Source of the DNA: Nitrospirota bacterium
Lineage (GTDB): Bacteria > Nitrospirota > UBA9217
Assembly (NCBI GenBank): GCA_963705595.1
Contig: CAVPKD010000006.1
Location: 321,781-385,780 of the forward strand
Reading direction: 5' to 3'
DNA: 64,000 bases
The notes under the pieces were generated by a model, which saw only the letters and a list, made by a program, of their open reading frames with translations, was not told the DNA's origin and did not search any database. Below, one piece after another: positions 1 to 64,000 of the stretch; the stretch's first letter is position 1, and every line of letters begins with the position of its first letter. The position numbers were made by a program, and so were the translations under genes.

Positions 1-168
1 TATCGGGATGCGGACGCCAAGCTCGCAGAGCTTAAAAAGGGATCCTTTATCTCTCTCGAGCAGCTGAAAGACGATATCGAAAAGGAGATTTCCGCCAAAT
101 TTCTTGAGGAAGGCGAGAGAATCCAGCTCGAAGAGAAAACCAGAAAAAATGAAAAAGTCAGAAACTGA
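1..168 (+). CDS. 3' end of an upstream ORF (last 55 codons, charged), product unknown
   Basis: Frame open from base 1 to TGA at 166-168 (...EEKTRKNEKVRN*); no recognisable motif. Confidence 0.3.
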   Translation, partial: YRDADAKLAELKKGSFISLEQLKDDIEKEISAKFLEEGERIQLEEKTRKNEKVRN

Positions 169-259
169 CATGCCTATTATATAGGCTGCTGATTAAATTT
201 AAGGCAAAACCCTACCCTTTATTTGTTGCTAACCTTATGGAATCAATCATTTTTTATTT

Positions 260-640
<381 letters not shown>

Positions 641-825
641 AAAGTAAAAAGAAGAAAACAGGCAAAAGGAGCAGTACCCGGAAAGCTGTCCAGAAAACAA
701 CTGCGAAGAAATCACTCGAGAAAAAATCGGCAAAAAAGAAATCAGCTATTACTGGACAGGCGGGAGATGCAAGCAAACAGAAGACCAATGCGGTCTCAAT
801 ACGAATTTCAGAACAGGAGGATAAA

Positions 826-2238
826 ATGACACCAAAAGATGTACTGAAGTTAGCAAAAGAGAGCAAGGCAATGATGGTAGACATGAAATTCATGGACTAC
901 CCCGGACTGTGGCAGCACTTCTCCGTCCCGGTGGATGAATTGACCGAAGGCATATTCGAAGAAGGCCTCGGGTTCGACGGATCCAGCATTCGTGGATGGC
1001 AGGCGATCCACACGAGCGACATGCTCGTGGTTCCTGACGCGGAGACAGCGGTTATGGATCCCTTCACCAAGTATCCGACGCTCTCGCTTATCTGCAACAT
1101 CGTTGACCCCATCACCAAGGAGCGATACAGCCGCGACCCGCGCTACATAGCGCAGAAGTCCGAGGCGTACCTCAAGTCCACCGGCCTTGGCGACACCTGC
1201 TACATGGGCCCCGAGCCTGAGTTCTTCATCTTCGACGACATCCGCTTCGACCAGAATTCTCACTCCGGCTATTACTTCCTCGACAGTGTGGAAGGCATTT
1301 GGAACAGCGGCAAGGATGAGAAGCCGAACCTGGGATACAAGCCGCGCCATAAGGAAGGCTACTTCCCGGTGCCGCCCATTGACAGCCAGGAGGACATCCG
1401 CACCGAGATGGTGGAGGAGATGCAGAAGGTTGGTATCTACGTTGAGAAACAGCATCATGAGGTGGCCACTGCCGGTCAGGCCGAGATCGACATGCGGTTC
1501 AATTCTCTCGTGAAGTGCGCCGACCAGCTCATGTATTTCAAGTACATTATCAAGAACGTGGCGAAGCGGCATAATAAGACCGTGACCTTCATGCCCAAGC
1601 CGCTCTTCGGCGATAACGGTTCGGGCATGCACACGCATCAGTCCATCTGGAAGAACGGCAAACCGCTTTTCGCGGGCGATGGCTATGCGGGCATGTCCCA
1701 GATGGCGCTCCACTACATTGGTGGCATCTTGAAGCACGCAAAAGTGATCGCTGCGTTCACCAACCCAACGACGAACTCCTATAAGCGATTGACCCCGGGA
1801 TTCGAGGCTCCGGTGAACTTGGCTTACTCCAGCCGTAACCGGTCGGCCTCCGTCCGCATCCCCATGTACAGCGCGAACCCCAAGACAAAGCGCATCGAGG
1901 TCAGGTTCCCCGACCCATCCTGTAACCCCTACCTGGCGTTCGCGGCCATGCTCCTGGCGGGCCTGGACGGCATCGAGAACAAGATCGATCCAGGCCAACC
2001 GCTCGACAAGGATATCTACGATATGGCGCCTGAAGAACTGGCGAGCGTGCCGACTATGCCGGGCTCGCTCGACGAGGCCCTCAATAATCTCGAGGCAGAC
2101 CACAACTTCCTTCTAAAGGGCGATGTGTTCACCAAGGACGCCATCGAGACCTGGATCAGTTACAAGAGATCCAAGGAAGTGGATGCCCTCCGTCTTCGAC
2201 CCCATCCCTACGAATTCTTCCTGTATTACGATCTGTAA
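826..2238 (+). CDS. glnA: Glutamine synthetase type I (470 aa from ATG 826; the frame is open back to ATG 637)
   Basis: Full-length GS-I sequence ([12 protein letters not shown]..., [31 protein letters not shown]); AGGAGG at 815-820, 5 nt before ATG 826. Confidence 0.95.
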
Positions 2239-2271
2239 TATCTCCGCGATTCAAGAAATGGATCATCCAGA

Positions 2272-2307
2272 CCGGGACCTCATATCAGCAGGGGCCCCGG
2301 TTTTTTT
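2272..2307 (+). terminator. Rho-independent terminator after glnA
   Basis: CCGGGACC...GGGGCCCCGG stem (one mismatch), 9-nt loop, followed by T7 at 2301-2307. Confidence 0.65.
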
Positions 2308-2601
2308 ATACCAATGATCCGGTAATGGCAGAGTGCGCGAAATATGGTTTCAGGGATGTCATGACCAAACCGTCCAGGATAAGAGACCTGAGCGCGGTCA
2401 GTTATCGGGTGATAAATACGGAGTCCTGAGGTCTCTGCTGTTCCTCTTGTTGCTGGTCGAGCCTGGGGTCGGTTGCGCCTTTCAGCGGCGGATAGAGTAA
2501 TGAAAAATCTGAGGGGAAAAAATCGAGATCGGAGAACGCAAGTCACGAAAAACATTTCTTCTTGATTTTTTTGTCGGTTCGTACGATAATGGCCGCCTTG
2601 A

Positions 2602-3289
<688 letters not shown>

Positions 3290-3305
3290 TTTTTAGCTGG
3301 GAGAA

Positions 3306-3346
3306 AAAGTAAAGGCGGGATGCCATGCATCCCGCCTTTACTTTTG
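3306..3346 (+). terminator. Rho-independent terminator after adk
   Basis: Perfect 17-bp stem, 3306-3322 AAAGTAAAGGCGGGATG with 3328-3344 CATCCCGCCTTTACTTT, 5-nt loop, T-rich 3' side. Confidence 0.75.
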
Positions 3347-3574
3347 TCACATTTACAACAATTGTAAACTGGCGATAACGCCGGCTTATTTACACTTCTA
3401 AATAATGATAGCCGGGTGCAAATAACAGGAAGGAAACAGTATATGTCGTTAATAATGTATAGCTGAATTAAATGACAGAAGAGAATGCAAAGGATGGGTA
3501 TTTAAGGGTCCAAAAAGAATAAGAGGGTAGCAGCCTGCTAACACTTTGACTTTATCAATTTGCGCCGTAAAACC

Positions 3575-3647
3575 TCTCACCCCGAATGTAGTGAAGGGTC
3601 GCATATATTTGAAAGGCGAGATCCTCTGCTTTGCTCAGATTGACAAT
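3575..3647. repeat. Imperfect inverted repeat in an AT-rich spacer
   Basis: 3575-3602 CTCACCCCGAATGTAGTGAAGGGTCGC versus 3617-3647 GAGATCCTCTGCTTTGCTCAGATTGACAATG (reverse complement is partly collinear). Confidence 0.4.
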
Positions 3648-3676
3648 GAAATAAAAGAGATTGATGACGCGATACA

Positions 3677-4303
3677 CTAGGTAGGCATCCTATCGAACTT
3701 TTCCCAGGAGACCGCAACAATATCTCCATCCGTGGGAACCTCTTTCAAATCGGGTTGTCTGAAGGGGGCAATTATCTTCTGCGAAGGGAAATATGAACCA
3801 CAACAAACAAGATTGAGAATTGCACCAGACTTAGGGCCGCGGGCCACTTCAAACTCTGAACAGGGAAACTTCTTGTTCTCTTCAAGATCAAACAAATGCT
3901 GACCCCGCAGAAAAAGGGTGCGACCATCCTCCAGATGAAGAAAATAACCGCCGCCTTCATCCTCCAATTCTTCAACTCTGATAGCCTTATTTGCATAGAA
4001 GCGAGTCACCTCGACGACACCGCCAGCGAGGTCATCCTGATAGGAGGTGAGTGAAGAACTGCGACACAATTTCAGGTAAGAGCGAATGCTGTAGACAAGC
4101 CAGGCAACAATGATAATTGAAAAAAGAACAGGGAAATATAGACTTAAGAAACCCAGAACGTGGTCAACGACATAAAGGATGCCGATACTGATGGCTGAGC
4201 ACAATGCCGCCATAAGCAAAGCACTGGCCAGAGTGACTGGATTCTCCGCCTTGGCTATCAAAGCTTGGCGTTCTTCGCTGGTTAATGGTCTTATCGTGGA
4301 CAT
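3677..4303 (-). CDS. Hypothetical membrane protein (2 predicted TM helices plus a C-terminal soluble domain)
   Basis: 208-aa ORF; hydrophobic stretches LASALLMAALCSAISIGILYVV and FPVLFSIIIVAWLVY; lies in a low-GC islet; no family recognised. Confidence 0.55.
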   Translation of the reverse strand: MSTIRPLTSEERQALIAKAENPVTLASALLMAALCSAISIGILYVVDHVLGFLSLYFPVLFSIIIVAWLVYSIRSYLKLCRSSSLTSYQDDLAGGVVEVTRFYANKAIRVEELEDEGGGYFLHLEDGRTLFLRGQHLFDLEENKKFPCSEFEVARGPKSGAILNLVCCGSYFPSQKIIAPFRQPDLKEVPTDGDIVAVSWEKFDRMPT

Positions 4304-4479
4304 GTATCAACCTATCAGTTACACCGCTTACTGCCGATTATGAAAAATAATCTATATATGTTATAAAACTTGTCAATTGCAAATTCTGAGAGGGAAATCA
4401 AGAAAAATGACAAATCGCTATTTGAGTGGACCAGTGCTGTTCAGTGACTTAAATCTATATATGGTATTTGTGTGCAACG

Positions 4480-5343
4480 CTATAATCTGACCGGCACGCC
4501 TCGTTCCTTCAAATATTCCTTCGCCTGCCTGATGGTGTATTCCCTGAAGTGGAAGATCGAGGCCGCGAGAGCGGCATCGGCCTTGCCCTTGGTGAATCCC
4601 GTCATAGATATGTTCGAGGTTCCCCACGCCGCCGGAGGCGATGACCGGGATCGAGACCGCTTCGGCCACGGCGCGCGTCAGCTCCAGGTCGTAGCCCGTT
4701 CTTCTGGCCGTCCTGGTCCATGCTCGTGAGCAGTATCTCTCCAGCGCCGTACTCTTCCATCTTCCGTGCCCAGGCGACGGCATCGATGCCCATGGGCTTT
4801 CTGCCGCCGTGGGTGTAGACTTCCCACTGCAGTGCGGAGTGCGGACTGTGGATTGCGGAATCGACTGAGGAAGAGCGACCTGTATTTCGGATCATCGGCC
4901 CATTTGAGCGGCGGCTTGAAATCCTTGTCATGTGCGACAACCTGCTTGGCGTCGATGGCGACGACGATGCACTGGCTGCCGAAGCGCATGGATGCCGCCT
5001 TGATGAACTCCGGGTCGTGGACCGCAGTGGTGTTGATCGAGACCTTGTCGCGCTCCGGCGAGCAGGAGATTTCGGATATCGTCGAGGATTCTTGATGCCG
5101 CCGCCCGACGGTGAGCGGCATGAAGACCTGCTCCGCAGTGCGGCGCACGATGTCGAGGATGATGCCGCGCTCTTCGTGGGAGGCGGTGATGTCCAGGAAC
5201 GTGAGTTCGTCCGCGCCCTGCTCGTCGTAGACCTTCGCGATCTCGACGGGGTCGCCGGCGTCGTGCAGGTTCACGAAGCTGACGCCTTTTACGACACGGC
5301 CGCCTTTCACGTCGAGGCAGGGTATGATTCGTTTGGTCAGCAT
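4480..5343 (-). pseudogene. hisF: Imidazole glycerol phosphate synthase cyclase subunit; about six +1 frame disruptions as assembled
   Basis: [20 protein letters not shown]...[10 protein letters not shown]...[20 protein letters not shown]...[19 protein letters not shown]...[21 protein letters not shown] is recovered only by joining three frames (ORFs 4678-5382, 4602-4940, 4418-4783, plus the last 40 codons in frame 0). Confidence 0.9.
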
Positions 5344-5524
5344 TGATATTTCTCTCATGTCTGGCGAAAAAATAAATATCAAAAGTACAGCAAAAGGGTC
5401 ATGCTACCGCAGAGCAGCAAAGGATCCAGAGTAAGACCGTTCTTATCTTGAGTATTTCTCCTTGCGAACGCTACGTGCTTTGCGAGAAACTATAGTGCCT
5501 GCTACCGGGCGCACCGGTTGTCGT

Positions 5525-6253
5525 TCAGTCTTGACAAACAGTGATGGCTTCCTTCAGATCGAGCGAGCCGCTGTAGATCGCCTTCCCGGTGATCACCCCG
5601 CTGACACCGGAGTATCGCACCGTAAGAAGGTTCTCAATGTCCTTCATCGTGTGAACGCCGCCCGAGGCAATGACCGGGATATGGAGCGCCTCGGCGAGCG
5701 CCTTGGTCGCCTCGATGTTCGGGCCCGAGAGCATGCCGTCGCGCTTGATGTCGGTGTAGATGATGGCGATGACGCCGTGGTCCTGCATCTGTTTCGCCAG
5801 GTCAATGGCCTTCACCTTGGTGACTTCGGCCCAGCCCTTGATCGCCACCAGGCCGTCCTTGGCATCGATGCCCACGATGATCTTTCCCGGGAATTTCTCG
5901 CAGGCTTCCCGTACAAAGGCAGGGTTCTCGATGGCCGCGGTGCCGAGAATGATCCGGTCGATGCCGATGGAGACCAAGGTGTCTGATCGTGGCCATGTCG
6001 CGGATGCCGCCGCCGACCTCGATCGGGATCTTGATGGCGGCGCGGATCGCCTTGATGGCATCGAGGTTCTTCGGCACGCCGGCAAAGGCGCCGTTCAGGT
6101 CCACGACATGCAGGAGCTCTGCACCTTGGGACTTCCCAGTGCTTTGCCGTGGTCGCGCGGGTCGTCGGAGTAGACCGTGGCCTTGTCCATGAGCCCCTGT
6201 TCGAGGCGGACGCACTTGCCTTCTTTTAGATCGATTGCGGGAATGATTAACAT
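5525..6253 (-). pseudogene. hisA: ProFAR isomerase; three +1 frame disruptions as assembled
   Basis: [20 protein letters not shown] (frame 1) -> TTAKHWE (0) -> [16 protein letters not shown]...IEVGGGIRD (2) -> [14 protein letters not shown]...VIASGGV...GVITGKAIY (1). Confidence 0.9.
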
Positions 6254-6272
6254 AAGAACCTCAAAACATATT

Positions 6273-6412
6273 TACCACAGAGGACGCAGACGGAATCCCA
6301 AAAGGCTTTAGAAAAAAAAGAAAGCTGCGCGCCTAGCTTAACGTCATCAAATATTCTTTTGCTTTAGTTCATTGTCGATTCGTTTATCTTCCTCCGCGCC
6401 CTCTGCGGTGAA
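6273..6412 (-). repeat. Intercistronic imperfect inverted repeat (hisA-hisH spacer) forming a long stem on the sense transcript
   Basis: 6274-6290 pairs with 6409-6393; that gives 17 consecutive pairs on the minus-strand RNA, 3 of them G-U, versus 3 A-C mismatches on the plus strand. Confidence 0.7.
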
Positions 6413-6413
6413 A

Positions 6414-7034
6414 TCAAGTTTTTTGCTCTCCGAACCGCTTCAGGATCGACAGCCCCAGCGCCTGGCTCTTCTCCGGATGGAACTGGACCGCGAAGATATT
6501 GTCCTTCCAGATGCTCGAGACGAACTCGATGCCATAGGGCGTTGTCGTTGCGATCACGCTCTTGTCTTCAGGCACCACATGGAACGAGTGCACGAAATAC
6601 ACATGGCTGTTGTCAGGAACATCCTGGAGCGCCGGGGCCTGCCGCTTGATTGATATCGAATTCCAGCCCATGTGCGGGATCTTGAGATCCGACGAATTCC
6701 GGCCCCTTGAACCGGATCACGCGGCCTTTGATGATGTCCAGCCCTTTCGAGATCCCGAACTCCTCGCTTTCGGTGAAGAGCAGCTGGAGGCCGAGACAGA
6801 TGCCGAGAAAGGGTTTGCCGGACCTGATGCTCCTGTGCACCGCATCGATGAGGCCGTACTCCTCGAGGTTTCGCATGCAGTCCGGGAAGGCGCCTACGCC
6901 GGGCAGGACGACCTTGTCGATGCGTTCAGGATCGTCTTTGCGTCGCTCGTGACCACGGCTTCGTGGCCCATGCGCTCGAAGCCCTTCTGAACGCTCCGCA
7001 GATTTCCCATTCCGTAGTCGATGATAGCGATCAT
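6414..7034 (-). pseudogene. hisH: Imidazole glycerol phosphate synthase glutamine amidotransferase subunit; one -1 and one +1 disruption
   Basis: MIAIIDYGMGNLRSVQKGFERMGHEAVV (frame 2) -> DKVVLPGVGAF...GKPFLGICLGLQLL (0) -> HMGWNSI...YFVHSF...AVQFHPEKS (2). Confidence 0.9.
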
Positions 7035-7047
7035 ATATTAATAAAAT

Positions 7048-7213
7048 TCGGGACGCAGATTTTCGCAGATGAACGTGGATGAAAATCAAATTCATGAGGG
7101 ATACGCATGGCACGGAAAAAGTAGATTAAGAAATTTGAGTCATATCCGATCTTCAGATTTATCCATGTCCAATGAATTCTGGTTTTCCGCATCAATCTGC
7201 GTTCACCAGCGTC
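7048..7213 (-). repeat. Intercistronic imperfect inverted repeat (hisH-hisB spacer), arms of about 45 nt
   Basis: 7048-7095 GGGACGCAGATTTTCGCAGATGAACGTGGATGAAAATCAAATTCAT versus the reverse complement of 7158-7213, GGACGCTGGTGAACGCAGATTGATGCGGAAAACCAGAATTCAT (about 70% by eye). Confidence 0.55.
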
Positions 7214-7223
7214 CAATGATATC

Positions 7224-7815
7224 TCAGATCTTTCCCTTCGTCGAGAGCACGCCCTTGATCCTCGGATCGAGGCTCGTGGCCTGGTCCAGGGCGCGGCCGA
7301 AGGCCTTGAAGATGGCTTCGAGCATGTGGTGGACGTCGCGGCCGTAAAGGAGGCGGATATGCAGGTTCATGCCCAGCATGGTTCACAACGGACTGAAAGA
7401 AGTCTTCTGCAAGTCCGGGGTCGAAGTCCTTGAGCTTGTACTTCTTCGGCAGTTCCACCTGGTACGCTAGGTAGGGCCTGCCGGACAGGTCCATCACCAC
7501 CTGCGCCAGGGTCTCGTCCATGGGCACGGTCACGTCTCCGTATCGGCGGATGCCTTTGCTGTCACCGAGAGCTTTTTTGAGCGCCTGGCCGAAGGCGATG
7601 CCCAGGTCCTCGACCGTGTGGTGGTCATCGATCTCCGTATCGCCCTTGGCCTTGATCGTGAGGTCGAAGAAGCCGTGCTTGGCAATGTGGGAGAACATGT
7701 GGTCCATGAACGGTACGGATGTCTTGATGTTGTACGCGCCCGTGCCGTCGAGGTTCAAGGATATCTTGATGTCCGTCTCTTTGGTCTTACGTTCGATCGT
7801 CGCTTTGCGGGGCAT
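7224..7815 (-). pseudogene. hisB: Imidazoleglycerol-phosphate dehydratase; one +1 disruption (GG->GGG near 7372-7376)
   Basis: [26 protein letters not shown]...[14 protein letters not shown]...SVVNHAG, then [28 protein letters not shown]...STKGKI* in the next frame. Confidence 0.9.
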
Positions 7816-7873
7816 GTACCTTCTCCTTGCAGAAGTTGAGGAGTCTATGAATTACCCCGCAACTCCAAAACTC

Positions 7874-8947
7874 TTAAACTTTCAGAACTTTACTTAGTTC
7901 CGCGATAAACTCACTGTTCTCTTCCGGTTTCCCCACGGTCACGCGCAGACAATTCTTGAGCGGTCCAGGCCTGTTCAAATTCTTGATAAGGATCCCCTCC
8001 TGTTTGAGCTTCGTATAGATACGCGTTGCATCAGTCGATGTTTTGAACAGGATGAAATTGGTTTCAGACGGGTAGGCCGTAATGCCTTTCATCTGCGACA
8101 AAACATTATATAGGTTTTCCCGCTCTGAAATCAACAGGGAAATCTGTCGTTCGATGATGTTTTTGTGCTTGAGCGCCGCAACAGCAGCGGCCTGTGACAG
8201 GGTGTTGATGTTGTACGGTAGTCTGATCTTGTTCAGTTCCTCAATAACCATTGGCGAGGCGGCCAAAACTCCTACGCGAAGGCCTGCAAAACCTATTTTC
8301 GACAGCGTGCGGAGGATGATCATGTTCGGGAACTTCTTGAGCTCGGGAAGATAGGTCTTTCGGGAGAAATCAAAATATGCTTCATCGATCACCACGGCGG
8401 CAGCGGCTTTATGCAGGATTTTTCGTACAGCGGCATCGGAGAAACGGTTGCCCGTAGGGTTGTTCGGACAGGCGAGGAAGATCACCTTTGCTTTGACTTC
8501 TTTTGCCTTCTTGAGCATCTTGTCGGCATCGAGGGAAAAGTCCTTCCCGAGAGGTACGGTGACAACGTTCTGTGATAGCGCCTGGGAAGTGATCTCGTAC
8601 ATCGCAAAGGTGGGTACGGGGATGAGCACCGGTCCGCCGAATGCAAGGATTATCGCTTGAATAAGTTCATCTGATCCGTTGCCGAGAATCATCTGATCCG
8701 AGTCCATGCCCCAGAGCGCGGCAATCGCCTTTTTCAGCCCTATTGCCGACGGGTCAGGATAGCGGTTGATGAACGCTTCTTGCACCGCTTTTCCGATCTC
8801 GCGGCTCACGCGATCCGGGGGAGGGAAGGGATTCTCCATGGCGTCGAGCTTGATGCGGCATGGCGTTTCATCAATATGATATGCAGCAAGCTTGCGTATC
8901 TGCGGTTTGATGAGCCTAATGATATCTTTTATCGTTGATGATTTCAT
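7874..8947 (-). CDS. hisC: Histidinol-phosphate aminotransferase (intact)
   Basis: 357-aa uninterrupted ORF; class-II aminotransferase features (NPTGN, SKIGFAGLRVG with the PLP lysine); first gene of the his operon. Confidence 0.85.
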   Translation of the reverse strand: MKSSTIKDIIRLIKPQIRKLAAYHIDETPCRIKLDAMENPFPPPDRVSREIGKAVQEAFINRYPDPSAIGLKKAIAALWGMDSDQMILGNGSDELIQAIILAFGGPVLIPVPTFAMYEITSQALSQNVVTVPLGKDFSLDADKMLKKAKEVKAKVIFLACPNNPTGNRFSDAAVRKILHKAAAAVVIDEAYFDFSRKTYLPELKKFPNMIILRTLSKIGFAGLRVGVLAASPMVIEELNKIRLPYNINTLSQAAAVAALKHKNIIERQISLLISERENLYNVLSQMKGITAYPSETNFILFKTSTDATRIYTKLKQEGILIKNLNRPGPLKNCLRVTVGKPEENSEFIAELSKVLKV

Positions 8948-9043
8948 AGGTTTTCATGCAATATACAAGAATCGGGAATCTTGCACAAGGAGAAAATTAC
9001 ATAATTGGATACCTAACAGGGACAAGCCAGAACCAGAAGATGC

Positions 9044-9139
9044 ATGAACACGAATTGCACGAATTAGTCGAATATCACGAAGGGGGAAAGGAGTTTTATC
9101 CATGCTCTTCGTCCTTTTCGTGTCATTCGTAATTAAGGG
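9044..9139. repeat. Inverted repeat built from CACGAA-type short direct repeats (hisC / DUF255 divergent spacer)
   Basis: 9044-9085 ATGAACACGAATTGCACGAATTAGTCGAATATCACGAAGGG versus 9105-9139 CTCTTCGTCCTTTTCGTGTCATTCGTAATTAAGGG. Confidence 0.5.
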
Positions 9140-9231
9140 ATTGAGATTTTTTCTACCTTTTGACGAGAATTTGAATCGCGAATTTCTAACACTCGTTGTT
9201 TTCTTGTATGGAAATGAGGTATCATGAGTGC

Positions 9232-11070
9232 ATGAAAAAAATCTTTTTATCCGTGCTTTGCTGTGTTCTTCTGCTTTGTCATGCATCTCCGGCATCGGAC
9301 TTCCGCTTCTCTCCCCGTCCCAACAGGGCGCACCTGATCCAGTGGAGAACTTGGGGCCAGGAAGTATTCGATGAGGCGCAGAAGAAAAACAAGCTTATCC
9401 TGCTTTCCCTCAGCGCTATCTGGTGCCATTGGTGCCATGTGATGGACGAGACCACCTATTCGGATCAGGAGATCATCAGCTTTATCAACGACAATTTTAT
9501 TCCCGTCAGGGTAGACGCGGACATGCGGCCCGATATCGACACTCTCTATAACCAGGGCGGTTGGCCCAGCACGGCAATCCTTACTCCGCAGGGAGAAGTC
9601 ATTAGTGGTGGAAACTATATCCCACCGGAGGAAATGCTCGGGAGGCTCAAGAGAACGGCGGCGTTTTACAGCGGCAATCGCAATGCCGTCTTAGATCGGA
9701 TCAAAGAGATGAGGGCCATGAAGGAACTCCGCAGCATCGGGCAGAAAGGTTATGCCGGTGAGCCGGACAAAATCGATCTCGACTACATTGTCCAAATCCT
9801 CAAGGGGTCCTTTGATGAAAAGAATGGTGGTTTTGGAAGGAGCCAGAAATTCCCAAGCCCCGACTCGATCGACTTTCTGCTTTCGGTGTATGCACAGCAC
9901 AAGGATGAAGAGATCAAGAGGATCGTGACTCTGACGCTCGACCACATGGCGAAAGGCGAAATCTTCGACAAGGTCGAAGGAGGCTTTTTCCGGTATGCCA
10001 CGAAAACGGACTGGTCACAGCCCCATTATGAAAAGATGCTTGAGGTGAATGCAGGGCTGATCAGGAGCTATGCTGACGCTTCCCTGGTCTTGGGAAGGAA
10101 GGACTATATTCGCATCGTCCGCAAGAGCATGCGATTTATTCAGAACAACCTGTACGACAATGAGGGTGGCGGTTTTTTTGGAAGCCAGGACGCGGATGAA
10201 GCATATTACAAGAGGCGAGACCGGAAAGGAATGAAAGCCCCATTTGTTGACAAGACAACGTACACGGATTCCTCGTCTCTCATGATCAGCGCACTTGTTG
10301 CGTCATATGGTGCGATATCGGACAAGCAGTACTTGGGTATGGCTATCAAGGGCGCTGATTTCCTGCTGGAGAAACTTTATTCCGGCAGTGACGGAGTGTG
10401 CCATTATTTCCGTGATGGAGCGCCTCATCTCACAGGTATTCTTTCGGACAATGCTCTTGCAGGGTCAGCCCTTCTTGATCTGTATAATGCAACGGGTGAA
10501 AAACGTTATCTGAATGCTGCAAAAGAGATTGGGAAGCTTATCATTGGCCAATTCTACGACGTGGCCAAGAAACGATTCCGCTCGACTCTCGATACGTCAC
10601 TCAGCAAACCCGTGACCGCCGGCGCTTTGTCGGAGGTGAACGAGAACCTTGCTAATTACAGGGCGATCCGTTTTCTGAGCAGGCTTGCATTTACTGGAGA
10701 GGTTAAGAGGCTGAAAGAAGTCCGCGATGCCGTTTTTGCGACCATTTCCGGTGAATATCAGCGATTCGCGCCTCAGGCAGGTGCTTATGGAAACTCTGCT
10801 TATTGGATCGCGGTGGAGCCCGTTCAGATCATGATTCTTGCTGATGGAGAGGGTGCACGGAAATATCTGTCGGTGATCAACAGCGTTTATGTCCCGGAAA
10901 AGGTTGTGCGGGTGCTCTCGCTTTCAGAGGATGCCGGGGAGATTACAAAACTCAAGTACACGTTTAAAGAATCCGTTTATCTGTGCGCAGGTAAGCGATG
11001 CTCGGCACCGATAGCTAAGACGGAGCATCTTAAAGAAGAATTAATAAGATTCATGGGGAAAAAGAACTGA
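9232..11070 (+). CDS. Secreted thioredoxin-domain (DUF255 / YyaL-like) protein with a C-terminal alpha/alpha-toroid-like region
   Basis: Signal-like MKKIFLSVLCCVLLLCHASPA; LSAIWCHWCHVMDETTY motif typical of DUF255; ORF 9196-11070, ATG at 9232 preferred. Confidence 0.8.
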   Translation: MKKIFLSVLCCVLLLCHASPASDFRFSPRPNRAHLIQWRTWGQEVFDEAQKKNKLILLSLSAIWCHWCHVMDETTYSDQEIISFINDNFIPVRVDADMRPDIDTLYNQGGWPSTAILTPQGEVISGGNYIPPEEMLGRLKRTAAFYSGNRNAVLDRIKEMRAMKELRSIGQKGYAGEPDKIDLDYIVQILKGSFDEKNGGFGRSQKFPSPDSIDFLLSVYAQHKDEEIKRIVTLTLDHMAKGEIFDKVEGGFFRYATKTDWSQPHYEKMLEVNAGLIRSYADASLVLGRKDYIRIVRKSMRFIQNNLYDNEGGGFFGSQDADEAYYKRRDRKGMKAPFVDKTTYTDSSSLMISALVASYGAISDKQYLGMAIKGADFLLEKLYSGSDGVCHYFRDGAPHLTGILSDNALAGSALLDLYNATGEKRYLNAAKEIGKLIIGQFYDVAKKRFRSTLDTSLSKPVTAGALSEVNENLANYRAIRFLSRLAFTGEVKRLKEVRDAVFATISGEYQRFAPQAGAYGNSAYWIAVEPVQIMILADGEGARKYLSVINSVYVPEKVVRVLSLSEDAGEITKLKYTFKESVYLCAGKRCSAPIAKTEHLKEELIRFMGKKN

Positions 11071-11195
11071 ATAAACCCCGCCTTGTTTTGAAAACCCTTT
11101 TTAAAATGGTGTTGTGCCGGACTGATTATTAGCTGACTCCACCATTCACCTGTATCATAAATACATCAATGTAATTATTGTAATCGAGGTGCGAG

Positions 11196-11415
11196 ATGAC
11201 ATTCAATGCCAAAACAGTCGCGTTGCTTGCCCGCACTAACCCAGCGGCAGATTGACTACTGGAATCGAGACCATTTTACCAAGCCATCGGTTGAGAAGGG
11301 GCTGGTCGTTGATAAGATAAGGAAGGAGGGATTATCAATAGAGGAGTTTTTTTTTAAATCTACGTGTTGTAAAATTAAGGCGGCCTTGCGGGCCGCCTTA
11401 ATTATTACGGAATGA
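11196..11415 (+). pseudogene. Small MerR-like HTH protein, one +1 disruption near 11230
   Basis: ATG 11196 (GAGGTG RBS) gives MTFNAKTVALLAR, which continues in frame +1 as LTQRQIDYWNRDHFTKPS...IRKEGLSIEEF (MerR-type wHTH pattern). Confidence 0.45.
11373..11403. terminator. Bidirectional hairpin between convergent genes
   Basis: Perfect 13-bp stem AATTAAGGCGGCC / GGCCGCCTTAATT with a 5-nt loop, A/T-rich on both flanks. Confidence 0.7.
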
Positions 11416-12326
11416 CTTTGTTCAGGGGATACTCAACGATCCCCGATGCGCCGCTGCGCTTGAGCCGCGGGATGAGGTTGCGGGCCTGTTTTTCGTCCAG
11501 GATCACTTCCAGGCTTACCCACTCGGGGTCGGTCTGATGCGAGATCGTGGGCGCATGCATGGAGGGGAGGAGGCCGCAGATCTCCTTGAGGTTCGCCTTG
11601 GGCGCGTTCATCTTGAGGCCGACCTTTTCCTCGGCCGCGAGCGCGCCCTGGAGCAGCATGGCCATGTTCTCGATCTTCTTCCGTTTCCAGGGATCTTTCC
11701 AGGCCTTCTTGTTCGCGATGAGCCGGTGGTGGACTCAAGCATCACCTCGACGATCCTGAGCTTGTTCGCTCTGAGCGAACTGCCGGTCTCGGTGAGTTCC
11801 ACGATGGCGTCGGCAAGCTGCGGCGGCTTCACTTCTGTGGCGCCCCAGGAGAACTCGATCTCGGCGGTGACGCCCTTGGACTTGAGGTAACGTCTTGGTG
11901 TAGCCTACGAGCTCGGTGGCGATGCGCTTGCCTTTCAGGTCCTTGAGCGTCTTGATTGCAGAATCTTCAGGCACGGCCACGACCCAGCGTACGGGGTTCA
12001 GCCCGCCCTTGGCGTAGCGGAGTTCGGCGACCTCGACCACGTCGGCATTCTGCTCGAGGATCCAGTCCTTGCCGGTAAGACCCACATCGAAGATGCCGTT
12101 GTCGACGTAGCGCGCCATCTCCTGGGCGCGGACGAGGATGCACTCGATGTCCGGGTCGTCGATGGTCGGGTAGTAGCTTCGCGAGCCGACCTGGACGCGG
12201 TATCCGGCCTTGCCGAAGAGCTTGAAGGTCGACTCCTGCAGGCTCCCCTTGGGCAGGCCGAGCTTGAGCTTGGGGACCGCCGGAGCGGCGGACCTTTGAT
12301 GCGGTCTTTTTCGATTTCGTTGGCAT
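11405..12326 (-). pseudogene. hisG: ATP phosphoribosyltransferase, long form; two +1 and one -1 disruptions
   Basis: MPTKSKK... -> [23 protein letters not shown]...DVGLTGKDW -> [30 protein letters not shown] -> C-terminal regulatory domain MAMLLQGAL...[12 protein letters not shown]. Confidence 0.85.
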
Positions 12327-12336
12327 AGTGTCTCCT

Positions 12337-12419
12337 CTAAACGAGTCTGACAGGATGACAACAACATCTGATTTTATCTTATCCCGCCAATCCTGTAAAT
12401 ATTGTCTAAGTCGTTTCGG
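12337..12419 (-). repeat. Intercistronic imperfect inverted repeat (hisD-hisG spacer)
   Basis: 12337-12362 CTAAACGAGTCTGACAGGATGACAAC versus the reverse complement of 12392-12419, CCGAAACGACTTAGACAATATTTACAGG. Confidence 0.5.
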
Positions 12420-13714
12420 TTATCTTTTCGCCATCCTCACCCTGATCGTGTTCCCGTGCGCTTCAAGCCCTTCCACGTCCGCGATCTGCATCACGGCTTC
12501 AGCCACCTTGTCCAGGCCCTCTTCGTGTGTAGAAGATGAGGCTGGACTTCTTCATGAAACTGTCCGTGGACAGGGGCGAGAAGAACCGCGCCGTGCCGCC
12601 GGTCGGCAGTACATGGTTCGGTCCGGCAATATAGTCTCCCACGGACTCGGGCGTGTAGTGGCCGAGGAAGATGGCGCCGGCGTTCTTGATCATGCGCCAG
12701 CAAGCTCGAAGGGCTTCTCCACGGCAAGTTCCAGGTGCTCCGGCGCGATGGAGTTCGAGACGTCTGCTGCCTCCTGCAGCGTCTTGACAAGCACGATGGC
12801 GCCGAACCGATCGATGGCCTTGCGCGCGATCTCTTTCCTGCGCGAGGTTCGCGAGCTGTCGCTCGATCTCGGCATCCACTTTTTCCGCGAGCTCCCGCGA
12901 CGTGGTGACGAGTATGGACGACGCCAGCTCGTCATGCTCGGCCTGCGAGAGCAGGTCTGATGCAACAAACGCCGGATTCGCCGAATGGTCGGCGATGATC
13001 AGTATCTCGCTCGGTCCGGCGATCATGTCGATGTCCACCTGACCGAAAACGTACCGTTTGGCCGTGGCCACGTAAATGTTGCCCGGGCCCACGATCTTGT
13101 CGACCTTGGGGATCGTCGCAGTGCCGTAGGCCATGGCTGCGATCGCCTGCGCGCCGCCGATCTTGTAGATCTCGCTCACGCCGGCGATGTCCGCGGCAAC
13201 GAGGATGTAGGGGTTCAGATTCCCGCCCGGGACGGGGAGCACATGACGAGCTGCTCCACGCCGGCCACCGTGGCCGGGATCACGTTCATGAGCACCGACG
13301 ACGGGTAGCACGCCTTGCCGCCGGGAACGTAGACGCCGACGCTCCGGATCGGCCGCGCGAGCTGGCCGAGGATGACGCCGTCGGCCTCCTGGCTGACCCA
13401 GGAGCTGATCTTCTGTTTCTCGTGGAAGGCGCGGATGTTCTGCGCCGCAAGCTTGAGCGCGTCCACCTTCTTGCGTCCACCTTGGTATAGGCTTCCTTGA
13501 TCTCCTCCGGCGAAACCCTGATGTCCTTGAGCGTGAGCATCACCCGGTCGAACTTCTCGGTGTATTCGAGCACGGCCGGGTCGCCCTGCTTGCGCACGCG
13601 CTCGACGACTTCTTTGACCGCAGTGGCGACTTCCTCGGTCGCGGTTTCGCCGCGGTTGATGATGCGCTTGAGCTCGGTGACGATGTCTTTTTGCTGTGAG
13701 TCGATGATCTTCAT
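12420..13714 (-). pseudogene. hisD: Histidinol dehydrogenase; about five frame disruptions (three -1, two +1)
   Basis: MKIIDSQQKDIVTELKRII... / VDALKLAAQNIRAFHEKQ...VGVYVPGGKA / NPYILVAADIAGV...GGAQAIAAMAYGT...GPGNIYV...IAGPSEILIIAD...QAEHD / ...HLEL / GDYIAGPNHVLPTGGTARF are spread over three frames. Confidence 0.9.
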
Positions 13715-13738
13715 AAATATTCCTTAATAATAAAATGT

Positions 13739-13826
13739 TAACCACGGAGTCCCTGAGGCTCGGGGAAAAATCTTGAATCTATTTCTTGATTTGAGCCTCT
13801 ACTGAGACTCCGGTCATCTGTGGTTT
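13739..13826 (-). repeat. Intercistronic three-segment hairpin (murA-hisD spacer)
   Basis: Watson-Crick segments 13740-13745/13820-13825, 13746-13751/13806-13811 and 13755-13761/13793-13799 (6+6+7 bp), separated by bulges. Confidence 0.65.
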
Positions 13827-13836
13827 GCATGGAATA

Positions 13837-15090
<1,254 letters not shown>

Positions 15091-15417
15091 AACGGTTTAG
15101 GCTGTTTACAGTGTTTCGATTTCAGCCACTAAACTCTAAGTTCGAAATACTAAGCAAATACGAATATTGTTATATCGAAACTAGTTTAAACATATCTGAC
15201 TTTGATGATTTCGATATTATGTTGTTACCAAAGAATCAAATTCTTCTCAAATTGGCACGAAAATTTTACCGCAAAGACGATAGAAACGCGGAAAAAACCT
15301 CAGGCTTACTTGTTTATAGCATTAAAAAACCTTCGCGCCTTGGCCGTTCTAAGGTCTGTTTTGGTTCCGGCCTGTCAGGGCTAGAATTGAGAGTTTAGAA
15401 ATCCTGATTTGCTCGAT

Positions 15418-16332
15418 TCATTTTTTTCTTGCCACAATCACACGCTCGATTCCCGTGAGGTCTTTCATTATCTCCGGCAGCTCATATCGGCCGGCGTCAT
15501 TCACCATCCTCATGAGTGCGCCTGACTGTCCCTGTCCCATCTCCATGATGAGCGCTCCATGTTTTTTCAGAAACTCCGGCGCCGTGCCGATTATCCGCTG
15601 CTGAATTTCTGTCCCTTTCGGGCCCGCGATGAGCGCCAACTCGGGTTCAAAGTCCCTTACCTCGGGTTGAAGCCCAGGAAGGTCTTCGGAGCGCACATAG
15701 GGCGGATTCGAAACGATAATGTCAACCATCCCGTGAAGATCGAGTTCAGCGAGCGGTTCGAATAGGTCACCTTCGAGGAACCGAATGCGGTCCGACACGT
15801 CATGCTTACGCGCGTTCTCTCTGGCAATGGCCAGTGCTCGATCGGACTTATCCGTTGCAAAGATGCACGCGGCGTCGGCCTCCTTTGCCAGGCTCACCGC
15901 GATACATCCCGAGCCGACACAGAGATCGACGATCGTAACCTGCCCGCCCCCCGTCTGAATGATCTTGAGCGCCGCTTCTACAACCAGTTCCGTTTCCGGC
16001 CTCGGGATCAACACGTCTGGCGTGACGCTGAAATCAAGACCCCAGAATTCCTGCTCGCCGGTGATGTACTGGAGCGGCTCCCGCTGTGCCCTGCGGTTGA
16101 CCGCGTCTTCAAAGAGCGTCCGCTGTGCCTCGTCAAGAGATTCGTCGCGATGGATAATGAGCCAGGCGCGGTCTCTCATGAAAGTGCGAGAAAGAAGTAT
16201 TTCAGCGTCGAGCCTGGCATTGCTTATCCCGTGCACTGATAATCTTTGTGCTGCTTGGTATATCGCTTCAGCGAGAGTCACCGTGATAAATTGCGAATTG
16301 CGGAATGCGGATTTCGGAATTTGGTTTTCCAT
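15418..16332 (-). CDS. prmC: Release-factor glutamine N5-methyltransferase (intact)
   Basis: 304-aa ORF; EPLQYITGEQEFWG, DLCVGSGCI (SAM site), VSNPPYV motif; immediately downstream of prfA. Confidence 0.9.
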   Translation of the reverse strand: MENQIPKSAFRNSQFITVTLAEAIYQAAQRLSVHGISNARLDAEILLSRTFMRDRAWLIIHRDESLDEAQRTLFEDAVNRRAQREPLQYITGEQEFWGLDFSVTPDVLIPRPETELVVEAALKIIQTGGGQVTIVDLCVGSGCIAVSLAKEADAACIFATDKSDRALAIARENARKHDVSDRIRFLEGDLFEPLAELDLHGMVDIIVSNPPYVRSEDLPGLQPEVRDFEPELALIAGPKGTEIQQRIIGTAPEFLKKHGALIMEMGQGQSGALMRMVNDAGRYELPEIMKDLTGIERVIVARKK

Positions 16333-16364
16333 CTACAGGCCGCAATCCGAATTCTGCAATGGCC

Positions 16365-17433
16365 TTACAGGTTCTTCAATCGTTCGGCGTTTACCGCTGA
16401 GGTCAGGGCGTCGATGAACTCGTCGAGGTCGCCGTCCAGTACAGACGTCGAGCCGGTAGAGCGAAAGCCCGATGCGGTGGTCGGTCACCCTGCTCTGCGG
16501 GAAGTTATAGGTCCTGATCTTCTCGCTGCGCTCGCCGGTCCCTACCTGCGCTTTGCGGTCCTGGGCGGTCTCGGCTTCCTGCTTCTCACGCTCCTTTTCA
16601 AGCAGGCGGGACTTGAGGATCTTCATGGCCTTTTCGCGGTTCTTGAGCTGTGAGCGTTCGTCCTGGCACGCGACCACTTCGCCGGTGGGGATGTGGGTGA
16701 TCCTGACTGCCGAGTAGGTCGTGTTCACACTCTGTCCGCCGGGCCCGGAAGAACAGTAGGTGTCGATGCGCAGGTCCTTCTGTTCGATCTGCACGTCCAC
16801 ATCGTCGGCCTCGGGCAGCACAGCCACGGTCACCGTGGACGTATGGATCCTGCCGCTCGCCTCGGTTGCCGGGACGCGCTGTACGCGGTGCACGCCGCTC
16901 TCATATTTGAGCCTGCTGTAGACGCCCTTGCCCTGGATCTGGGCGATGACTTCCTTCGCGCCGCCGACACCCGTGGTGCTCATGTCGAGCAGGGTGACTT
17001 TCCAGCGTTTCTTCTCGGCATAGCGCGAGTACATGCGGAAGAGCTCGGCGGCAAAGAGGCCTGCCTCGTCGCCGCCCGCGCCTGCACGGATCTCGAGGAA
17101 GATATTCTTTTCGTCCCGGGGTCCTTGGGCACGAGCATGAGCCGGAGTTCCTGTTCCATCTGCTCGCTCCTCGGCGCGAAGCTCCTTGAGCTCGGCTTCG
17201 GCCATTGCGCGCAGCTCGGGGTCCGACTTTTTGTCCTCGGTGATCTCCTCGGTCTCTCGTGATCTGCTTCAAGAGGTCCTGATACGCGCGGTAGTGGTTC
17301 ACCACGTCCTCGATGTCCGACCGCTCCTTCGAGTACTTCTGGTACTGCTGGTGGTCGGCTGCAACCGCCGGATCGGACAGGAGCCTGGTCAGCTCATCAT
17401 ATTTTTCTGCAACTGCTTCTAATTTTTTAACAT
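16365..17433 (-). pseudogene. prfA: Peptide chain release factor 1; about five frame disruptions (including A7->A6 in codons 3-4)
   Basis: ATGTTAAAAAATTAG must read MLKKLEAVAEKYDEL...; later [40 protein letters not shown] (GGQ) and RVTDHRIGL; C-terminus [11 protein letters not shown]...RLKNL* is in another frame. Confidence 0.9.
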
Positions 17434-17443
17434 AGGGAAAAAT

Positions 17444-17585
17444 CTACCACAGAGGCACGGAGACAACCATGAGTGAGGCTGAACTAACGGGATTAAAAAA
17501 AAGGATTGAAATCCGATCTTATCCTGTTCATCCTGTAAAGAACGAACTTTATAATTTCTCTGTACCTCAGTGCCTCCGCGGTTAG
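17444..17585 (-). repeat. Intercistronic imperfect inverted repeat (DUF1385-prfA spacer), sense-strand specific
   Basis: 17447-17465 pairs with 17581-17563; on the minus-strand RNA 18 of 19 positions pair, 4 of them G-U, versus 5 mismatches on the plus strand. Confidence 0.7.
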
Positions 17586-17602
17586 CGTGATTGTTTTGTC
17601 CA

Positions 17603-17630
17603 ACAAAAAAACCCCGCTTCAGCGGGGTTC
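17603..17630 (-). terminator. Hairpin plus U-tract overlapping the DUF1385 stop codon
   Basis: Minus strand reads GAACCCCGC TGAA GCGGGGTTTTTTTTG; the stop TGA sits in the loop. Confidence 0.55.
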
Positions 17631-18529
17631 CATCGCAAGGGCTTCGTTCAGCGCCCTGATGGCGACCTCTATTTGGTCATCCGACGGTTCTCGCGTCGTG
17701 AGGCGCTGAAGCCAGAGTCCCGGCAGCATCAGAGCCTCGATAAGGGGATGTCCCGCGCTTCTTCGCGCTGTACTTGATGAATTCGTACCCCAGCCCGGCG
17801 ATCACCGGCAGCAGTACGATCCGCGAAAGGCCTTTTGCCCAGAGGGGCCAGCTGCCCGGGATGAGCGAGAACAGGATGATGGAAAGCGCTATCACCGCGA
17901 GCAGGAAGCTCGTGCCGCAGCGCGGGTGGATGCAGGAGTAGGGTCTCGCGTTCTGGACCGTAAGCTCGACTCCGGCCTCGTAGGCTGCGATGGCCTTGTG
18001 CTCGGCCCCGTGGTACTCGAAGACCCGGCGGATGTCCTTCATGAACGAGATGCCGGATACATATCCCAGGAACAGCGCAACCCGGAGGGCACCGTCCGTG
18101 AGATTGAAGAGGATGCTGTTCCTGCTGACGGTATCGTATTTTGCGCCGAGCAGGTTGGTGAGCAGGAGAGGGAGCGCCAGGAAGAGTCCCGAGAGCGAAG
18201 GCGAGCGCCACGAATCATGGTCCCCGCCATGGCGAGAGGGCTGATCTCTTCTTTCTTTCCGTCGTCGCTCTTCGAGCGCTTCGTTCGCCGAGAAATTGAG
18301 CGCCCGTATTCCGAGCCACATCGCTTCGAAGAGCGCTGCCGAGCCGCGGATGATTTTTTTCTTCAGCAGGGGAAACCGTTCTCCGAGCGGCGTGAGCAGT
18401 TGCGTGAGTACTGCGATCTCTGCGCCGGGTTTGCCGCCTTTGCGCACGGCTACGGTGAAAGACGTGCGGTGAGCGCATCATCACGCCTTCGAGCACTGCC
18501 TGGCCACCTATGGTTAATTTTTCTGACAA
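17619..18529 (-). pseudogene. DUF1385 (YqhQ-like) membrane protein; about five +1 disruptions
   Basis: MSEKLTIGGQAVLEGVMMRSP..., IIRGSAALFEAMWLGIRALNFSA..., FEYHGAEHKAI..., IHPRCGTSF...; conserved position between rpmE and prfA. Confidence 0.75.
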
Positions 18530-18586
18530 GACAGGAACCTCGCTTCAGGCTTGTTTCAAGACCACCATACAATTTGCGCCGGCGGA

Positions 18587-18787
18587 TTACGCCTTCTTGT
18601 ACTTTTTCCTAAACTTGTCCACGCGGCCTTCGGTGTCGATGAGTTTCTGCTTGCCGGTGAAGAAGGGGTGGCAGTTCGAGCAAATGTCGAGCTTCACGTC
18701 CTGCTTGGTGGAGCGGGTCTGGAACGATTCACCGCAGGCACAGTGAACGGTCGTAACCTTGTAGTCGGGATGAATTCCTTGCTTCAT
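18587..18787 (-). CDS. rpmE: 50S ribosomal protein L31
   Basis: [27 protein letters not shown]...[13 protein letters not shown]; AGGAGG RBS at 18795-18800; the ORF-track start at 18820 is probably too far upstream. Confidence 0.9.
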
Positions 18788-18802
18788 AGTGCTATCCTCC
18801 TG

Positions 18803-18838
18803 AAATAAAACCATAGCCACAGCGGTCGGCTGTGGCTA
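18803..18838 (-). terminator. Hairpin plus U-rich tract between rho and rpmE
   Basis: 10-bp stem TAGCCACAGC / GCTGTGGCTA with a 5-nt loop, then GGTTTTATTT on the minus strand; it ends just upstream of the rpmE RBS. Confidence 0.5.
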
Positions 18839-19008
18839 ATTTTGTTGAGACAAAGATATTATACCAAACTATGGAAAATTACAAGAGAAAAATTTTACCC
18901 CTGATGAATGAAACTAGCTGCCGACGCAGGTGACGAACATCATTTCCCTGCGATGTCGGTTGTAGCCGTAACCGATGTTCATGAGTGAGCATTGCTCATC
19001 AGCGAAAT

Positions 19009-20256
19009 CTATTTGTTCATGGAATCCAGGAAATCCCTGTTCGTTTTTGCCTGCTTAAGCTTCTCGAGCAGAAACTCCATGCTCTCCACGGTGGAGAGGG
19101 GGTTCAGGACCTTGCGGAGCACCCACATGCGGTTCAGATCGTCCTTGTCCACAAGCAGCTCTTCCTTGCGGGTGCCGGACGCGTTGATGTCAATGGCCGG
19201 GAACACGCGTTTGTCGACGAGCTTCCGGTCGAGGTGGAGCTCCATGTTGCCCGTGCCCTTGAACTCTTCGAAGATCACGTCGTCCATGCGGCTGCCGGTG
19301 TCGACGAGCGCCGTCGCGAGGATGGTGAGGCTGCCGCCGTCCTCGATGCTCCGGGCGGCGCCAAAGAACCGTTTCGGTCGCTGGAGCGCATTGGCGTCCA
19401 GACCGCCGGAGAGCACCTTGCCCGAGGCCGGGATGATGGCGTTGTGCGCCCGTGCGAGGCGGGTGATGCTGTCGAGCAGGATCACCACGTCCTTCTTGTG
19501 CTCTACGAGGCGCTTGGCCCGCTCGCTCACCATGTCGGCGACCTGCACGTGCCGCTGCGGCGGTTCATCGAAGGTCGAACTGATGATCTCTGCCTTGACC
19601 TGGCGCTGCCAGTCCGTTACTTCTTCGGGACGTTCGTCGATGAGCAGAACGATGAGCTTGATATCCTTATGGTTCTTCAGGATCGCCTTGGCGATGGCCT
19701 GGAGCAGCATGGTCTTTCCGGTCCGCGGCGGGGCAACGATCATGCCGCGCTGGCCCATGCCGATGGGCGTGACGAGGTCCATGGCGCGGGTCGTGTAGTC
19801 GGTCGGTGAATGTTCGAGCTTGATCTTCTTTTCGGGATAGTAGGGCGTGAGGTTGTCGAAGAGGATCTTGGTCCGGGAGATCTCGGGGTCCTCATAGTTG
19901 ATGGCGTCCACCTTGAGGAGCGCGAAGTAGCGCTCGCCTTCCTTCGGAGGCCGTATCTGTCCGGAGACCGTATCGCCGGTGCGGATGTTGAACCGTCTTA
20001 TCTGGGAAGGGGATACGTAGATATCGTCTGGGCCGGGGAGGTAGTTGTAATCTGGGGCTCTCAGAAAGCCGAATCCGTCGGGTAGGATCTCGAGAACGCC
20101 TTCACCGAAGATCATGCCGTTTTTCTCGGTTTGTGCCTGCAGGATGGCGAAGATGAGTTCCTGCTTCCGCATGCCGCTGACACCTTCGACTTTCAACTCG
20201 TCCGCCATTGTGGTAAGCTCGGCGATGCTTTTTCCTTTAAGTTCTACTAAGTTCAT
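19009..20256 (-). CDS. rho: Transcription termination factor Rho (intact)
   Basis: 415 aa; N-terminal [21 protein letters not shown]-binding FGFLR, Walker [10 protein letters not shown] loops; AAGGAG RBS. Confidence 0.95.
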
Positions 20257-20560
20257 GATTCTACTCCTTGGCCGTGGTCTGCAAGGGCAGACGTGGTCTG
20301 TACCTGAGAGGTGGGTTGATAGTTATGCCACTCCTGTAGCAGGTGTAATAGTTGCGTAAATAGTGATGATGGTTGTTACCGGGGGAGCGAGTTCCATCAG
20401 ATTGTCAGCTTGTGTGAGTAACGTGAGTAATCAGCAATGGTGCTGTGTGACTGCGGTTTACCTACGGATGAAAATGCCTTTCTGTGCTAAGCGGAATGCT
20501 CTCATTTAACCTGGTTATTATGCTGGGTTAGGTAATAACAGGGGTTTTTGGTTAGGTTTA
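20257..20560 (-). promoter_or_regulatory. Long rho 5' leader that is C-rich and G-poor on the transcript (rut-like)
   Basis: My hand count over 20281-20460 is 61 G versus 27 C on the plus strand, so the minus-strand RNA is about 34% C and 15% G. Confidence 0.4.
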
Positions 20561-20738
20561 CTTGATTTACAAAAAAAATATACCCCAGAAAGGAGGGTTT
20601 GTCAATATTTTATTTAACGTTGTTGCGGAACTACCGCTTTTATTTTTCCCCTTCTCAGGAGGCGAGTACCCGGCACGGGATACCCACCTTGTCTCCGAGT
20701 TGCGACTGGGTGGTCCCGCAGCTTCCCGCGAATTCAGG

Positions 20739-20767
20739 TTGACACCCATTCTCCGCTGTCGTAGTAT
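20739..20767 (+). promoter_or_regulatory. Sigma70-type promoter directly abutting the Rieske start codon
   Basis: TTGACA (20739-44), 17-nt spacer, TAGTAT (20762-67); ATG at 20775 with no SD between them. Confidence 0.4.
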
Positions 20768-20774
20768 CTCCATC

Positions 20775-21227
20775 ATGGTACCAGACCGAAGAGATTTTAT
20801 CATAAAAGCGCTTGTCGGAGTGCTCGTCATCCTCGGGCTTGGTTTCCTGTTACCGGGTCTCAGGATTTTCTCCCCTGCCGGCAACCGCGATAAAGTGCTC
20901 GTCTTTTTCCCCCTCATCCTGGAGGAAGAGGTTCCGAGGTCAGGCGTCAAGAAGAGCGAACTCGTCTATGCTATATCCGGCAAGGAACGCAAGGTGAGGG
21001 TCTTTATCGTATCAACCCCGAACGGGCTGAGCGTATTTTCGGCAACATGCACACACCTAGGATGTCTCGTCAATTACAACAAGGAAAAGCATGAGTTCGT
21101 CTGCCCTTGCCACGGCGGACGATATGATCTGACCGGAAAGAATATTGCGGGACCTCCGCCCGCCCCTCTTACGCGTTTTCCCATCCAGACGCAGAACGGC
21201 ATGATATCTGTCGGGATCAAGGTGTGA
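20775..21227 (+). CDS. Rieske [2Fe-2S] subunit of a cytochrome bc/b6f-type complex
   Basis: Tat-like PDRRDF plus a TM helix; CTHLGC and CPCHGG cluster boxes; ATG 20775 preferred over the track start at 20562. Confidence 0.85.
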   Translation: MVPDRRDFIIKALVGVLVILGLGFLLPGLRIFSPAGNRDKVLVFFPLILEEEVPRSGVKKSELVYAISGKERKVRVFIVSTPNGLSVFSATCTHLGCLVNYNKEKHEFVCPCHGGRYDLTGKNIAGPPPAPLTRFPIQTQNGMISVGIKV

Positions 21228-21233
21228 TTGCAA

Positions 21234-21878
21234 ATGTGGCTCCTCGATTACCTGAACACACGCATGGTATTTACGGGCAGGCACCGCAGGGTGATGGACA
21301 AGCCGGTACCGGGATGGCTCAATTACTTTTACTGTTTCGGCGGCATAACGTTTACCCTGTTCATCGTGCAACTCCTGACCGGTCTTCTTCTGTCCATCCA
21401 TTATACGCCGTCCGAGGCTGAGGCATACAAGAGCATCCAGCGCCTGCACCTAATCGTTCCGCTCGGCCACCTTCTCCGTTCGGTACACCACTGGGCAGCG
21501 AACCTCATGGTCGTGATGGTGACGCTCCACATGCTCAGGGTATTCATTACCGGGTCTTACAAGAACCCGAGAGAATTGAATTGGATCGCGGGCGCCGTGC
21601 TGCTCCTGATGACATTAGGGTTCGGTTTTACCGGCTACCTTCTGCCCTGGGACCAGAAGGCATACTGGGCAACGGTGATTGGAACGAATATGCTCGGTTC
21701 GGTGCCGTTCATCGGGCCCATCCTCGCTACGTTCGTCCGCGGTGGTGCTGAGGTGACCGGCCAGACGCTTCTCCGGTTTTACAGCATGCATATTCTCTGG
21801 TTCCCGGTCATCACTGCCTTTTTTCTCTGGATTCATTTCCACATCCTGCGAAGACTGGGGATTTCGGGGGGGATGTAA
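21234..21878 (+). CDS. Cytochrome b, N-terminal (b6-like) subunit
   Basis: FGGITFTLFIVQLLTG, RSVHHWAANLMVV, LPWDQKAYWAT, RFYSMHILWFP; ORF open from TTG 21228. Confidence 0.85.
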   Translation: MWLLDYLNTRMVFTGRHRRVMDKPVPGWLNYFYCFGGITFTLFIVQLLTGLLLSIHYTPSEAEAYKSIQRLHLIVPLGHLLRSVHHWAANLMVVMVTLHMLRVFITGSYKNPRELNWIAGAVLLLMTLGFGFTGYLLPWDQKAYWATVIGTNMLGSVPFIGPILATFVRGGAEVTGQTLLRFYSMHILWFPVITAFFLWIHFHILRRLGISGGM

Positions 21879-21941
21879 CGAGTGCCAAATGGAGAATGCG
21901 GAGCACTGAATAAGGAGAGAGAGAGACATCTATCGTTCTAG

Positions 21942-22370
21942 TTGAACGTATCGAATGATGATTCCCCTCCTAATGTCGGAGTAACGGTGAACCAAAGCGG
22001 CGAAAAAAAGTTCTATCCATATTATCTATTCGAGATCACGCTCATAACCCTCTTCACGGTGGAGACGGTTCTGCTGCTCGCTATTCTGTTTCCCTCTGCT
22101 ATCGGACGGGAAATAGATTTTTCCGCGCAGTACAGCCCGAGGCCCGAATGGTACTTCCTCTTCTTATATCAGCTTACCAAATACTTCCCCGGCCGGTGGA
22201 CATTCGTCGGAGCCGTTCTTCTGCCGGGACTTGCGTTCAGCGTTATTCTCCTGGCACCTTTCTTGGACAGCGGATCGGCTGTCTCGCTCCGGCGGAGGAA
22301 AGCTGCTGCGCTTTTCGGATTTGGTCTACTGGCAGCAGTAGTGGGTTTGACGATTGCATCCCTGATATGA
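21942..22370 (+). CDS. Cytochrome b C-terminal domain / subunit IV-like
   Basis: PRPEWYFLFLYQLTKYFPG motif plus 3 TM helices; start uncertain (TTG 21942, or GTG 21987 preceded by GGAG). Confidence 0.7.
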   Translation: MNVSNDDSPPNVGVTVNQSGEKKFYPYYLFEITLITLFTVETVLLLAILFPSAIGREIDFSAQYSPRPEWYFLFLYQLTKYFPGRWTFVGAVLLPGLAFSVILLAPFLDSGSAVSLRRRKAAALFGFGLLAAVVGLTIASLI

Positions 22371-22456
22371 GTAAAATTAATACGTATGTCGAATCGCATG
22401 AATCGGTTCCGAGGGTAATGGCTTCTCCCGATGGCCCGGAACCGACACGGTGATCT

Positions 22457-23500
22457 GTGAAACATTTCATATCAATTATCATACCCAATTACAACGGCAG
22501 TCAAACAATCGGAAAGTGCCTGGACTCCATCTTTGCAATGAACGATCATGATCGAGAAGCCATCGTCGTTGATGACTGTTCTGATGACAGCTCACTCGAC
22601 ATCATCAAGAAATACCCCTGCAGACTTATTCAGTTGGAGAGACACGCAGGCGCTTCAGCTGCGAGGAATGTAGGAGCATTCAAGAGCAGAGGCGATGTCC
22701 TTTTTTTCATTGATGCAGACTGCCTCCTGCAACAAGACACCCTTGCCATCATTCGGAGGAATCTTTCAGCGTATCCGCCGGATGTGGTGTTTGGCGGCAC
22801 CTACACGCCCATGCCGCACGATCCCGTCTTCTTCAGTCACTTTCAATCTGCTTTTATCAATTACTTTGAGACGAAAAACAGCGGCAACCCTGATTACCTC
22901 GCCACGCATGCCCTAGTTATTCACACCGAAACCTTCAGGAAGCTTGGTGGATTTACGGAAAACTTTCTGCCTATTCTCGAAGATGTCGAGTTCTGTCACC
23001 GTCTGCGCAGGGCCGGCTTTCGGCTCATTATGGACCCTGATCTGCAGGTCCGTCACATATTCAACCTTTCATTTTTGAGGTCGATCCGGAATGCCATCAG
23101 AAAAACACGGTACTGGATCGTGTATTCCCTGTCGAACAAGGATCTCTTTACCGATTCGGGAACGGCATCGAGAGAAATCAAGATCAATGGTGTCACCTGG
23201 CTTGCGACCGTCCTGCTAACACTTCTCTCCCTTGTATCCGGACAACGAGGATTTCTGATGCCCTTGCCCCTTCTGTGGGCAGCCGGCATTTTTGTCAGCA
23301 GATATTTATTTAAAGCATTGTATAAATCAGGCGGTGTTTTATTCGCCGTTATGTCGGGGATGTATTATATGATGGTATATCCTGCGGCTGTTTGGATCGG
23401 GGTATTTAGGGGGGGTATCCAATATCTGACCCGGAAGAAGAGGCAACCGGATGAGGGCGATCCGTGCCGGTTGACCTCATCAGGATCAATGAAGGAATAG
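22457..23500 (+). CDS. Family 2 glycosyltransferase with C-terminal TM helices
   Basis: ISIIIPNYNGSQTIGKCLDS, VVDDCSDDSS, FIDADC (DXD), ILEDVEFCHRL. Confidence 0.8.
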   Translation: MKHFISIIIPNYNGSQTIGKCLDSIFAMNDHDREAIVVDDCSDDSSLDIIKKYPCRLIQLERHAGASAARNVGAFKSRGDVLFFIDADCLLQQDTLAIIRRNLSAYPPDVVFGGTYTPMPHDPVFFSHFQSAFINYFETKNSGNPDYLATHALVIHTETFRKLGGFTENFLPILEDVEFCHRLRRAGFRLIMDPDLQVRHIFNLSFLRSIRNAIRKTRYWIVYSLSNKDLFTDSGTASREIKINGVTWLATVLLTLLSLVSGQRGFLMPLPLLWAAGIFVSRYLFKALYKSGGVLFAVMSGMYYMMVYPAAVWIGVFRGGIQYLTRKKRQPDEGDPCRLTSSGSMKE

Positions 23501-23505
23501 ACGCT

Positions 23506-24594
23506 ATGTACTCGCCATTCAGATATATAAGGGACATAGTCTGGAAGGGAAGGCCGATTCATCTTACGTTCTTTGTGACCAGACGATGTAATTCCAAATG
23601 TCCCTTCTGTTTCTACCTCAGGTCGGATGATATTCCCGGCGAAACCCGGCCCGAGCTGTCGTTGGAAGAGATCGAGAAGATTTCCTCTTCTCTGGGCAGT
23701 CTCCTGTGGCTTGCGTTTTCCGGCGGGGAGATCTTTCTGAGAGACGATCTCGTCGAGATCGCCAGAACCTTTTACCGGAATAACAAGCCGATGATCATGC
23801 TTTTCCCTACGAACGGACTGCTGCCTGACGTGATCCGTGACAGGATCGCGATGATTGTGCGGTCCTGTCCGCAGAGCGTCGTGGCGCTCAAGCTGACTGT
23901 TGACGGTCTGGGCGAGGCGCATGATGCGCTCCGCGATACGCCGGGAAGCTTTGACAAGACCCTGCAGACGTACCAGGCTGTTGCCGATCTGATAGACAGG
24001 TATCCGAATTTCGAGCTCGGAGTGAACACGGTATTCTGTTCAGAAAATCAGAACGCCATGGACGGGATCATCGACTATGTGCGGGGATTGCCGTATATCA
24101 AAACGCACACGATATCTCTTGTCCGGGGCAGCCTTGCAGATAAACGATACGGTAACGTGGATGCTCATAAATATTTTGATGCCGTGCGAACGCTTGAACA
24201 GAATTTAAAAGAAGGGAAGTCTCCTGTTTATCGTTTCAGGGGAGCGCGCATCAAGGCGGCACAGGATATTCTCCAGCGCCGTCTCATCCACCAGACGATG
24301 AGCGAGCACAAAAGGATTATCCCCTGTTACGCCGGCAGGCTCAATCTGGTTCTCACGGAAGGGGGCGATGTTTTTCCCTGCGAACTGCTCACGGAATCAT
24401 TTGGGAATGTACGGGATTTTGGATACAACATGGGGAAGATTGTCCGTTCGGAGAGATCACGCAGGGTAAATATTTCGATAAGGAACAACGAGTGCTACTG
24501 CACACACGAATGTTATTTCATGACCAATATCTTGTTTAACATTCATATGTATCCCGCCTTGATGAAGGAATACCTGCACCTCTGGCCCAAATGA
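23506..24594 (+). CDS. Radical SAM protein with a Cys-rich (SPASM/twitch-like) C-terminus
   Basis: RRCNSKCPFCFY (CX3CX2C); C-terminal CYAG...FPCE...NNECYCTHECYF; ATG 23506 preferred. Confidence 0.8.
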   Translation: MYSPFRYIRDIVWKGRPIHLTFFVTRRCNSKCPFCFYLRSDDIPGETRPELSLEEIEKISSSLGSLLWLAFSGGEIFLRDDLVEIARTFYRNNKPMIMLFPTNGLLPDVIRDRIAMIVRSCPQSVVALKLTVDGLGEAHDALRDTPGSFDKTLQTYQAVADLIDRYPNFELGVNTVFCSENQNAMDGIIDYVRGLPYIKTHTISLVRGSLADKRYGNVDAHKYFDAVRTLEQNLKEGKSPVYRFRGARIKAAQDILQRRLIHQTMSEHKRIIPCYAGRLNLVLTEGGDVFPCELLTESFGNVRDFGYNMGKIVRSERSRRVNISIRNNECYCTHECYFMTNILFNIHMYPALMKEYLHLWPK

Positions 24595-24766
24595 CAGCGT
24601 CACATACCGGTAATGTCCGGTCATACTGCTTTTCAAAAACGATATACGCGTGAAAACGGCGCGAATATATACGCCTAATGGCTTTAGAACGGCTTATGAC
24701 CGTGCAAGTATTTTGTGATCATCCATGCAATGCCGAGCATGGGGGAAAAGTATATTTATACTGTAG

Positions 24767-26113
24767 TTATTCTACTCCGAGTTCTTTCAGTCTTTTCCAC
24801 AGAGTGACCCTGCTGATGCCGAGATGTTTTGCCGTAAGGGTCCGGTTTCCTTTGTGCAGGGTCAGCGCCGAGCGCAGCTTTTCCCGGTCCATAATCTGTC
24901 CATTCCCTTCTGCCTTTTTCTCCTCGAAGACATATTCAGGCAGGTCTGTGACTTCGACGGTGTCTCCTTTGCAAGTGATAGCGCTATGCTCCAGGGTGTT
25001 GATCAACTGTCTAACGTTTCCTGGCCACCGGTAGTTTTCGATGATATCCAATGCTTCAGGGCTTATTCTCCGGATATCCTTATTGTTAATATGGGAGATC
25101 TTCTTCAAATAGTGGAACGTGATGGCGGGGATATCTTCAGCCCGGTCCCGCAGAGGCGGAACCCTGATTAAAATGGAGTTAATGCGGTACAGGAGGTCTT
25201 CCCGGAAGATGTCCGAATTGACGAGGGCGTTCAGGTCCTTATTCGTGGCGGAGATCAGCCGGATGTTGACGGAGATCGGATTGTGATCTCCCACGCGTTC
25301 CACCACTTTTTCTTCGATGACCCGTAGTAGTTTCACCTGCATGACCTTTGGCATGTCGCCAATCTCATCGAGGAAGATACTGCCGTTATGAGCAGCCTCG
25401 AACCTGCCCATCCGGTCGCTCATGGCGCCTGTGAAGGAGCCTTTCTTGTGACCGAAGAGCTCACTCTCGAGAAGATAATCGTTGAGCGACCCGCAGTTCA
25501 TCGCGACGAACGGGCCCTCTTTGCGCCTGCTGAGGGTGTGGATGGCCTGGGCCACGAGGTTCTTGCCGGTACCGCTTTCGCCGCAGATAAGCACAGGCGC
25601 TTCACTCACGGAAGCGTTCCGGATCTGCTCGAACAGAGTCTGCATAGGGGCGCTCTTCCCGAGCAGACCCTTGAACCAGTATTCCTGCCGCAGTTCCTGC
25701 TTCAACTCTTCGAGCTCCATCTCCTTCATATACAGCGATGTGATATCCGTCATAGACTCTACGGCACCGATCATTTCGCCGTTCTCGTCCTTAAGGACCG
25801 TAGCGTTCTTTAAGAGATAGACGGCCCTCCCATCGCTGGACCTTATGCGGCATTTCTTGTTTTCGATCGCGCCCATCTTGAATATGCCGCAGTCTTTTTT
25901 CCTCCCCTCGTCGGTTAAGAAGACACAGGTGTCGCTGTCGAGGATCGTGCACTGTTGCCCAATGACATCTTCTTTGCGATATCCGGTAATATTTTCCGCA
26001 GCTCGGTTGAAGAAGAGAATATTCCCGTCTTTATCGACGATCATGAGTCCGTCTCGCATGGTTTCGAAAACGTTCATAAGAAAGTGAGGTTCTTTGCATA
26101 ATTTTTCAATCAT
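24767..26113 (-). CDS. Sigma54-dependent transcriptional activator (PAS - AAA+ - Fis HTH, no receiver domain)
   Basis: GESGTGKN Walker A, GSFTGA (GAFTGA variant), FLDEIGDM, RWPGNVRQL, C-terminal LGISRVTLWKRLKELG; the PAS domain carries 4 Cys. Confidence 0.9.
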   Translation of the reverse strand: MIEKLCKEPHFLMNVFETMRDGLMIVDKDGNILFFNRAAENITGYRKEDVIGQQCTILDSDTCVFLTDEGRKKDCGIFKMGAIENKKCRIRSSDGRAVYLLKNATVLKDENGEMIGAVESMTDITSLYMKEMELEELKQELRQEYWFKGLLGKSAPMQTLFEQIRNASVSEAPVLICGESGTGKNLVAQAIHTLSRRKEGPFVAMNCGSLNDYLLESELFGHKKGSFTGAMSDRMGRFEAAHNGSIFLDEIGDMPKVMQVKLLRVIEEKVVERVGDHNPISVNIRLISATNKDLNALVNSDIFREDLLYRINSILIRVPPLRDRAEDIPAITFHYLKKISHINNKDIRRISPEALDIIENYRWPGNVRQLINTLEHSAITCKGDTVEVTDLPEYVFEEKKAEGNGQIMDREKLRSALTLHKGNRTLTAKHLGISRVTLWKRLKELGVE

Positions 26114-26145
26114 GGGTCATCCTTTGTTGTTAAAAAATGAAACAT

Positions 26146-26199
26146 GTTAATTAGCATCTTGTTAATTGTTAATTAAACACGTTTAACGTTAATTAGCAT
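26146..26199. promoter_or_regulatory. Candidate enhancer (UAS): two exact GTTAATTAGCAT copies 42 bp apart with GTTAATTGTTAATTAA between them
   Basis: 12-mers at 26146-26157 and 26188-26199; a related TTAATTATTAATTAGCA at 26935-26951 upstream of the second USP gene. Confidence 0.45.
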
Positions 26200-26280
26200 T
26201 TTAACATAAATTTGTCAATATAAAATTATAATGATTTTGAAACACATTGAAATATTATAAAATAGGTTCTAATATAAATC

Positions 26281-26296
26281 AGGCATGATACTTGCT
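26281..26296 (+). promoter_or_regulatory. Sigma54 promoter (-24 GG / -12 GC) for the USP-USP-USP-YeeE operon
   Basis: AGGCATGATACTTGCT versus TGGCACG-N4-TTGCW; GG at 26282-83, TTGC at 26292-95, exact spacing; about 50 nt upstream of ATG 26348. Confidence 0.65.
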
Positions 26297-26347
26297 ATAA
26301 TTAACGTGTATTAGGAACATATAAAATGTTTGCAGGAGGAATGATGC

Positions 26348-26932
26348 ATGAAAAAGATCCTGATAGCAGTAGATGATACAAAGGGATCAAAGAACGTACT
26401 ATCGGTCTTTCATAATTTTGTCCAGAAGCCGGCTGAGGTGGTTCTTCTTCACGTAGAAAGGCTGCAGGGCCGGTCTCTGATGATTGACATGCTTGGCGAC
26501 GCGGAAATGTCGACCCTGAAGGAAATGATGAACGGCACTGATCATAAAGCCACGTTGGACAAGAGGGCGGAGCAGATCCTGGCATTTTACTCGAAAGAGC
26601 TGGTACAGGACGGTCTGGGAACGCTCAAGACCGTGAGAAGGGATGGCGTTCCTTCTGAAGAAATCCTCAGGGTGGCTGGGGAAGAAGGCGCCGATATGAT
26701 CATTCTCGGCCAGAGCGGTAAAAGAGGGTTCGACAGGTTCATTACAGGAAAAGTCGCCCAATACGTAGAAGCCAATGCGAAGGTGCCGGTGCTGGTGGCA
26801 AAAAGACCGCTTATGTGTGAAGAACCGTTTACCAAAAGGGATGCCTGGGCCGCTGTTTCCGTTACTACGGCAATCATGCTCGCACTGTTCATTCTGGGCG
26901 TCATTCTCCAAAGAGGGATGATTATTCACTAG
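26348..26932 (+). CDS. Universal stress protein (UspA family) with a C-terminal TM anchor
   Basis: MKKILIAVDDTKGSKNVL...GADMIILGQSGKRGFDRFITGKVAQYV...VPVLV, then AAVSVTTAIMLALFILGVIL. Confidence 0.85.
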   Translation: MKKILIAVDDTKGSKNVLSVFHNFVQKPAEVVLLHVERLQGRSLMIDMLGDAEMSTLKEMMNGTDHKATLDKRAEQILAFYSKELVQDGLGTLKTVRRDGVPSEEILRVAGEEGADMIILGQSGKRGFDRFITGKVAQYVEANAKVPVLVAKRPLMCEEPFTKRDAWAAVSVTTAIMLALFILGVILQRGMIIH

Positions 26933-27030
26933 CGTTAATTATTAATTAGCAGATGCCATATGTAACCACGGAGTTGAAGCCAGGTAACTTTAGGAACAAA
27001 CAAGATAACAAAAAATAATGAGGAGGAAAT

Positions 27031-27549
27031 ATGAAGAAGGTATTGATCGCTGTAGATGAAACAGAAGGTTCAAAAGCCGTATTGTCGGTGTTCCGTAATA
27101 TGGTACGTCCGCCGGAAAGCGTGGTGCTGGTCCATGTGCAGCAGCTCGAGGGCAAGTCCCTCATGATCGACATGCTTGGGGACGCAGAGCTGAACACGCT
27201 CCGGGAGTCCCTGAAGGGCACACCGTATAAAGAGGCATTGGACCGGAAGTCGGAAAAGATCCTGAACTATTATCGGAAGGAAATTGAGAATGGCGGCTTG
27301 GTCAGCGTGAAGACCGTGGTCAGGGATGGAATCACCTCTGAGGAGATATTGAAGGTCGCCCAGGAAGAAGGTGTTGACCTTATTGTTACGGGGTACAATG
27401 GGAAGACCTTCATGCAGAGGCTTGTCACCGGCTCTATCAGCAAAGATATGGAGAAGAATGCACCGGTGCCCGTCCTCGTTGCGAAGGACCCCACGGAAGA
27501 AGAGAAGTATGCCTGGACCGCGGCCATGAGATTGAAGGCAAGCAATTAA
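27031..27549 (+). CDS. Universal stress protein, paralog 2
   Basis: MKKVLIAVDETEGSKAVL..., collinear with the gene at 26348; GAGGAGG RBS. Confidence 0.85.
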   Translation: MKKVLIAVDETEGSKAVLSVFRNMVRPPESVVLVHVQQLEGKSLMIDMLGDAELNTLRESLKGTPYKEALDRKSEKILNYYRKEIENGGLVSVKTVVRDGITSEEILKVAQEEGVDLIVTGYNGKTFMQRLVTGSISKDMEKNAPVPVLVAKDPTEEEKYAWTAAMRLKASN

Positions 27550-27596
27550 GCAGTCTGCTGAAAACGTCCAGAAAACACGGTGAACGTAATTTTGAG

Positions 27597-27642
27597 CGAA
27601 GCGAAGGACCTCGGTTTTTCATAGAGGCGGTCCTTCGCTTCG
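27597..27642 (+). repeat. Intercistronic 14-bp perfect hairpin (CGAAGCGAAGGACC / GGTCCTTCGCTTCG)
   Basis: 27597-27610 pairs with 27629-27642; lies between USP2 and USP3. Confidence 0.6.
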
Positions 27643-27748
27643 TTTGTGTGGTGCGAAAAATAATTTATCAGATCCTGCGAGGGTTTCAGTGCCCTGGAGA
27701 ACGGGGCTTGAAATATCAGGGGTTAATAATACCATACAGGAGGGGGAT

Positions 27749-28264
27749 ATGAGGAAGGTGCTAATGGCGGTAGACGAGACAGCAGGTTCAAAATCCGTAC
27801 TGTTCGTCTACAAAACCATGGTCCGGGAACCGGAAAGCGTGATCCTAGTCCATGTGCAGCGGCTTGAGGGAAAGTCGATGATGATCGATATGCTCAGTGA
27901 GTCGGAGTTGAAGACCCTGAAGGAGTCGATACAGGGCACGGAGCACAAAGAGGAGCTTGACCGGAAGTCAGAAAAGATCATGAGCTTCTACAAGAAGGAA
28001 CTTGGGAACGGCAGTTCGGTCAAGGTGAAGGCCCTCATAAAGGAAGGTATCCCCTCGGTGGAGATCCTGAAGGTCGCCCGGGAAGAGAAGGTCGATCTTA
28101 TCATCATGGGCTGCAACGGCAAGACCTGGCCCCAGCGGCTCGTTACCGGATGCGTCACCAAAGAAGTGGAACGAGCTGCAACAGTGCCCGTACTTGTCGC
28201 AAAGACGGCCGGGCGTGAAAAATCTATTGAGCACGGCTGGAGGGAAGCTTATGCTGCACAGTAG
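27749..28264 (+). CDS. Universal stress protein, paralog 3
   Basis: MRKVLMAVDETAGSKSVL...; AGGAGGGGG RBS at 27738-46; the track start at 27644 is unlikely. Confidence 0.85.
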   Translation: MRKVLMAVDETAGSKSVLFVYKTMVREPESVILVHVQRLEGKSMMIDMLSESELKTLKESIQGTEHKEELDRKSEKIMSFYKKELGNGSSVKVKALIKEGIPSVEILKVAREEKVDLIIMGCNGKTWPQRLVTGCVTKEVERAATVPVLVAKTAGREKSIEHGWREAYAAQ

Positions 28265-29350
28265 CGTTATTTCTTTTGGGACCGCGATCTTGGCCGGTCT
28301 CGCGCTTGGTTACATTCTGCAGAAAGGCCGTTTCTGTCTGAACTCGGCGTTCCGGGACATCATCTTCATAAAGGACCTTACGCTCTTCCGGTCATATCTG
28401 CTGGCGCTCGTTGTGGCGATCATCGGATCCAATCTGATGGAAGATTTGGGGCTCCTTCAGGTGATTAATGCCGATACCGGCGCCCTGGAGGCAACATCGC
28501 TCATGCGCCAGAGCTTTGTACCTGTTGCGAACGTCCTCGGCGGCTTTCTGTTCGGTCTCGGGATCGTTCTTGCCGGCGGGTGCGCGAGCGGTATCGTGTA
28601 CCGTATCGGCGAGGGCCAGCTGTCCGCCATGGTCGCGATCCTCGGCTTTTTCTTCGGCGCCGTGATGACCGCCGACGGGCTGCTGAGCCCGGTGAATAAT
28701 TTTCTCAAGGGCTTCCGTGTTGAGATCAACGGGTCAGCGAGCCCTGCTATCTGGGACATCTTCGGCGGAGGACCGGTGGTGAAATGGATCACCATTGCGA
28801 TTTTTGCTGTCGGAGTGTTAAGCTTTGTTATCGCCGGTAAGCCGGAGTTCAAGTCCAAATCAAAGGGCTTTGCATGGGGCACCACCGGTCTTCTGATCGG
28901 CGGTCTTGACTATTGCCTCGTGGTGGGTGTCATCCTATTTCGGCGGTGCTCCGCGCGGCATGGCCATCAGCGGGCCGGTCAGAGAATTCTTCTACGTTCT
29001 TCTTACCAAGAGCACGCACTCAAGCTTTCCTGAGTTCAGCTTCCTGGGTATCTTCCGCGGATCATGGGGCATGTTCTTCATCCTTTCCGTGCCCTTCGGG
29101 GCATGGCTCAGTGCCCTCTGCACTCAAGGAATTCAGGTGGAAGATCCCCCCGGCAGCGGAGTTCCTTACGGTGTTCTTCGGAAGCATCCTGATGGGAATC
29201 GGCGCGGTCATCGCCGGCGGCTGCAACATCGGCCACGGCCTTACCGGCATGTCCGCGATGGCCGTTTCCAGCCTCGTGGCTATCACCGCCATCATCCTCG
29301 GCAACTGGACGATGGTCTACTTCAAGCTGATCAGACCCATGCAGGATTAA
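28251..29350 (+). pseudogene. YeeE/YedE-family sulfur-compound (thiosulfate-type) permease; two +1 disruptions (about 28905 and 29125)
   Basis: QKGRFCLNSAF, LAGGCASGIVYRIGEG and IAGGCNIGHGLTG motifs spread over frames 0, 1 and 2; the start overlaps the USP3 stop by 14 nt. Confidence 0.8.
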
Positions 29351-29368
29351 GCTAACGCCCCCTTAAAC

Positions 29369-29408
29369 AAGGACGGCCCCGGCAGTTTTGCGGAGCCGTC
29401 CTTTTTTT
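29369..29408 (+). terminator. Rho-independent terminator after the YeeE gene
   Basis: AAGGACGGC...GCCGTCCTT stem followed by T7 (29401-29407). Confidence 0.7.
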
Positions 29409-29952
29409 GACCGTGCTTCCCTAACTCCTCCTTGCTGGATTGGCAACGTCCCCGTTCTTCACTTGATTATTCTAGAGAACTTCGCCGCTTATTTCGATTG
29501 AATCCAGCTATCTTTTCTGAAAAACCCAGTCATCGATGCTGGTTGATTCCGCTACTGGTGGAGAGACATTGGTTGAGACCGATAAGAAATGAAAACAGTA
29601 CACTTCCACTGTAAATCCTTTATCAAAGAATAATGAATCAGATTCTATGGTCAATGAAAATGGCGCAAAAGAAGAGGTGAGAGATGACGTTCATAGGTGC
29701 CCTTGGGGATCCTATGGCGTCTTAACTTCCTAAAACCATTTTGATAAAATGAAGGGGGGACTAAGGATAATGAAGTTGTTTACGATCCTTAATGTTTTTC
29801 TTAGAATAACAATTCCTCTATTTTTCTTTACCAATGCTTGTCCAAATGCGGGTATCCCTGTAGAATTCTGCACGTTTTTGTCTTGATAATTTCCTTTTCG
29901 GGTGTTATCCTTTTCTATACTCTAAAAGCAATGTGCTGCCAGGTCTACAAAC

Positions 29953-31299
29953 ATGCTGGATAGATTATTAAAAGACCCTCAATTTTTGCCTGAAGTGTTC
30001 GAGACCATGAGGGACGGCCTTATGGTGGTAGATAACAAAGGCCGTATCCTCTTATTCAACCGTGCGGCTGAAGAAATAACCGGGTATCGAAAAGACGAGG
30101 TTATCGGCAAAGAATGTACTATTTTCCAATGTGATACCTGTGTGGTCATAAGCGAATCAGAGGGACGGAGGGACCGTCAACTAGAAAAATTCGGTTCCAT
30201 TTACAATAAGAGATGTCGGATACGGTCGGGGGACGGGAGGTCTGTGCTTCTGCTAAAGAATGCCGTTGTTATACGGGACGACAATGGAGAAATACTCGGT
30301 ACGGTCGAGTCGATGACGGACATTACATCACTCTACAACAAGGAAATGGAACTGCAGGGGCTCAAGGAGGATTTGAGACAGGACTACTGGTTCATGGGGT
30401 TACTGGGGAAGAGCATACCCATGCAGAGATTGTACGAGCACATTCGGAATGCCGCCGTAAGCGAAGCCCCTGTCCTGATAATCGGAGAAAGCGGCTCCGG
30501 CAAAAACCTCGTCGCCCACGCCATACATAAACTCGGTAGACGCAGGGACGGACCATTCATCCAGATGAACTGCGCGTCGCTGAACGAACAGCTACTTGAA
30601 AGCGAGCTCTTCGGCCACAAGAAAGGTTCCTTCACCGGCGCGGTAAGCGACCGCATCGGAAGGTTCGAGGCCGCTCATGACGGTGGGATCTTCCTCGACG
30701 AGATCGGAGATATGCCGATGACGATGCAGGTAAAACTCCTCAGGGTCCTTGAAGAAAAAGTCGTGGAGCGCGTGGGAGACCACAAGCCGATCCCCGTGAA
30801 CATCAGGCTCATTTCAGCCACGAACAAGGACCTCAGCAGCCTGATCCACGCAGGCAAATTCAGGGAAGATCTCCTTTACCGGATAAATTCCATTGTCATC
30901 AACGTCCCTCCGTTACGGGAGCGAAAAGAAGACATCCCGCTTATCGCACTCCACTACCTCAGAAAGATTTCCTCGGTAAATAACAAAGAGATCCGGAGCA
31001 TCAGCCCTTCTGCGATGGAGATTTTAATAGACTTCCCCTGGCCGGGCAATGTGCGGCGGCTCATCAATGCCCTTGAACACAGCGCTGCCACCTGTAAAAG
31101 CGATACCATTGAGGTCTCGGATCTGCCGGACTATCTCGTCTACGAAAAAAAGACAGAGATAAACGAAAATCGTATCGACATCGAGGAGATCCGTTCGACC
31201 CTTTCTTTGTATAAAGGCAATAGAACCCTTGCGGCGAAGCACCTCGGGATCAGCAGGGTCACTCTCTGGAAAAGACTGAAGGCAATCGGCATCGACTAA
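29953..31299 (+). CDS. Sigma54-dependent activator, paralog of 24767-26113 (same 448-aa PAS - AAA+ - HTH layout)
   Basis: Collinear: FETMRDGLMVVD, EVIGKECTIF, GESGSGKN, GSFTGA, PWPGNVRRL, LGISRVTLWKRLKAIG. Confidence 0.9.
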   Translation: MLDRLLKDPQFLPEVFETMRDGLMVVDNKGRILLFNRAAEEITGYRKDEVIGKECTIFQCDTCVVISESEGRRDRQLEKFGSIYNKRCRIRSGDGRSVLLLKNAVVIRDDNGEILGTVESMTDITSLYNKEMELQGLKEDLRQDYWFMGLLGKSIPMQRLYEHIRNAAVSEAPVLIIGESGSGKNLVAHAIHKLGRRRDGPFIQMNCASLNEQLLESELFGHKKGSFTGAVSDRIGRFEAAHDGGIFLDEIGDMPMTMQVKLLRVLEEKVVERVGDHKPIPVNIRLISATNKDLSSLIHAGKFREDLLYRINSIVINVPPLRERKEDIPLIALHYLRKISSVNNKEIRSISPSAMEILIDFPWPGNVRRLINALEHSAATCKSDTIEVSDLPDYLVYEKKTEINENRIDIEEIRSTLSLYKGNRTLAAKHLGISRVTLWKRLKAIGID

Positions 31300-31317
31300 G
31301 GAAGATGAGAAGATGAC

Positions 31318-32965
31318 ATGAAAAGGTATATCGTTATCATAGCAGTCCTTGCGATCATCATTTCGGCTCTCATGATCCTAAGTGTTTTTTTTCAGCGGAC
31401 GCTCCAGATGGAGACGGCCGAACAGTTCAACAGGCAGCAACTGCTCCTTGCCAATGCAGAGGCATCGAACATTCAGACCTATCTAAGTAGCGTAAAAGAG
31501 GAAATGCTCCATATCGCTCAATCCGTGTCACTGCTCCAGATCCGCAAAGAGACGGATTGCAGGTTGCTTACCAACGCGATTTTTAAGGACAACGATAATG
31601 TCAAGAAACGGATAGAATTCCTCGATCGTAACGGGGAAATATTTTTCAGCCGAGGGAACGTGCATGCAGAAGGACCCGATGAAAAAAAGATCGTCAGCGG
31701 GGCAAGAAGGTTGTGTCCCGGCGATGTGCAGATAGAACAGGATACGAAGAGGATTTCCATCGTCGCTCCGATGTGTCGTTATGACTCCCTCATCGGTGCG
31801 GTGGTGATTACCCTTGATATCCAGGACATCGCGATGACCTTCCTCAGCCCCATAAAATCCGGCTTCACGAGGGTATGCATGGATGATGGATGAAAAAGGG
31901 AACCTTCTGTACCATCCAACCCAGCCCAACATGGTCGGCAGGAATTTATACAAGACCGACTCTTCCTGCTTCAAATGTCATAAAACCTTTGACGTGGAAA
32001 AGAAGATCATTGAAGGGAGAGGCGACTATTACGGAAGATACGTTGCACCGACCGGGGAAGACAAGATCCTGGCCTTCTCCACCATAGCGGTCGGGAATGC
32101 ACGGTGGATCGTGGCGGTATCGGCCCCCTATTCCGAGGTCACCATGTCGATCAAGAGGTCCATGAACCTCTATGCGTGGATCATTATCGTGATCTTTATG
32201 ACGACCAGCGGTGTTGCCGCAATGCTGCTTGTTTTAAACCGGAAACAGGAACAAGCCGAAGAGCGGGCAAAACATGAGAAGGAACTCGAGATGATGCACT
32301 CCGAAAAGCTTGCATCCCTCGAACGGTTGACCTCGGGCATAACCTCCGAAATAGGAAATCCCTTAACATCGGTTTTCTCTTTTATCGACGTATTAATGGA
32401 TATGGAGGATGATGAGTTTAAAAAGGAGACGCTCGAGACCATCTTCTTCCATATGAACAGGATCGCGGACATCCTGAAACAGCTTTCCAGTTTTTCGAAG
32501 ATGCCGCCTATGGAGCTCAAACCCTGCAAGGTGAACAGCCTTATCGAGGAGTCCCTTTCTCTCATCCAGTACGACCAGAGGGTACAGGACATCACCGTCG
32601 TGAGGGACCTCTGGCCCGATATGCCGGCGATCACCACGGACGGGAACCAGCTCTCCCAGGTCATCGTGAACATCGTATTGAACGCAGCGGATGCAATGCC
32701 GAGCGGGGGGACACTCACAATACGAAGCAGGGTAGAGAATAACAGTATCGTGATCGATTTTGAGGATACGGGAGTTGGCATTGACAAAGAGAATCTCAGC
32801 AGGATATTCGACCCATTTTACACCACGAAAGAGCATGGTACGGGTCTGGGCCTCGCGGTGAGCTATAGCATCATTAAGAAACTCAACGGAAGCCTTACGG
32901 TAGAAAGCGATCTCAACAAGGGCTCCAGATTTATGATAACCCTTCCGATGAAAGGAACGGGATGA
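31318..32965 (+). pseudogene. Membrane sensor histidine-kinase-like protein (periplasmic Cache-like domain with CXXCH; HATPase); one +1 disruption near 31860
   Basis: TM helix, then RGYAWMMDEKGNLLYHP and SSCFKCHK, a second TM helix, a DHp-like helix LTSGITSEIGNPL, then N, G1, F and G2 boxes (NAADAM, DTGVGI, FDPFYTTK, GTGLGL). Confidence 0.8.
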
Positions 32966-33337
32966 AGCCTATGCTCATATTTATTATTGAGAAACCGTCA
33001 GACCTTCGGGAAGTTGGTCAATTTATCCCTTCATTAAAAGGATTCCCGCCATGGTTTCCGTCTAATTAGTACCTCTTTCAGCCATGGTTACATTCTTAAT
33101 AATCGCTATCAGCTACGTCTACATCCACAAGCCATATCCAACCTTAATCCCCACTCATAAAAGGGGGGGATTCTCCATTGTGTACATTCCCATGACTATG
33201 TGTATTTCTACACAGGGCCCGCAACGTTTAAGGCTTTCATCACCTGTGGGGAATTGCGGCTGTGGATCCATGCTCGCAAGGACACAAAGAAAGTGATTTT
33301 TTCAGGAAGAAGCCTATTCTTTAAATGAATAGTGTGA

Positions 33338-33916
33338 TCACTGTGAATTAGCCGTATTTCCTTCTCTCCTGGATCGTGCAACGAGGCCCCCTATCGCACC
33401 TATAAGCATTGCCAATGGGACGAACATGATAAAGGAAACTAAGACGCCGCCAAATGCAGCAAGCCCCAGTCCAGCAGGCTTAAATAAATAGTTCAGGAGA
33501 AAAATACCTCCTTTTAATACCACGTGGTCAATAAAATAAATGATTGTTCCGGCGAGAGCAGATTGCCATATGTCGCCGACTTTTCTTCTTATAATAAACC
33601 ATCCTGCATAAAAAATTATGGCAATCCTGCCGATATTATATACAATATTTCCGATGCTGAATGGTAAGAGCGAAAAGAGAGTATTTACCAAAAAGAAATT
33701 GATAACAACAAAGAAGATCGGACGTCTTATCACGGCAAGATATCTTTTCATATTTATATCCTCATTGCTAGCGGATGCTATGGATTTGACAATTGCCACT
33801 GATTCTGCCGACTCGCCAGTTGATGAGCAGAGCATAAACTCTTTCTCAACAGAGATTATAGCCGCAGGATACAGGCAGATGACAGCGAGGAATAAAAAAG
33901 CAATTTTGTTTTCCAC
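33338..33916 (-). CDS. Hypothetical polytopic membrane protein (low-GC islet)
   Basis: 192-aa ORF with 4-5 hydrophobic helices; no family recognised; the start may be the internal MKRYLAV. Confidence 0.45.
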   Translation of the reverse strand: MENKIAFLFLAVICLYPAAIISVEKEFMLCSSTGESAESVAIVKSIASASNEDINMKRYLAVIRRPIFFVVINFFLVNTLFSLLPFSIGNIVYNIGRIAIIFYAGWFIIRRKVGDIWQSALAGTIIYFIDHVVLKGGIFLLNYLFKPAGLGLAAFGGVLVSFIMFVPLAMLIGAIGGLVARSRREGNTANSQ

Positions 33917-34261
33917 GGATACACGGATTTATAGTGATGAAACCAAACAATTTTTATGGATAATAAAACGTTATTGTCCGCGTCTATCTGTGGTTAATAT
34001 GTAAACTGCTTTATTCCTTGAGTAATAAGCGACTTGGGATAGACTGACTATAATATAAATGCGTGTGCCTTGACAAGAGTGAAATAAATAGGAGCGTGGC
34101 AATCTCGCAGAACAATTCAAGGTCTGCTTCGTTCCACGCCTGACAATGACACTTTATAATAGTTTATATATCTGTATAGAAAACGAAATCTTGATAATTA
34201 CCTCACATCCTGTCTCCTTCACCCTGTCCATATTTCCAATGGGAGATGATGCGTAGTGGTT

Positions 34262-35782
34262 TCAGATTTGGCGTTCGGAGGTTTTAATAGCCGTTGCGTT
34301 CAGCCCCTTCCTCTGTCTATTGAAAAGGTCCATTTTGAGCGCCAGCCAGAAGAGGCTTCTGATACTTTTCAAAACTACCTTCACGTCATTGATCGTCCGC
34401 AGGTCTCGTAGTTTTTTTAGCATAAAGGACGGCCTGAGATAGAATTTCTTGAAGGCGATCTGACGGAGCTTCTGGATATCCTCCCGCGTCATGGTCTTCG
34501 GTATGAAGGCCGCACCTTGATACGTGAAGTCTGAGAGCTCATCGGAAATCGTCCCGTATCGTTCCAGATTGTCATAGAGATAGGTGCCGGGGAACGGTGT
34601 GATAGCATGAAAATTCGCCATTTCAGGGTTCAGCTTGATTGCGAATTCGATGGTCTGAAGCCCTTCCTCAAATGTTTCACCGGGTATTCCGAACATGAAG
34701 GGTGTACTGACCTTGAGGCCGACATCCTGTGCAGTCCTCACGGCGTTCTGAATCTGCTCCAGTCTTGTGCCTTTTCTGATGGTATTGAGATTTTTTTGGA
34801 CGCCGCTCTCCGCGCCGAAGAGAATGGCCCAGCAGCCTGCATCCCGGAACGCCTTGAGAAGTGGCTTGTCTACCTGGTTGACGCAGGCAGAGGCAAACCA
34901 CGTGATTGACAGGCGGCGCCTCCGGATCTCCTGCGTAATCTGCATTGCCCGGTCATAATCAGCGGCGAAGGTATCGTCAAGGAATTTTATCTCTTTATAA
35001 CCCTGGCGTACGCAAAGCTCGATCTCTTGAATCACATTCTCGACACTCCGGTAGCGGATCCCGCTCTTTCGGTCCTTGTCCAACTGAAAACAGTAAATGC
35101 AATGCCTGTTGCATCCCCGTGAGGTTATCATTACGGCTACCGGTTTTTTCCGGTAGGTCCCAGGCGGAGGGATATAGCGATCCGTATCGCCCAAAAGCTC
35201 CCGCGCAGGGAACGGAAGGGAATCCAGATTGGTGATGAGCGGCCTCGGAGAATTTTTGTAGATCTTGTTCCCCTCGCGGTACACCGCGCCCATCACTCCT
35301 TCTATGCTTCGGCCGCTCTGTAGCCGTTCGACGATCTCGAGGACGGTAAACTCACCTTCACCGGTAACGATCGCATCAATGCTGGCTCCCGCGTCGTTCA
35401 GGCAACGCTCTTGAACAGCAATGGGATAGGGCCCTCCCGCGCAGATAAAGCAACGGCCGGAAAACCGTCTTTTCAGGTCAGCAGCGGTCTTCTTTGCTTT
35501 GCTCCATCCGAAGGTCGTTGAGTAGATCCCGATAAAGCGCGGTCTGAATTGCTCAAGTTCGGAAAGAATCTGCTCGTGGGTCAGGAAAGCGCCGTTGATA
35601 AACTTGACAAAATGACCGGCTTTCTGGAGCACGGCTGCGACGGACAGAGTGCCGACCGGCTGCCAGTAGTTAATCTGTGAGCTTGCGGTCTTTGAGGAAA
35701 ATATCTCTTCGGGGACCCAGGCGGGTATGACCAGTGCGCACTTCATATAAACATTATGTGCTCGCGAGGACCAATTCGCCAA
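34262..35782 (-). CDS. B12-binding-domain radical SAM protein (class B)
   Basis: N-terminal Rossmann-like cobalamin domain, TSRGCNRHCIYCFQ (CX3CX2C), 506 aa. Confidence 0.85.
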   Translation of the reverse strand: MANWSSRAHNVYMKCALVIPAWVPEEIFSSKTASSQINYWQPVGTLSVAAVLQKAGHFVKFINGAFLTHEQILSELEQFRPRFIGIYSTTFGWSKAKKTAADLKRRFSGRCFICAGGPYPIAVQERCLNDAGASIDAIVTGEGEFTVLEIVERLQSGRSIEGVMGAVYREGNKIYKNSPRPLITNLDSLPFPARELLGDTDRYIPPPGTYRKKPVAVMITSRGCNRHCIYCFQLDKDRKSGIRYRSVENVIQEIELCVRQGYKEIKFLDDTFAADYDRAMQITQEIRRRRLSITWFASACVNQVDKPLLKAFRDAGCWAILFGAESGVQKNLNTIRKGTRLEQIQNAVRTAQDVGLKVSTPFMFGIPGETFEEGLQTIEFAIKLNPEMANFHAITPFPGTYLYDNLERYGTISDELSDFTYQGAAFIPKTMTREDIQKLRQIAFKKFYLRPSFMLKKLRDLRTINDVKVVLKSIRSLFWLALKMDLFNRQRKGLNATAIKTSERQI

Positions 35783-37166
35783 GTTCGACGGCGTCAGCAG
35801 AGCGGGATTTTTGAATGACCTTCTCCGCGGTCTCTATGCCTGACCGTATCGCAACATCCATATTATAATAGCGGAACATGCCGCTTCTGCCTGCAATGTG
35901 AAGGTTGCTGAAGCGTCCCAGGTAGTCATACAAATCATCTACATATTCCCCGTATCCGACCTCGAAAAGCGGATAGGCCTTTGGTACGCGCACTACCACA
36001 CTGTCCAGGACCTCTTGCCTGCTGATAAAGCCGAGTCGGGTAAGGTTGTCGATGGTGATATCCGCGAGCTTGTCATCTTGCATATTCCAGACAGCGTCGC
36101 CTATAAAGCTGAAAAATTCCATGACCAAAAGCGATTTGCCAGGTGGGGCCATGGCGGGGCTCCAGTTTGTCGGCTCATGGATCCTGCCGAAGGGGAACTT
36201 CTGCTCCGGTATATAGATCCATGTTTGGTCAGTGACATGCTCCCGATCCACCATGATCGCCACGACCACTAGATCGCGGAATTTGAGCTTTGCAGCAGTA
36301 TCGAGTATATGTGCAGGCGAAGGGGGATTGAGCATGCTGACGAGCTTTGTTATCGGAATACTGGATATGAATTCATCAGCCGGGATCGTGAGCCTCTGGT
36401 CCTGATTGCGGATAGAGATGCTCTCGATCTTGAAATCAGCATGATTGACACATTCGATAATAGTATCGGTGAATACGTCACTGTGTTTTTCGATCTCGTC
36501 CCTGAGCCGGTCGGACAGCCGCCCAATCCCGAGGGATGGATATAAAAAAATATCCGTCAGAGTCGCCAGGTCCCTGCCGCTGAACTTGAAGAAGGCGTTT
36601 TTGATTGCTTTTGCCAGGGACAGCCCTTTGATGCGCTGGGCAACCCACGTTGCACTGATTCTGCTGCAATCGATGCCCCAGACCTTTTCACTGTACTCCT
36701 TGAAGTAAATATTGAACATGGTACGGCCGAAATTGCTGACTACCCAGTCCTCGAGCGATATGATCTTTTTTTCCCGAATCGTTCGTTTGGCTGTTTCCCA
36801 AGCGTAGTCGGTGAGGATCCCCGTCGTGGTCAATATGCCCAGTCCGAACATGGCATTCAGCGGCTTCAGGGGATAGTCGAAGTATTTATTGCGCATGTAG
36901 ATCTTGCTGTTACGCTGAACGGAGATCAACTCGCTTCCCATGAGCTCCCGCACAAAGGTATTGATCTTTTCGTCCTTGGTGAAAAACCGGTGGCCGCCGA
37001 GATCGAAGCGGAATCCGTTTTTTTCGATCGTTTTCGACAGCCCGCCGACGACGGTATCGCGTTCGTACACGCTGACATTGAAGCCGGCGTTCGTCAAGAC
37101 ATAGCCTGACGAAAGACCGGAGAGGCCGCCGCCTAAAATAATGATGTCCTTTTTTGAGCCGCTCAC
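35754..37166 (-). CDS. FAD-dependent oxidoreductase, UDP-galactopyranose-mutase/amine-oxidase-like
   Basis: IIILGGGLSGLSSG dinucleotide fold, YFKEYSEKVWG (Glf-like); GTG 37166 after AGGTGG preferred; 29-nt overlap with the rSAM gene. Confidence 0.7.
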   Translation of the reverse strand: MSGSKKDIIILGGGLSGLSSGYVLTNAGFNVSVYERDTVVGGLSKTIEKNGFRFDLGGHRFFTKDEKINTFVRELMGSELISVQRNSKIYMRNKYFDYPLKPLNAMFGLGILTTTGILTDYAWETAKRTIREKKIISLEDWVVSNFGRTMFNIYFKEYSEKVWGIDCSRISATWVAQRIKGLSLAKAIKNAFFKFSGRDLATLTDIFLYPSLGIGRLSDRLRDEIEKHSDVFTDTIIECVNHADFKIESISIRNQDQRLTIPADEFISSIPITKLVSMLNPPSPAHILDTAAKLKFRDLVVVAIMVDREHVTDQTWIYIPEQKFPFGRIHEPTNWSPAMAPPGKSLLVMEFFSFIGDAVWNMQDDKLADITIDNLTRLGFISRQEVLDSVVVRVPKAYPLFEVGYGEYVDDLYDYLGRFSNLHIAGRSGMFRYYNMDVAIRSGIETAEKVIQKSRSADAVELGELVLAST

Positions 37167-37260
37167 CGTACCACCTGAGGGTATCCGTGGAAAAGTATAT
37201 GCCGGAGAGTATACGATAATTTTTCTTATCCCGGACAGGCCGGAACCCAAATAATTGAAC

Positions 37261-37344
37261 CGTGAAGGCACCAAAGGTGCAAAGTTTTACGAAGAGTCAA
37301 AGCAATATCTCAAACTCTTCTTCGCGTTCTTTGCAACTTTGTAG
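37261..37344 (-). repeat. Intercistronic imperfect inverted repeat (USP4 / FAD-oxidoreductase spacer)
   Basis: CACCAAAGGTGCAAAGTTTTACGAAGAGT versus the reverse complement of 37314-37344, CTACAAAGTTGCAAAGAACGCGAAGAAGAGT (about 75% by eye). Confidence 0.55.
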
Positions 37345-37534
37345 TAAATTTCTTAATTCATTTTTGTAAGAATTTGATCTGTAAGTTGCCAATGGATGAT
37401 CAAAACGACACGATGGTGAACATCAGATGCTGACTCCACGCATCTGCACTACCGGGTGTGCCGCCACGTCATCCCTTCCCGGCACCAGAGGGGGCTACTG
37501 GATGCCGGCAAGGGAGGCGACATCTTTCTTCTGC

Positions 37535-37999
37535 CTACTTCACGATCAGAACAGGGATGTCTGCACTGTTCGCCACTTCTCTGCTGACGCTTCCCATGAA
37601 AAGGTGGGTGGTTCTTCTGCCCCGCGCTCCGATGACAATCATATCCGCTTTTTCTTCCCTGGCTGTATTCAAGATCTCTTCAGCCGGATGCCCTTTCTTG
37701 ATGATCGTCCTGACTCCGGTTAAGCCTTTGTCTTCCAGGGCTTTTTTGTAGTAACCGACAATAGCGTTGGCCTTTTTATCAAGCGCCTCCTGATATTCGG
37801 TCCCTTCCAAAACTTCCTTCAGGGTCTGCATCTCCGAAACGCTCAGCAACTGGTCGTCCATCAGGGACCTGCCTTCGAGCTTCTCGACATAAACCAGGAT
37901 GATGGTCTCAGGACGCACGCAGGAGCAAAACATCGTGTATGTAGAAAAAGCATTTTTTGTGCCCTTCGTTTCGTCTACTGCAATAAGTATCCGCTTCAT
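37535..37999 (-). CDS. Universal stress protein, paralog 4
   Basis: MKRILIAVDETKGTKNAF...ADMIVIGARGRRTTHLFMGSVSREV...IPVLIV. Confidence 0.85.
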   Translation of the reverse strand: MKRILIAVDETKGTKNAFSTYTMFCSCVRPETIILVYVEKLEGRSLMDDQLLSVSEMQTLKEVLEGTEYQEALDKKANAIVGYYKKALEDKGLTGVRTIIKKGHPAEEILNTAREEKADMIVIGARGRRTTHLFMGSVSREVANSADIPVLIVK

Positions 38000-38096
38000 G
38001 ATTTCTCCGTTATCAGGGATGGTCTTGAAACGACCAGTTCTGCGAATGTTTATGCGTCGTTATGAGAGCAGTTCCCGGTGTTGAGCTATCCGGGCA

Positions 38097-38407
38097 CTAT
38101 TTATATCCGCCTGCTGCCGGCGCCCCGTACCCGCCTGACTTGGGAGCCGGTGCCCCATACCCGCCTGACTTGGGAGCCGGTGCCCCGTACCCGCCTGCTG
38201 CCGGTGCTGTACCGTATCCGCCCGGATGCGGGAGCCGGTGCTGAACCGTAGCCGCCGATGCATGACGCGGAACGCCGAGCCATATCCGCCTGCGGCGCCC
38301 TGGCCCGGCGCGGCTTTCGCTATCATATCATGCTGCTGGCTGTACACCACCAGGAAACCGAGAATGCACACCACGATCGCAATGAGAATTACCAGCGGTG
38401 CTTTCAT
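38097..38407 (-). pseudogene. Small membrane-anchored Gly/Tyr-rich repeat protein (about 7 GGYG motifs); two +1 disruptions
   Basis: MKAPLVILIAIVVCILGFLVV anchor, then GGYGSA / GGYGSAPAPAS / GGYGTAPAA / GGYGAPAPKS x2 / GGYGAPAA / GGYK* recovered across three frames. Confidence 0.5.
38104..38300. repeat. Degenerate tandem repeat encoding the GGYG units; the core is two 30-bp copies
   Basis: 38122-38151 and 38152-38181 differ at one base (GCCCCGTACCCGCCTGACTTGGGAGCCGGT); flanked by diverged copies. Confidence 0.75.
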
Positions 38408-38442
38408 AAGATCCTCCCTTAGATATGGTTTGAAGCAACTGC

Positions 38443-38694
38443 TTAGCCCTTTTTGATTTTAAAGACGATCTTGCCGCCTTCGTTCTTCTTCTCCATCAGG
38501 TCATGTCCGGCCTGATCGAGCATCTGGACGATCGTTTCCGCCGACGAGGGGTTGTCGAAGGTCATCTCGAGGACCTCGCCCTCTCCGATCTTCTCCAGCG
38601 ATTTCTTGCAGTAGATCTGGGGATGGGGGCACACATAGCCGCACACATCGAGCATATAGACACCGTCACCTTTTTTTTCAAATTTCATTGCCAT
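38443..38694 (-). CDS. TusA/SirA-family sulfurtransferase
   Basis: 83 aa; LDVCGYVCPHPQI (CPxP active-site motif); directly downstream of a YeeE gene. Confidence 0.85.
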   Translation of the reverse strand: MAMKFEKKGDGVYMLDVCGYVCPHPQIYCKKSLEKIGEGEVLEMTFDNPSSAETIVQMLDQAGHDLMEKKNEGGKIVFKIKKG

Positions 38695-38725
38695 GACAAA
38701 TATCCTCCTTATATTCGATAGTTAT

Positions 38726-40156
38726 TTATGGGTAGGTTAAAAATCCGCCATTTCCTGCCGCCATCTTTCTCTCCGACCACCAGTTGAAGAACTTGACACC
38801 GGCAAAGGCGCCGGTCACCATGCCGATGCCGTACAGCCATCCGCTCGGATCGCCACCTGCAACGCGGATGAAGAACGCGCCGATGTTGCAGCCGAGCGCG
38901 GGACGCGAGCCCAGTCCCATCAAGGTCCCGCCCAGCAGACCCCACACGATCAGTTCGCCCTTCGGCAGCTTGAACTTGAACTCCTTGCTCATGAGCGACA
39001 TGATCATGGCGCCGAAGATGATGCCGAAGGACATCCAGAGCGCCGGGTTGCGCCAGGGCACGGGGAGCCCGTTATTGACGCCGAAGAACACGTTGTCATG
39101 CATGTTCCATCCGAGCTTGTCGAGGACCCACCCGCCGAACTGTCCTTCCTGGCTGGTGATATACCAGTAGCCCGGGTCAAAGACCGTGCCCCGGATGCTC
39201 GTGTCAGCGGCATGCCCCATCTTGGTGAGGAGCTCTCCGAAATTCGAGATGCCGAACTTGATCTGCATGCCCTTCATGACGAAGATGTGGATGCCCGCGG
39301 TGATGCCGATGATGACCCCCATAATAGAGGTCCGCTTGGACGCCGTCAGCATGCTCCAGATCCCGGCAAACTCGTCGGAGAAGCTTGTCGGCTTGCCCGT
39401 CTGTTTTGCGCGCTTCTTGAGGAAGCCTTTCCGGATGTAGAACGCATAGATGACGACGATCAGCACGAGGGCAGGTATGATCGCGCTGATGAGCGCGTCT
39501 GCGACGAAGAATTTTGATGCGCCCGGGAGGGCATTTGAGAAGGCTTGGGTGTGTGAAAGCTGGATAGAGGGCTGGTCCCAGACGTAGCCGGAAAGGTAGT
39601 AGTCGAACCAGGACCTGACCTTGTCGGCGGGAAGATGCTTCGCTGCGGAAGACGCCTTCCAGGAATCCGGGACCAGTTTCAGGAAGGGCCCGCCGATGTC
39701 AACAAAGATCGCCTGGCCGAAGGATATCCCGAGGATGGAAAGTATCGAGGTGCCGTTGCCTTCGCCGATCTTGTACAGGGACCCCGATGCGCACCCTCCG
39801 GCAAGGACCATCCCCACGCCGAAGATCATCCCCGATATCAGCGTGTGGACGCCGAACGGGGCCGGATGGAAGGTGCTCATGTTGGTTGCTGCGAGCGTTG
39901 CCTGGATGACGCTGAAAAAGATGAGCGCGATCAGGATGCCGACGGCCATTCTCGGAACACCGGCGGCAAACAGATCTCGCGATGCCGAAGCGAAGCAGAA
40001 CCTGCCGTACTGAAGCATCATGCCGTAAGCGATTCCGAACCAGATGTATGCTACCAGGTACATGTAATATACATTTGCCTTGTAATAGAGCAGGCTCACC
40101 AGAATCATCAAGCCTGTTACTACGAAGGCCCAGATCTGATTTTTTTTCTCTTCCAT
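38726..40156 (-). CDS. YeeE/YedE-family sulfur-compound permease (intact, 476 aa)
   Basis: YGRFCFASASRD, LAGGCASGSLYKIGEGNG, ALGCNIGAFF; polytopic. Confidence 0.85.
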   Translation of the reverse strand: MEEKKNQIWAFVVTGLMILVSLLYYKANVYYMYLVAYIWFGIAYGMMLQYGRFCFASASRDLFAAGVPRMAVGILIALIFFSVIQATLAATNMSTFHPAPFGVHTLISGMIFGVGMVLAGGCASGSLYKIGEGNGTSILSILGISFGQAIFVDIGGPFLKLVPDSWKASSAAKHLPADKVRSWFDYYLSGYVWDQPSIQLSHTQAFSNALPGASKFFVADALISAIIPALVLIVVIYAFYIRKGFLKKRAKQTGKPTSFSDEFAGIWSMLTASKRTSIMGVIIGITAGIHIFVMKGMQIKFGISNFGELLTKMGHAADTSIRGTVFDPGYWYITSQEGQFGGWVLDKLGWNMHDNVFFGVNNGLPVPWRNPALWMSFGIIFGAMIMSLMSKEFKFKLPKGELIVWGLLGGTLMGLGSRPALGCNIGAFFIRVAGGDPSGWLYGIGMVTGAFAGVKFFNWWSERKMAAGNGGFLTYP

Positions 40157-40372
40157 AATACTATTTCCCCCTTAAAAAAAATAGTTTGAAAGACGTAGCT
40201 CAGATGCAAAGCAGTTATTTCTTTAAGACTAATCTCGCCCCCTTTCGCTGTTACGTGAATGCGCCGAAAAAACCAACAAATTTTTTTAATCGTATATGCG
40301 GATAAACTTATGAGGAGCAATTCATCTACAGAATATATAATATATAAACTGAGGATCAAAAACAAGCACTAT

Positions 40373-40431
40373 TTTGCATGCTATGTTGCATAATTGCTTG
40401 ATATTGCAACAAAAAAGAACCAGATTGCAAC
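40373..40431. promoter_or_regulatory. Cluster of TTGCA(T/AC) sites upstream of the YeeE-TusA operon, including the palindrome GTTGCA-N14-TGCAAC
   Basis: GTTGCA 40385-90 and TGCAAC 40405-10; ATTGCAAC repeated at 40403-10 and 40424-31; TTTTGCATGC at 40373-82. Confidence 0.3.
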
Positions 40432-40457
40432 TGCGGAGAGGTAGATGGGTAGCCTAT

Positions 40458-42167
40458 TCAAGGGTTTTTGATGGGGGGAAGGGAGAGGTTTTTTGGTAGA
40501 TTCTGACGCCGACGATAGTATCGAAATATTTTTTCGCTCGTATTGAACGATTCGGATAATCGGTATCCTTCGAGCCTTTGTGCAACAGGTTTCGGCAGCG
40601 GGTCATTGGAAGCGTCCGAAATGACAACAACGGGAACGTTTAAAAATGCATCATGTTTGGCAATATAATAAGTCGGGTTCCGGTATGCCCAGGTGAAGCG
40701 GAGAGAAGATTGTTCAATTTCTTCGCGAGGAGGGAAGTCTTCAGGCTGGTAGTGATACCGTATCTGCTTGTTAGTGAAAAGGTCGATAAGGGGGACAGCA
40801 ACAGCAGGGTTGACAACGGGCTCCTTAGAAAACAATGTTATGACCTCGATCTCCCCGGCGTCCAGCGTATTGAGATACTCGCCGGCATGTTTCAGGTTCG
40901 CGACGCTCATGCTCTCAGCAAGCGGCAGGAAGGCGAAAATCCCGATTACGAGCGATGTCGTGACCGTGCTGAAGAGTATGAATCGTCTCAACTCATCCCG
41001 TTTGATGACCTGCAACCCGTACCCCGCCATGAGCGTAAGCATGGGGAATACGGGCAGGGTGTATCGGATCCTCCTGATGCCGAAGAGAACGATGAGCAGA
41101 ACGAGCCAACTGATGATCGCATAACTCGCGTCGCGTTTTCGCAGCGCGACAGCGAGGGAAACCAGTGCTGATAACGTGATGAGCGGGTGCATCTGGAACA
41201 GGAACGTTGAATGAAAACTTTCTCCCCATCGGTCGAGCCCGGGTTTTTGATACTCCAGCAGGAGTATGACCTGTTCTGAAAACACGTCGAACTTTGTAAG
41301 GAGTATCGCTCCCATAACTGCCGCTGCCATGAGCAGAATAATAGCACCTCTCAGAAGCGGACGGCGGTCTTTCGATCCAGCACGAACCATGGCGTATACG
41401 ATGAGCACAACTATGAGCACGGAGAGCATGAACCAGACAGAGTATTTGGACAGCATTGTGAGAACGATCGTTACTACGGAACAGACAATCCTTGCGGCAC
41501 CGCCCTTATTTAATGCATCGAGGTACGTATAGATCGCGAGTGTGAGAAAAAACATAGTCGGGACATCAACCAGCATAAGCGGGACCTGGGCCAGCAGATA
41601 AGGAATGCCGAGAAGCAGCAACCCGGCGGAGAATCCCGTTTCTCTGTTCCAGAGCGTTTTCCCGATCAGGGAGGTCAGAACAACAGTCAGAGAGAACAGT
41701 ACAGTCGTAAACAACTGTATGAAGATCCTGTTCTCACCGAACAGTCTGAAGATCATTCCGTAGAGAAACGGTACGAGCGGCATATCCGTCCAGGCAAGGA
41801 TCGTTCTGCCCCATTCTTTCAGAAAATAGCCGATGCCGTACACTTCGAGGTGTTTTGCCTGGGTAAAATAGCGCGACGCGTCGACAATGATCTCGGACTC
41901 TTTCCAGAACGGCAGGATGACTGCAAATGAGAGCACCGCAAGAAACGGTATCTGATAGTTGCCGGGAATTGCTGTCCGTGCCAGGAAAGCAGAAATGATC
42001 AACCCAGCGACGAGCAAGAAATAGATCCGTGACGCGTCAACCCTGTCAAGCGCCCATGCCCAGCTGAACAGGCTGTTGTCGTCTATCCCGCGGAGGAGAA
42101 AAAGGGTGATGAAGGCGATAAGAAAGACAGCGGAGATGAGGAAATAATTAGTGAGCTTGTTTTGCAC
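40458..42167 (-). CDS. ArnT/PMT-like (GT39/GT83-type) polytopic glycosyltransferase
   Basis: 569 aa with more than 10 TM helices and a C-terminal soluble domain; GTG start preceded by TGCTATAAT. Confidence 0.65.
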   Translation of the reverse strand: MQNKLTNYFLISAVFLIAFITLFLLRGIDDNSLFSWAWALDRVDASRIYFLLVAGLIISAFLARTAIPGNYQIPFLAVLSFAVILPFWKESEIIVDASRYFTQAKHLEVYGIGYFLKEWGRTILAWTDMPLVPFLYGMIFRLFGENRIFIQLFTTVLFSLTVVLTSLIGKTLWNRETGFSAGLLLLGIPYLLAQVPLMLVDVPTMFFLTLAIYTYLDALNKGGAARIVCSVVTIVLTMLSKYSVWFMLSVLIVVLIVYAMVRAGSKDRRPLLRGAIILLMAAAVMGAILLTKFDVFSEQVILLLEYQKPGLDRWGESFHSTFLFQMHPLITLSALVSLAVALRKRDASYAIISWLVLLIVLFGIRRIRYTLPVFPMLTLMAGYGLQVIKRDELRRFILFSTVTTSLVIGIFAFLPLAESMSVANLKHAGEYLNTLDAGEIEVITLFSKEPVVNPAVAVPLIDLFTNKQIRYHYQPEDFPPREEIEQSSLRFTWAYRNPTYYIAKHDAFLNVPVVVISDASNDPLPKPVAQRLEGYRLSESFNTSEKIFRYYRRRQNLPKNLSLPPIKNP

Positions 42168-42487
42168 GGAGGCATTATAGCATTAGGTCGGATTAAGTTC
42201 TATGGTCTTCATCGATAAAATCAGCGGGTCGGTTTTTCCACGTCCGATGAAAAGACTTGTTTACGCTCGGCAGGGGTGTGAGCTTAAGGGGTGAAAGTCC
42301 CCTGTACGCGGCGGGTCATGATGATCTTGCATTTCCCTGCAGCTCGCGACAGGGTCACCTTATAGAGGGAAGAGCCTGAGAAACCGTAGCTTGCGCAAAT
42401 GATAAATGTCTTCCTTTTATAAATTCCCCGTCAGCTTGCTGCCGAGTGATTCATTTATGGAATAAAAACCGCGAGAATTAGTGAGAT

Positions 42488-42514
42488 CTGGGAGGCATCT
42501 GCGATGCCTCCCAG
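42488..42514. terminator. 12-bp perfect hairpin 9 nt downstream of the rhodanese stop (no clear U-tract)
   Basis: CTGGGAGGCATC tgc GATGCCTCCCAG. Confidence 0.45.
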
Positions 42515-42522
42515 GAGAGGAT

Positions 42523-43023
42523 TTATTTTGCAATAGGATAGTTTTTTGAAGCTGCGCCCTGGATGGCTTCCTGCATCTTCTGACCTCCGCGATATCCCTT
42601 AATCCAGGCGGCATAGCCGAATGCCATGGTGGAGGCATCGTAGCCGAGCGCGCGCAAGCCGACGACAGGAAGGTTCTGGGTCTGGCCGGTTACGCAGACG
42701 AGGATGACCTTCTTGTTCTTCGGAAGCTTCTTGAGATTCTCGGGCTTAAAGATGTCCTGGACGCTTATCTGAATAGAACCGGGAATGTGCCCTTCGCCGA
42801 ACTCGGCCGGGTTGGGCCGGACATCGACGATCACGAAATCGGTCTTTTTTGCGTTGATCATCGCGAGGACATCGTCTGCCGTTACCTGCCAGAACTTTGC
42901 GTCGGGACCTTTTGAAAGCACATCATTCAGCTTCTTTGCCATATCATCTGCAGCAGACGCGGCCGGAATCGATACCGACACTGCCAGAACCACTATGCAC
43001 AGCATGACCAGTATTTTCTTCAT
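42523..43023 (-). CDS. Secreted single-domain rhodanese (sulfurtransferase)
   Basis: Signal peptide MKKILVMLCIVVLAVSVSIPAASA; VIVDVRP...GHIPGS; active-site loop VCVTGQT; GGAGGAG RBS. Confidence 0.8.
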   Translation of the reverse strand: MKKILVMLCIVVLAVSVSIPAASAADDMAKKLNDVLSKGPDAKFWQVTADDVLAMINAKKTDFVIVDVRPNPAEFGEGHIPGSIQISVQDIFKPENLKKLPKNKKVILVCVTGQTQNLPVVGLRALGYDASTMAFGYAAWIKGYRGGQKMQEAIQGAASKNYPIAK

Positions 43024-43105
43024 TTCCTTCTCCTCCCTATCGTGAATTTTTTTGTTCGCCATTCGGTTCTGTTCTAAAAAAATGAACTTCTCCAGTTAAC
43101 AAACA

Positions 43106-43408
43106 TCACAAGACGATCACCCGATCTGCCTCGTGCAGCATCACTGCATTGTTGTACTGGCTTCCACAGACGATCTCCTTCGAAAGGCCCTCCGAAGTAA
43201 CCCCCATGTGTTTTGCGCTGTGGTCGCAAAAACTGACAGTGACCCCTTTCGTCTTGCATAATTCGGCGAACGCAGGGGTCCCGACGAGCTTTGTGCCCTC
43301 ATCCATGTTGAAGAGGACGACTATGTGTCCTTTTGCGAGGGCAGCTTTTGTAATTCCCTGTACCGCATTAAGATTTTTATTGGTATTCACGAATATGCCG
43401 AGCTTCAT
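43106..43408 (-). CDS. DsrE-like sulfur-relay protein (100 aa)
   Basis: MKLGIFVNTNKNL..., conserved Cys in VSFCDHSAKHMG, GSQYNNAVMLH; GGAGG RBS; paralog of 45139-45447. Confidence 0.7.
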   Translation of the reverse strand: MKLGIFVNTNKNLNAVQGITKAALAKGHIVVLFNMDEGTKLVGTPAFAELCKTKGVTVSFCDHSAKHMGVTSEGLSKEIVCGSQYNNAVMLHEADRVIVL

Positions 43409-43489
43409 GTGTTTCCCCTCCTCTCGAGTTTTCGGCTGTCGGAATGTGTCCACTTCCGGAGCACTCTGTTCATCATGCAGCTGTACAAC

Positions 43490-43657
43490 CTACCAGGATA
43501 TGACTTTATCGCTGGAGAAAATGAGATCTACGATCTGGTCGTAGTTCTTATTCTCCTTGATATCCACGATTGTGACGTCATTTCCCTTTTTCTGAACTTC
43601 CATGATTGTTTTTGTCGTGGCATCGAGATCCTGTTTCAGAATATATAATATTTTCAT
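43490..43657 (-). CDS. 55-aa DsrH/TusB-like mini protein (not in the ORF track)
   Basis: GAGGTG RBS then ATG; MKILYILKQDLDATTKTIMEVQKKGNDVTIVDIKENKNYDQIVDLIFSSDKVISW*; paralog at 45775-45945. Confidence 0.6.
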   Translation of the reverse strand: MKILYILKQDLDATTKTIMEVQKKGNDVTIVDIKENKNYDQIVDLIFSSDKVISW

Positions 43658-43681
43658 ACGTTATCACCTCGTTCCGGGTAT

Positions 43682-43954
43682 TTAGTACGGTATGATATGG
43701 TCATACTCCAGAAGCTTCTTGGCCAATTCTTCGTTGGAAATGTAATCCATGCCCGCGTTTTCTTTCGTGTTCGTAGCGAGCTTCATATCCATGTCCTTGA
43801 TGGTCTCGAGATTCAGGTCATTATCGGCGTTGCTTTCCACCTTTCTATCCAGCACATAGACATCGATGGTGTCGTCCATGAGCGTAACGCCCACGGACAT
43901 CCTCAGAGCCTCACCCTGCCGGTCCCTGACGAGTACAGCGATTTTTTTCCCCAT
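43682..43954 (-). CDS. 90-aa DsrF/TusC-like protein
   Basis: MGKKIAVLVRDRQGEALRMSVGVTLMDDTIDVYVLD...AKKLLEYDHIIPY*; AAGGAGG RBS; paralog at 45475-45753. Confidence 0.65.
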   Translation of the reverse strand: MGKKIAVLVRDRQGEALRMSVGVTLMDDTIDVYVLDRKVESNADNDLNLETIKDMDMKLATNTKENAGMDYISNEELAKKLLEYDHIIPY

Positions 43955-44009
43955 GGCATCCTCCTTGAATTCAAATTCGCCGCGTTGTAATAATTTTTTT
44001 AGGTAAGAA

Positions 44010-44026
44010 TGCAAAAGATTCACCCC
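44010..44026 (-). promoter_or_regulatory. Weak sigma54-type promoter candidate for the minus-strand DsrF/H/E-rhodanese operon
   Basis: Minus strand reads GGGGTGAATCTTTTGCA; GG and TTGCA are at consensus spacing but the rest of the -24 box is poor. Confidence 0.25.
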
Positions 44027-44617
44027 TGCGAACAAAATTGCATGTTTGGATGTGAACGAGACCACCTCCTCCGATTGAAATTTGGCAGTGCTGCTGAATG
44101 TTGAAAAAACCGCCGCGATGAGAGATATTTAATGCGTGCCAGTGGACGGACCGCGCTGCTTCTTGTGCTTAGTTGCGAGATATAGAGTGTTATTAGTTTC
44201 TAAACAATATTCTATTGTGTGGGCAAGATTATGATGTCAAGGATGCGCGAGTAACATAATACAAAAAAAATTAAATTGCAAGAAGAGAGCATGATCCCTC
44301 TCATAAAGTATCGTTATGAAGCGATGAAAGATTTTAATAGGAAGGGGGAAGGCAGTATATGCAACCGGCATTAAATTTTATTATATTTCGAAATGGAGTA
44401 TTGACAGGCGAGATGGTTTTTGATAAGTTACTACATCTCGGTTCGAAAGTTCAGAGTTATGGTGACTTACCAATCTGGCGATAGAGTGCTGTGTTTGCAG
44501 AGCGGACACTCTGTCCAGCATCTTTCTCAAGAGAGCGTATCGCCAATTGTCATGTGATAGCAACCGGGCAAATCAGATAGCCCAATTTTGATAATCATTC
44601 GTGAGGAGGAACGTATC

Positions 44618-44866
44618 ATGGCATTGAAAGATGAAGCACCGAAGGAAACGTTGGATACTCTTGGAAGGGTATGCCCCTATCCGCTTCTGTTGACCAAAAA
44701 GGCGCTCGAAAAGCTCGCAAGCGGCCAGATGCTCAAGGTTCTCTGCGATGCTCCCGCGTCTGCCGAGGAGAGCATCCCGCGCTACTGCGAGAAGAACAAA
44801 TTCGCCTTCGAGTCCGTAAAGCTCGATGACAAGGGGATGTGGGAACTCTATATCAAGAAGTCGTAA
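44618..44866 (+). CDS. TusA/SirA-family sulfurtransferase
   Basis: MALKDEAPKETLDTLGRVCPYPLLLTKKAL (CPxP); GAGGAGG RBS. Confidence 0.8.
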   Translation: MALKDEAPKETLDTLGRVCPYPLLLTKKALEKLASGQMLKVLCDAPASAEESIPRYCEKNKFAFESVKLDDKGMWELYIKKS

Positions 44867-45138
44867 GCACGTAAGCAGTACCCGTATGGCTCTCAATGGT
44901 TTTATTCAACAGCGATCTCGTTGTTTCCAGGGATCCGAACTGACCGCACTACAAGCCGGGTAGAATACAACTGCCCGGCTTTCTTGTTTGTCGTGACCGG
45001 AGGTCACGGTTTCACAGGATACTACGAAGCGGGGAAGGGCGCTCGCGGGTTTTCCCGGAGCGAACGTCGGGGCGTAAAATTCCCCGTAGTGTTCTTCGTC
45101 CTGAAATGGCATAATTGCAGTTATCGAAAGGAAGTGAG

Positions 45139-45447
45139 ATGATGGCGAATGATATGTTGGGTATCATGGTTACGAAGTATGAGAACCTGGAGCATATCGC
45201 CGGAGTTGTCAAGGCGGCGCGGGCTGCGGGGCATCCGGTCGTGATATTCTTGACCGACGAAGGTGTGCGTTTTACAAGGGATCCGAAATTCCTAGAGTTG
45301 CTCAAGGTTCCCGGCGTGGAGCTGTCCTGCTGCGATCACAGTTGCGAGCGGATCGGGATTCACGAAAAGACAGATGGCATATCATACGGCAGTCAGTACA
45401 ATAATGCCGGGATGCTGCACGACAGCGCGCGGTTATTGGTGTTCTAA
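45139..45447 (+). CDS. DsrE-like sulfur-relay protein, paralog of 43106-43408
   Basis: MLGIMVTKYENL..., LSCCDHSCERIG, GSQYNNAGMLH; start is ATG 45139 or 45154. Confidence 0.7.
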   Translation: MMANDMLGIMVTKYENLEHIAGVVKAARAAGHPVVIFLTDEGVRFTRDPKFLELLKVPGVELSCCDHSCERIGIHEKTDGISYGSQYNNAGMLHDSARLLVF

Positions 45448-45474
45448 CAAATATGAGAACAATGGGAGTGTTCT

Positions 45475-45753
45475 ATGGGAGATACGAAAAAAATAGCGGT
45501 AATCGTGAGGGAGAGGCAGGGCGAAGCACTCCGCGTATCGGGCGGGCTTACTCTGGCTGACGACACCATCGAGGTCTTTGTGCTGGATCGGAAACTGGAA
45601 AAGAACGACCCTGAAATCGCTCAGCCCCTTGAATTGGTGAACGATCTTGACCTGAAGATGTATTCCAACAATCCCGAAAACGGGTACACGACAATCAGCC
45701 TCGAGGAGATGGCAAAGAAACTCCTTGAATATGACATTGTGGTACCATACTAA
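45475..45753 (+). CDS. 92-aa DsrF/TusC-like protein, paralog of 43682-43954
   Basis: KKIAVIVRERQGEALRVSGGLTLADDTIEVFVLD...AKKLLEYDIVVPY*. Confidence 0.65.
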   Translation: MGDTKKIAVIVRERQGEALRVSGGLTLADDTIEVFVLDRKLEKNDPEIAQPLELVNDLDLKMYSNNPENGYTTISLEEMAKKLLEYDIVVPY

Positions 45754-45774
45754 CATGATAGGAGGTTTCGTATT

Positions 45775-45945
45775 GTGAAGATCCTGCATATCTTAAAAAC
45801 AGCGCCGGACGCAAGCACAAAAAAGATCATCGAAGTTCATGCGTCCGGACATCAAATGAAAGCCGTTGAGCTCTATAAAGGTGGAATTTCCTACGACAAG
45901 CTTTTAGAGGATGTATTCTCACACGACAAGGTGTTCTGCTGGTAA
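45775..45945 (+). CDS. 56-aa DsrH/TusB-like mini protein (not in the ORF track)
   Basis: GGAGG RBS, GTG start; VKILHILKTAPDASTKKIIEVHASGHQMKAVELYKGGISYDKLLEDVFSHDKVFCW*. Confidence 0.55.
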   Translation: MKILHILKTAPDASTKKIIEVHASGHQMKAVELYKGGISYDKLLEDVFSHDKVFCW

Positions 45946-46808
45946 GGGGTAGCATGCGGATGGTCCAAGGGGGCGTGATTGCCGCAAGTACAGAACGACT
46001 GCGGGGCCTGCGAACGGGGGGACGAGCGCGGTCCTTATTTCACTATGAAATACATTGCAACATACTCGAACTATCTTCGATGTTTCGGGGAACAGCCTGC
46101 AGGTTTGGCAAAATTATTATCTATTATCGGGCAACTTATTTATAGAGGCGCAATTCACTCGTCATCCGGTTTTGCAATAAATATGCTCTGACCACACGTC
46201 AGCGATGTGGGCTCTACAGGAGAACTCGTGGATATCTCTGTCACGCTATCGGGGATTGCGATGGGAGCCGGTTTCGGATTCGTGCTTCACATGATTTCTA
46301 CGCTTGCCATGTCGAGCGTGGTGTCAATGGCGAGTATTGTCGTCGGCAGCTGGTCCATGTTTTACCTGCTTTTCATGAAAAAGTCCGCAGGGAGGTAAAG
46401 TCTCCATTCGGATGGAATGCGATACCCGGGGAATATATGGGCGACATTGCCAAATATGTAAACGTACAGGATGACGTTTTCAAGGAAGAATACCCTTGCG
46501 GTTTCCCATTGTCTGCCGATGTACTCCAGGAATATGACAGGGGGAAGAAACCACCCAACCAGAGAAGGTAAATTTACTCTACCAAATATGCTGAAGACCA
46601 TCCCGCTGGTGTCCCGCCATCCCGGGAACTTGTGACCTCGCATCGTCTTATTTCCTACCACACTTGTATCAAATGGCACAGAGAAGCGGTGCTGTACGCA
46701 TACATGGCACAGGTATGCCTTTGATTAATCACATCTTGCAAATCTGGCAAGAGTATTGCAAAAATTCTGTAGTCCAGCGGAAACAGAAAGCTGCCGGACT
46801 GTGGAGGT

Positions 46809-47732
46809 TTGACTGTGCATTGCCCGGATTGCAAACAAACAAACGATACCGATGCTCTCTTCTGTACAGCATGCGGAAGACCACTTGAGGCGGCACCGCG
46901 GCAGACGGTCAAGATACAGCGCAGGGCATATTTCATTGCTCTCCTTTTCGTGCCGGTTATCGCGCTTGCCGCGGGCATTGGTTACTACAAGTTTTTTTTG
47001 CCTAACGGAGTAGCAGCCGTGGTGAACGGTGAGGAAATAAAGCTTTCCGAGCTTGACGCCGCTGTTGCCCGTGCACAGGGAAGTCAGGAGGCGGCATCAA
47101 GCCGGCTCCGGTACCAACTTCTCAACCAACTAATCACCCAGCGGATCGTGATTCAGGAAGCGCGCAAGGCAGGAATATCGGTGTCAAAAGAAGAAATCGA
47201 AACATCCGCAACAGAAGTGCGAATATCCTCCGGTCTCGATGAAGCGACTTTCAATAGGCAAGTTGTTTCACAGTATGGCAGCATGCGCACATTCAAGGAT
47301 GCTCTGGAGCGCCGTCTCCTGGCGAACAGGTTCTTTGTCGCAAAGGTCGTACCTCCGGGCGCTGATCAGCCTACCGCGCAAAGCGCAATAAAACGATGGC
47401 TCGATGATATTGCAGGAAGGGCCGCGGTACGGATAGCGCTGGCAGGGCAAGGAGCGGGACCAGGGTGTGCTCGCTGCAACACAGAAGACGTGCAGGCGTC
47501 GAAGCGGTCGGGTATCCAGGGACATGGTTGCGCAGCCGTAAAGAAACCAGCCGCTTTGGACGTGGGGAAAGCGGCAGATGCCGGCCTTCGGTTCTGGCAT
47601 GCGAAATACGGACCTGACGCGGTCACTACGCGGTTGACCGAATACGGTTGTCATATCCAGGTTGACATCGTGAAGAATAATAAAATAATCGGTTCCCTCC
47701 GATACCAGGATGGAAGCATTACAGAGATTTAA
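46809..47732 (+). CDS. Zinc-ribbon / TM / SurA-N-like chaperone-domain protein
   Basis: HCPDCKQ...CTACG ribbon, a TM helix, then VNGEEIKLSELD...LLNQLITQRIVIQEARKAGISVS. Confidence 0.55.
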   Translation: MTVHCPDCKQTNDTDALFCTACGRPLEAAPRQTVKIQRRAYFIALLFVPVIALAAGIGYYKFFLPNGVAAVVNGEEIKLSELDAAVARAQGSQEAASSRLRYQLLNQLITQRIVIQEARKAGISVSKEEIETSATEVRISSGLDEATFNRQVVSQYGSMRTFKDALERRLLANRFFVAKVVPPGADQPTAQSAIKRWLDDIAGRAAVRIALAGQGAGPGCARCNTEDVQASKRSGIQGHGCAAVKKPAALDVGKAADAGLRFWHAKYGPDAVTTRLTEYGCHIQVDIVKNNKIIGSLRYQDGSITEI

Positions 47733-47747
47733 GGAAGGAGATAATAA

Positions 47748-48386
47748 ATGAGCAAGTGCAGTAAATGCGGTGAAGAGATGAGGGAGAAAGCAAAATATTG
47801 TAAGGCCTGCGGTAGCAGCATAGGAGCAGAAGTTTCGCTGGATGAGAAAAAAGCGCGCGTGCTGACTCAGGAAAGGCAGTGGAAAAAACCGCTGGCGATC
47901 GCGGGAGCCCTCGTTCTCGCTGTGGTCATGGTCTGGCTGGGCAATAGTGTTTACATGTCGAAACGAACGGGCGCGCATCCGATGTTTCCACCGCGCCGCG
48001 ACGCATCGGCGAGGTTGATGAACGCCGTGCCTGTAATGGAACAGGGCGCAAACGTGCGCATCCCGCTTAGGACCCTGGATGACGGCAATGCGCATTTTTT
48101 CGCCTATATCGCAGGCGGGAAGACTATTACCTTTTTCGCGATGAAGGCTATGGACGGGAGCATCCGGACGGCCCTCGATGCGTGCGTGGCATGCAATCAT
48201 GCCAAGCTGGGATACCGGCAGGAGGGTAACCTCGTGGTTTGCAATAACTGCGGCATGGGCTTTAAGCCAACCGATATAGGCATGACGTCCGGCGGGTGCA
48301 ATCCCATCCCAATCAATAAGTCGGTAGACGGTCAGATGATTGTCTTGAAAGCAAAAGACCTTGAGGACGGTGCCCGTTATTTCTAA
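47748..48386 (+). CDS. Zinc-ribbon / TM / DUF2318-like Cys-rich domain protein
   Basis: KCSKCG...CKACG ribbon; C-terminal CVACNHAKLGY...VCNNCGMGF...GGCNPIP. Confidence 0.6.
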   Translation: MSKCSKCGEEMREKAKYCKACGSSIGAEVSLDEKKARVLTQERQWKKPLAIAGALVLAVVMVWLGNSVYMSKRTGAHPMFPPRRDASARLMNAVPVMEQGANVRIPLRTLDDGNAHFFAYIAGGKTITFFAMKAMDGSIRTALDACVACNHAKLGYRQEGNLVVCNNCGMGFKPTDIGMTSGGCNPIPINKSVDGQMIVLKAKDLEDGARYF

Positions 48387-48443
48387 GAGAAATGTAACGG
48401 TCAGAAAATGATCAGAAGAATCAAAAAACGGATATCACGCATG

Positions 48444-48523
48444 TCGCGAAAAGGAGTGATGACACGAAGAAAAGAAGAGCGAGACATCCATTCGCGTTTT
48501 TCGCATCATTCGTGCAATTCGCG
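48444..48523 (+). repeat. Intercistronic imperfect inverted repeat built from (C/A)CGAA short repeats
   Basis: CGCGAA 48445-50 pairs with TTCGCG 48518-23; ACGAA 48464-68 pairs with TTCGT 48509-13; further GCGA/TCGC pairs inside. Confidence 0.45.
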
Positions 48524-48540
48524 CCCAGAGGATCTTAATA

Positions 48541-49707
48541 ATGAAGCTGATTGACATTTCTCTGAACAATCTGCTCCGGAAAAAAGGCCGGACTTTCTTT
48601 CTTGTCTCTGGGCTTGCAATCGGGATTGGTGCGGCCGTCGCCATGACTTCTGTGGGTAACGCCATGAACCGGGAGGTCATGCACGCGCTCGACGAGTTCG
48701 GGGCGAACATCCTCATAGTGCCGGCTACCGAGGGTTTACCGCTCTCCTATGGCGGCCTAACGGTTTCTGCAGTAAATACCGGAGGTCGGGAACTCACCAT
48801 GAACGATGTTGACCGTATCCGCACCATCAAGAACAATCAGAACATCAGTACGATCGCGCCGAAACTGCTCGTCCAGACCGATGTGAAAGGAACAAAGGTT
48901 CTCGTTGCCGGTGTAGATTTCAAGGCCGAGCAACGGCTTAAGAAATGGTGGCGGGTGGCAGCGGGAATGAATCCGCGGGACAACGGAGAGGCCCTGATCG
49001 GCAAAGATGCCGCAGCCCTGCTGCATATAGTCCCTGGCGACAGTATTGCACTCGCTCGCGGGACGACGCTGCGCGTGTCCGGCGTGCTAGACAATACCGG
49101 ATCGCAGGACGACGGTCTGATCTTCGCCGATATCAAATGGCTCCAACAGCACTTTCAGAAGGGCAATGCCGTAAGCCTTATTGAGCTTTCCGCTCTGTGC
49201 AGCGGTTGTCCTATTGAGGACATGGTGGCGCAGTTGAACAGCACGCTTCCCGGGGCTCGTGCCGTGGCAGTCAAGGAAACGGTGGAGCTCAAGATGCAGG
49301 CTATGCATTATTTTCATAAATTCTCCCTCGGCATCTCGGCGCTCCTGCTCATCGTGGCCGGCATGATAATTTTCTTCGCCATGACCGCCTCGGTCAAAGA
49401 GAGGGTGCAGGAAATCGGTCTATTCCGGGCTATCGGCTTCCGAACCGGCCATATTATCCTGGTGCTGCTCACGGAGGCCTTCATCGTGAGCTTGCTAGCG
49501 GGATTAACGGGATATGTCATCGGGGTCATCAGCCCACGGTTCGTCGCGCCCTATCTGATGAGCGCCTATAACCTGACATTCGTGATCGATCCGGTTCTGG
49601 CAGTGAGAGCGCTGGTATCATCTGTCCTCGTCGGGCTTGCAGCGAGCGTTTATCCGGCGGTGCGGGCAGGCCGGCTCGATCCGGTTGAGGCACTGAAGAC
49701 GCTGTAG
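48541..49707 (+). CDS. ABC transporter permease, FtsX/MacB-like
   Basis: 388 aa; N-terminal TM helix, large periplasmic domain, 3 C-terminal TM helices, ...RLDPVEALKTL*. Confidence 0.85.
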   Translation: MKLIDISLNNLLRKKGRTFFLVSGLAIGIGAAVAMTSVGNAMNREVMHALDEFGANILIVPATEGLPLSYGGLTVSAVNTGGRELTMNDVDRIRTIKNNQNISTIAPKLLVQTDVKGTKVLVAGVDFKAEQRLKKWWRVAAGMNPRDNGEALIGKDAAALLHIVPGDSIALARGTTLRVSGVLDNTGSQDDGLIFADIKWLQQHFQKGNAVSLIELSALCSGCPIEDMVAQLNSTLPGARAVAVKETVELKMQAMHYFHKFSLGISALLLIVAGMIIFFAMTASVKERVQEIGLFRAIGFRTGHIILVLLTEAFIVSLLAGLTGYVIGVISPRFVAPYLMSAYNLTFVIDPVLAVRALVSSVLVGLAASVYPAVRAGRLDPVEALKTL

Positions 49708-49709
49708 TA

Positions 49710-49775
49710 GCAGAGTGCAGAGCGCAAGGCGCAAAGGGATTAAACGCCGTGTTCCATGCTCTATGCTTTATGGGA
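49710..49775 (+). repeat. Heptamer-periodic inverted element between the permease and ATPase genes
   Basis: GCAGAGT GCAGAGC GCAAGGC GCAAAGG (49710-49737) faces CATGCTC TATGCTT TATGGGA (49755-49775). Confidence 0.5.
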
Positions 49776-49791
49776 AATTACAGGAGTAGGC

Positions 49792-50463
49792 ATGTCATTC
49801 ATAAAAATCTCAAACGTAACCAAGACTTTTCATGCCGGCGATGAAGAGTATGATGCTCTCAAAGGGGTTTCGCTCGGTATCAACTCCGGCGAGTTTATTG
49901 CCATCATGGGGCCGTCAGGTTCGGGCAAGAGCACCCTCCTGTCGCTCATCGGTGGATTAAGCAAGGCGACCTCAGGCGTTGTGTCCATCGACAGTATTGA
50001 TCTGGGCAGTCTCGGGCCGAACAGGCTTTCCGATTTCAGACGCGAATATCTTGGGTTTGTGTTCCAGTCCTTTTATCTCGTTCCCTATCTCACTGCGCTC
50101 GAAAATGTAATGCTTCCGCTCACGATCCAGCCAGGGCTGAACGGCACGGCACGTGGCATGGCGCATGAATCGCTAGCGCGGGTCGGGCTGGATGCCAAGG
50201 CAGGGCGTTTGCCATCCCAGCTTTCAGGCGGAGAGCAGGAGCGGGTCGCGATTGCGCGCGCTATAGTGAACAAGCCCGCCCTTATCCTCGCCGATGAGCC
50301 CACGGGGAATCTGGACACAAAAACGGGGAACAAGGTGCTCGATATGCTCGCGGGTTTGCATGCCGAAGGCCGTACGATTGTGATGGTAACCCATAGCCGG
50401 GAGAACGCAGAACGGGCTGAGAGGGTCATCGAGATTAGGGACGGGGAGATTATGAGAATGTAG
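49792..50463 (+). CDS. ABC transporter ATP-binding protein (LolD/MacB type)
   Basis: GPSGSGKST Walker A, LSGGEQERVAIARA signature, LILADEPTGNLD Walker B; AGGAG RBS before ATG 49792. Confidence 0.9.
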   Translation: MSFIKISNVTKTFHAGDEEYDALKGVSLGINSGEFIAIMGPSGSGKSTLLSLIGGLSKATSGVVSIDSIDLGSLGPNRLSDFRREYLGFVFQSFYLVPYLTALENVMLPLTIQPGLNGTARGMAHESLARVGLDAKAGRLPSQLSGGEQERVAIARAIVNKPALILADEPTGNLDTKTGNKVLDMLAGLHAEGRTIVMVTHSRENAERAERVIEIRDGEIMRM

Positions 50464-50612
50464 GACGCGAATGCGTCAAGGGGCGACGAAGCCAGTATCA
50501 TGCCTCGGTAGCCGCAATGTCATAAAAGACTAACGACTAACCACATAACCGAAACGAGCGTCGTAGTCGTAACTGTTATTGCTGAACGATCTTGATCATG
50601 CGTGGCCATAAC

Positions 50613-51257
50613 TTAAAATTCAAACAGTAATCCTGCAAGCCAACTCGTCCCACCGAGATTGATTGAGCCAGACGTAGTGGTGTTTGCCATGGCGCGTATA
50701 TACTCCGCCTCTACGAAAAAGTAAGTGTGGAACATGCCGTAGTCAAGGTACATGCTTGTCGACGCGCTCGGATCAATACCATCAAGCAACAATTGAAGTC
50801 CAGCCCTCCCATGATAACCATTTGTCGAACCTCGCGTCACTTCCTGAGACTGAACCTCCTCCCTGTAGAACATTGTGGTCCACCCTCCGCCGACGTAGGG
50901 AACGAGCCACTGATTCTCGCTGAATAGCCCGCGGGCCAGAATAAATACGTTTAACGGCGCTGACGCATATTTCACGTTGCCCGTAATCGTTTGGTGTATC
51001 GGAGCGAAGCCCTGGCCGTTATCCTTCATATACAGGCCTTCTATGCCGAATTCCAGCTTCCTCGAAATCTTGTATGCCAACGAACCGCCGTACTCGATCG
51101 TGTATCTCTGGCCATAATACGCAGACCAGTTTTCAATATCAGGGATAAATTCGCCACCCTTTAACTCTAGGGACCAATGTGGCCGTTTTGGGGCTTCTTC
51201 TGCAAGAGCAGCCATCGGCAAGATGGACAGGATCATCACCAAGACGAGTTTTTTCAA
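50613..51257 (-). CDS. Outer-membrane beta-barrel protein (about 214 aa)
   Basis: TTG start after GGAGG; signal MKKLVLVMILSILPMAALA; alternating beta pattern; C-terminal ...GLLFEF*; 4-nt overlap with the upstream gene. Confidence 0.6.
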   Translation of the reverse strand: MKKLVLVMILSILPMAALAEEAPKRPHWSLELKGGEFIPDIENWSAYYGQRYTIEYGGSLAYKISRKLEFGIEGLYMKDNGQGFAPIHQTITGNVKYASAPLNVFILARGLFSENQWLVPYVGGGWTTMFYREEVQSQEVTRGSTNGYHGRAGLQLLLDGIDPSASTSMYLDYGMFHTYFFVEAEYIRAMANTTTSGSINLGGTSWLAGLLFEF

Positions 51258-53053
51258 CGTATGCCTCCGGAATGTACGAACTTCTTTCTGTAGCGCAGAC
51301 ATCCCACAAGGAATCCGACTGACAGAAGAACGGTCAATTTAATGAGTAAAGATGTCCTCATAAGGAAAAGAGCACCTCCAACTGCCGGCATGAGCGCTGT
51401 ACGTACTGCGGGCTTGAGCCATGGATTAGCGTTTAAAAACGCCGCGCCGGTCGGGCCGTATTGATAATACCAGTGGACGAATGCCCTGCCAGGGGTATTG
51501 GTCATGAGATACTGGTCACGAAACTCGCGCAATACTTGCACTTGTGGCGCAGAATAAAATCCGTATGCAGCCGTTGCAATAAAGCAGCCTTTGTTCGGCA
51601 GGTTTGGGTACGGGGCTATAGCTTCGGGGAAATCCGAGACTTCGTTCGACAAACCGCTCTCCATCACCGGTCCAAGAGGAACGGACGCTTCTTGAGAATA
51701 AGTGCTCTCATGATCCACTCCGGGCGAGGAAGGCGAGCTAGTGTTGTCGACTGCAGTGACCGCAATAAAATAAATCGATTGGGTGACAGCAGAGACCGCC
51801 ACTTTATATGTTTGCCCGTTCATGAGCCCGGACAGAACAAAGGACGTAACATTTCCAACATTGATGGTATTCTCGCTCGTTGATGCGATGCCGTAGTGGA
51901 CATTGTAGCCTGTCGCGCCACTGACGGAAGACCACGAGAGGATAAGGCTTGTGTTCGCCGGCGAAGGGGGGAAAAGTACCGGGGCAGTGGGCGCAGCATT
52001 CGTGGATGTCAATCCGCTGATTATCGTGCTCGTAATCGTGCTTACAACGCTCGATTTAACCTGATAGGGCGCACCAGAAACGTTCAGGCTGTAGTAAATG
52101 TTGTACCCTCCCGGCATAACGGTATTGGTCACCAGGTAAGAGTTGTTCGATGTCCAGCTGAGGGCTATTGATGATGCCGACGCCACAGTGGCTGACTGGA
52201 TGGCAACTGGAAACGGAATTGTATCGGAACTCGGTCCGCCATACGCCCCGATATCGCTTACTGAGCCGTTAAAACTGTCCGGCCCGCTTATGTTCGTACC
52301 CGCATCGATGCAAGGAGACCCCTGCTTCAGATGAAAATCTCCCATTGTTTGCGAGGGGTTCACAAAGAGGGGATCTGAGTTCGCGACCACGTCATTCGGG
52401 ATGGAGTTTGTGCCGACTCGTTCGGCAGGGGCAAAAAAACAGTTGAAATCGATGCCTGATTGTGAAAGCGAACCGCTTTGGCTGATGTTCATCGTATTGT
52501 TTGAAAAGATGTTGTTGATAATTTGTATTGTGTCCGAATCTCGTGTGACAGCGGTCCCGTTTTGATAAAAAGTATTGTTAATGACTGCTACGCTAGGAGA
52601 ACCCTGAATTTGAATGGCAGTACCGCCGGTTCCTACCGTAAACACGTTATTCATGATTTTTAGTGTTGAGTTCCCGCTAACCTGAATCCCTGTTGTAGCG
52701 GTTGTAATCGTAAAATTGCTGAATGTCACTATGCCGGTTATGCCATTCGCAGTTACCGCGGTCCCAGTACCTCCTCCGCTGATGATCGTCCTTGCGGTTT
52801 CCCTGCCTGCAATGGAAATCCCGCTTTTTAACACAATTCCGCCGGGATAGGTCCCCGGTTCTACAAGCACAGAGTACGTGGTACCGGTATTTGCCGAAGC
52901 CAGACTCGCCGCATTGTCTATTGCTGCCTGTATAGTTGAAAAATCGTTAGGAACGTTCAGCGTGACAGTTGCCGCCAGCAGACTCTTCGGGGCACCTATC
53001 AAGAGAAGTAGCATGATCGCTGCGAGGATGAGTGCCGAGTTTTTTGTTTGCAT
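51254..53053 (-). CDS. Secreted right-handed beta-helix plus FN3-repeat protein with a CFIATAAYG...LREFRD C-terminal module and a terminal TM helix
   Basis: Signal MQTKNSALILAAIMLLLLIG; repeated NN(V/T/I)F turns; two FN3-like units (SWSS..GATGYNVHYG); GCFIATAAYGFYSAPQVQVLREFRD. Confidence 0.7.
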   Translation of the reverse strand: MQTKNSALILAAIMLLLLIGAPKSLLAATVTLNVPNDFSTIQAAIDNAASLASANTGTTYSVLVEPGTYPGGIVLKSGISIAGRETARTIISGGGTGTAVTANGITGIVTFSNFTITTATTGIQVSGNSTLKIMNNVFTVGTGGTAIQIQGSPSVAVINNTFYQNGTAVTRDSDTIQIINNIFSNNTMNISQSGSLSQSGIDFNCFFAPAERVGTNSIPNDVVANSDPLFVNPSQTMGDFHLKQGSPCIDAGTNISGPDSFNGSVSDIGAYGGPSSDTIPFPVAIQSATVASASSIALSWTSNNSYLVTNTVMPGGYNIYYSLNVSGAPYQVKSSVVSTITSTIISGLTSTNAAPTAPVLFPPSPANTSLILSWSSVSGATGYNVHYGIASTSENTINVGNVTSFVLSGLMNGQTYKVAVSAVTQSIYFIAVTAVDNTSSPSSPGVDHESTYSQEASVPLGPVMESGLSNEVSDFPEAIAPYPNLPNKGCFIATAAYGFYSAPQVQVLREFRDQYLMTNTPGRAFVHWYYQYGPTGAAFLNANPWLKPAVRTALMPAVGGALFLMRTSLLIKLTVLLSVGFLVGCLRYRKKFVHSGGIR

Positions 53054-53342
53054 GCGTTTTGCCTTCGGTTGAGCTAGCGAAATTTCATAAACCATAACAT
53101 AAAGAGAGCAAAAAAGTCAAACCGCTGAACTTATGGTGAAGCACGGCGAAAGCATGAACTATAAAAAACTGTTTACTAATGATTTAGCTGGCTTGCGTGG
53201 CAAGGTATGCTATACTTTATTATCACGTAAAAACTGCGAACTGGATTTCGGCCTTCATCTATTTATTCTAAGGACGTTTTTGTGCTGTGGTTTGATACAC
53301 TGTTTTGTCTCATTTCACTGGCAGGTTCGGAGGATGATATTC

Positions 53343-56300
53343 ATGGCAATACGTGGCCATCTCGGCCCACTTTTTTTCATGGCGGTGTTCATGATCGCAT
53401 CGACGGCATCCGCCTACCAGCAGATCGAGTTTGTTCGAGAAATCGGTGATTCCGGTAAAAAAGCCAAGGAGCGTCTGTTGAACTCACCTAGGGCAATGGC
53501 CCTTTCCGAGGAAAAAATTTATATCGCCGATACCGATGCTCACCGGGTTGTTGTGCTTGATATGAGCGGCAAGACGGTGCTCGCATGGGGCGTGAAGGGT
53601 GATAAGCTCGGGCAGTTCAAGTCGCCTGCAGGCATCGCTGTTGATGAACAAGGCAAAGTGTATGTCTCGGATACGGGCAACGGCCGTATCCAGGTGTTTG
53701 ACACCAAGGGGAAATGGGTCAGGAACATCGGCGGCAGGGGCAGCGGAACGCGGGAATTCAACAGTCCTTCGGGGATTGTCGTTCGCCGGGGGCTCCTGTA
53801 TGTCGCCGATACGGGCAACAGTCGTGTGCAAGTACTCACCTACGACGGTATCTTCATTGGACAGATTACCGTGAAGACCAAGAAGGACGAGATGAAGGCG
53901 CCGGTGGCGGTGGCGTTGGACGTGCAGAACAGGGTCTATGTGCTTGATGCCGACGACAATAACGTCCGCATATTCGACCCTGCAGGAACACAGCTCGAAA
54001 AGTTCGGCTCCCGGGGTAAGGGCACCGAAGGGTTTCATAAACCGCAGGGACTCGCCGTGGACAACCGTGGAAGCATCTACGTGGCAGACACGGGAAACTA
54101 TAAGCTCAAGAAATTTAACGCTGAGGGCAGGCTGCTTGGCTCCCTGGGTTCTGAAGGTGAGGGGCCGGGCCAGTTCCGAGAGGCCGCGGGGATAGACATC
54201 GACCGGGACGGCAAAATCTTCCTGCTCGATGCCGGGAAGAACACGCTCCAAATATTCGCATGTGAACACAGTGACGACCAGCCGCTCGCGCCGGCATCCC
54301 CGTTGCCGACGGTTGAACTCGCGAAGGACATGCCGGGCGAGGTAAACGCCCTTGCCGCGGATAAGCGGGTATGGGCCCTCGTGGGCGATTCGATCACTGC
54401 TGTCGGTGTTCACGGTGTCCGCACCATCGGCTCCCGCGGCAGTGCTCCCGCACTGCTCAAGAACCCTCGTGGATTGACCGTGGATGGAGCAGGAAATTTC
54501 TGGGTAGCCGATACCGGCAATGACAGGCTGCAGAAATTCAGCTCGCAGGGCAGTCTGCTCCACGTGATCGGGAAATCGGGTTCAGGTGAGGGGGAATTCC
54601 GCTCGCCGTCGGGTGTTGCAATCAGCTCCAAAGGTTCCATCTACGTCGCCGACACAGGCAATAAGCGGGTGCAGGTATTCAGCTCTAAAGGCATTTTCCT
54701 CGGCACCTTCGGCAAAGGGGGGAAGCACCGCGGGCAATTCAGTGAGCCCGTAAGTTTAGCATTGGATGGCTCGGAGTTTGTTTACGTAGCAGACCGCGGA
54801 AACGACAGGGTATCAAAATACGACAGCAACGGCACTCTCGTATGGGAAATGGGCAAGACCGGCAAGCAGGACGGCGAATTCAATGCACCTTCGGACGTCA
54901 TCGTTTCTCCGGACGGGGAGCTCTTTGTTCTCGATGCGGGCAATGCGCGTGTCCAGGTTTTCGACAACCGTGGAAAATTTATGAGAAAGTTCGGAAGCGA
55001 AGGCAGGTGGCCTGGGGAGTTCCGGTCGCCCCAGGGGCTGGCCATGGAGGCAGGCGTCAGGCTCTATGTGGGAGACCGGGGCAACGGTAGGGTGGAGGTC
55101 TTTTCGCTCCGCTATTCGCCTGCGGTGCCCCGGGGCCTCACGGCGCAGGCAAGGGCGAACGAAATCCAGCTGACCTGGATGGAAAATGCTGAGACATTCC
55201 TTGAGCATTATAAAGTATACCGCGCCGACTCACCAACCGGTGAGTTCAAGCTCATCGGAACGCCGTCGGAACCGTTCTATATCGACAGGAACCTTCTGAG
55301 CAACCGAACATTCTTCTACCGCGTGGCGAGCAAAGCGAAAGAAGGCAATGAGAGCGCAGCGTCCGAGTCGGTCGTTGCCGTGACGCCGAAGCTTGTTCCC
55401 GCCCAACCAAAAAAGGTGCGCATAGAACCGTCGGAGAAGGAAATTACGCTCTCCTGGCTTCCGAACGCCGAGCCATTTGTGAGCCATTACCGCGTGTACC
55501 GCACGAAGCAGTTGAAAACGGATTTCGAGCTCGTGATCAGGACAGAAAAGGCTGTTTTTGTAGACAGCCCGCTCCCTGACGAAACGCGCTACTACTATCA
55601 GATCACGGCCGTGGGGAAAGAGGGGGACGAGAGTCACCCGAGCGACGTGGTGGTCGCCTCGACGCTGAAGGTGCCCCTCACTGAACCGCCAATCAAGATC
55701 AGCCGAATCGAGATCAGCGAGATCTTTGCGGCCGCGTACAAGTATTACGAATCGCACCCGTTGGGGAAGGTCGTGATCACGAACAATACCGACCAGACCT
55801 ATACCAAGGTGAAGCTTGGCATTGCAATTAAGGGTTTCATGGATTTTCCCGCGGAGATCGAGATCGCTGAGATCACTCCGAAACAGCATGTAGAGCTGCA
55901 GTTTAAGCCGGTCTTCAGTAATAAGATCCTCGATGTAACCGAGAACACTTCTCTTCAGAGTGAGATTACGCTCACCTATTACGTGGCGGGAGAACCCAAG
56001 ACCGTGACGCGGAGCTTTCCGGTAACGCTGTACGAACGGCACGCGATACGGTGGGACCAGAAGGCAAAAGCAGGTTCGTTCGTGACAGCCAAAGACCCGG
56101 TCGTGGCAGATTTCACTAGGGCGGTGATCCGGCCGTATGTGGACACGTATCCCAATCTGCCCAAGTCGATCGTGTATGCACGAGTCATCTATGATGCTCT
56201 CGGTGTTCTGGGAGTCTCCTATATCGTGGATCCGACGCCGTTCCATGAATTTTCCGAAAACACCGCAATCGTGGATTACACCCAGTATCCCCGCGAGGTG

Positions 56301-57143
56301 CTCACGAGAAAGAGCGGGGACTGCGACGACCTTTCCATGATGTTTGCCGCCGCCGAGGAAAACATCGGGATCGAGACGGCCCTTGTGGACGTGCCGGGTC
56401 ATGTCTTCGTCATGTTCAATACCGGGATAGCCGAGAAAGAGAGGAGTTTGTGCGGGTTCCCCGACGAACTTCTGGTCCTGTACCAGGGCACCGCCTGGAT
56501 ACCGCTTGAGATGACCATGGTTGGCTCATCGTTCACGCGGGCATGGCAGAAAGGCGCCGAAGAGTACCGCGACTGGTCGGCCAAGGGAAAGACGGAGATA
56601 ATCAGCATCCATAAGGCATGGGAGCAGTTCAAGCCGGTAACGCTGCCGCCTGCGGATGGAAAGGCAATCAAGGTTACGAGCGGGGAGATCGAGGCAAAAT
56701 ACAAGGGCGAGCTTCAGGCCCTCGCTGCGCAGCGGCTCGCCAACCTTTCGGAGTCACTTATCAAATCACTCAAGAAAAATCCGACCGATCTGAGCGCGCT
56801 GAGCCAACTCGGGATAGCATACGGCGAGAATGGCTTCTATGCCGAGGCGCTCGAGCAGTTCCAGAAAATGCTTGCTGTTGACAAGGACAACGCCGCAGCC
56901 CTCAATAACGTCGGGAACATTAACTATCTGCAAGGGAGGCTGGACGATGCGCGCCAGGCATACGAAGCGGCGCTCAAAATTTCCGGTATGGACCCGGGGG
57001 TCATGGTGAACCTGTCCCGCGTCTTTTTGCAGATGGGCAAGAAGGAAGATGCGAACAAGTGGTTCAGAAATGCAATTGCTCTCGATCCACGGGTGGTGCA
57101 TCAGTACGGCGATCTTGCGGCGAGCCTGGGAGTAGTGAAATAG
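53343..57143 (+). CDS. Giant secreted NHL-repeat / FN3 / transglutaminase-like / TPR protein (about 1266 aa)
   Basis: About 16 NHL units (F.SP.G(I/V)A(V/I)D..G..YV(A/S)DTGN.R(I/V)QVF), two FN3 units, SGDCDDLSMMFAAA...VPGHVFVMF (Cys/His core), C-terminal TPR; ATG 53343 after GGAGG. Confidence 0.75.
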   Translation: MAIRGHLGPLFFMAVFMIASTASAYQQIEFVREIGDSGKKAKERLLNSPRAMALSEEKIYIADTDAHRVVVLDMSGKTVLAWGVKGDKLGQFKSPAGIAVDEQGKVYVSDTGNGRIQVFDTKGKWVRNIGGRGSGTREFNSPSGIVVRRGLLYVADTGNSRVQVLTYDGIFIGQITVKTKKDEMKAPVAVALDVQNRVYVLDADDNNVRIFDPAGTQLEKFGSRGKGTEGFHKPQGLAVDNRGSIYVADTGNYKLKKFNAEGRLLGSLGSEGEGPGQFREAAGIDIDRDGKIFLLDAGKNTLQIFACEHSDDQPLAPASPLPTVELAKDMPGEVNALAADKRVWALVGDSITAVGVHGVRTIGSRGSAPALLKNPRGLTVDGAGNFWVADTGNDRLQKFSSQGSLLHVIGKSGSGEGEFRSPSGVAISSKGSIYVADTGNKRVQVFSSKGIFLGTFGKGGKHRGQFSEPVSLALDGSEFVYVADRGNDRVSKYDSNGTLVWEMGKTGKQDGEFNAPSDVIVSPDGELFVLDAGNARVQVFDNRGKFMRKFGSEGRWPGEFRSPQGLAMEAGVRLYVGDRGNGRVEVFSLRYSPAVPRGLTAQARANEIQLTWMENAETFLEHYKVYRADSPTGEFKLIGTPSEPFYIDRNLLSNRTFFYRVASKAKEGNESAASESVVAVTPKLVPAQPKKVRIEPSEKEITLSWLPNAEPFVSHYRVYRTKQLKTDFELVIRTEKAVFVDSPLPDETRYYYQITAVGKEGDESHPSDVVVASTLKVPLTEPPIKISRIEISEIFAAAYKYYESHPLGKVVITNNTDQTYTKVKLGIAIKGFMDFPAEIEIAEITPKQHVELQFKPVFSNKILDVTENTSLQSEITLTYYVAGEPKTVTRSFPVTLYERHAIRWDQKAKAGSFVTAKDPVVADFTRAVIRPYVDTYPNLPKSIVYARVIYDALGVLGVSYIVDPTPFHEFSENTAIVDYTQYPREVLTRKSGDCDDLSMMFAAAEENIGIETALVDVPGHVFVMFNTGIAEKERSLCGFPDELLVLYQGTAWIPLEMTMVGSSFTRAWQKGAEEYRDWSAKGKTEIISIHKAWEQFKPVTLPPADGKAIKVTSGEIEAKYKGELQALAAQRLANLSESLIKSLKKNPTDLSALSQLGIAYGENGFYAEALEQFQKMLAVDKDNAAALNNVGNINYLQGRLDDARQAYEAALKISGMDPGVMVNLSRVFLQMGKKEDANKWFRNAIALDPRVVHQYGDLAASLGVVK

Positions 57144-57147
57144 ATCA

Positions 57148-57237
57148 TTTCGGATTGTGGATCGGGAATTAGAGAATAAAAATTAAATAGTGCTACGATT
57201 TCAGGTTTAATCCTCACTCCGTACTCCGCAATTCAAA
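57148..57237 (+). repeat. Imperfect inverted repeat downstream of the NHL gene, plus-strand specific
   Basis: 57152-57161 pairs with 57234-57225; 10 consecutive pairs on the plus-strand RNA including 2 G-U (57153/57233, 57158/57228). Confidence 0.55.
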
Positions 57238-57252
57238 TAAGGAGGCGTTATA

Positions 57253-57663
57253 TTGAGAAAGATAGTTTTTCTCGCCGTTCTTTGCTTATCCGCCACCATG
57301 GCTCTTGCGCAGGAGCAGGAAAGAAAGGCTGGCCCCAGCATCTCGGAATGGCTGAAGGGGCTTCAGAAAAAGCTTGAGCAGATCGTGCCGAGGAAATCTG
57401 TCCCGCTGAGCATGGTAGTTGCTAGGGGTCACGACGCGAGGGATGACTCCCAGCCCAAGCTCTATTGGAAAGGGAAAAAGGGCGACGAAGCGGTGACGGA
57501 AGAAGAGCTCACGAAATTCAAATTGGCAATCAACACAGTGGAAAAGGGCGACCGAACGGGTGCAATCAAGGAGCTCGCAGAGTTCATAAAACAGTATCCT
57601 GACAGTGACCTGATACCGGACGCCAAGAAGACGCTCGATCTGGTGAAGGAGAAAGGGAAGTAA
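57253..57663 (+). CDS. Small secreted protein with a YbgF/TPR-like C-terminus
   Basis: TTG start 8 nt after AAGGAGG; signal peptide ...LSATMALAQE; ...AIKELAEFIKQYPDSDLIPDAKKTL. Confidence 0.5.
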   Translation: MRKIVFLAVLCLSATMALAQEQERKAGPSISEWLKGLQKKLEQIVPRKSVPLSMVVARGHDARDDSQPKLYWKGKKGDEAVTEEELTKFKLAINTVEKGDRTGAIKELAEFIKQYPDSDLIPDAKKTLDLVKEKGK

Positions 57664-57683
57664 GAGAGGAACCATATCCCCTA

Positions 57684-57795
57684 CTGTTGTTGCGAGCCAA
57701 AGGCAATCTCGGTTTGGTCGCTCGCGATAAACTCCGCAATCTCATTTTTCCAGGTCCTAAGATCGTACGACATGACCCTCCTCGCAATGACAATG
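57684..57795. repeat. Long-range inverted repeat (TGTTGTTGCGAG ... CTCGCAATGACA) in the spacer upstream of ampG
   Basis: 57686-57697 versus 57781-57792 (10 of 12 complementary), with additional GCAATCTC copies at 57703-10 and 57736-43. Confidence 0.45.
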
Positions 57796-57892
57796 AAATT
57801 GACGGATCTTGATATTGATCTGCAAGGCAGGGACATCGCTCTGCCTTATTTTTTTCTGGATGTTTGACCGGCAATCTGATAGTCTTGCCCGC

Positions 57893-59164
57893 ATGATACA
57901 ATCGCCTGCGGCGTCCAGAAATCCATGGACATTTCTGCCCACGCTCTATTTTGCCGAAGGCCTGCCCTACGTCATCATCAACACGGTGTCGGTCATCCTA
58001 TACAAGCGGATGGGGATCGACAACGCCCACATTGCGTTCTGGACCAGCTTCCTTTACCTGCCGTGGGTAATCAAGATGTTCTGGGGCCCACTCGTGGACA
58101 TCTATTCTACCAAGAGGACTTGGATCCTATCCATGCAACTCGCCATGAGCGTGTGCATGTTCCTCCTCGCGTTCTCGCTCAAAACAGACGTCTTTTTCCC
58201 CCTATCGCTGTTGGCGCTATTAATCGGAGCGTTCATTTCAGCGACCTACGACATCTCTACCGATGGATTTTACATGCTCGCTCTCACCGAAAAGGAGCAG
58301 GCGCTGTTCGTCGGGATCAGGGCCGCTTTCTACCGGCTGGCGATGATCTTCGGTTCCGGTGTGCTCGTATACCTGGCTGGTATACTTGAGGCGTCCACCA
58401 GAAACATCGCTATGAGCTGGACCGCGGTCATCTCCATCTCAGCGCTTATATTCGCGCTGGCCTTTGTGTACCATACGGTCACACTCCCTGTCCCGGCTGC
58501 CGACAGGAGGCGTTCAGTACAAGAGAGAACTGATCATGCTTCCTTCGGCGAGGTCATCCGGTCGTACTTCCTCCAGAGGAAAATCGGGGTTATGCTTGCG
58601 TTTATTCTGCTCTACCGGCTGGGCGAGGCCATGCTCATCAAGCTGGTCTCTCCCTTTTTGCTCGACCCGAAGAGCGCCGGAGGGCTGGAACTGACGACGA
58701 AGCAGGTGGGTCTGGTCTATGGGACGGTGGGTATTCTCTCGCTCGTCATCGGAGGGATCCTGGGGGGGTGGCTGATATCAAGGTTTGGGTTCAAGCGGTG
58801 CATCTGGCCTATGGTGCTAGCCATGCATATCCCCGACCTTTTTTTTGTCTACATGGCCTACGCACAGCCCGGCAGTGATCTCATCTATCCGCTCGTGGCG
58901 CTCGAGCAGTTCGGCTATGGAGTTGGCTTTACCGTGTTCACGGTCTATCTTATGTATTCGGCAAACGGCAAATACAAAACATCGCACTATGCCATATCGA
59001 CGGGTATTATGGCGCTTGGCATGATGCTCCCGGGATTTATTAGCGGATACGTTCAGCAGGCCGTGGGCTACAAGATGTTTTTTATTATCGTCTGCCTCAT
59101 GACGATCCCGGGCATGTTGACCATCCCCTTCATCCCGAAGGAGGGGCTGGACAAAAATACATGA
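57893..59164 (+). CDS. ampG: AmpG-family MFS permease (muropeptide/lysolipid-type)
   Basis: PTLYFAEGLPYVIINTVSVILYKRMGIDNAHIAFWTS..LPWVIKMFWGPLVD; 12-14 TM helices. Confidence 0.75.
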   Translation: MIQSPAASRNPWTFLPTLYFAEGLPYVIINTVSVILYKRMGIDNAHIAFWTSFLYLPWVIKMFWGPLVDIYSTKRTWILSMQLAMSVCMFLLAFSLKTDVFFPLSLLALLIGAFISATYDISTDGFYMLALTEKEQALFVGIRAAFYRLAMIFGSGVLVYLAGILEASTRNIAMSWTAVISISALIFALAFVYHTVTLPVPAADRRRSVQERTDHASFGEVIRSYFLQRKIGVMLAFILLYRLGEAMLIKLVSPFLLDPKSAGGLELTTKQVGLVYGTVGILSLVIGGILGGWLISRFGFKRCIWPMVLAMHIPDLFFVYMAYAQPGSDLIYPLVALEQFGYGVGFTVFTVYLMYSANGKYKTSHYAISTGIMALGMMLPGFISGYVQQAVGYKMFFIIVCLMTIPGMLTIPFIPKEGLDKNT

Positions 59165-59526
59165 ATTATTCTATGATTACTCTTGCGCCTGGGATTCACC
59201 CATCATCCTGTCCCTCCGCCTGCAGGTTGCGCACTCAGAAACATCCTCCGAGCCATCTTCCCAGAGTATGATCCTGATGCCTGAGTTCCAGCAGACTGGG
59301 CAAAGAACACAGTGAGATTCGCTGAACCCCCGTTCTATGCTGAACCGTAATGTAGAATCTGCTGAAAACATAATGTCTATATGTTACCACTTTTTCAGAC
59401 ATGACGGGCGGGGGAACCGTTGTCGAAGGATTGATTTTCTCCAGCGACTGAGGCAGGAAGCGTTTAAAAAGAACAGCAGAACGCATAGTGTCTGCCGAAG
59501 CACGTATCACACGCGACACGGGTGCC

Positions 59527-59772
59527 TTACTCTTTTCCGATCCCGGAAAGGACGTACCCGACAACGGTGCCGATGATTGTGCCGATGGTCTCCCTGCCGA
59601 GGATATTCATAATGCCGAGAACGAGGATGAGCGGGAGGATGAAAGCTATTGCAAGGAACTGTATCGTTTTGGTCCCAATCGTCATATTCTGCTTTAGGAT
59701 AAGATAGAAAATTCCTCCAAGTCCGCCCGCCATGATAAGTGCACCGACCAATCCAATCCACCCCTGCATCAT
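59527..59772 (-). CDS. Small hypothetical membrane protein (81 aa, 3 TM helices)
   Basis: Gly-rich hydrophobic ORF MMQGWIGLVGALIMAGGLGGIFYL...; no family recognised. Confidence 0.4.
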   Translation of the reverse strand: MMQGWIGLVGALIMAGGLGGIFYLILKQNMTIGTKTIQFLAIAFILPLILVLGIMNILGRETIGTIIGTVVGYVLSGIGKE

Positions 59773-59952
59773 TCCTGCACCTCCGCCCTGTGAATTTTGT
59801 AACTAGTGAATGCCGGTCCCTGCAAAACAAAAATATTATAAGCAAGTTGCAGGAATTTGTCAAAGATGTACCTTTTTCCCCGGATTCTCCGTGTGAAACA
59901 TTTGCTGGTATCTTTTAACAGAAATGGGTAAAATAAAACATTGTTTCATGGT

Positions 59953-59980
59953 TTGACGTTCTGCTGTGTGTTGGTATAAT
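59953..59980 (+). promoter_or_regulatory. Strong sigma70 promoter with an extended -10
   Basis: TTGACG (59953-58), 16-nt spacer, TGgTATAAT (59972-80). Confidence 0.6.
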
Positions 59981-59999
59981 GTAATAAAAGGAGCGCCGT

Positions 60000-60926
60000 A
60001 TCAACAGGGTCCTGTACTCATTCGGCCTGATCATAGTTGCGGGATATATCTGGAGGTTTTTCAACCCCGGAGGCATTGACCGGCAGCGGGCGCGGCATGC
60101 TCTGAGCGTTACGGTCCTGCATTTTTTCCTGCCACCGCTTGCATTCATGCTCGTTGCAGGAGCTCATGTCGACAGGAGCTTTGTCTCGGTGCCGCTGACC
60201 GCGGCCGTTGTCACCGCTGCGGGGATCGCAGCGGGATTCGCAGTCTATAAACTGCTCCCATGGTTTAAGGATATATCTCACCCCTCATTCGGGGTCATGA
60301 TTCTCGCTGCGGCCTTCGGCAACGTGACTTATCTCGGCCTGCCGGTCATAACCGAGATGCTCGGCGCGCAGCATGGCTATGTAGCGATCCTCTATGACCT
60401 GCTCGCGACCACGCCCATCCTTCTGACGATCGGCGTGTTCATTGCCGCGCAGTACGGCAGCGGTGACCAGGTCTCGTTCGCTGCGGCTATTAGGCGCGTA
60501 CTCAGGCTCCCGCCGCTTTGGGGCGTAGCCGCCGGCATAGCTGTCCACGCTGGTGGCATCACGGTTCCGAAGATCGTACTGGAAACAGCAGGGCTCATGG
60601 GTAAGACCGTTATCCCCATCATGACATTCACGGTGGGGCTTGCCCTTGATTTCAGTGACCTGAGGCGTCTGCCAATCGCAATTCCAGCTCTCGTCCTCAA
60701 ACTGGTCGCGGCCCCGTTCCTTGCCTGGTGGGTGGGCTCGCGGTTCGGTGTAACCGGTGAGGCCCTCAAAGCGGTAACCATCGAGGGGGCGATGCCGGTG
60801 ATGGTCCTGTCGCTCGTGATAGCGGATGAGTTCGACCTTGATGTGCCGCTTGCCGCCTTGTGCATCACCGTATCGACGGTGGCGTTGTTCTTTACGATGC
60901 CGGTCGTGATGAAGATACTGTTCTGA
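60000..60926 (+). CDS. AEC (auxin efflux carrier) family transporter; the N-terminus lacks a canonical start codon
   Basis: In-frame INRVLYSFGLIIVAGYIWRF...LPPLAF precedes the track ATG at 60147; AAGGAG at 59988-93, then ATC at 60000; 308 codons fits the family size. Confidence 0.65.
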   Translation: MNRVLYSFGLIIVAGYIWRFFNPGGIDRQRARHALSVTVLHFFLPPLAFMLVAGAHVDRSFVSVPLTAAVVTAAGIAAGFAVYKLLPWFKDISHPSFGVMILAAAFGNVTYLGLPVITEMLGAQHGYVAILYDLLATTPILLTIGVFIAAQYGSGDQVSFAAAIRRVLRLPPLWGVAAGIAVHAGGITVPKIVLETAGLMGKTVIPIMTFTVGLALDFSDLRRLPIAIPALVLKLVAAPFLAWWVGSRFGVTGEALKAVTIEGAMPVMVLSLVIADEFDLDVPLAALCITVSTVALFFTMPVVMKILF

Positions 60927-61005
60927 GCAGCGAGCACCTCCATGCTGCATGCGCTTTGTTCAATTCACCGCGCGTCCTATAGTTAAATACATCGGGAGGG
61001 GTCCC

Positions 61006-61233
61006 ATGAGTGACAGACACGATCATTCGCACCAGCATCACGAACACGGGCACGAGGGGCATGAACATCACGGCTTGGTGGAGGTCACGCTTCTACTTGA
61101 GGATGAGCATCTTGATGCCCTGGACGAGGTCGCCGCGGAGATCAGCAAGGAGTTGAAGCAGTCGTGGGACCGCGGGGCAGTGGTGCGGCTGGCTCTGAGC
61201 GAGTTTTTCTCGCGGCGCGGGAAAATAACTTAG
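61006..61233 (+). CDS. Ribbon-helix-helix (CopG-like) protein with a His-rich N-terminal tail
   Basis: MSDRHDHSHQHHEHGHEGHEHHG, then VEVTLLLEDEHLDALDEVA...RGAVVRLALSEFF; GGGAGGGG RBS. Confidence 0.55.
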   Translation: MSDRHDHSHQHHEHGHEGHEHHGLVEVTLLLEDEHLDALDEVAAEISKELKQSWDRGAVVRLALSEFFSRRGKIT

Positions 61234-61364
61234 TCAGACAGGTTCTGGCAGAGGGGACGCGAAGAGGGAGGGACGCGGCAACTAGTTGTTGAAGACGCTT
61301 CCATCGTCTCTCCGTCGCGCAGTCTCCGCATCGTTTATTAGCATCGTAAACATCGGAGTCCGTC

Positions 61365-62237
61365 ATGGCATATGTTATTGGGAACAAGCGGTACCTCATT
61401 GATGTTCATGTACACGGAGCGGCCACATACGATACGCGCACGAGGAGGCAGGACGATATCCTCCAGATGGCGAACATCCACGGAGAGCGCGGCACGTCCG
61501 CCATGCTTCCCACCATTTATCCAGGCTCCATTGAATCGATGCGCGATAATATGGCCGCGGTGCAGCGCGCCATGGCAGCACAGCGGGAGGGGGCCCGGAT
61601 TCTGGGAGTGCATCTGGAAGGCCCTTTCCTGAATCCGGAGAGGGCAGGGTCTCTGGACGGACAGAGCTTTGCCGAGCCGTCTGTGGAAATGCTGACCCGT
61701 CTCGTTGAGGATTTTGAGGACATTATCAAGATCGTGACCATCGCCCCTGAACTGCCCGGGGCGCTTCGGGTGATCGAGGTATGCAGGGAAATGGGTTTCC
61801 TCGTGCACATGGGCCATAGCGACGCGACGTTCGAGCAGGCAGAGGAGGGAAAGCACGCTGGGGCCACGGGTATCACCCATGTATTCAACGCCATGCGGGG
61901 GTTTCATCACCGCGAACCCGGACTTGCCGGGTTTGGGCTTATGGACGAGGACGTTTTTGTTGAAGTTATCGCGGACATGGCGCACCTCCATCCGCAGAGT
62001 CTCAAAATGCTCTTTGATATGAAATCGCCGGACAAAATCGTCCTCATTTCAGACTCGGTTAAAGGGGCGGGCTGGGGGAACGGACCCATACGCGGTGCTG
62101 GGGGGATCCTACTGGGGAGCGGTATATGTCTTAAGGATGCCGTGAAGAACCTGATCTCCCTCGGTGTCCCTTCCGAGCGGGCGCTTCAGCTTGCCTCGGA
62201 TAATCCGATGAGATACCTGGGTATAACAGCTATCTGA
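61365..62237 (+). CDS. nagA: N-acetylglucosamine-6-phosphate deacetylase-like amidohydrolase, short form (290 aa)
   Basis: IDVHVHG, GVHLEGPFLN, VTIAPE, HMGHSDAT, THVFNAM, ADMAHLHP, LISDS; the small beta-sandwich domain segments seem absent. Confidence 0.75.
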   Translation: MAYVIGNKRYLIDVHVHGAATYDTRTRRQDDILQMANIHGERGTSAMLPTIYPGSIESMRDNMAAVQRAMAAQREGARILGVHLEGPFLNPERAGSLDGQSFAEPSVEMLTRLVEDFEDIIKIVTIAPELPGALRVIEVCREMGFLVHMGHSDATFEQAEEGKHAGATGITHVFNAMRGFHHREPGLAGFGLMDEDVFVEVIADMAHLHPQSLKMLFDMKSPDKIVLISDSVKGAGWGNGPIRGAGGILLGSGICLKDAVKNLISLGVPSERALQLASDNPMRYLGITAI

Positions 62238-62368
62238 AATTAGCATGTCAATATCCTCAATTCGCAATGATTTTCATACTATGAATGTCGAAACCGCCAC
62301 ACCTTTTTGATGCTTCAAGTTTGTTCAGAATTGAGACATGCGTATATTGCGCTTTTTGAATTTACTAT

Positions 62369-63019
62369 ATGCAACCCATCGGACTTCTCATATTTGATCT
62401 CGATGGCACATTGGTGAACACCCTTGAGGACATTACCGCCTCTGTGAACCACACCCTCACGCATCTCGGCAAGCATCCCATTTCCCAGGATGCCGTCAGG
62501 AAGTATGTAGGTGACGGGATCGAAGCCCTGCTCATTCGTTCTCTCGGCGGCAGAGCGGAGCGCATTGACGAGGCTGTGGCTGTTTACAAGGATCACCACC
62601 GCCGTAACCTCGTTGTCCACTCTTTACTTTATCCAGCCGTGCGGGAGGCGCTCGGGCACTTTAAGGCGTTGCCGATGGCTGTGATCAGCAATAAGACGAT
62701 GGAATTTGTCGGCCCGCTGCTTGAACGGCTGGGCATTGCGGGATATTTCAAGATCATCATCGGCGCGGATTCCGGCCTGCCGCTCAAGCCAGCTCCGGAT
62801 TCGGTATGGAGGATCATGTCCGCGTTCGGAGTTTCCAAGGAACAGACCGTGATTGTGGGCGACGGGACCACGGACGTGCGTGCGGGAAAGGCTGCCGGCA
62901 TCATAACCTGTTCCGTGACCTACGGCTTCCGGTCCGAAGAAGAGTTGAGGAAAGCCGGTCCTGACTACATCATCCGGACCCTTTCAGACCTGCAAAAGCT
63001 CTTTAGGCCTGCTACCTGA
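62369..63019 (+). CDS. HAD-superfamily phosphatase (phosphoglycolate phosphatase-like)
   Basis: LLIFDLDGTLVNT (motif I), ISNK (motif II), VGDGTTDVRAGKAAG (motif IV). Confidence 0.8.
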   Translation: MQPIGLLIFDLDGTLVNTLEDITASVNHTLTHLGKHPISQDAVRKYVGDGIEALLIRSLGGRAERIDEAVAVYKDHHRRNLVVHSLLYPAVREALGHFKALPMAVISNKTMEFVGPLLERLGIAGYFKIIIGADSGLPLKPAPDSVWRIMSAFGVSKEQTVIVGDGTTDVRAGKAAGIITCSVTYGFRSEEELRKAGPDYIIRTLSDLQKLFRPAT

Positions 63020-63193
63020 TCCAATCATGCGCCGAATTTGGTCTTTACTATTCCGGTCTGATTGGTTAATATGTTGGTATGCTTCAACGCGTTATTGAAA
63101 AGTCCAGACTGGAAACTGGGAAATATTAAGGAGTTTGATTAACTTTTTTATTTTACAAGCTTTAACTTCCAAATTTCCAATAAAGGAGTTCCT

Positions 63194-64000
63194 ATGTCCC
63201 ATCCGCAAGCAACGAAAGCGCCCCACGGCCATCCCAGCGGCGCGGGAGCAGAAAAGAAATATCTCCCACGTCTGATAGCCTGGGAGGTAACGCGCAGCTG
63301 CGTGCTGAACTGCGTCCACTGCCGCGCCGCGGCCAAATACGGCCCGTACCCGGGTGAGCTCACAACCGAGGAGTGCTTCCGCTTCCTCGACGACGTTAAG
63401 TCCTTCAGCGATCCTATCATCATCCTTACGGGCGGCGAGCCCATGATGCGGCCCGATATATACGACATCGCCAAGTACGGCACGAAGCTCGGCCTGCGCA
63501 TGGTGATGGCGCCCTGTGGCCTGCTCGTGACCGAAGAGCTTGCCCAGAAGATCAAGGACTCAGGCATCATGCGGGTATCACTATCCATCGACGGACTGAC
63601 CGCCGAAAGCCATAATGCCTTCCGCCGCGTGGAAGGAGCCTTTGAGGGCGTGATGAAGGCCATCGAGAACTTCAAGAAGGTCGGGGTGGAGTTCCAGGTG
63701 AATACGACCATCACGAAGCACAATGTCAAAGACCTGCCGAAGCTCCTCGAGATGGTGATCAAGCTGGGTGCCGTTGCCTATCATCCGTTCCTGCTCGTCC
63801 CCACCGGACGCGGCAAGGAACTCGCGGACCAGGAGATCCCGCCCGAGGAATACGAGAGTACGCTCAAGTGGTTCTATGAGATGCGCGACAAGGTGCCGAT
63901 CCAGTTCAAGCCCACCTGTGCACCGCATTACTACCGAATCTTCCGGCAGGGCGAAAAGGAGAAGGGGAAGACCGTCACCCCCGAGTCTCACGGCTTCGAT
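63194..64000 (+). CDS. Radical SAM protein of the NirJ/AhbC/AhbD (alternative heme/heme d1) type, 5' partial at the window end
   Basis: AAGGAG RBS then ATG 63194; TRSCVLNCVHCRA (CX3CX2C), IIILTGGEPMMRPD, FQVNTTITKHN, HPFLLVPTGRG; frame open to base 64000; not in the track because it has no stop. Confidence 0.8.
   Translation, partial: MSHPQATKAPHGHPSGAGAEKKYLPRLIAWEVTRSCVLNCVHCRAAAKYGPYPGELTTEECFRFLDDVKSFSDPIIILTGGEPMMRPDIYDIAKYGTKLGLRMVMAPCGLLVTEELAQKIKDSGIMRVSLSIDGLTAESHNAFRRVEGAFEGVMKAIENFKKVGVEFQVNTTITKHNVKDLPKLLEMVIKLGAVAYHPFLLVPTGRGKELADQEIPPEEYESTLKWFYEMRDKVPIQFKPTCAPHYYRIFRQGEKEKGKTVTPESHGFD

Follow-up and report, generated by a model that had tools for sequence, protein, structure and literature searches.

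The spacers of this stretch of DNA raise the question of what the short, degenerate tandem repeats are that face each other head to head between neighboring genes, and whether they are a mobile family, working RNA structures, or remnants. The window, by which we mean the whole stretch of 64,000 nucleotides that was analyzed, corresponds to C6:321781–385780 of a 3.62-Mb genome in 10 contigs (G000, the own genome in what follows). An earlier note on this DNA had listed ten such sites, had described them as one architecture in several sequence flavors occupying most spacers, and had interpreted them as a REP/BIME-like family whose arms diversify while the layout is kept. Its observation was partly confirmed but overstated, and its interpretation was partly supported. 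In our judgment, the spacer elements of the window are probably worn-down, gene-less members of a class of convergent heptamer-repeat hairpins and are neutral relics here. This class is already known, and the Xanthomonas GGGAATC repeats, the cyanobacterial STRR, and the Geobacter paired sites belong to it. Each arm would consist of 7-nt units (sometimes 8–11 nt) in tandem, with the purine- or A-rich array first and its complement second.

The focal element occupies the spacer between the genes for an FtsX/MacB-type permease and an ABC ATPase (49705–49794; Table 1), and its repeat array shares its first base with the end of the tandem TAG TAG stop codons (49710). The facing heptamer arms that had been pointed out at this site were both 7-periodic, but their complementarity was not significant in the site-by-site test (p = 0.30), and the predicted RNA fold of −20.6 kcal/mol was not better than those of shuffled sequences (z = −0.7). 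The GATTAAAC of the focal copy is the counterpart of gATTCAaAC, the core conserved in the intact family described below, and the core is retained. Thirteen sister-genome copies were combined into an nhmmer model; it matched the focal element with an E value of 4.8e-6, which was the second-best match genome-wide, and the same model retrieved approximately 25 further degenerate copies in the own genome (E < 0.03). The focal element is homologous in sequence to the GCAGAGN/CYATGCN family of sister genera, and its 3′ arm is a decayed form of the conserved (CYATGCN)4 arm. An intrinsic terminator at the focal element was considered and rejected: no terminator-like site was found between 49500 and 50000, and the element sits inside an operon. 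Rfam 15 gave no match at gathering score across the whole window. In two metatranscriptome runs, the reads obtained were only fragments of the conserved ABC-ATPase parts of relatives. The ATPase start given by the ORF lister (49756) is an ATG within the 3′ arm, and the ATG in this arm misleads ORF callers on the ATPase start.

Table 1. Positions of the focal element, its flanking signals, and further sites in the window
Feature	Position	Strand	Evidence or context
Tandem stop codons TAG TAG	49705–49710	+	End of FtsX/MacB-type permease gene (48541–49707)
5′ arm, four degenerate heptamers GCAGAGT GCAGAGC GCAAGGC GCAAAGG	49710–49737	+	Lag-7 autocorrelation 0.76, p < 0.001
Core/loop: GATTAAAC (49738–45), then GCCGTGTT	49738–49753	+	Comparison with G006, G007, G009, and G016 copies
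3′ arm CCATGC-T-CTATGC-T-TTATGG	49754–49773	+	Lag-7 autocorrelation 0.64, p = 0.009
Shine-Dalgarno (SD) AGGAG (49782–86) and likely ATG start (49792) of ABC ATPase	49782–49794	+	
GGACGCAGAT...ATCTGCGTCC element, period 10–11, long core	7053–7213		Periodicity p < 0.001; complementarity p = 0.009
CACGAAT-flavor element, period ~9, divergent spacer	9048–9134		Left-arm periodicity p < 0.001; complementarity p = 0.007
GCGGAWT heptamer element, junction of two minus-strand ORFs	16293–16357		Lag 7: 0.74 and 0.60; complementarity p = 0.001
Plain 14-bp hairpin CGAAGCGAAGGACC / GGTCCTTCGCTTCG, then TTTGTGT, after gene 27031–27549	27597–27642	+	Complementarity p = 0.0005; periodicity none
GCAAAG/CGAAGA-flavor element between two minus-strand genes	37261–37344		Left-arm periodicity p = 0.03; complementarity p = 0.002
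CGCGAA/CACGAA-flavor element, spacer between upstream gene and FtsX gene	48444–48523		Right-arm periodicity p = 0.001; graded marginal

When periodicity and complementarity were tested, five or six of the ten sites held up, those at 12337 and 13739 were marginal, and those at 3575 and 57684 showed neither property. The common architecture, consisting of an A- or purine-rich arm of tandem repeats, a core, and a complementary arm, was confirmed. The sites do come in several sequence flavors, each of which is multi-copy in the own genome, and, as had been stated, no transposase or target-site duplication was seen attached to the elements. The site at 27597–27642 had been counted among the repeat elements; it has no periodicity, and it looks like a terminator, not a periodic-arm element, because it is a plain 14-bp hairpin with a T-rich tail. 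Terminator anatomy, a G+C-rich stem followed by a T run, was found only there among the sites of the window. A clean heptamer element absent from the earlier list was found at 16293–16357. When spacers of 50 nt or more are counted, the sites take up approximately 9 of 46, and their presence in "most spacers" was therefore overstated. Periods of 10–11 nt characterize the CGCAGAT flavor. The termini of the 7053–7213 element recur at four other loci (C6:853464, C1:165555, C6:37320, and C6:827460). As for MITE-type features, TIR-like termini are common to the CGCAGAT and CACGAAT flavors, no target-site duplication was visible at five copies, and a cognate IS was not identified. Since the congener G001 has every copy of the window, the comparison yielded no empty site.

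When the ten sites were compared with the own genome by blastn-short, whole elements were not repeated and only sub-motif matches were obtained. For this reason, unit-level scans and an HMM were needed to recognize the families. Period-7 tandem arrays with a TRF score of at least 34 numbered 29 in intergenic and 12 in coding DNA, compared with 1 each in block-shuffled sequences, where the intergenic statistics rest on crude gene calls (74% coding). Head-to-head loci of the form K,K...rcK,rcK within 130 nt numbered 9 for k = 6 and 134 for k = 5, compared with approximately 1 and 47 in shuffles, respectively. An inverted partner array accompanied 37 of 206 intergenic arrays, compared with 11 for a complement-only control, and among paired intergenic arrays the A-rich arm preceded its partner in 25 cases and followed it in 8. 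Genome-wide head-to-head counts of the CACGAAT, GCAAAG-type, ACAGGAT, and GCGGAWT flavors were 11, 29, 6, and 6, compared with 0, 1, 0, and 1 in shuffles, respectively; CCAAAT gave 21 overlapping matches (14 listed, at 9 loci) compared with 1 in shuffles. A nested element is present in the own genome at C6:261863. TRF alone was too insensitive for arm pairing, since it recovered 7 pairs and was noisy in shuffles at a score of 26, and a generic inverted-repeat scan recovered mostly ordinary A-tract/T-tract terminators. The flavors thus recur as multi-copy families, though whole elements do not. Because the elements recur and their periodicity exceeds the background, neither a lack of recurrence nor a background level of periodicity, the two outcomes that the earlier note had held to speak against it, was found.

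A DNA search of relatives located the orthologous FtsX–ATPase locus in six genomes. Two orthologous spacers in G007, G009, and G006 contained much longer and cleaner arrays than those of the own genome, with (GCAGAGN/GCATAGN/GGAAGAG)n right behind the stop codon and (CYATGCN)4 right before the SD sequence. In the orthologous spacers of L003, L006, and L007, four CTATGC/CCATGC units were found at the place of the focal 3′ arm, and the spacer orthologous to the 48444 site contained long GCAGAGG/GCATAGA arrays in G006 and G009. The number of units in the FtsX spacers varied from 4 to more than 10 across G000, G001, G007, G009, and G006, and in G017 and G018 the element was absent or unrecognizable at the focal spacer.

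The order of the intact element is stop codon, 0–10 nt, (GCAGAGN)4–19, the GATTCAAAC core, (CYATGCN)4, 15–50 nt, and SD-ATG, with an arm length of 3 to 19 units. Twenty loci of G006 were stereotyped and oriented with transcription, and in them the core gATTCAaAC was followed by CCTATGC GCCATGC nCYATGC GCTATGC. The array began 0–10 nt past the stop codon in every listed sister copy, and the variable GCAGAG arm adjoined a same-strand stop codon in 11 of approximately 14 orientable copies of G006. In the predicted fold of intact copies, 3-bp and 2-bp blocks make up a long stem that is interrupted at each heptamer, with energies of −16 to −31 kcal/mol and, in 12 of 13 intact copies, z scores between −1.2 and −4.3. 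When GCAGAG is paired with CYATGC, every unit contains a G.A mismatch, and the conserved 3′ arm is therefore not simply a pairing partner. The CYATGC arm is more conserved than pairing needs and may also serve a separate role. An intact transcribed hairpin would, like REPs, act as an RNA stem-loop right behind the stop codon, where it could shield the 3′ end or be a candidate substrate of RNase III.

The pattern (GCAGAGN)3 with up to two mismatches was present in 47 of the 61 family genomes and in 17 of 19 genera. It reached 240 matches in G006 and numbered 10 in the own genome, and the reversed control gave 0 in the own genome and 0–11 in array-rich genomes. With one genome per species scanned, the stricter pattern (GCAGAGN)3GCAKAG was found at 120 loci at least. 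The matches listed included Acidobacteriota, Planctomycetota, Verrucomicrobiota, Gemmatimonadota, Cyanobacteria, Bacteroidota, Chloroflexota, Desulfobacterales, Thermodesulfovibrionales, and others. Many of these cross-phylum loci, among the matches listed, had a facing (NCTCTGC)n array, and some had nested flavors; in L071, outer CGCAGATTA units enclose inner GGCAGAG units. Among the same matches, inverted units lay downstream of the purine-rich array in 89 cases and upstream in 27 (control, 20–23), and a clear partner array was located on its 3′ side in 17 loci compared with 2 on the other side. An ORF of at least 90 codons ended no more than 40 nt upstream of the purine-rich array, in the sense orientation in 35 of 99 listed matches and in the antisense orientation in 15. 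The class is very widespread and has a strict polarity, with the purine-rich array behind a sense-strand stop codon and its complement before the next start. A full-text literature search with GCAGAG heptamer words found no prokaryotic paper.

Divergence within the own genus was examined with contig C157 of G001, which is syntenic with the window at 2.5–22.4 kb and 45.1–64 kb. Identity between G000 and G001 was 81.5% in the elements (n = 677) and 81.4% at 4-fold degenerate sites (n = 4557), compared with 95.3% at codon positions 1 and 2 and 88.6% in other called-intergenic DNA; the neutral-rate estimate for the elements is based on 677 positions only. Substitutions in the 7053 and 9048 arms, as read by eye from the alignment with no systematic pair count, break pairs, and none of them was seen to be compensatory. 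Because identity is at the synonymous level and substitutions break pairs, the element copies are drifting in the own genus. In the 48444 element, G001 lacks approximately 19 nt between two CATTCG units, and because this is an indel of whole units, changes in copy length match the prediction from slippage. As such indel patterns suggest, the arrays would grow and shrink by replication slippage, which would favor heptamers. Diversification of the arms under a preserved layout, as stated in the earlier note, implies that structure is selected, and this idea did not survive the comparison, in which divergence was at the neutral rate, no compensatory change was seen, and the focal fold was no better than shuffles. 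Arrays that persist at the same spacers across genera with saturated synonymous sites could mean selection, not self-renewal. Annotators should not take the relic spacer elements for regulators, terminators, or REPs.

A gene family that may be connected with the intact arrays is PF05635, the 'S23p' or Avd-like four-helix-bundle family, the "23S rRNA intervening-sequence protein". It was present in 44 of the 61 family genomes and gave no match in any of the four genomes of the own genus (G000, G001, G002, and G003), one of which is 99% complete. PF05635 is present in all 15 family genomes with at least 11 GCAGAG-pattern matches, and the 17 family genomes that lack it have 10 such matches at most. 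The association between PF05635 and array abundance was significant by Fisher's test (p = 0.006) and by Spearman correlation (0.33, p = 0.01), neither of which was phylogenetically corrected. In flavor-agnostic 400-kb samples, in which period-7 arrays (TRF score of at least 34) and head-to-head loci (k = 6) were counted, the PF05635-carrying genomes G012 and G052 had 32 and 29 arrays and 11 and 10 head-to-head loci, respectively. The PF05635-less genomes G045 and G047 had no arrays, with 0 and 2 head-to-head loci, respectively, and the C6 and C4 samples of the own genome, which also lacks PF05635, had 7 and 5 arrays, respectively, and no head-to-head loci. Enclosure of the gene was scored when a 5-mer was repeated upstream and its reverse complement was repeated downstream. 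By this test, 8 of 12 inspected sister-genome PF05635 genes lay within repeat arms, compared with 1 of 20 control intervals displaced by 1 kb. Each inspected gene has its own word, and the GCAKRG word was found in two. The PF05635 protein resembles the DGR accessory protein Avd (PMC10053308).

We tentatively consider it possible, though on balance doubtful, that heptamer-repeat hairpins depend on PF05635 proteins, such that each gene would occupy the loop of a hairpin composed of its own word, gene-less hairpins would be non-autonomous derivatives, and arrays would decay neutrally after gene loss. The evidence that ties PF05635 to the arrays is correlational. The gene and its arms may just move as a single cassette, with the PF05635 protein inert toward the arrays. 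In the own genus, the elements would no longer be renewed, likely because PF05635 cassettes are absent, and would be drifting to extinction. If the dependence is real, it would provide a maker or keeper for STRR-type repeats, which have been unexplained since 1990, and a function for the widespread PF05635 family, and would link repeats and protein family alike to rRNA intervening sequences. The family constitutes a natural experiment, comprising genera with hundreds of long arrays and PF05635 cassettes, genera with neither, and the own genus with decaying arrays and no PF05635, and what makes or keeps heptamer repeats is therefore directly testable.

The relic reading has to be weighed against one in which the elements still work as RNA stem-loops in polycistronic mRNAs, serving as intercistronic stabilizers, RNase III sites, or stop–start couplers. 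In E. coli, REPs within 15 nt of stop codons reportedly affect translation and mRNA decay (Liang, Rudd and Deutscher in 2015), and by analogy this favors working stem-loops, as do the strand-specific position at the stop codon, the end of the 3′ arm just before the SD sequence in the intact family, the location inside a conserved FtsX/ATPase pair, and the good folds of intact copies. However, the focal copy neither folds better than shuffles nor has significantly complementary arms, substitutions relative to G001 accumulate at the neutral rate and none was seen to be compensatory, no recognizable element occupies the focal spacer in G017 and G018, and the 9048 copy sits in a divergent promoter spacer. 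We regard function of this kind as unlikely for the copies in the window. A mobile REP/BIME-like family, with one RAYT (TnpA-REP) tyrosine transposase mobilizing each flavor, is highly improbable. REPs, as in E. coli and Pseudomonas, are dispersed extragenic hairpins, often behind stop codons in operons, and several families may coexist; they are palindromes of fixed length with a conserved tetranucleotide head and flank a single-copy RAYT gene. The elements are likewise dispersed, extragenic, multi-copy, and hairpin-capable, adjoin stop codons, and form several families in one genome, and PF01797 had 10 matches in the own genome and proteins of approximately 300 amino acids with weak Y1_Tnp matches occur in many family genomes. 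The five best Y1 genes, however, are near-identical copies with conserved flanks of approximately 260 nt on each side and no heptamer arms, and are therefore of the IS200/IS605 type. Y1_Tnp counts did not track arrays across 20 genomes, since array-rich G016, G034, G064, and G004 have none and array-free G041 and G047 have 28 and 22, respectively. The arms, moreover, vary from 3 to 19 units, and neither a conserved GTAG head nor a fixed-length palindrome was found. With neither a repeat-flanked single-copy Y1 gene nor an array correlation across these 20 genomes, a REP/RAYT system was rejected, and with it the earlier assignment.

Even less probable, in our view, is that a nucleoid or regulatory protein binds the arrays as double-stranded DNA, each helical turn or heptamer providing one site. 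The periods of 10–11 nt in the CGCAGAT flavor would suit such a protein, the conserved and imperfectly complementary CYATGC arm suggests a reader of sequence, and IHF/HU binding was proposed for the Geobacter repeats (PMC2700814). Many unrelated flavors, however, would require many proteins, orientation tracks transcription and stop codons rather than promoters, and the copies in the window drift neutrally. We attach almost no probability to a chance resemblance picked by eye together with ordinary terminators. Such chance would account for the blank sites at 3575 and 57684, the marginal ones at 12337 and 13739, the simple terminator-like hairpin at 27597, and the many period-7 matches that low-score TRF yields in shuffles as well, but not for the 29 intergenic period-7 arrays against 1 in shuffles, the head-to-head flavor counts of 11, 29, 21, and 6 against 0–1, or the homology of the focal element to long sister-genome arrays, and it was refuted for the core sites.

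Worn-down convergent hairpins therefore remain the preferred reading, and the elements of the window add to the known class of convergent heptamer-repeat pairs and are not RAYT/REP elements. The STRR are tandem heptamers dispersed in intergenic DNA, with several unit families per genome, and as described they are direct arrays. The elements studied here share the intergenic tandem heptamers and the several unit families per genome, and differ from that description in their head-to-head pairing, their adjacency to stop codons, and their link to PF05635. The STRR heptanucleotides of heterocystous cyanobacteria go back to Mazel et al. (1990), as cited in PMC4692102. Heptamers are the commonest unit of long SSRs, possibly as a result of polymerase slippage, according to Mrazek et al. 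(2007) as cited in PMC4679880 and PMC4692102. In Xanthomonas, Rehm et al. [quoted passage not shown] The counterpart unit in Nostoc is GGGGAYT (PMC4692102). Like these pairs, the elements described here have an intergenic-biased 7-nt tandem unit in convergent arrays on opposite strands, with a purine-rich array on the coding strand behind the stop codon, a position kept in relatives, and a variable repeat number. Unlike them, they comprise many unit sequences, the best-defined flavor has a conserved core and an imperfectly complementary 3′ arm, and the copies in the own genome are short and decayed.

In Geobacter metallireducens, Aklujkar et al. (2009) described paired sites on opposite strands, each with 3–5 tandem repeats of 7–9 nt, as 'global regulator binding sites' of classes 1–3 (GTTGCTYN, TCTCCGTS[Y], and MTYCTGA; tens of copies each). 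The spacing of the partners is variable, and one pair is located in an operon, between proB and proA; the authors guessed, without a test, that these are IHF/HU sites (PMC2700814). The elements in the window resemble them as opposite-strand pairs of short tandem repeats, including the intra-operon location of that one pair, and differ in unit sequences and in their position at stop codons, a rule that was not reported for Geobacter. TAACTGA repeats were described by MacGregor (2015; PMC4679880), and none of the descriptions of the Xanthomonas, Geobacter, and TAACTGA repeats established a function (PMC4692102, PMC2700814, and PMC4679880). With the 23S rRNA intervening sequences that bear an ORF, the sister genomes share a long hairpin enclosing a small PF05635 gene; unlike those sequences, the sister cassettes lie between protein genes and not in rRNA, and, unlike the cassettes, the copies in the window are gene-less in a genome with no PF05635 gene.

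The idea that heptamers form G-quadruplexes comes from Rehm et al. (PMC4692102). In the present elements, G3 runs arise from the GCAGAGG sub-variant only, and most flavors cannot form a G-quadruplex, which is a further difference from the Xanthomonas and Nostoc repeats. The arms also read as SD-like arrays facing ATG arrays, and GCATAGN contains TAG in all frames.

In the FtsX-ATPase spacer of a relative of the same bacterial family (locus L006, genome G009), at least eight copies of a one-base variant unit, GGAAGAG, have replaced the 5′ arm of the hairpin, while the 3′ arm is still composed of CTATGC/CCATGC. Since the 5′ arm had switched to GGAAGAG with the 3′ arm unchanged, the two arms therefore expand independently of each other. 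Single spacers with several unrelated heptamer words in succession were also observed at L031 (Bacteroidia MAG), L037 (Pirellulales MAG), and L043 (Chloroflexi MAG). At L031, (GCAGAGA)8 passes straight into (RACTGAA)n, the latter word resembling the TAACTGA repeats of Beggiatoaceae.

In the window, the ORF lister placed the start of the ABC ATPase gene at ATG 49756, which falls within a CCATGC unit of the 3′ arm. Each (CYATGCN) unit supplies one ATG, and the frame differs from unit to unit. ATG 49792, preceded by AGGAG at 49782-86, is the likelier start of the gene than ATG 49756.

The earlier note had likened the hairpins to REP/BIME elements, a reading on which the Y1-transposase genes of the same genome (G000) bear. 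Four of these five genes are near-identical and have flanks of approximately 260 nt in common on both sides, which identifies them as an IS200/IS605-type insertion sequence; the flanks of the copy on contig C2 are unlike those of the other four. Heptamer repeats were found beside none of the five genes. Proteins of approximately 290–340 amino acid residues with a weak match to Y1_Tnp (E ~1e-13) were encoded in many genomes of the family (G007, G014, G050, G069, G013, and G015), and these constitute another type of HUH/Y1 protein, longer than the first.

Y1-transposase genes of G000 and an additional heptamer hairpin of the window
Feature	Location	Remark
Y1-transposase gene	C4:218190	
Y1-transposase gene	C3:109709	
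Y1-transposase gene	C10:116027	
Y1-transposase gene	C10:122636	
Y1-transposase gene	C2:447771	
GCGGAWT heptamer hairpin	window 16293-16357	at junction of two minus-strand ORF calls; absent from the earlier note's list

The minus-strand ORF calls that adjoin at the GCGGAWT hairpin are 15418-16332 and 16333-17205, and the hairpin is probably read through by the downstream call. Motifs of the type GTCATTGCGAG...GAGATTGC...GCTCGCAA were present at window 57684-57795, which the earlier note had grouped with the other hairpins, and at C6:491921-492065 of the same genome; they look like a separate dispersed hairpin repeat outside the heptamer class.

At locus L195 of another family genome (G006:C71, ~5300-5500), a mini-ORF of four codons (ATG AAG GGG AAA TAA) with its own GGAGG is followed by a GCAGAGG hairpin and then by a strong intrinsic terminator. 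This arrangement looks like a small independent transcription unit formed around the hairpin. Nothing equivalent to region 22375-45126 of the window (~22.7 kb) is present at the corresponding syntenic position of the congener contig G001:C157, reflecting either an insertion in G000 or a deletion in the congener.
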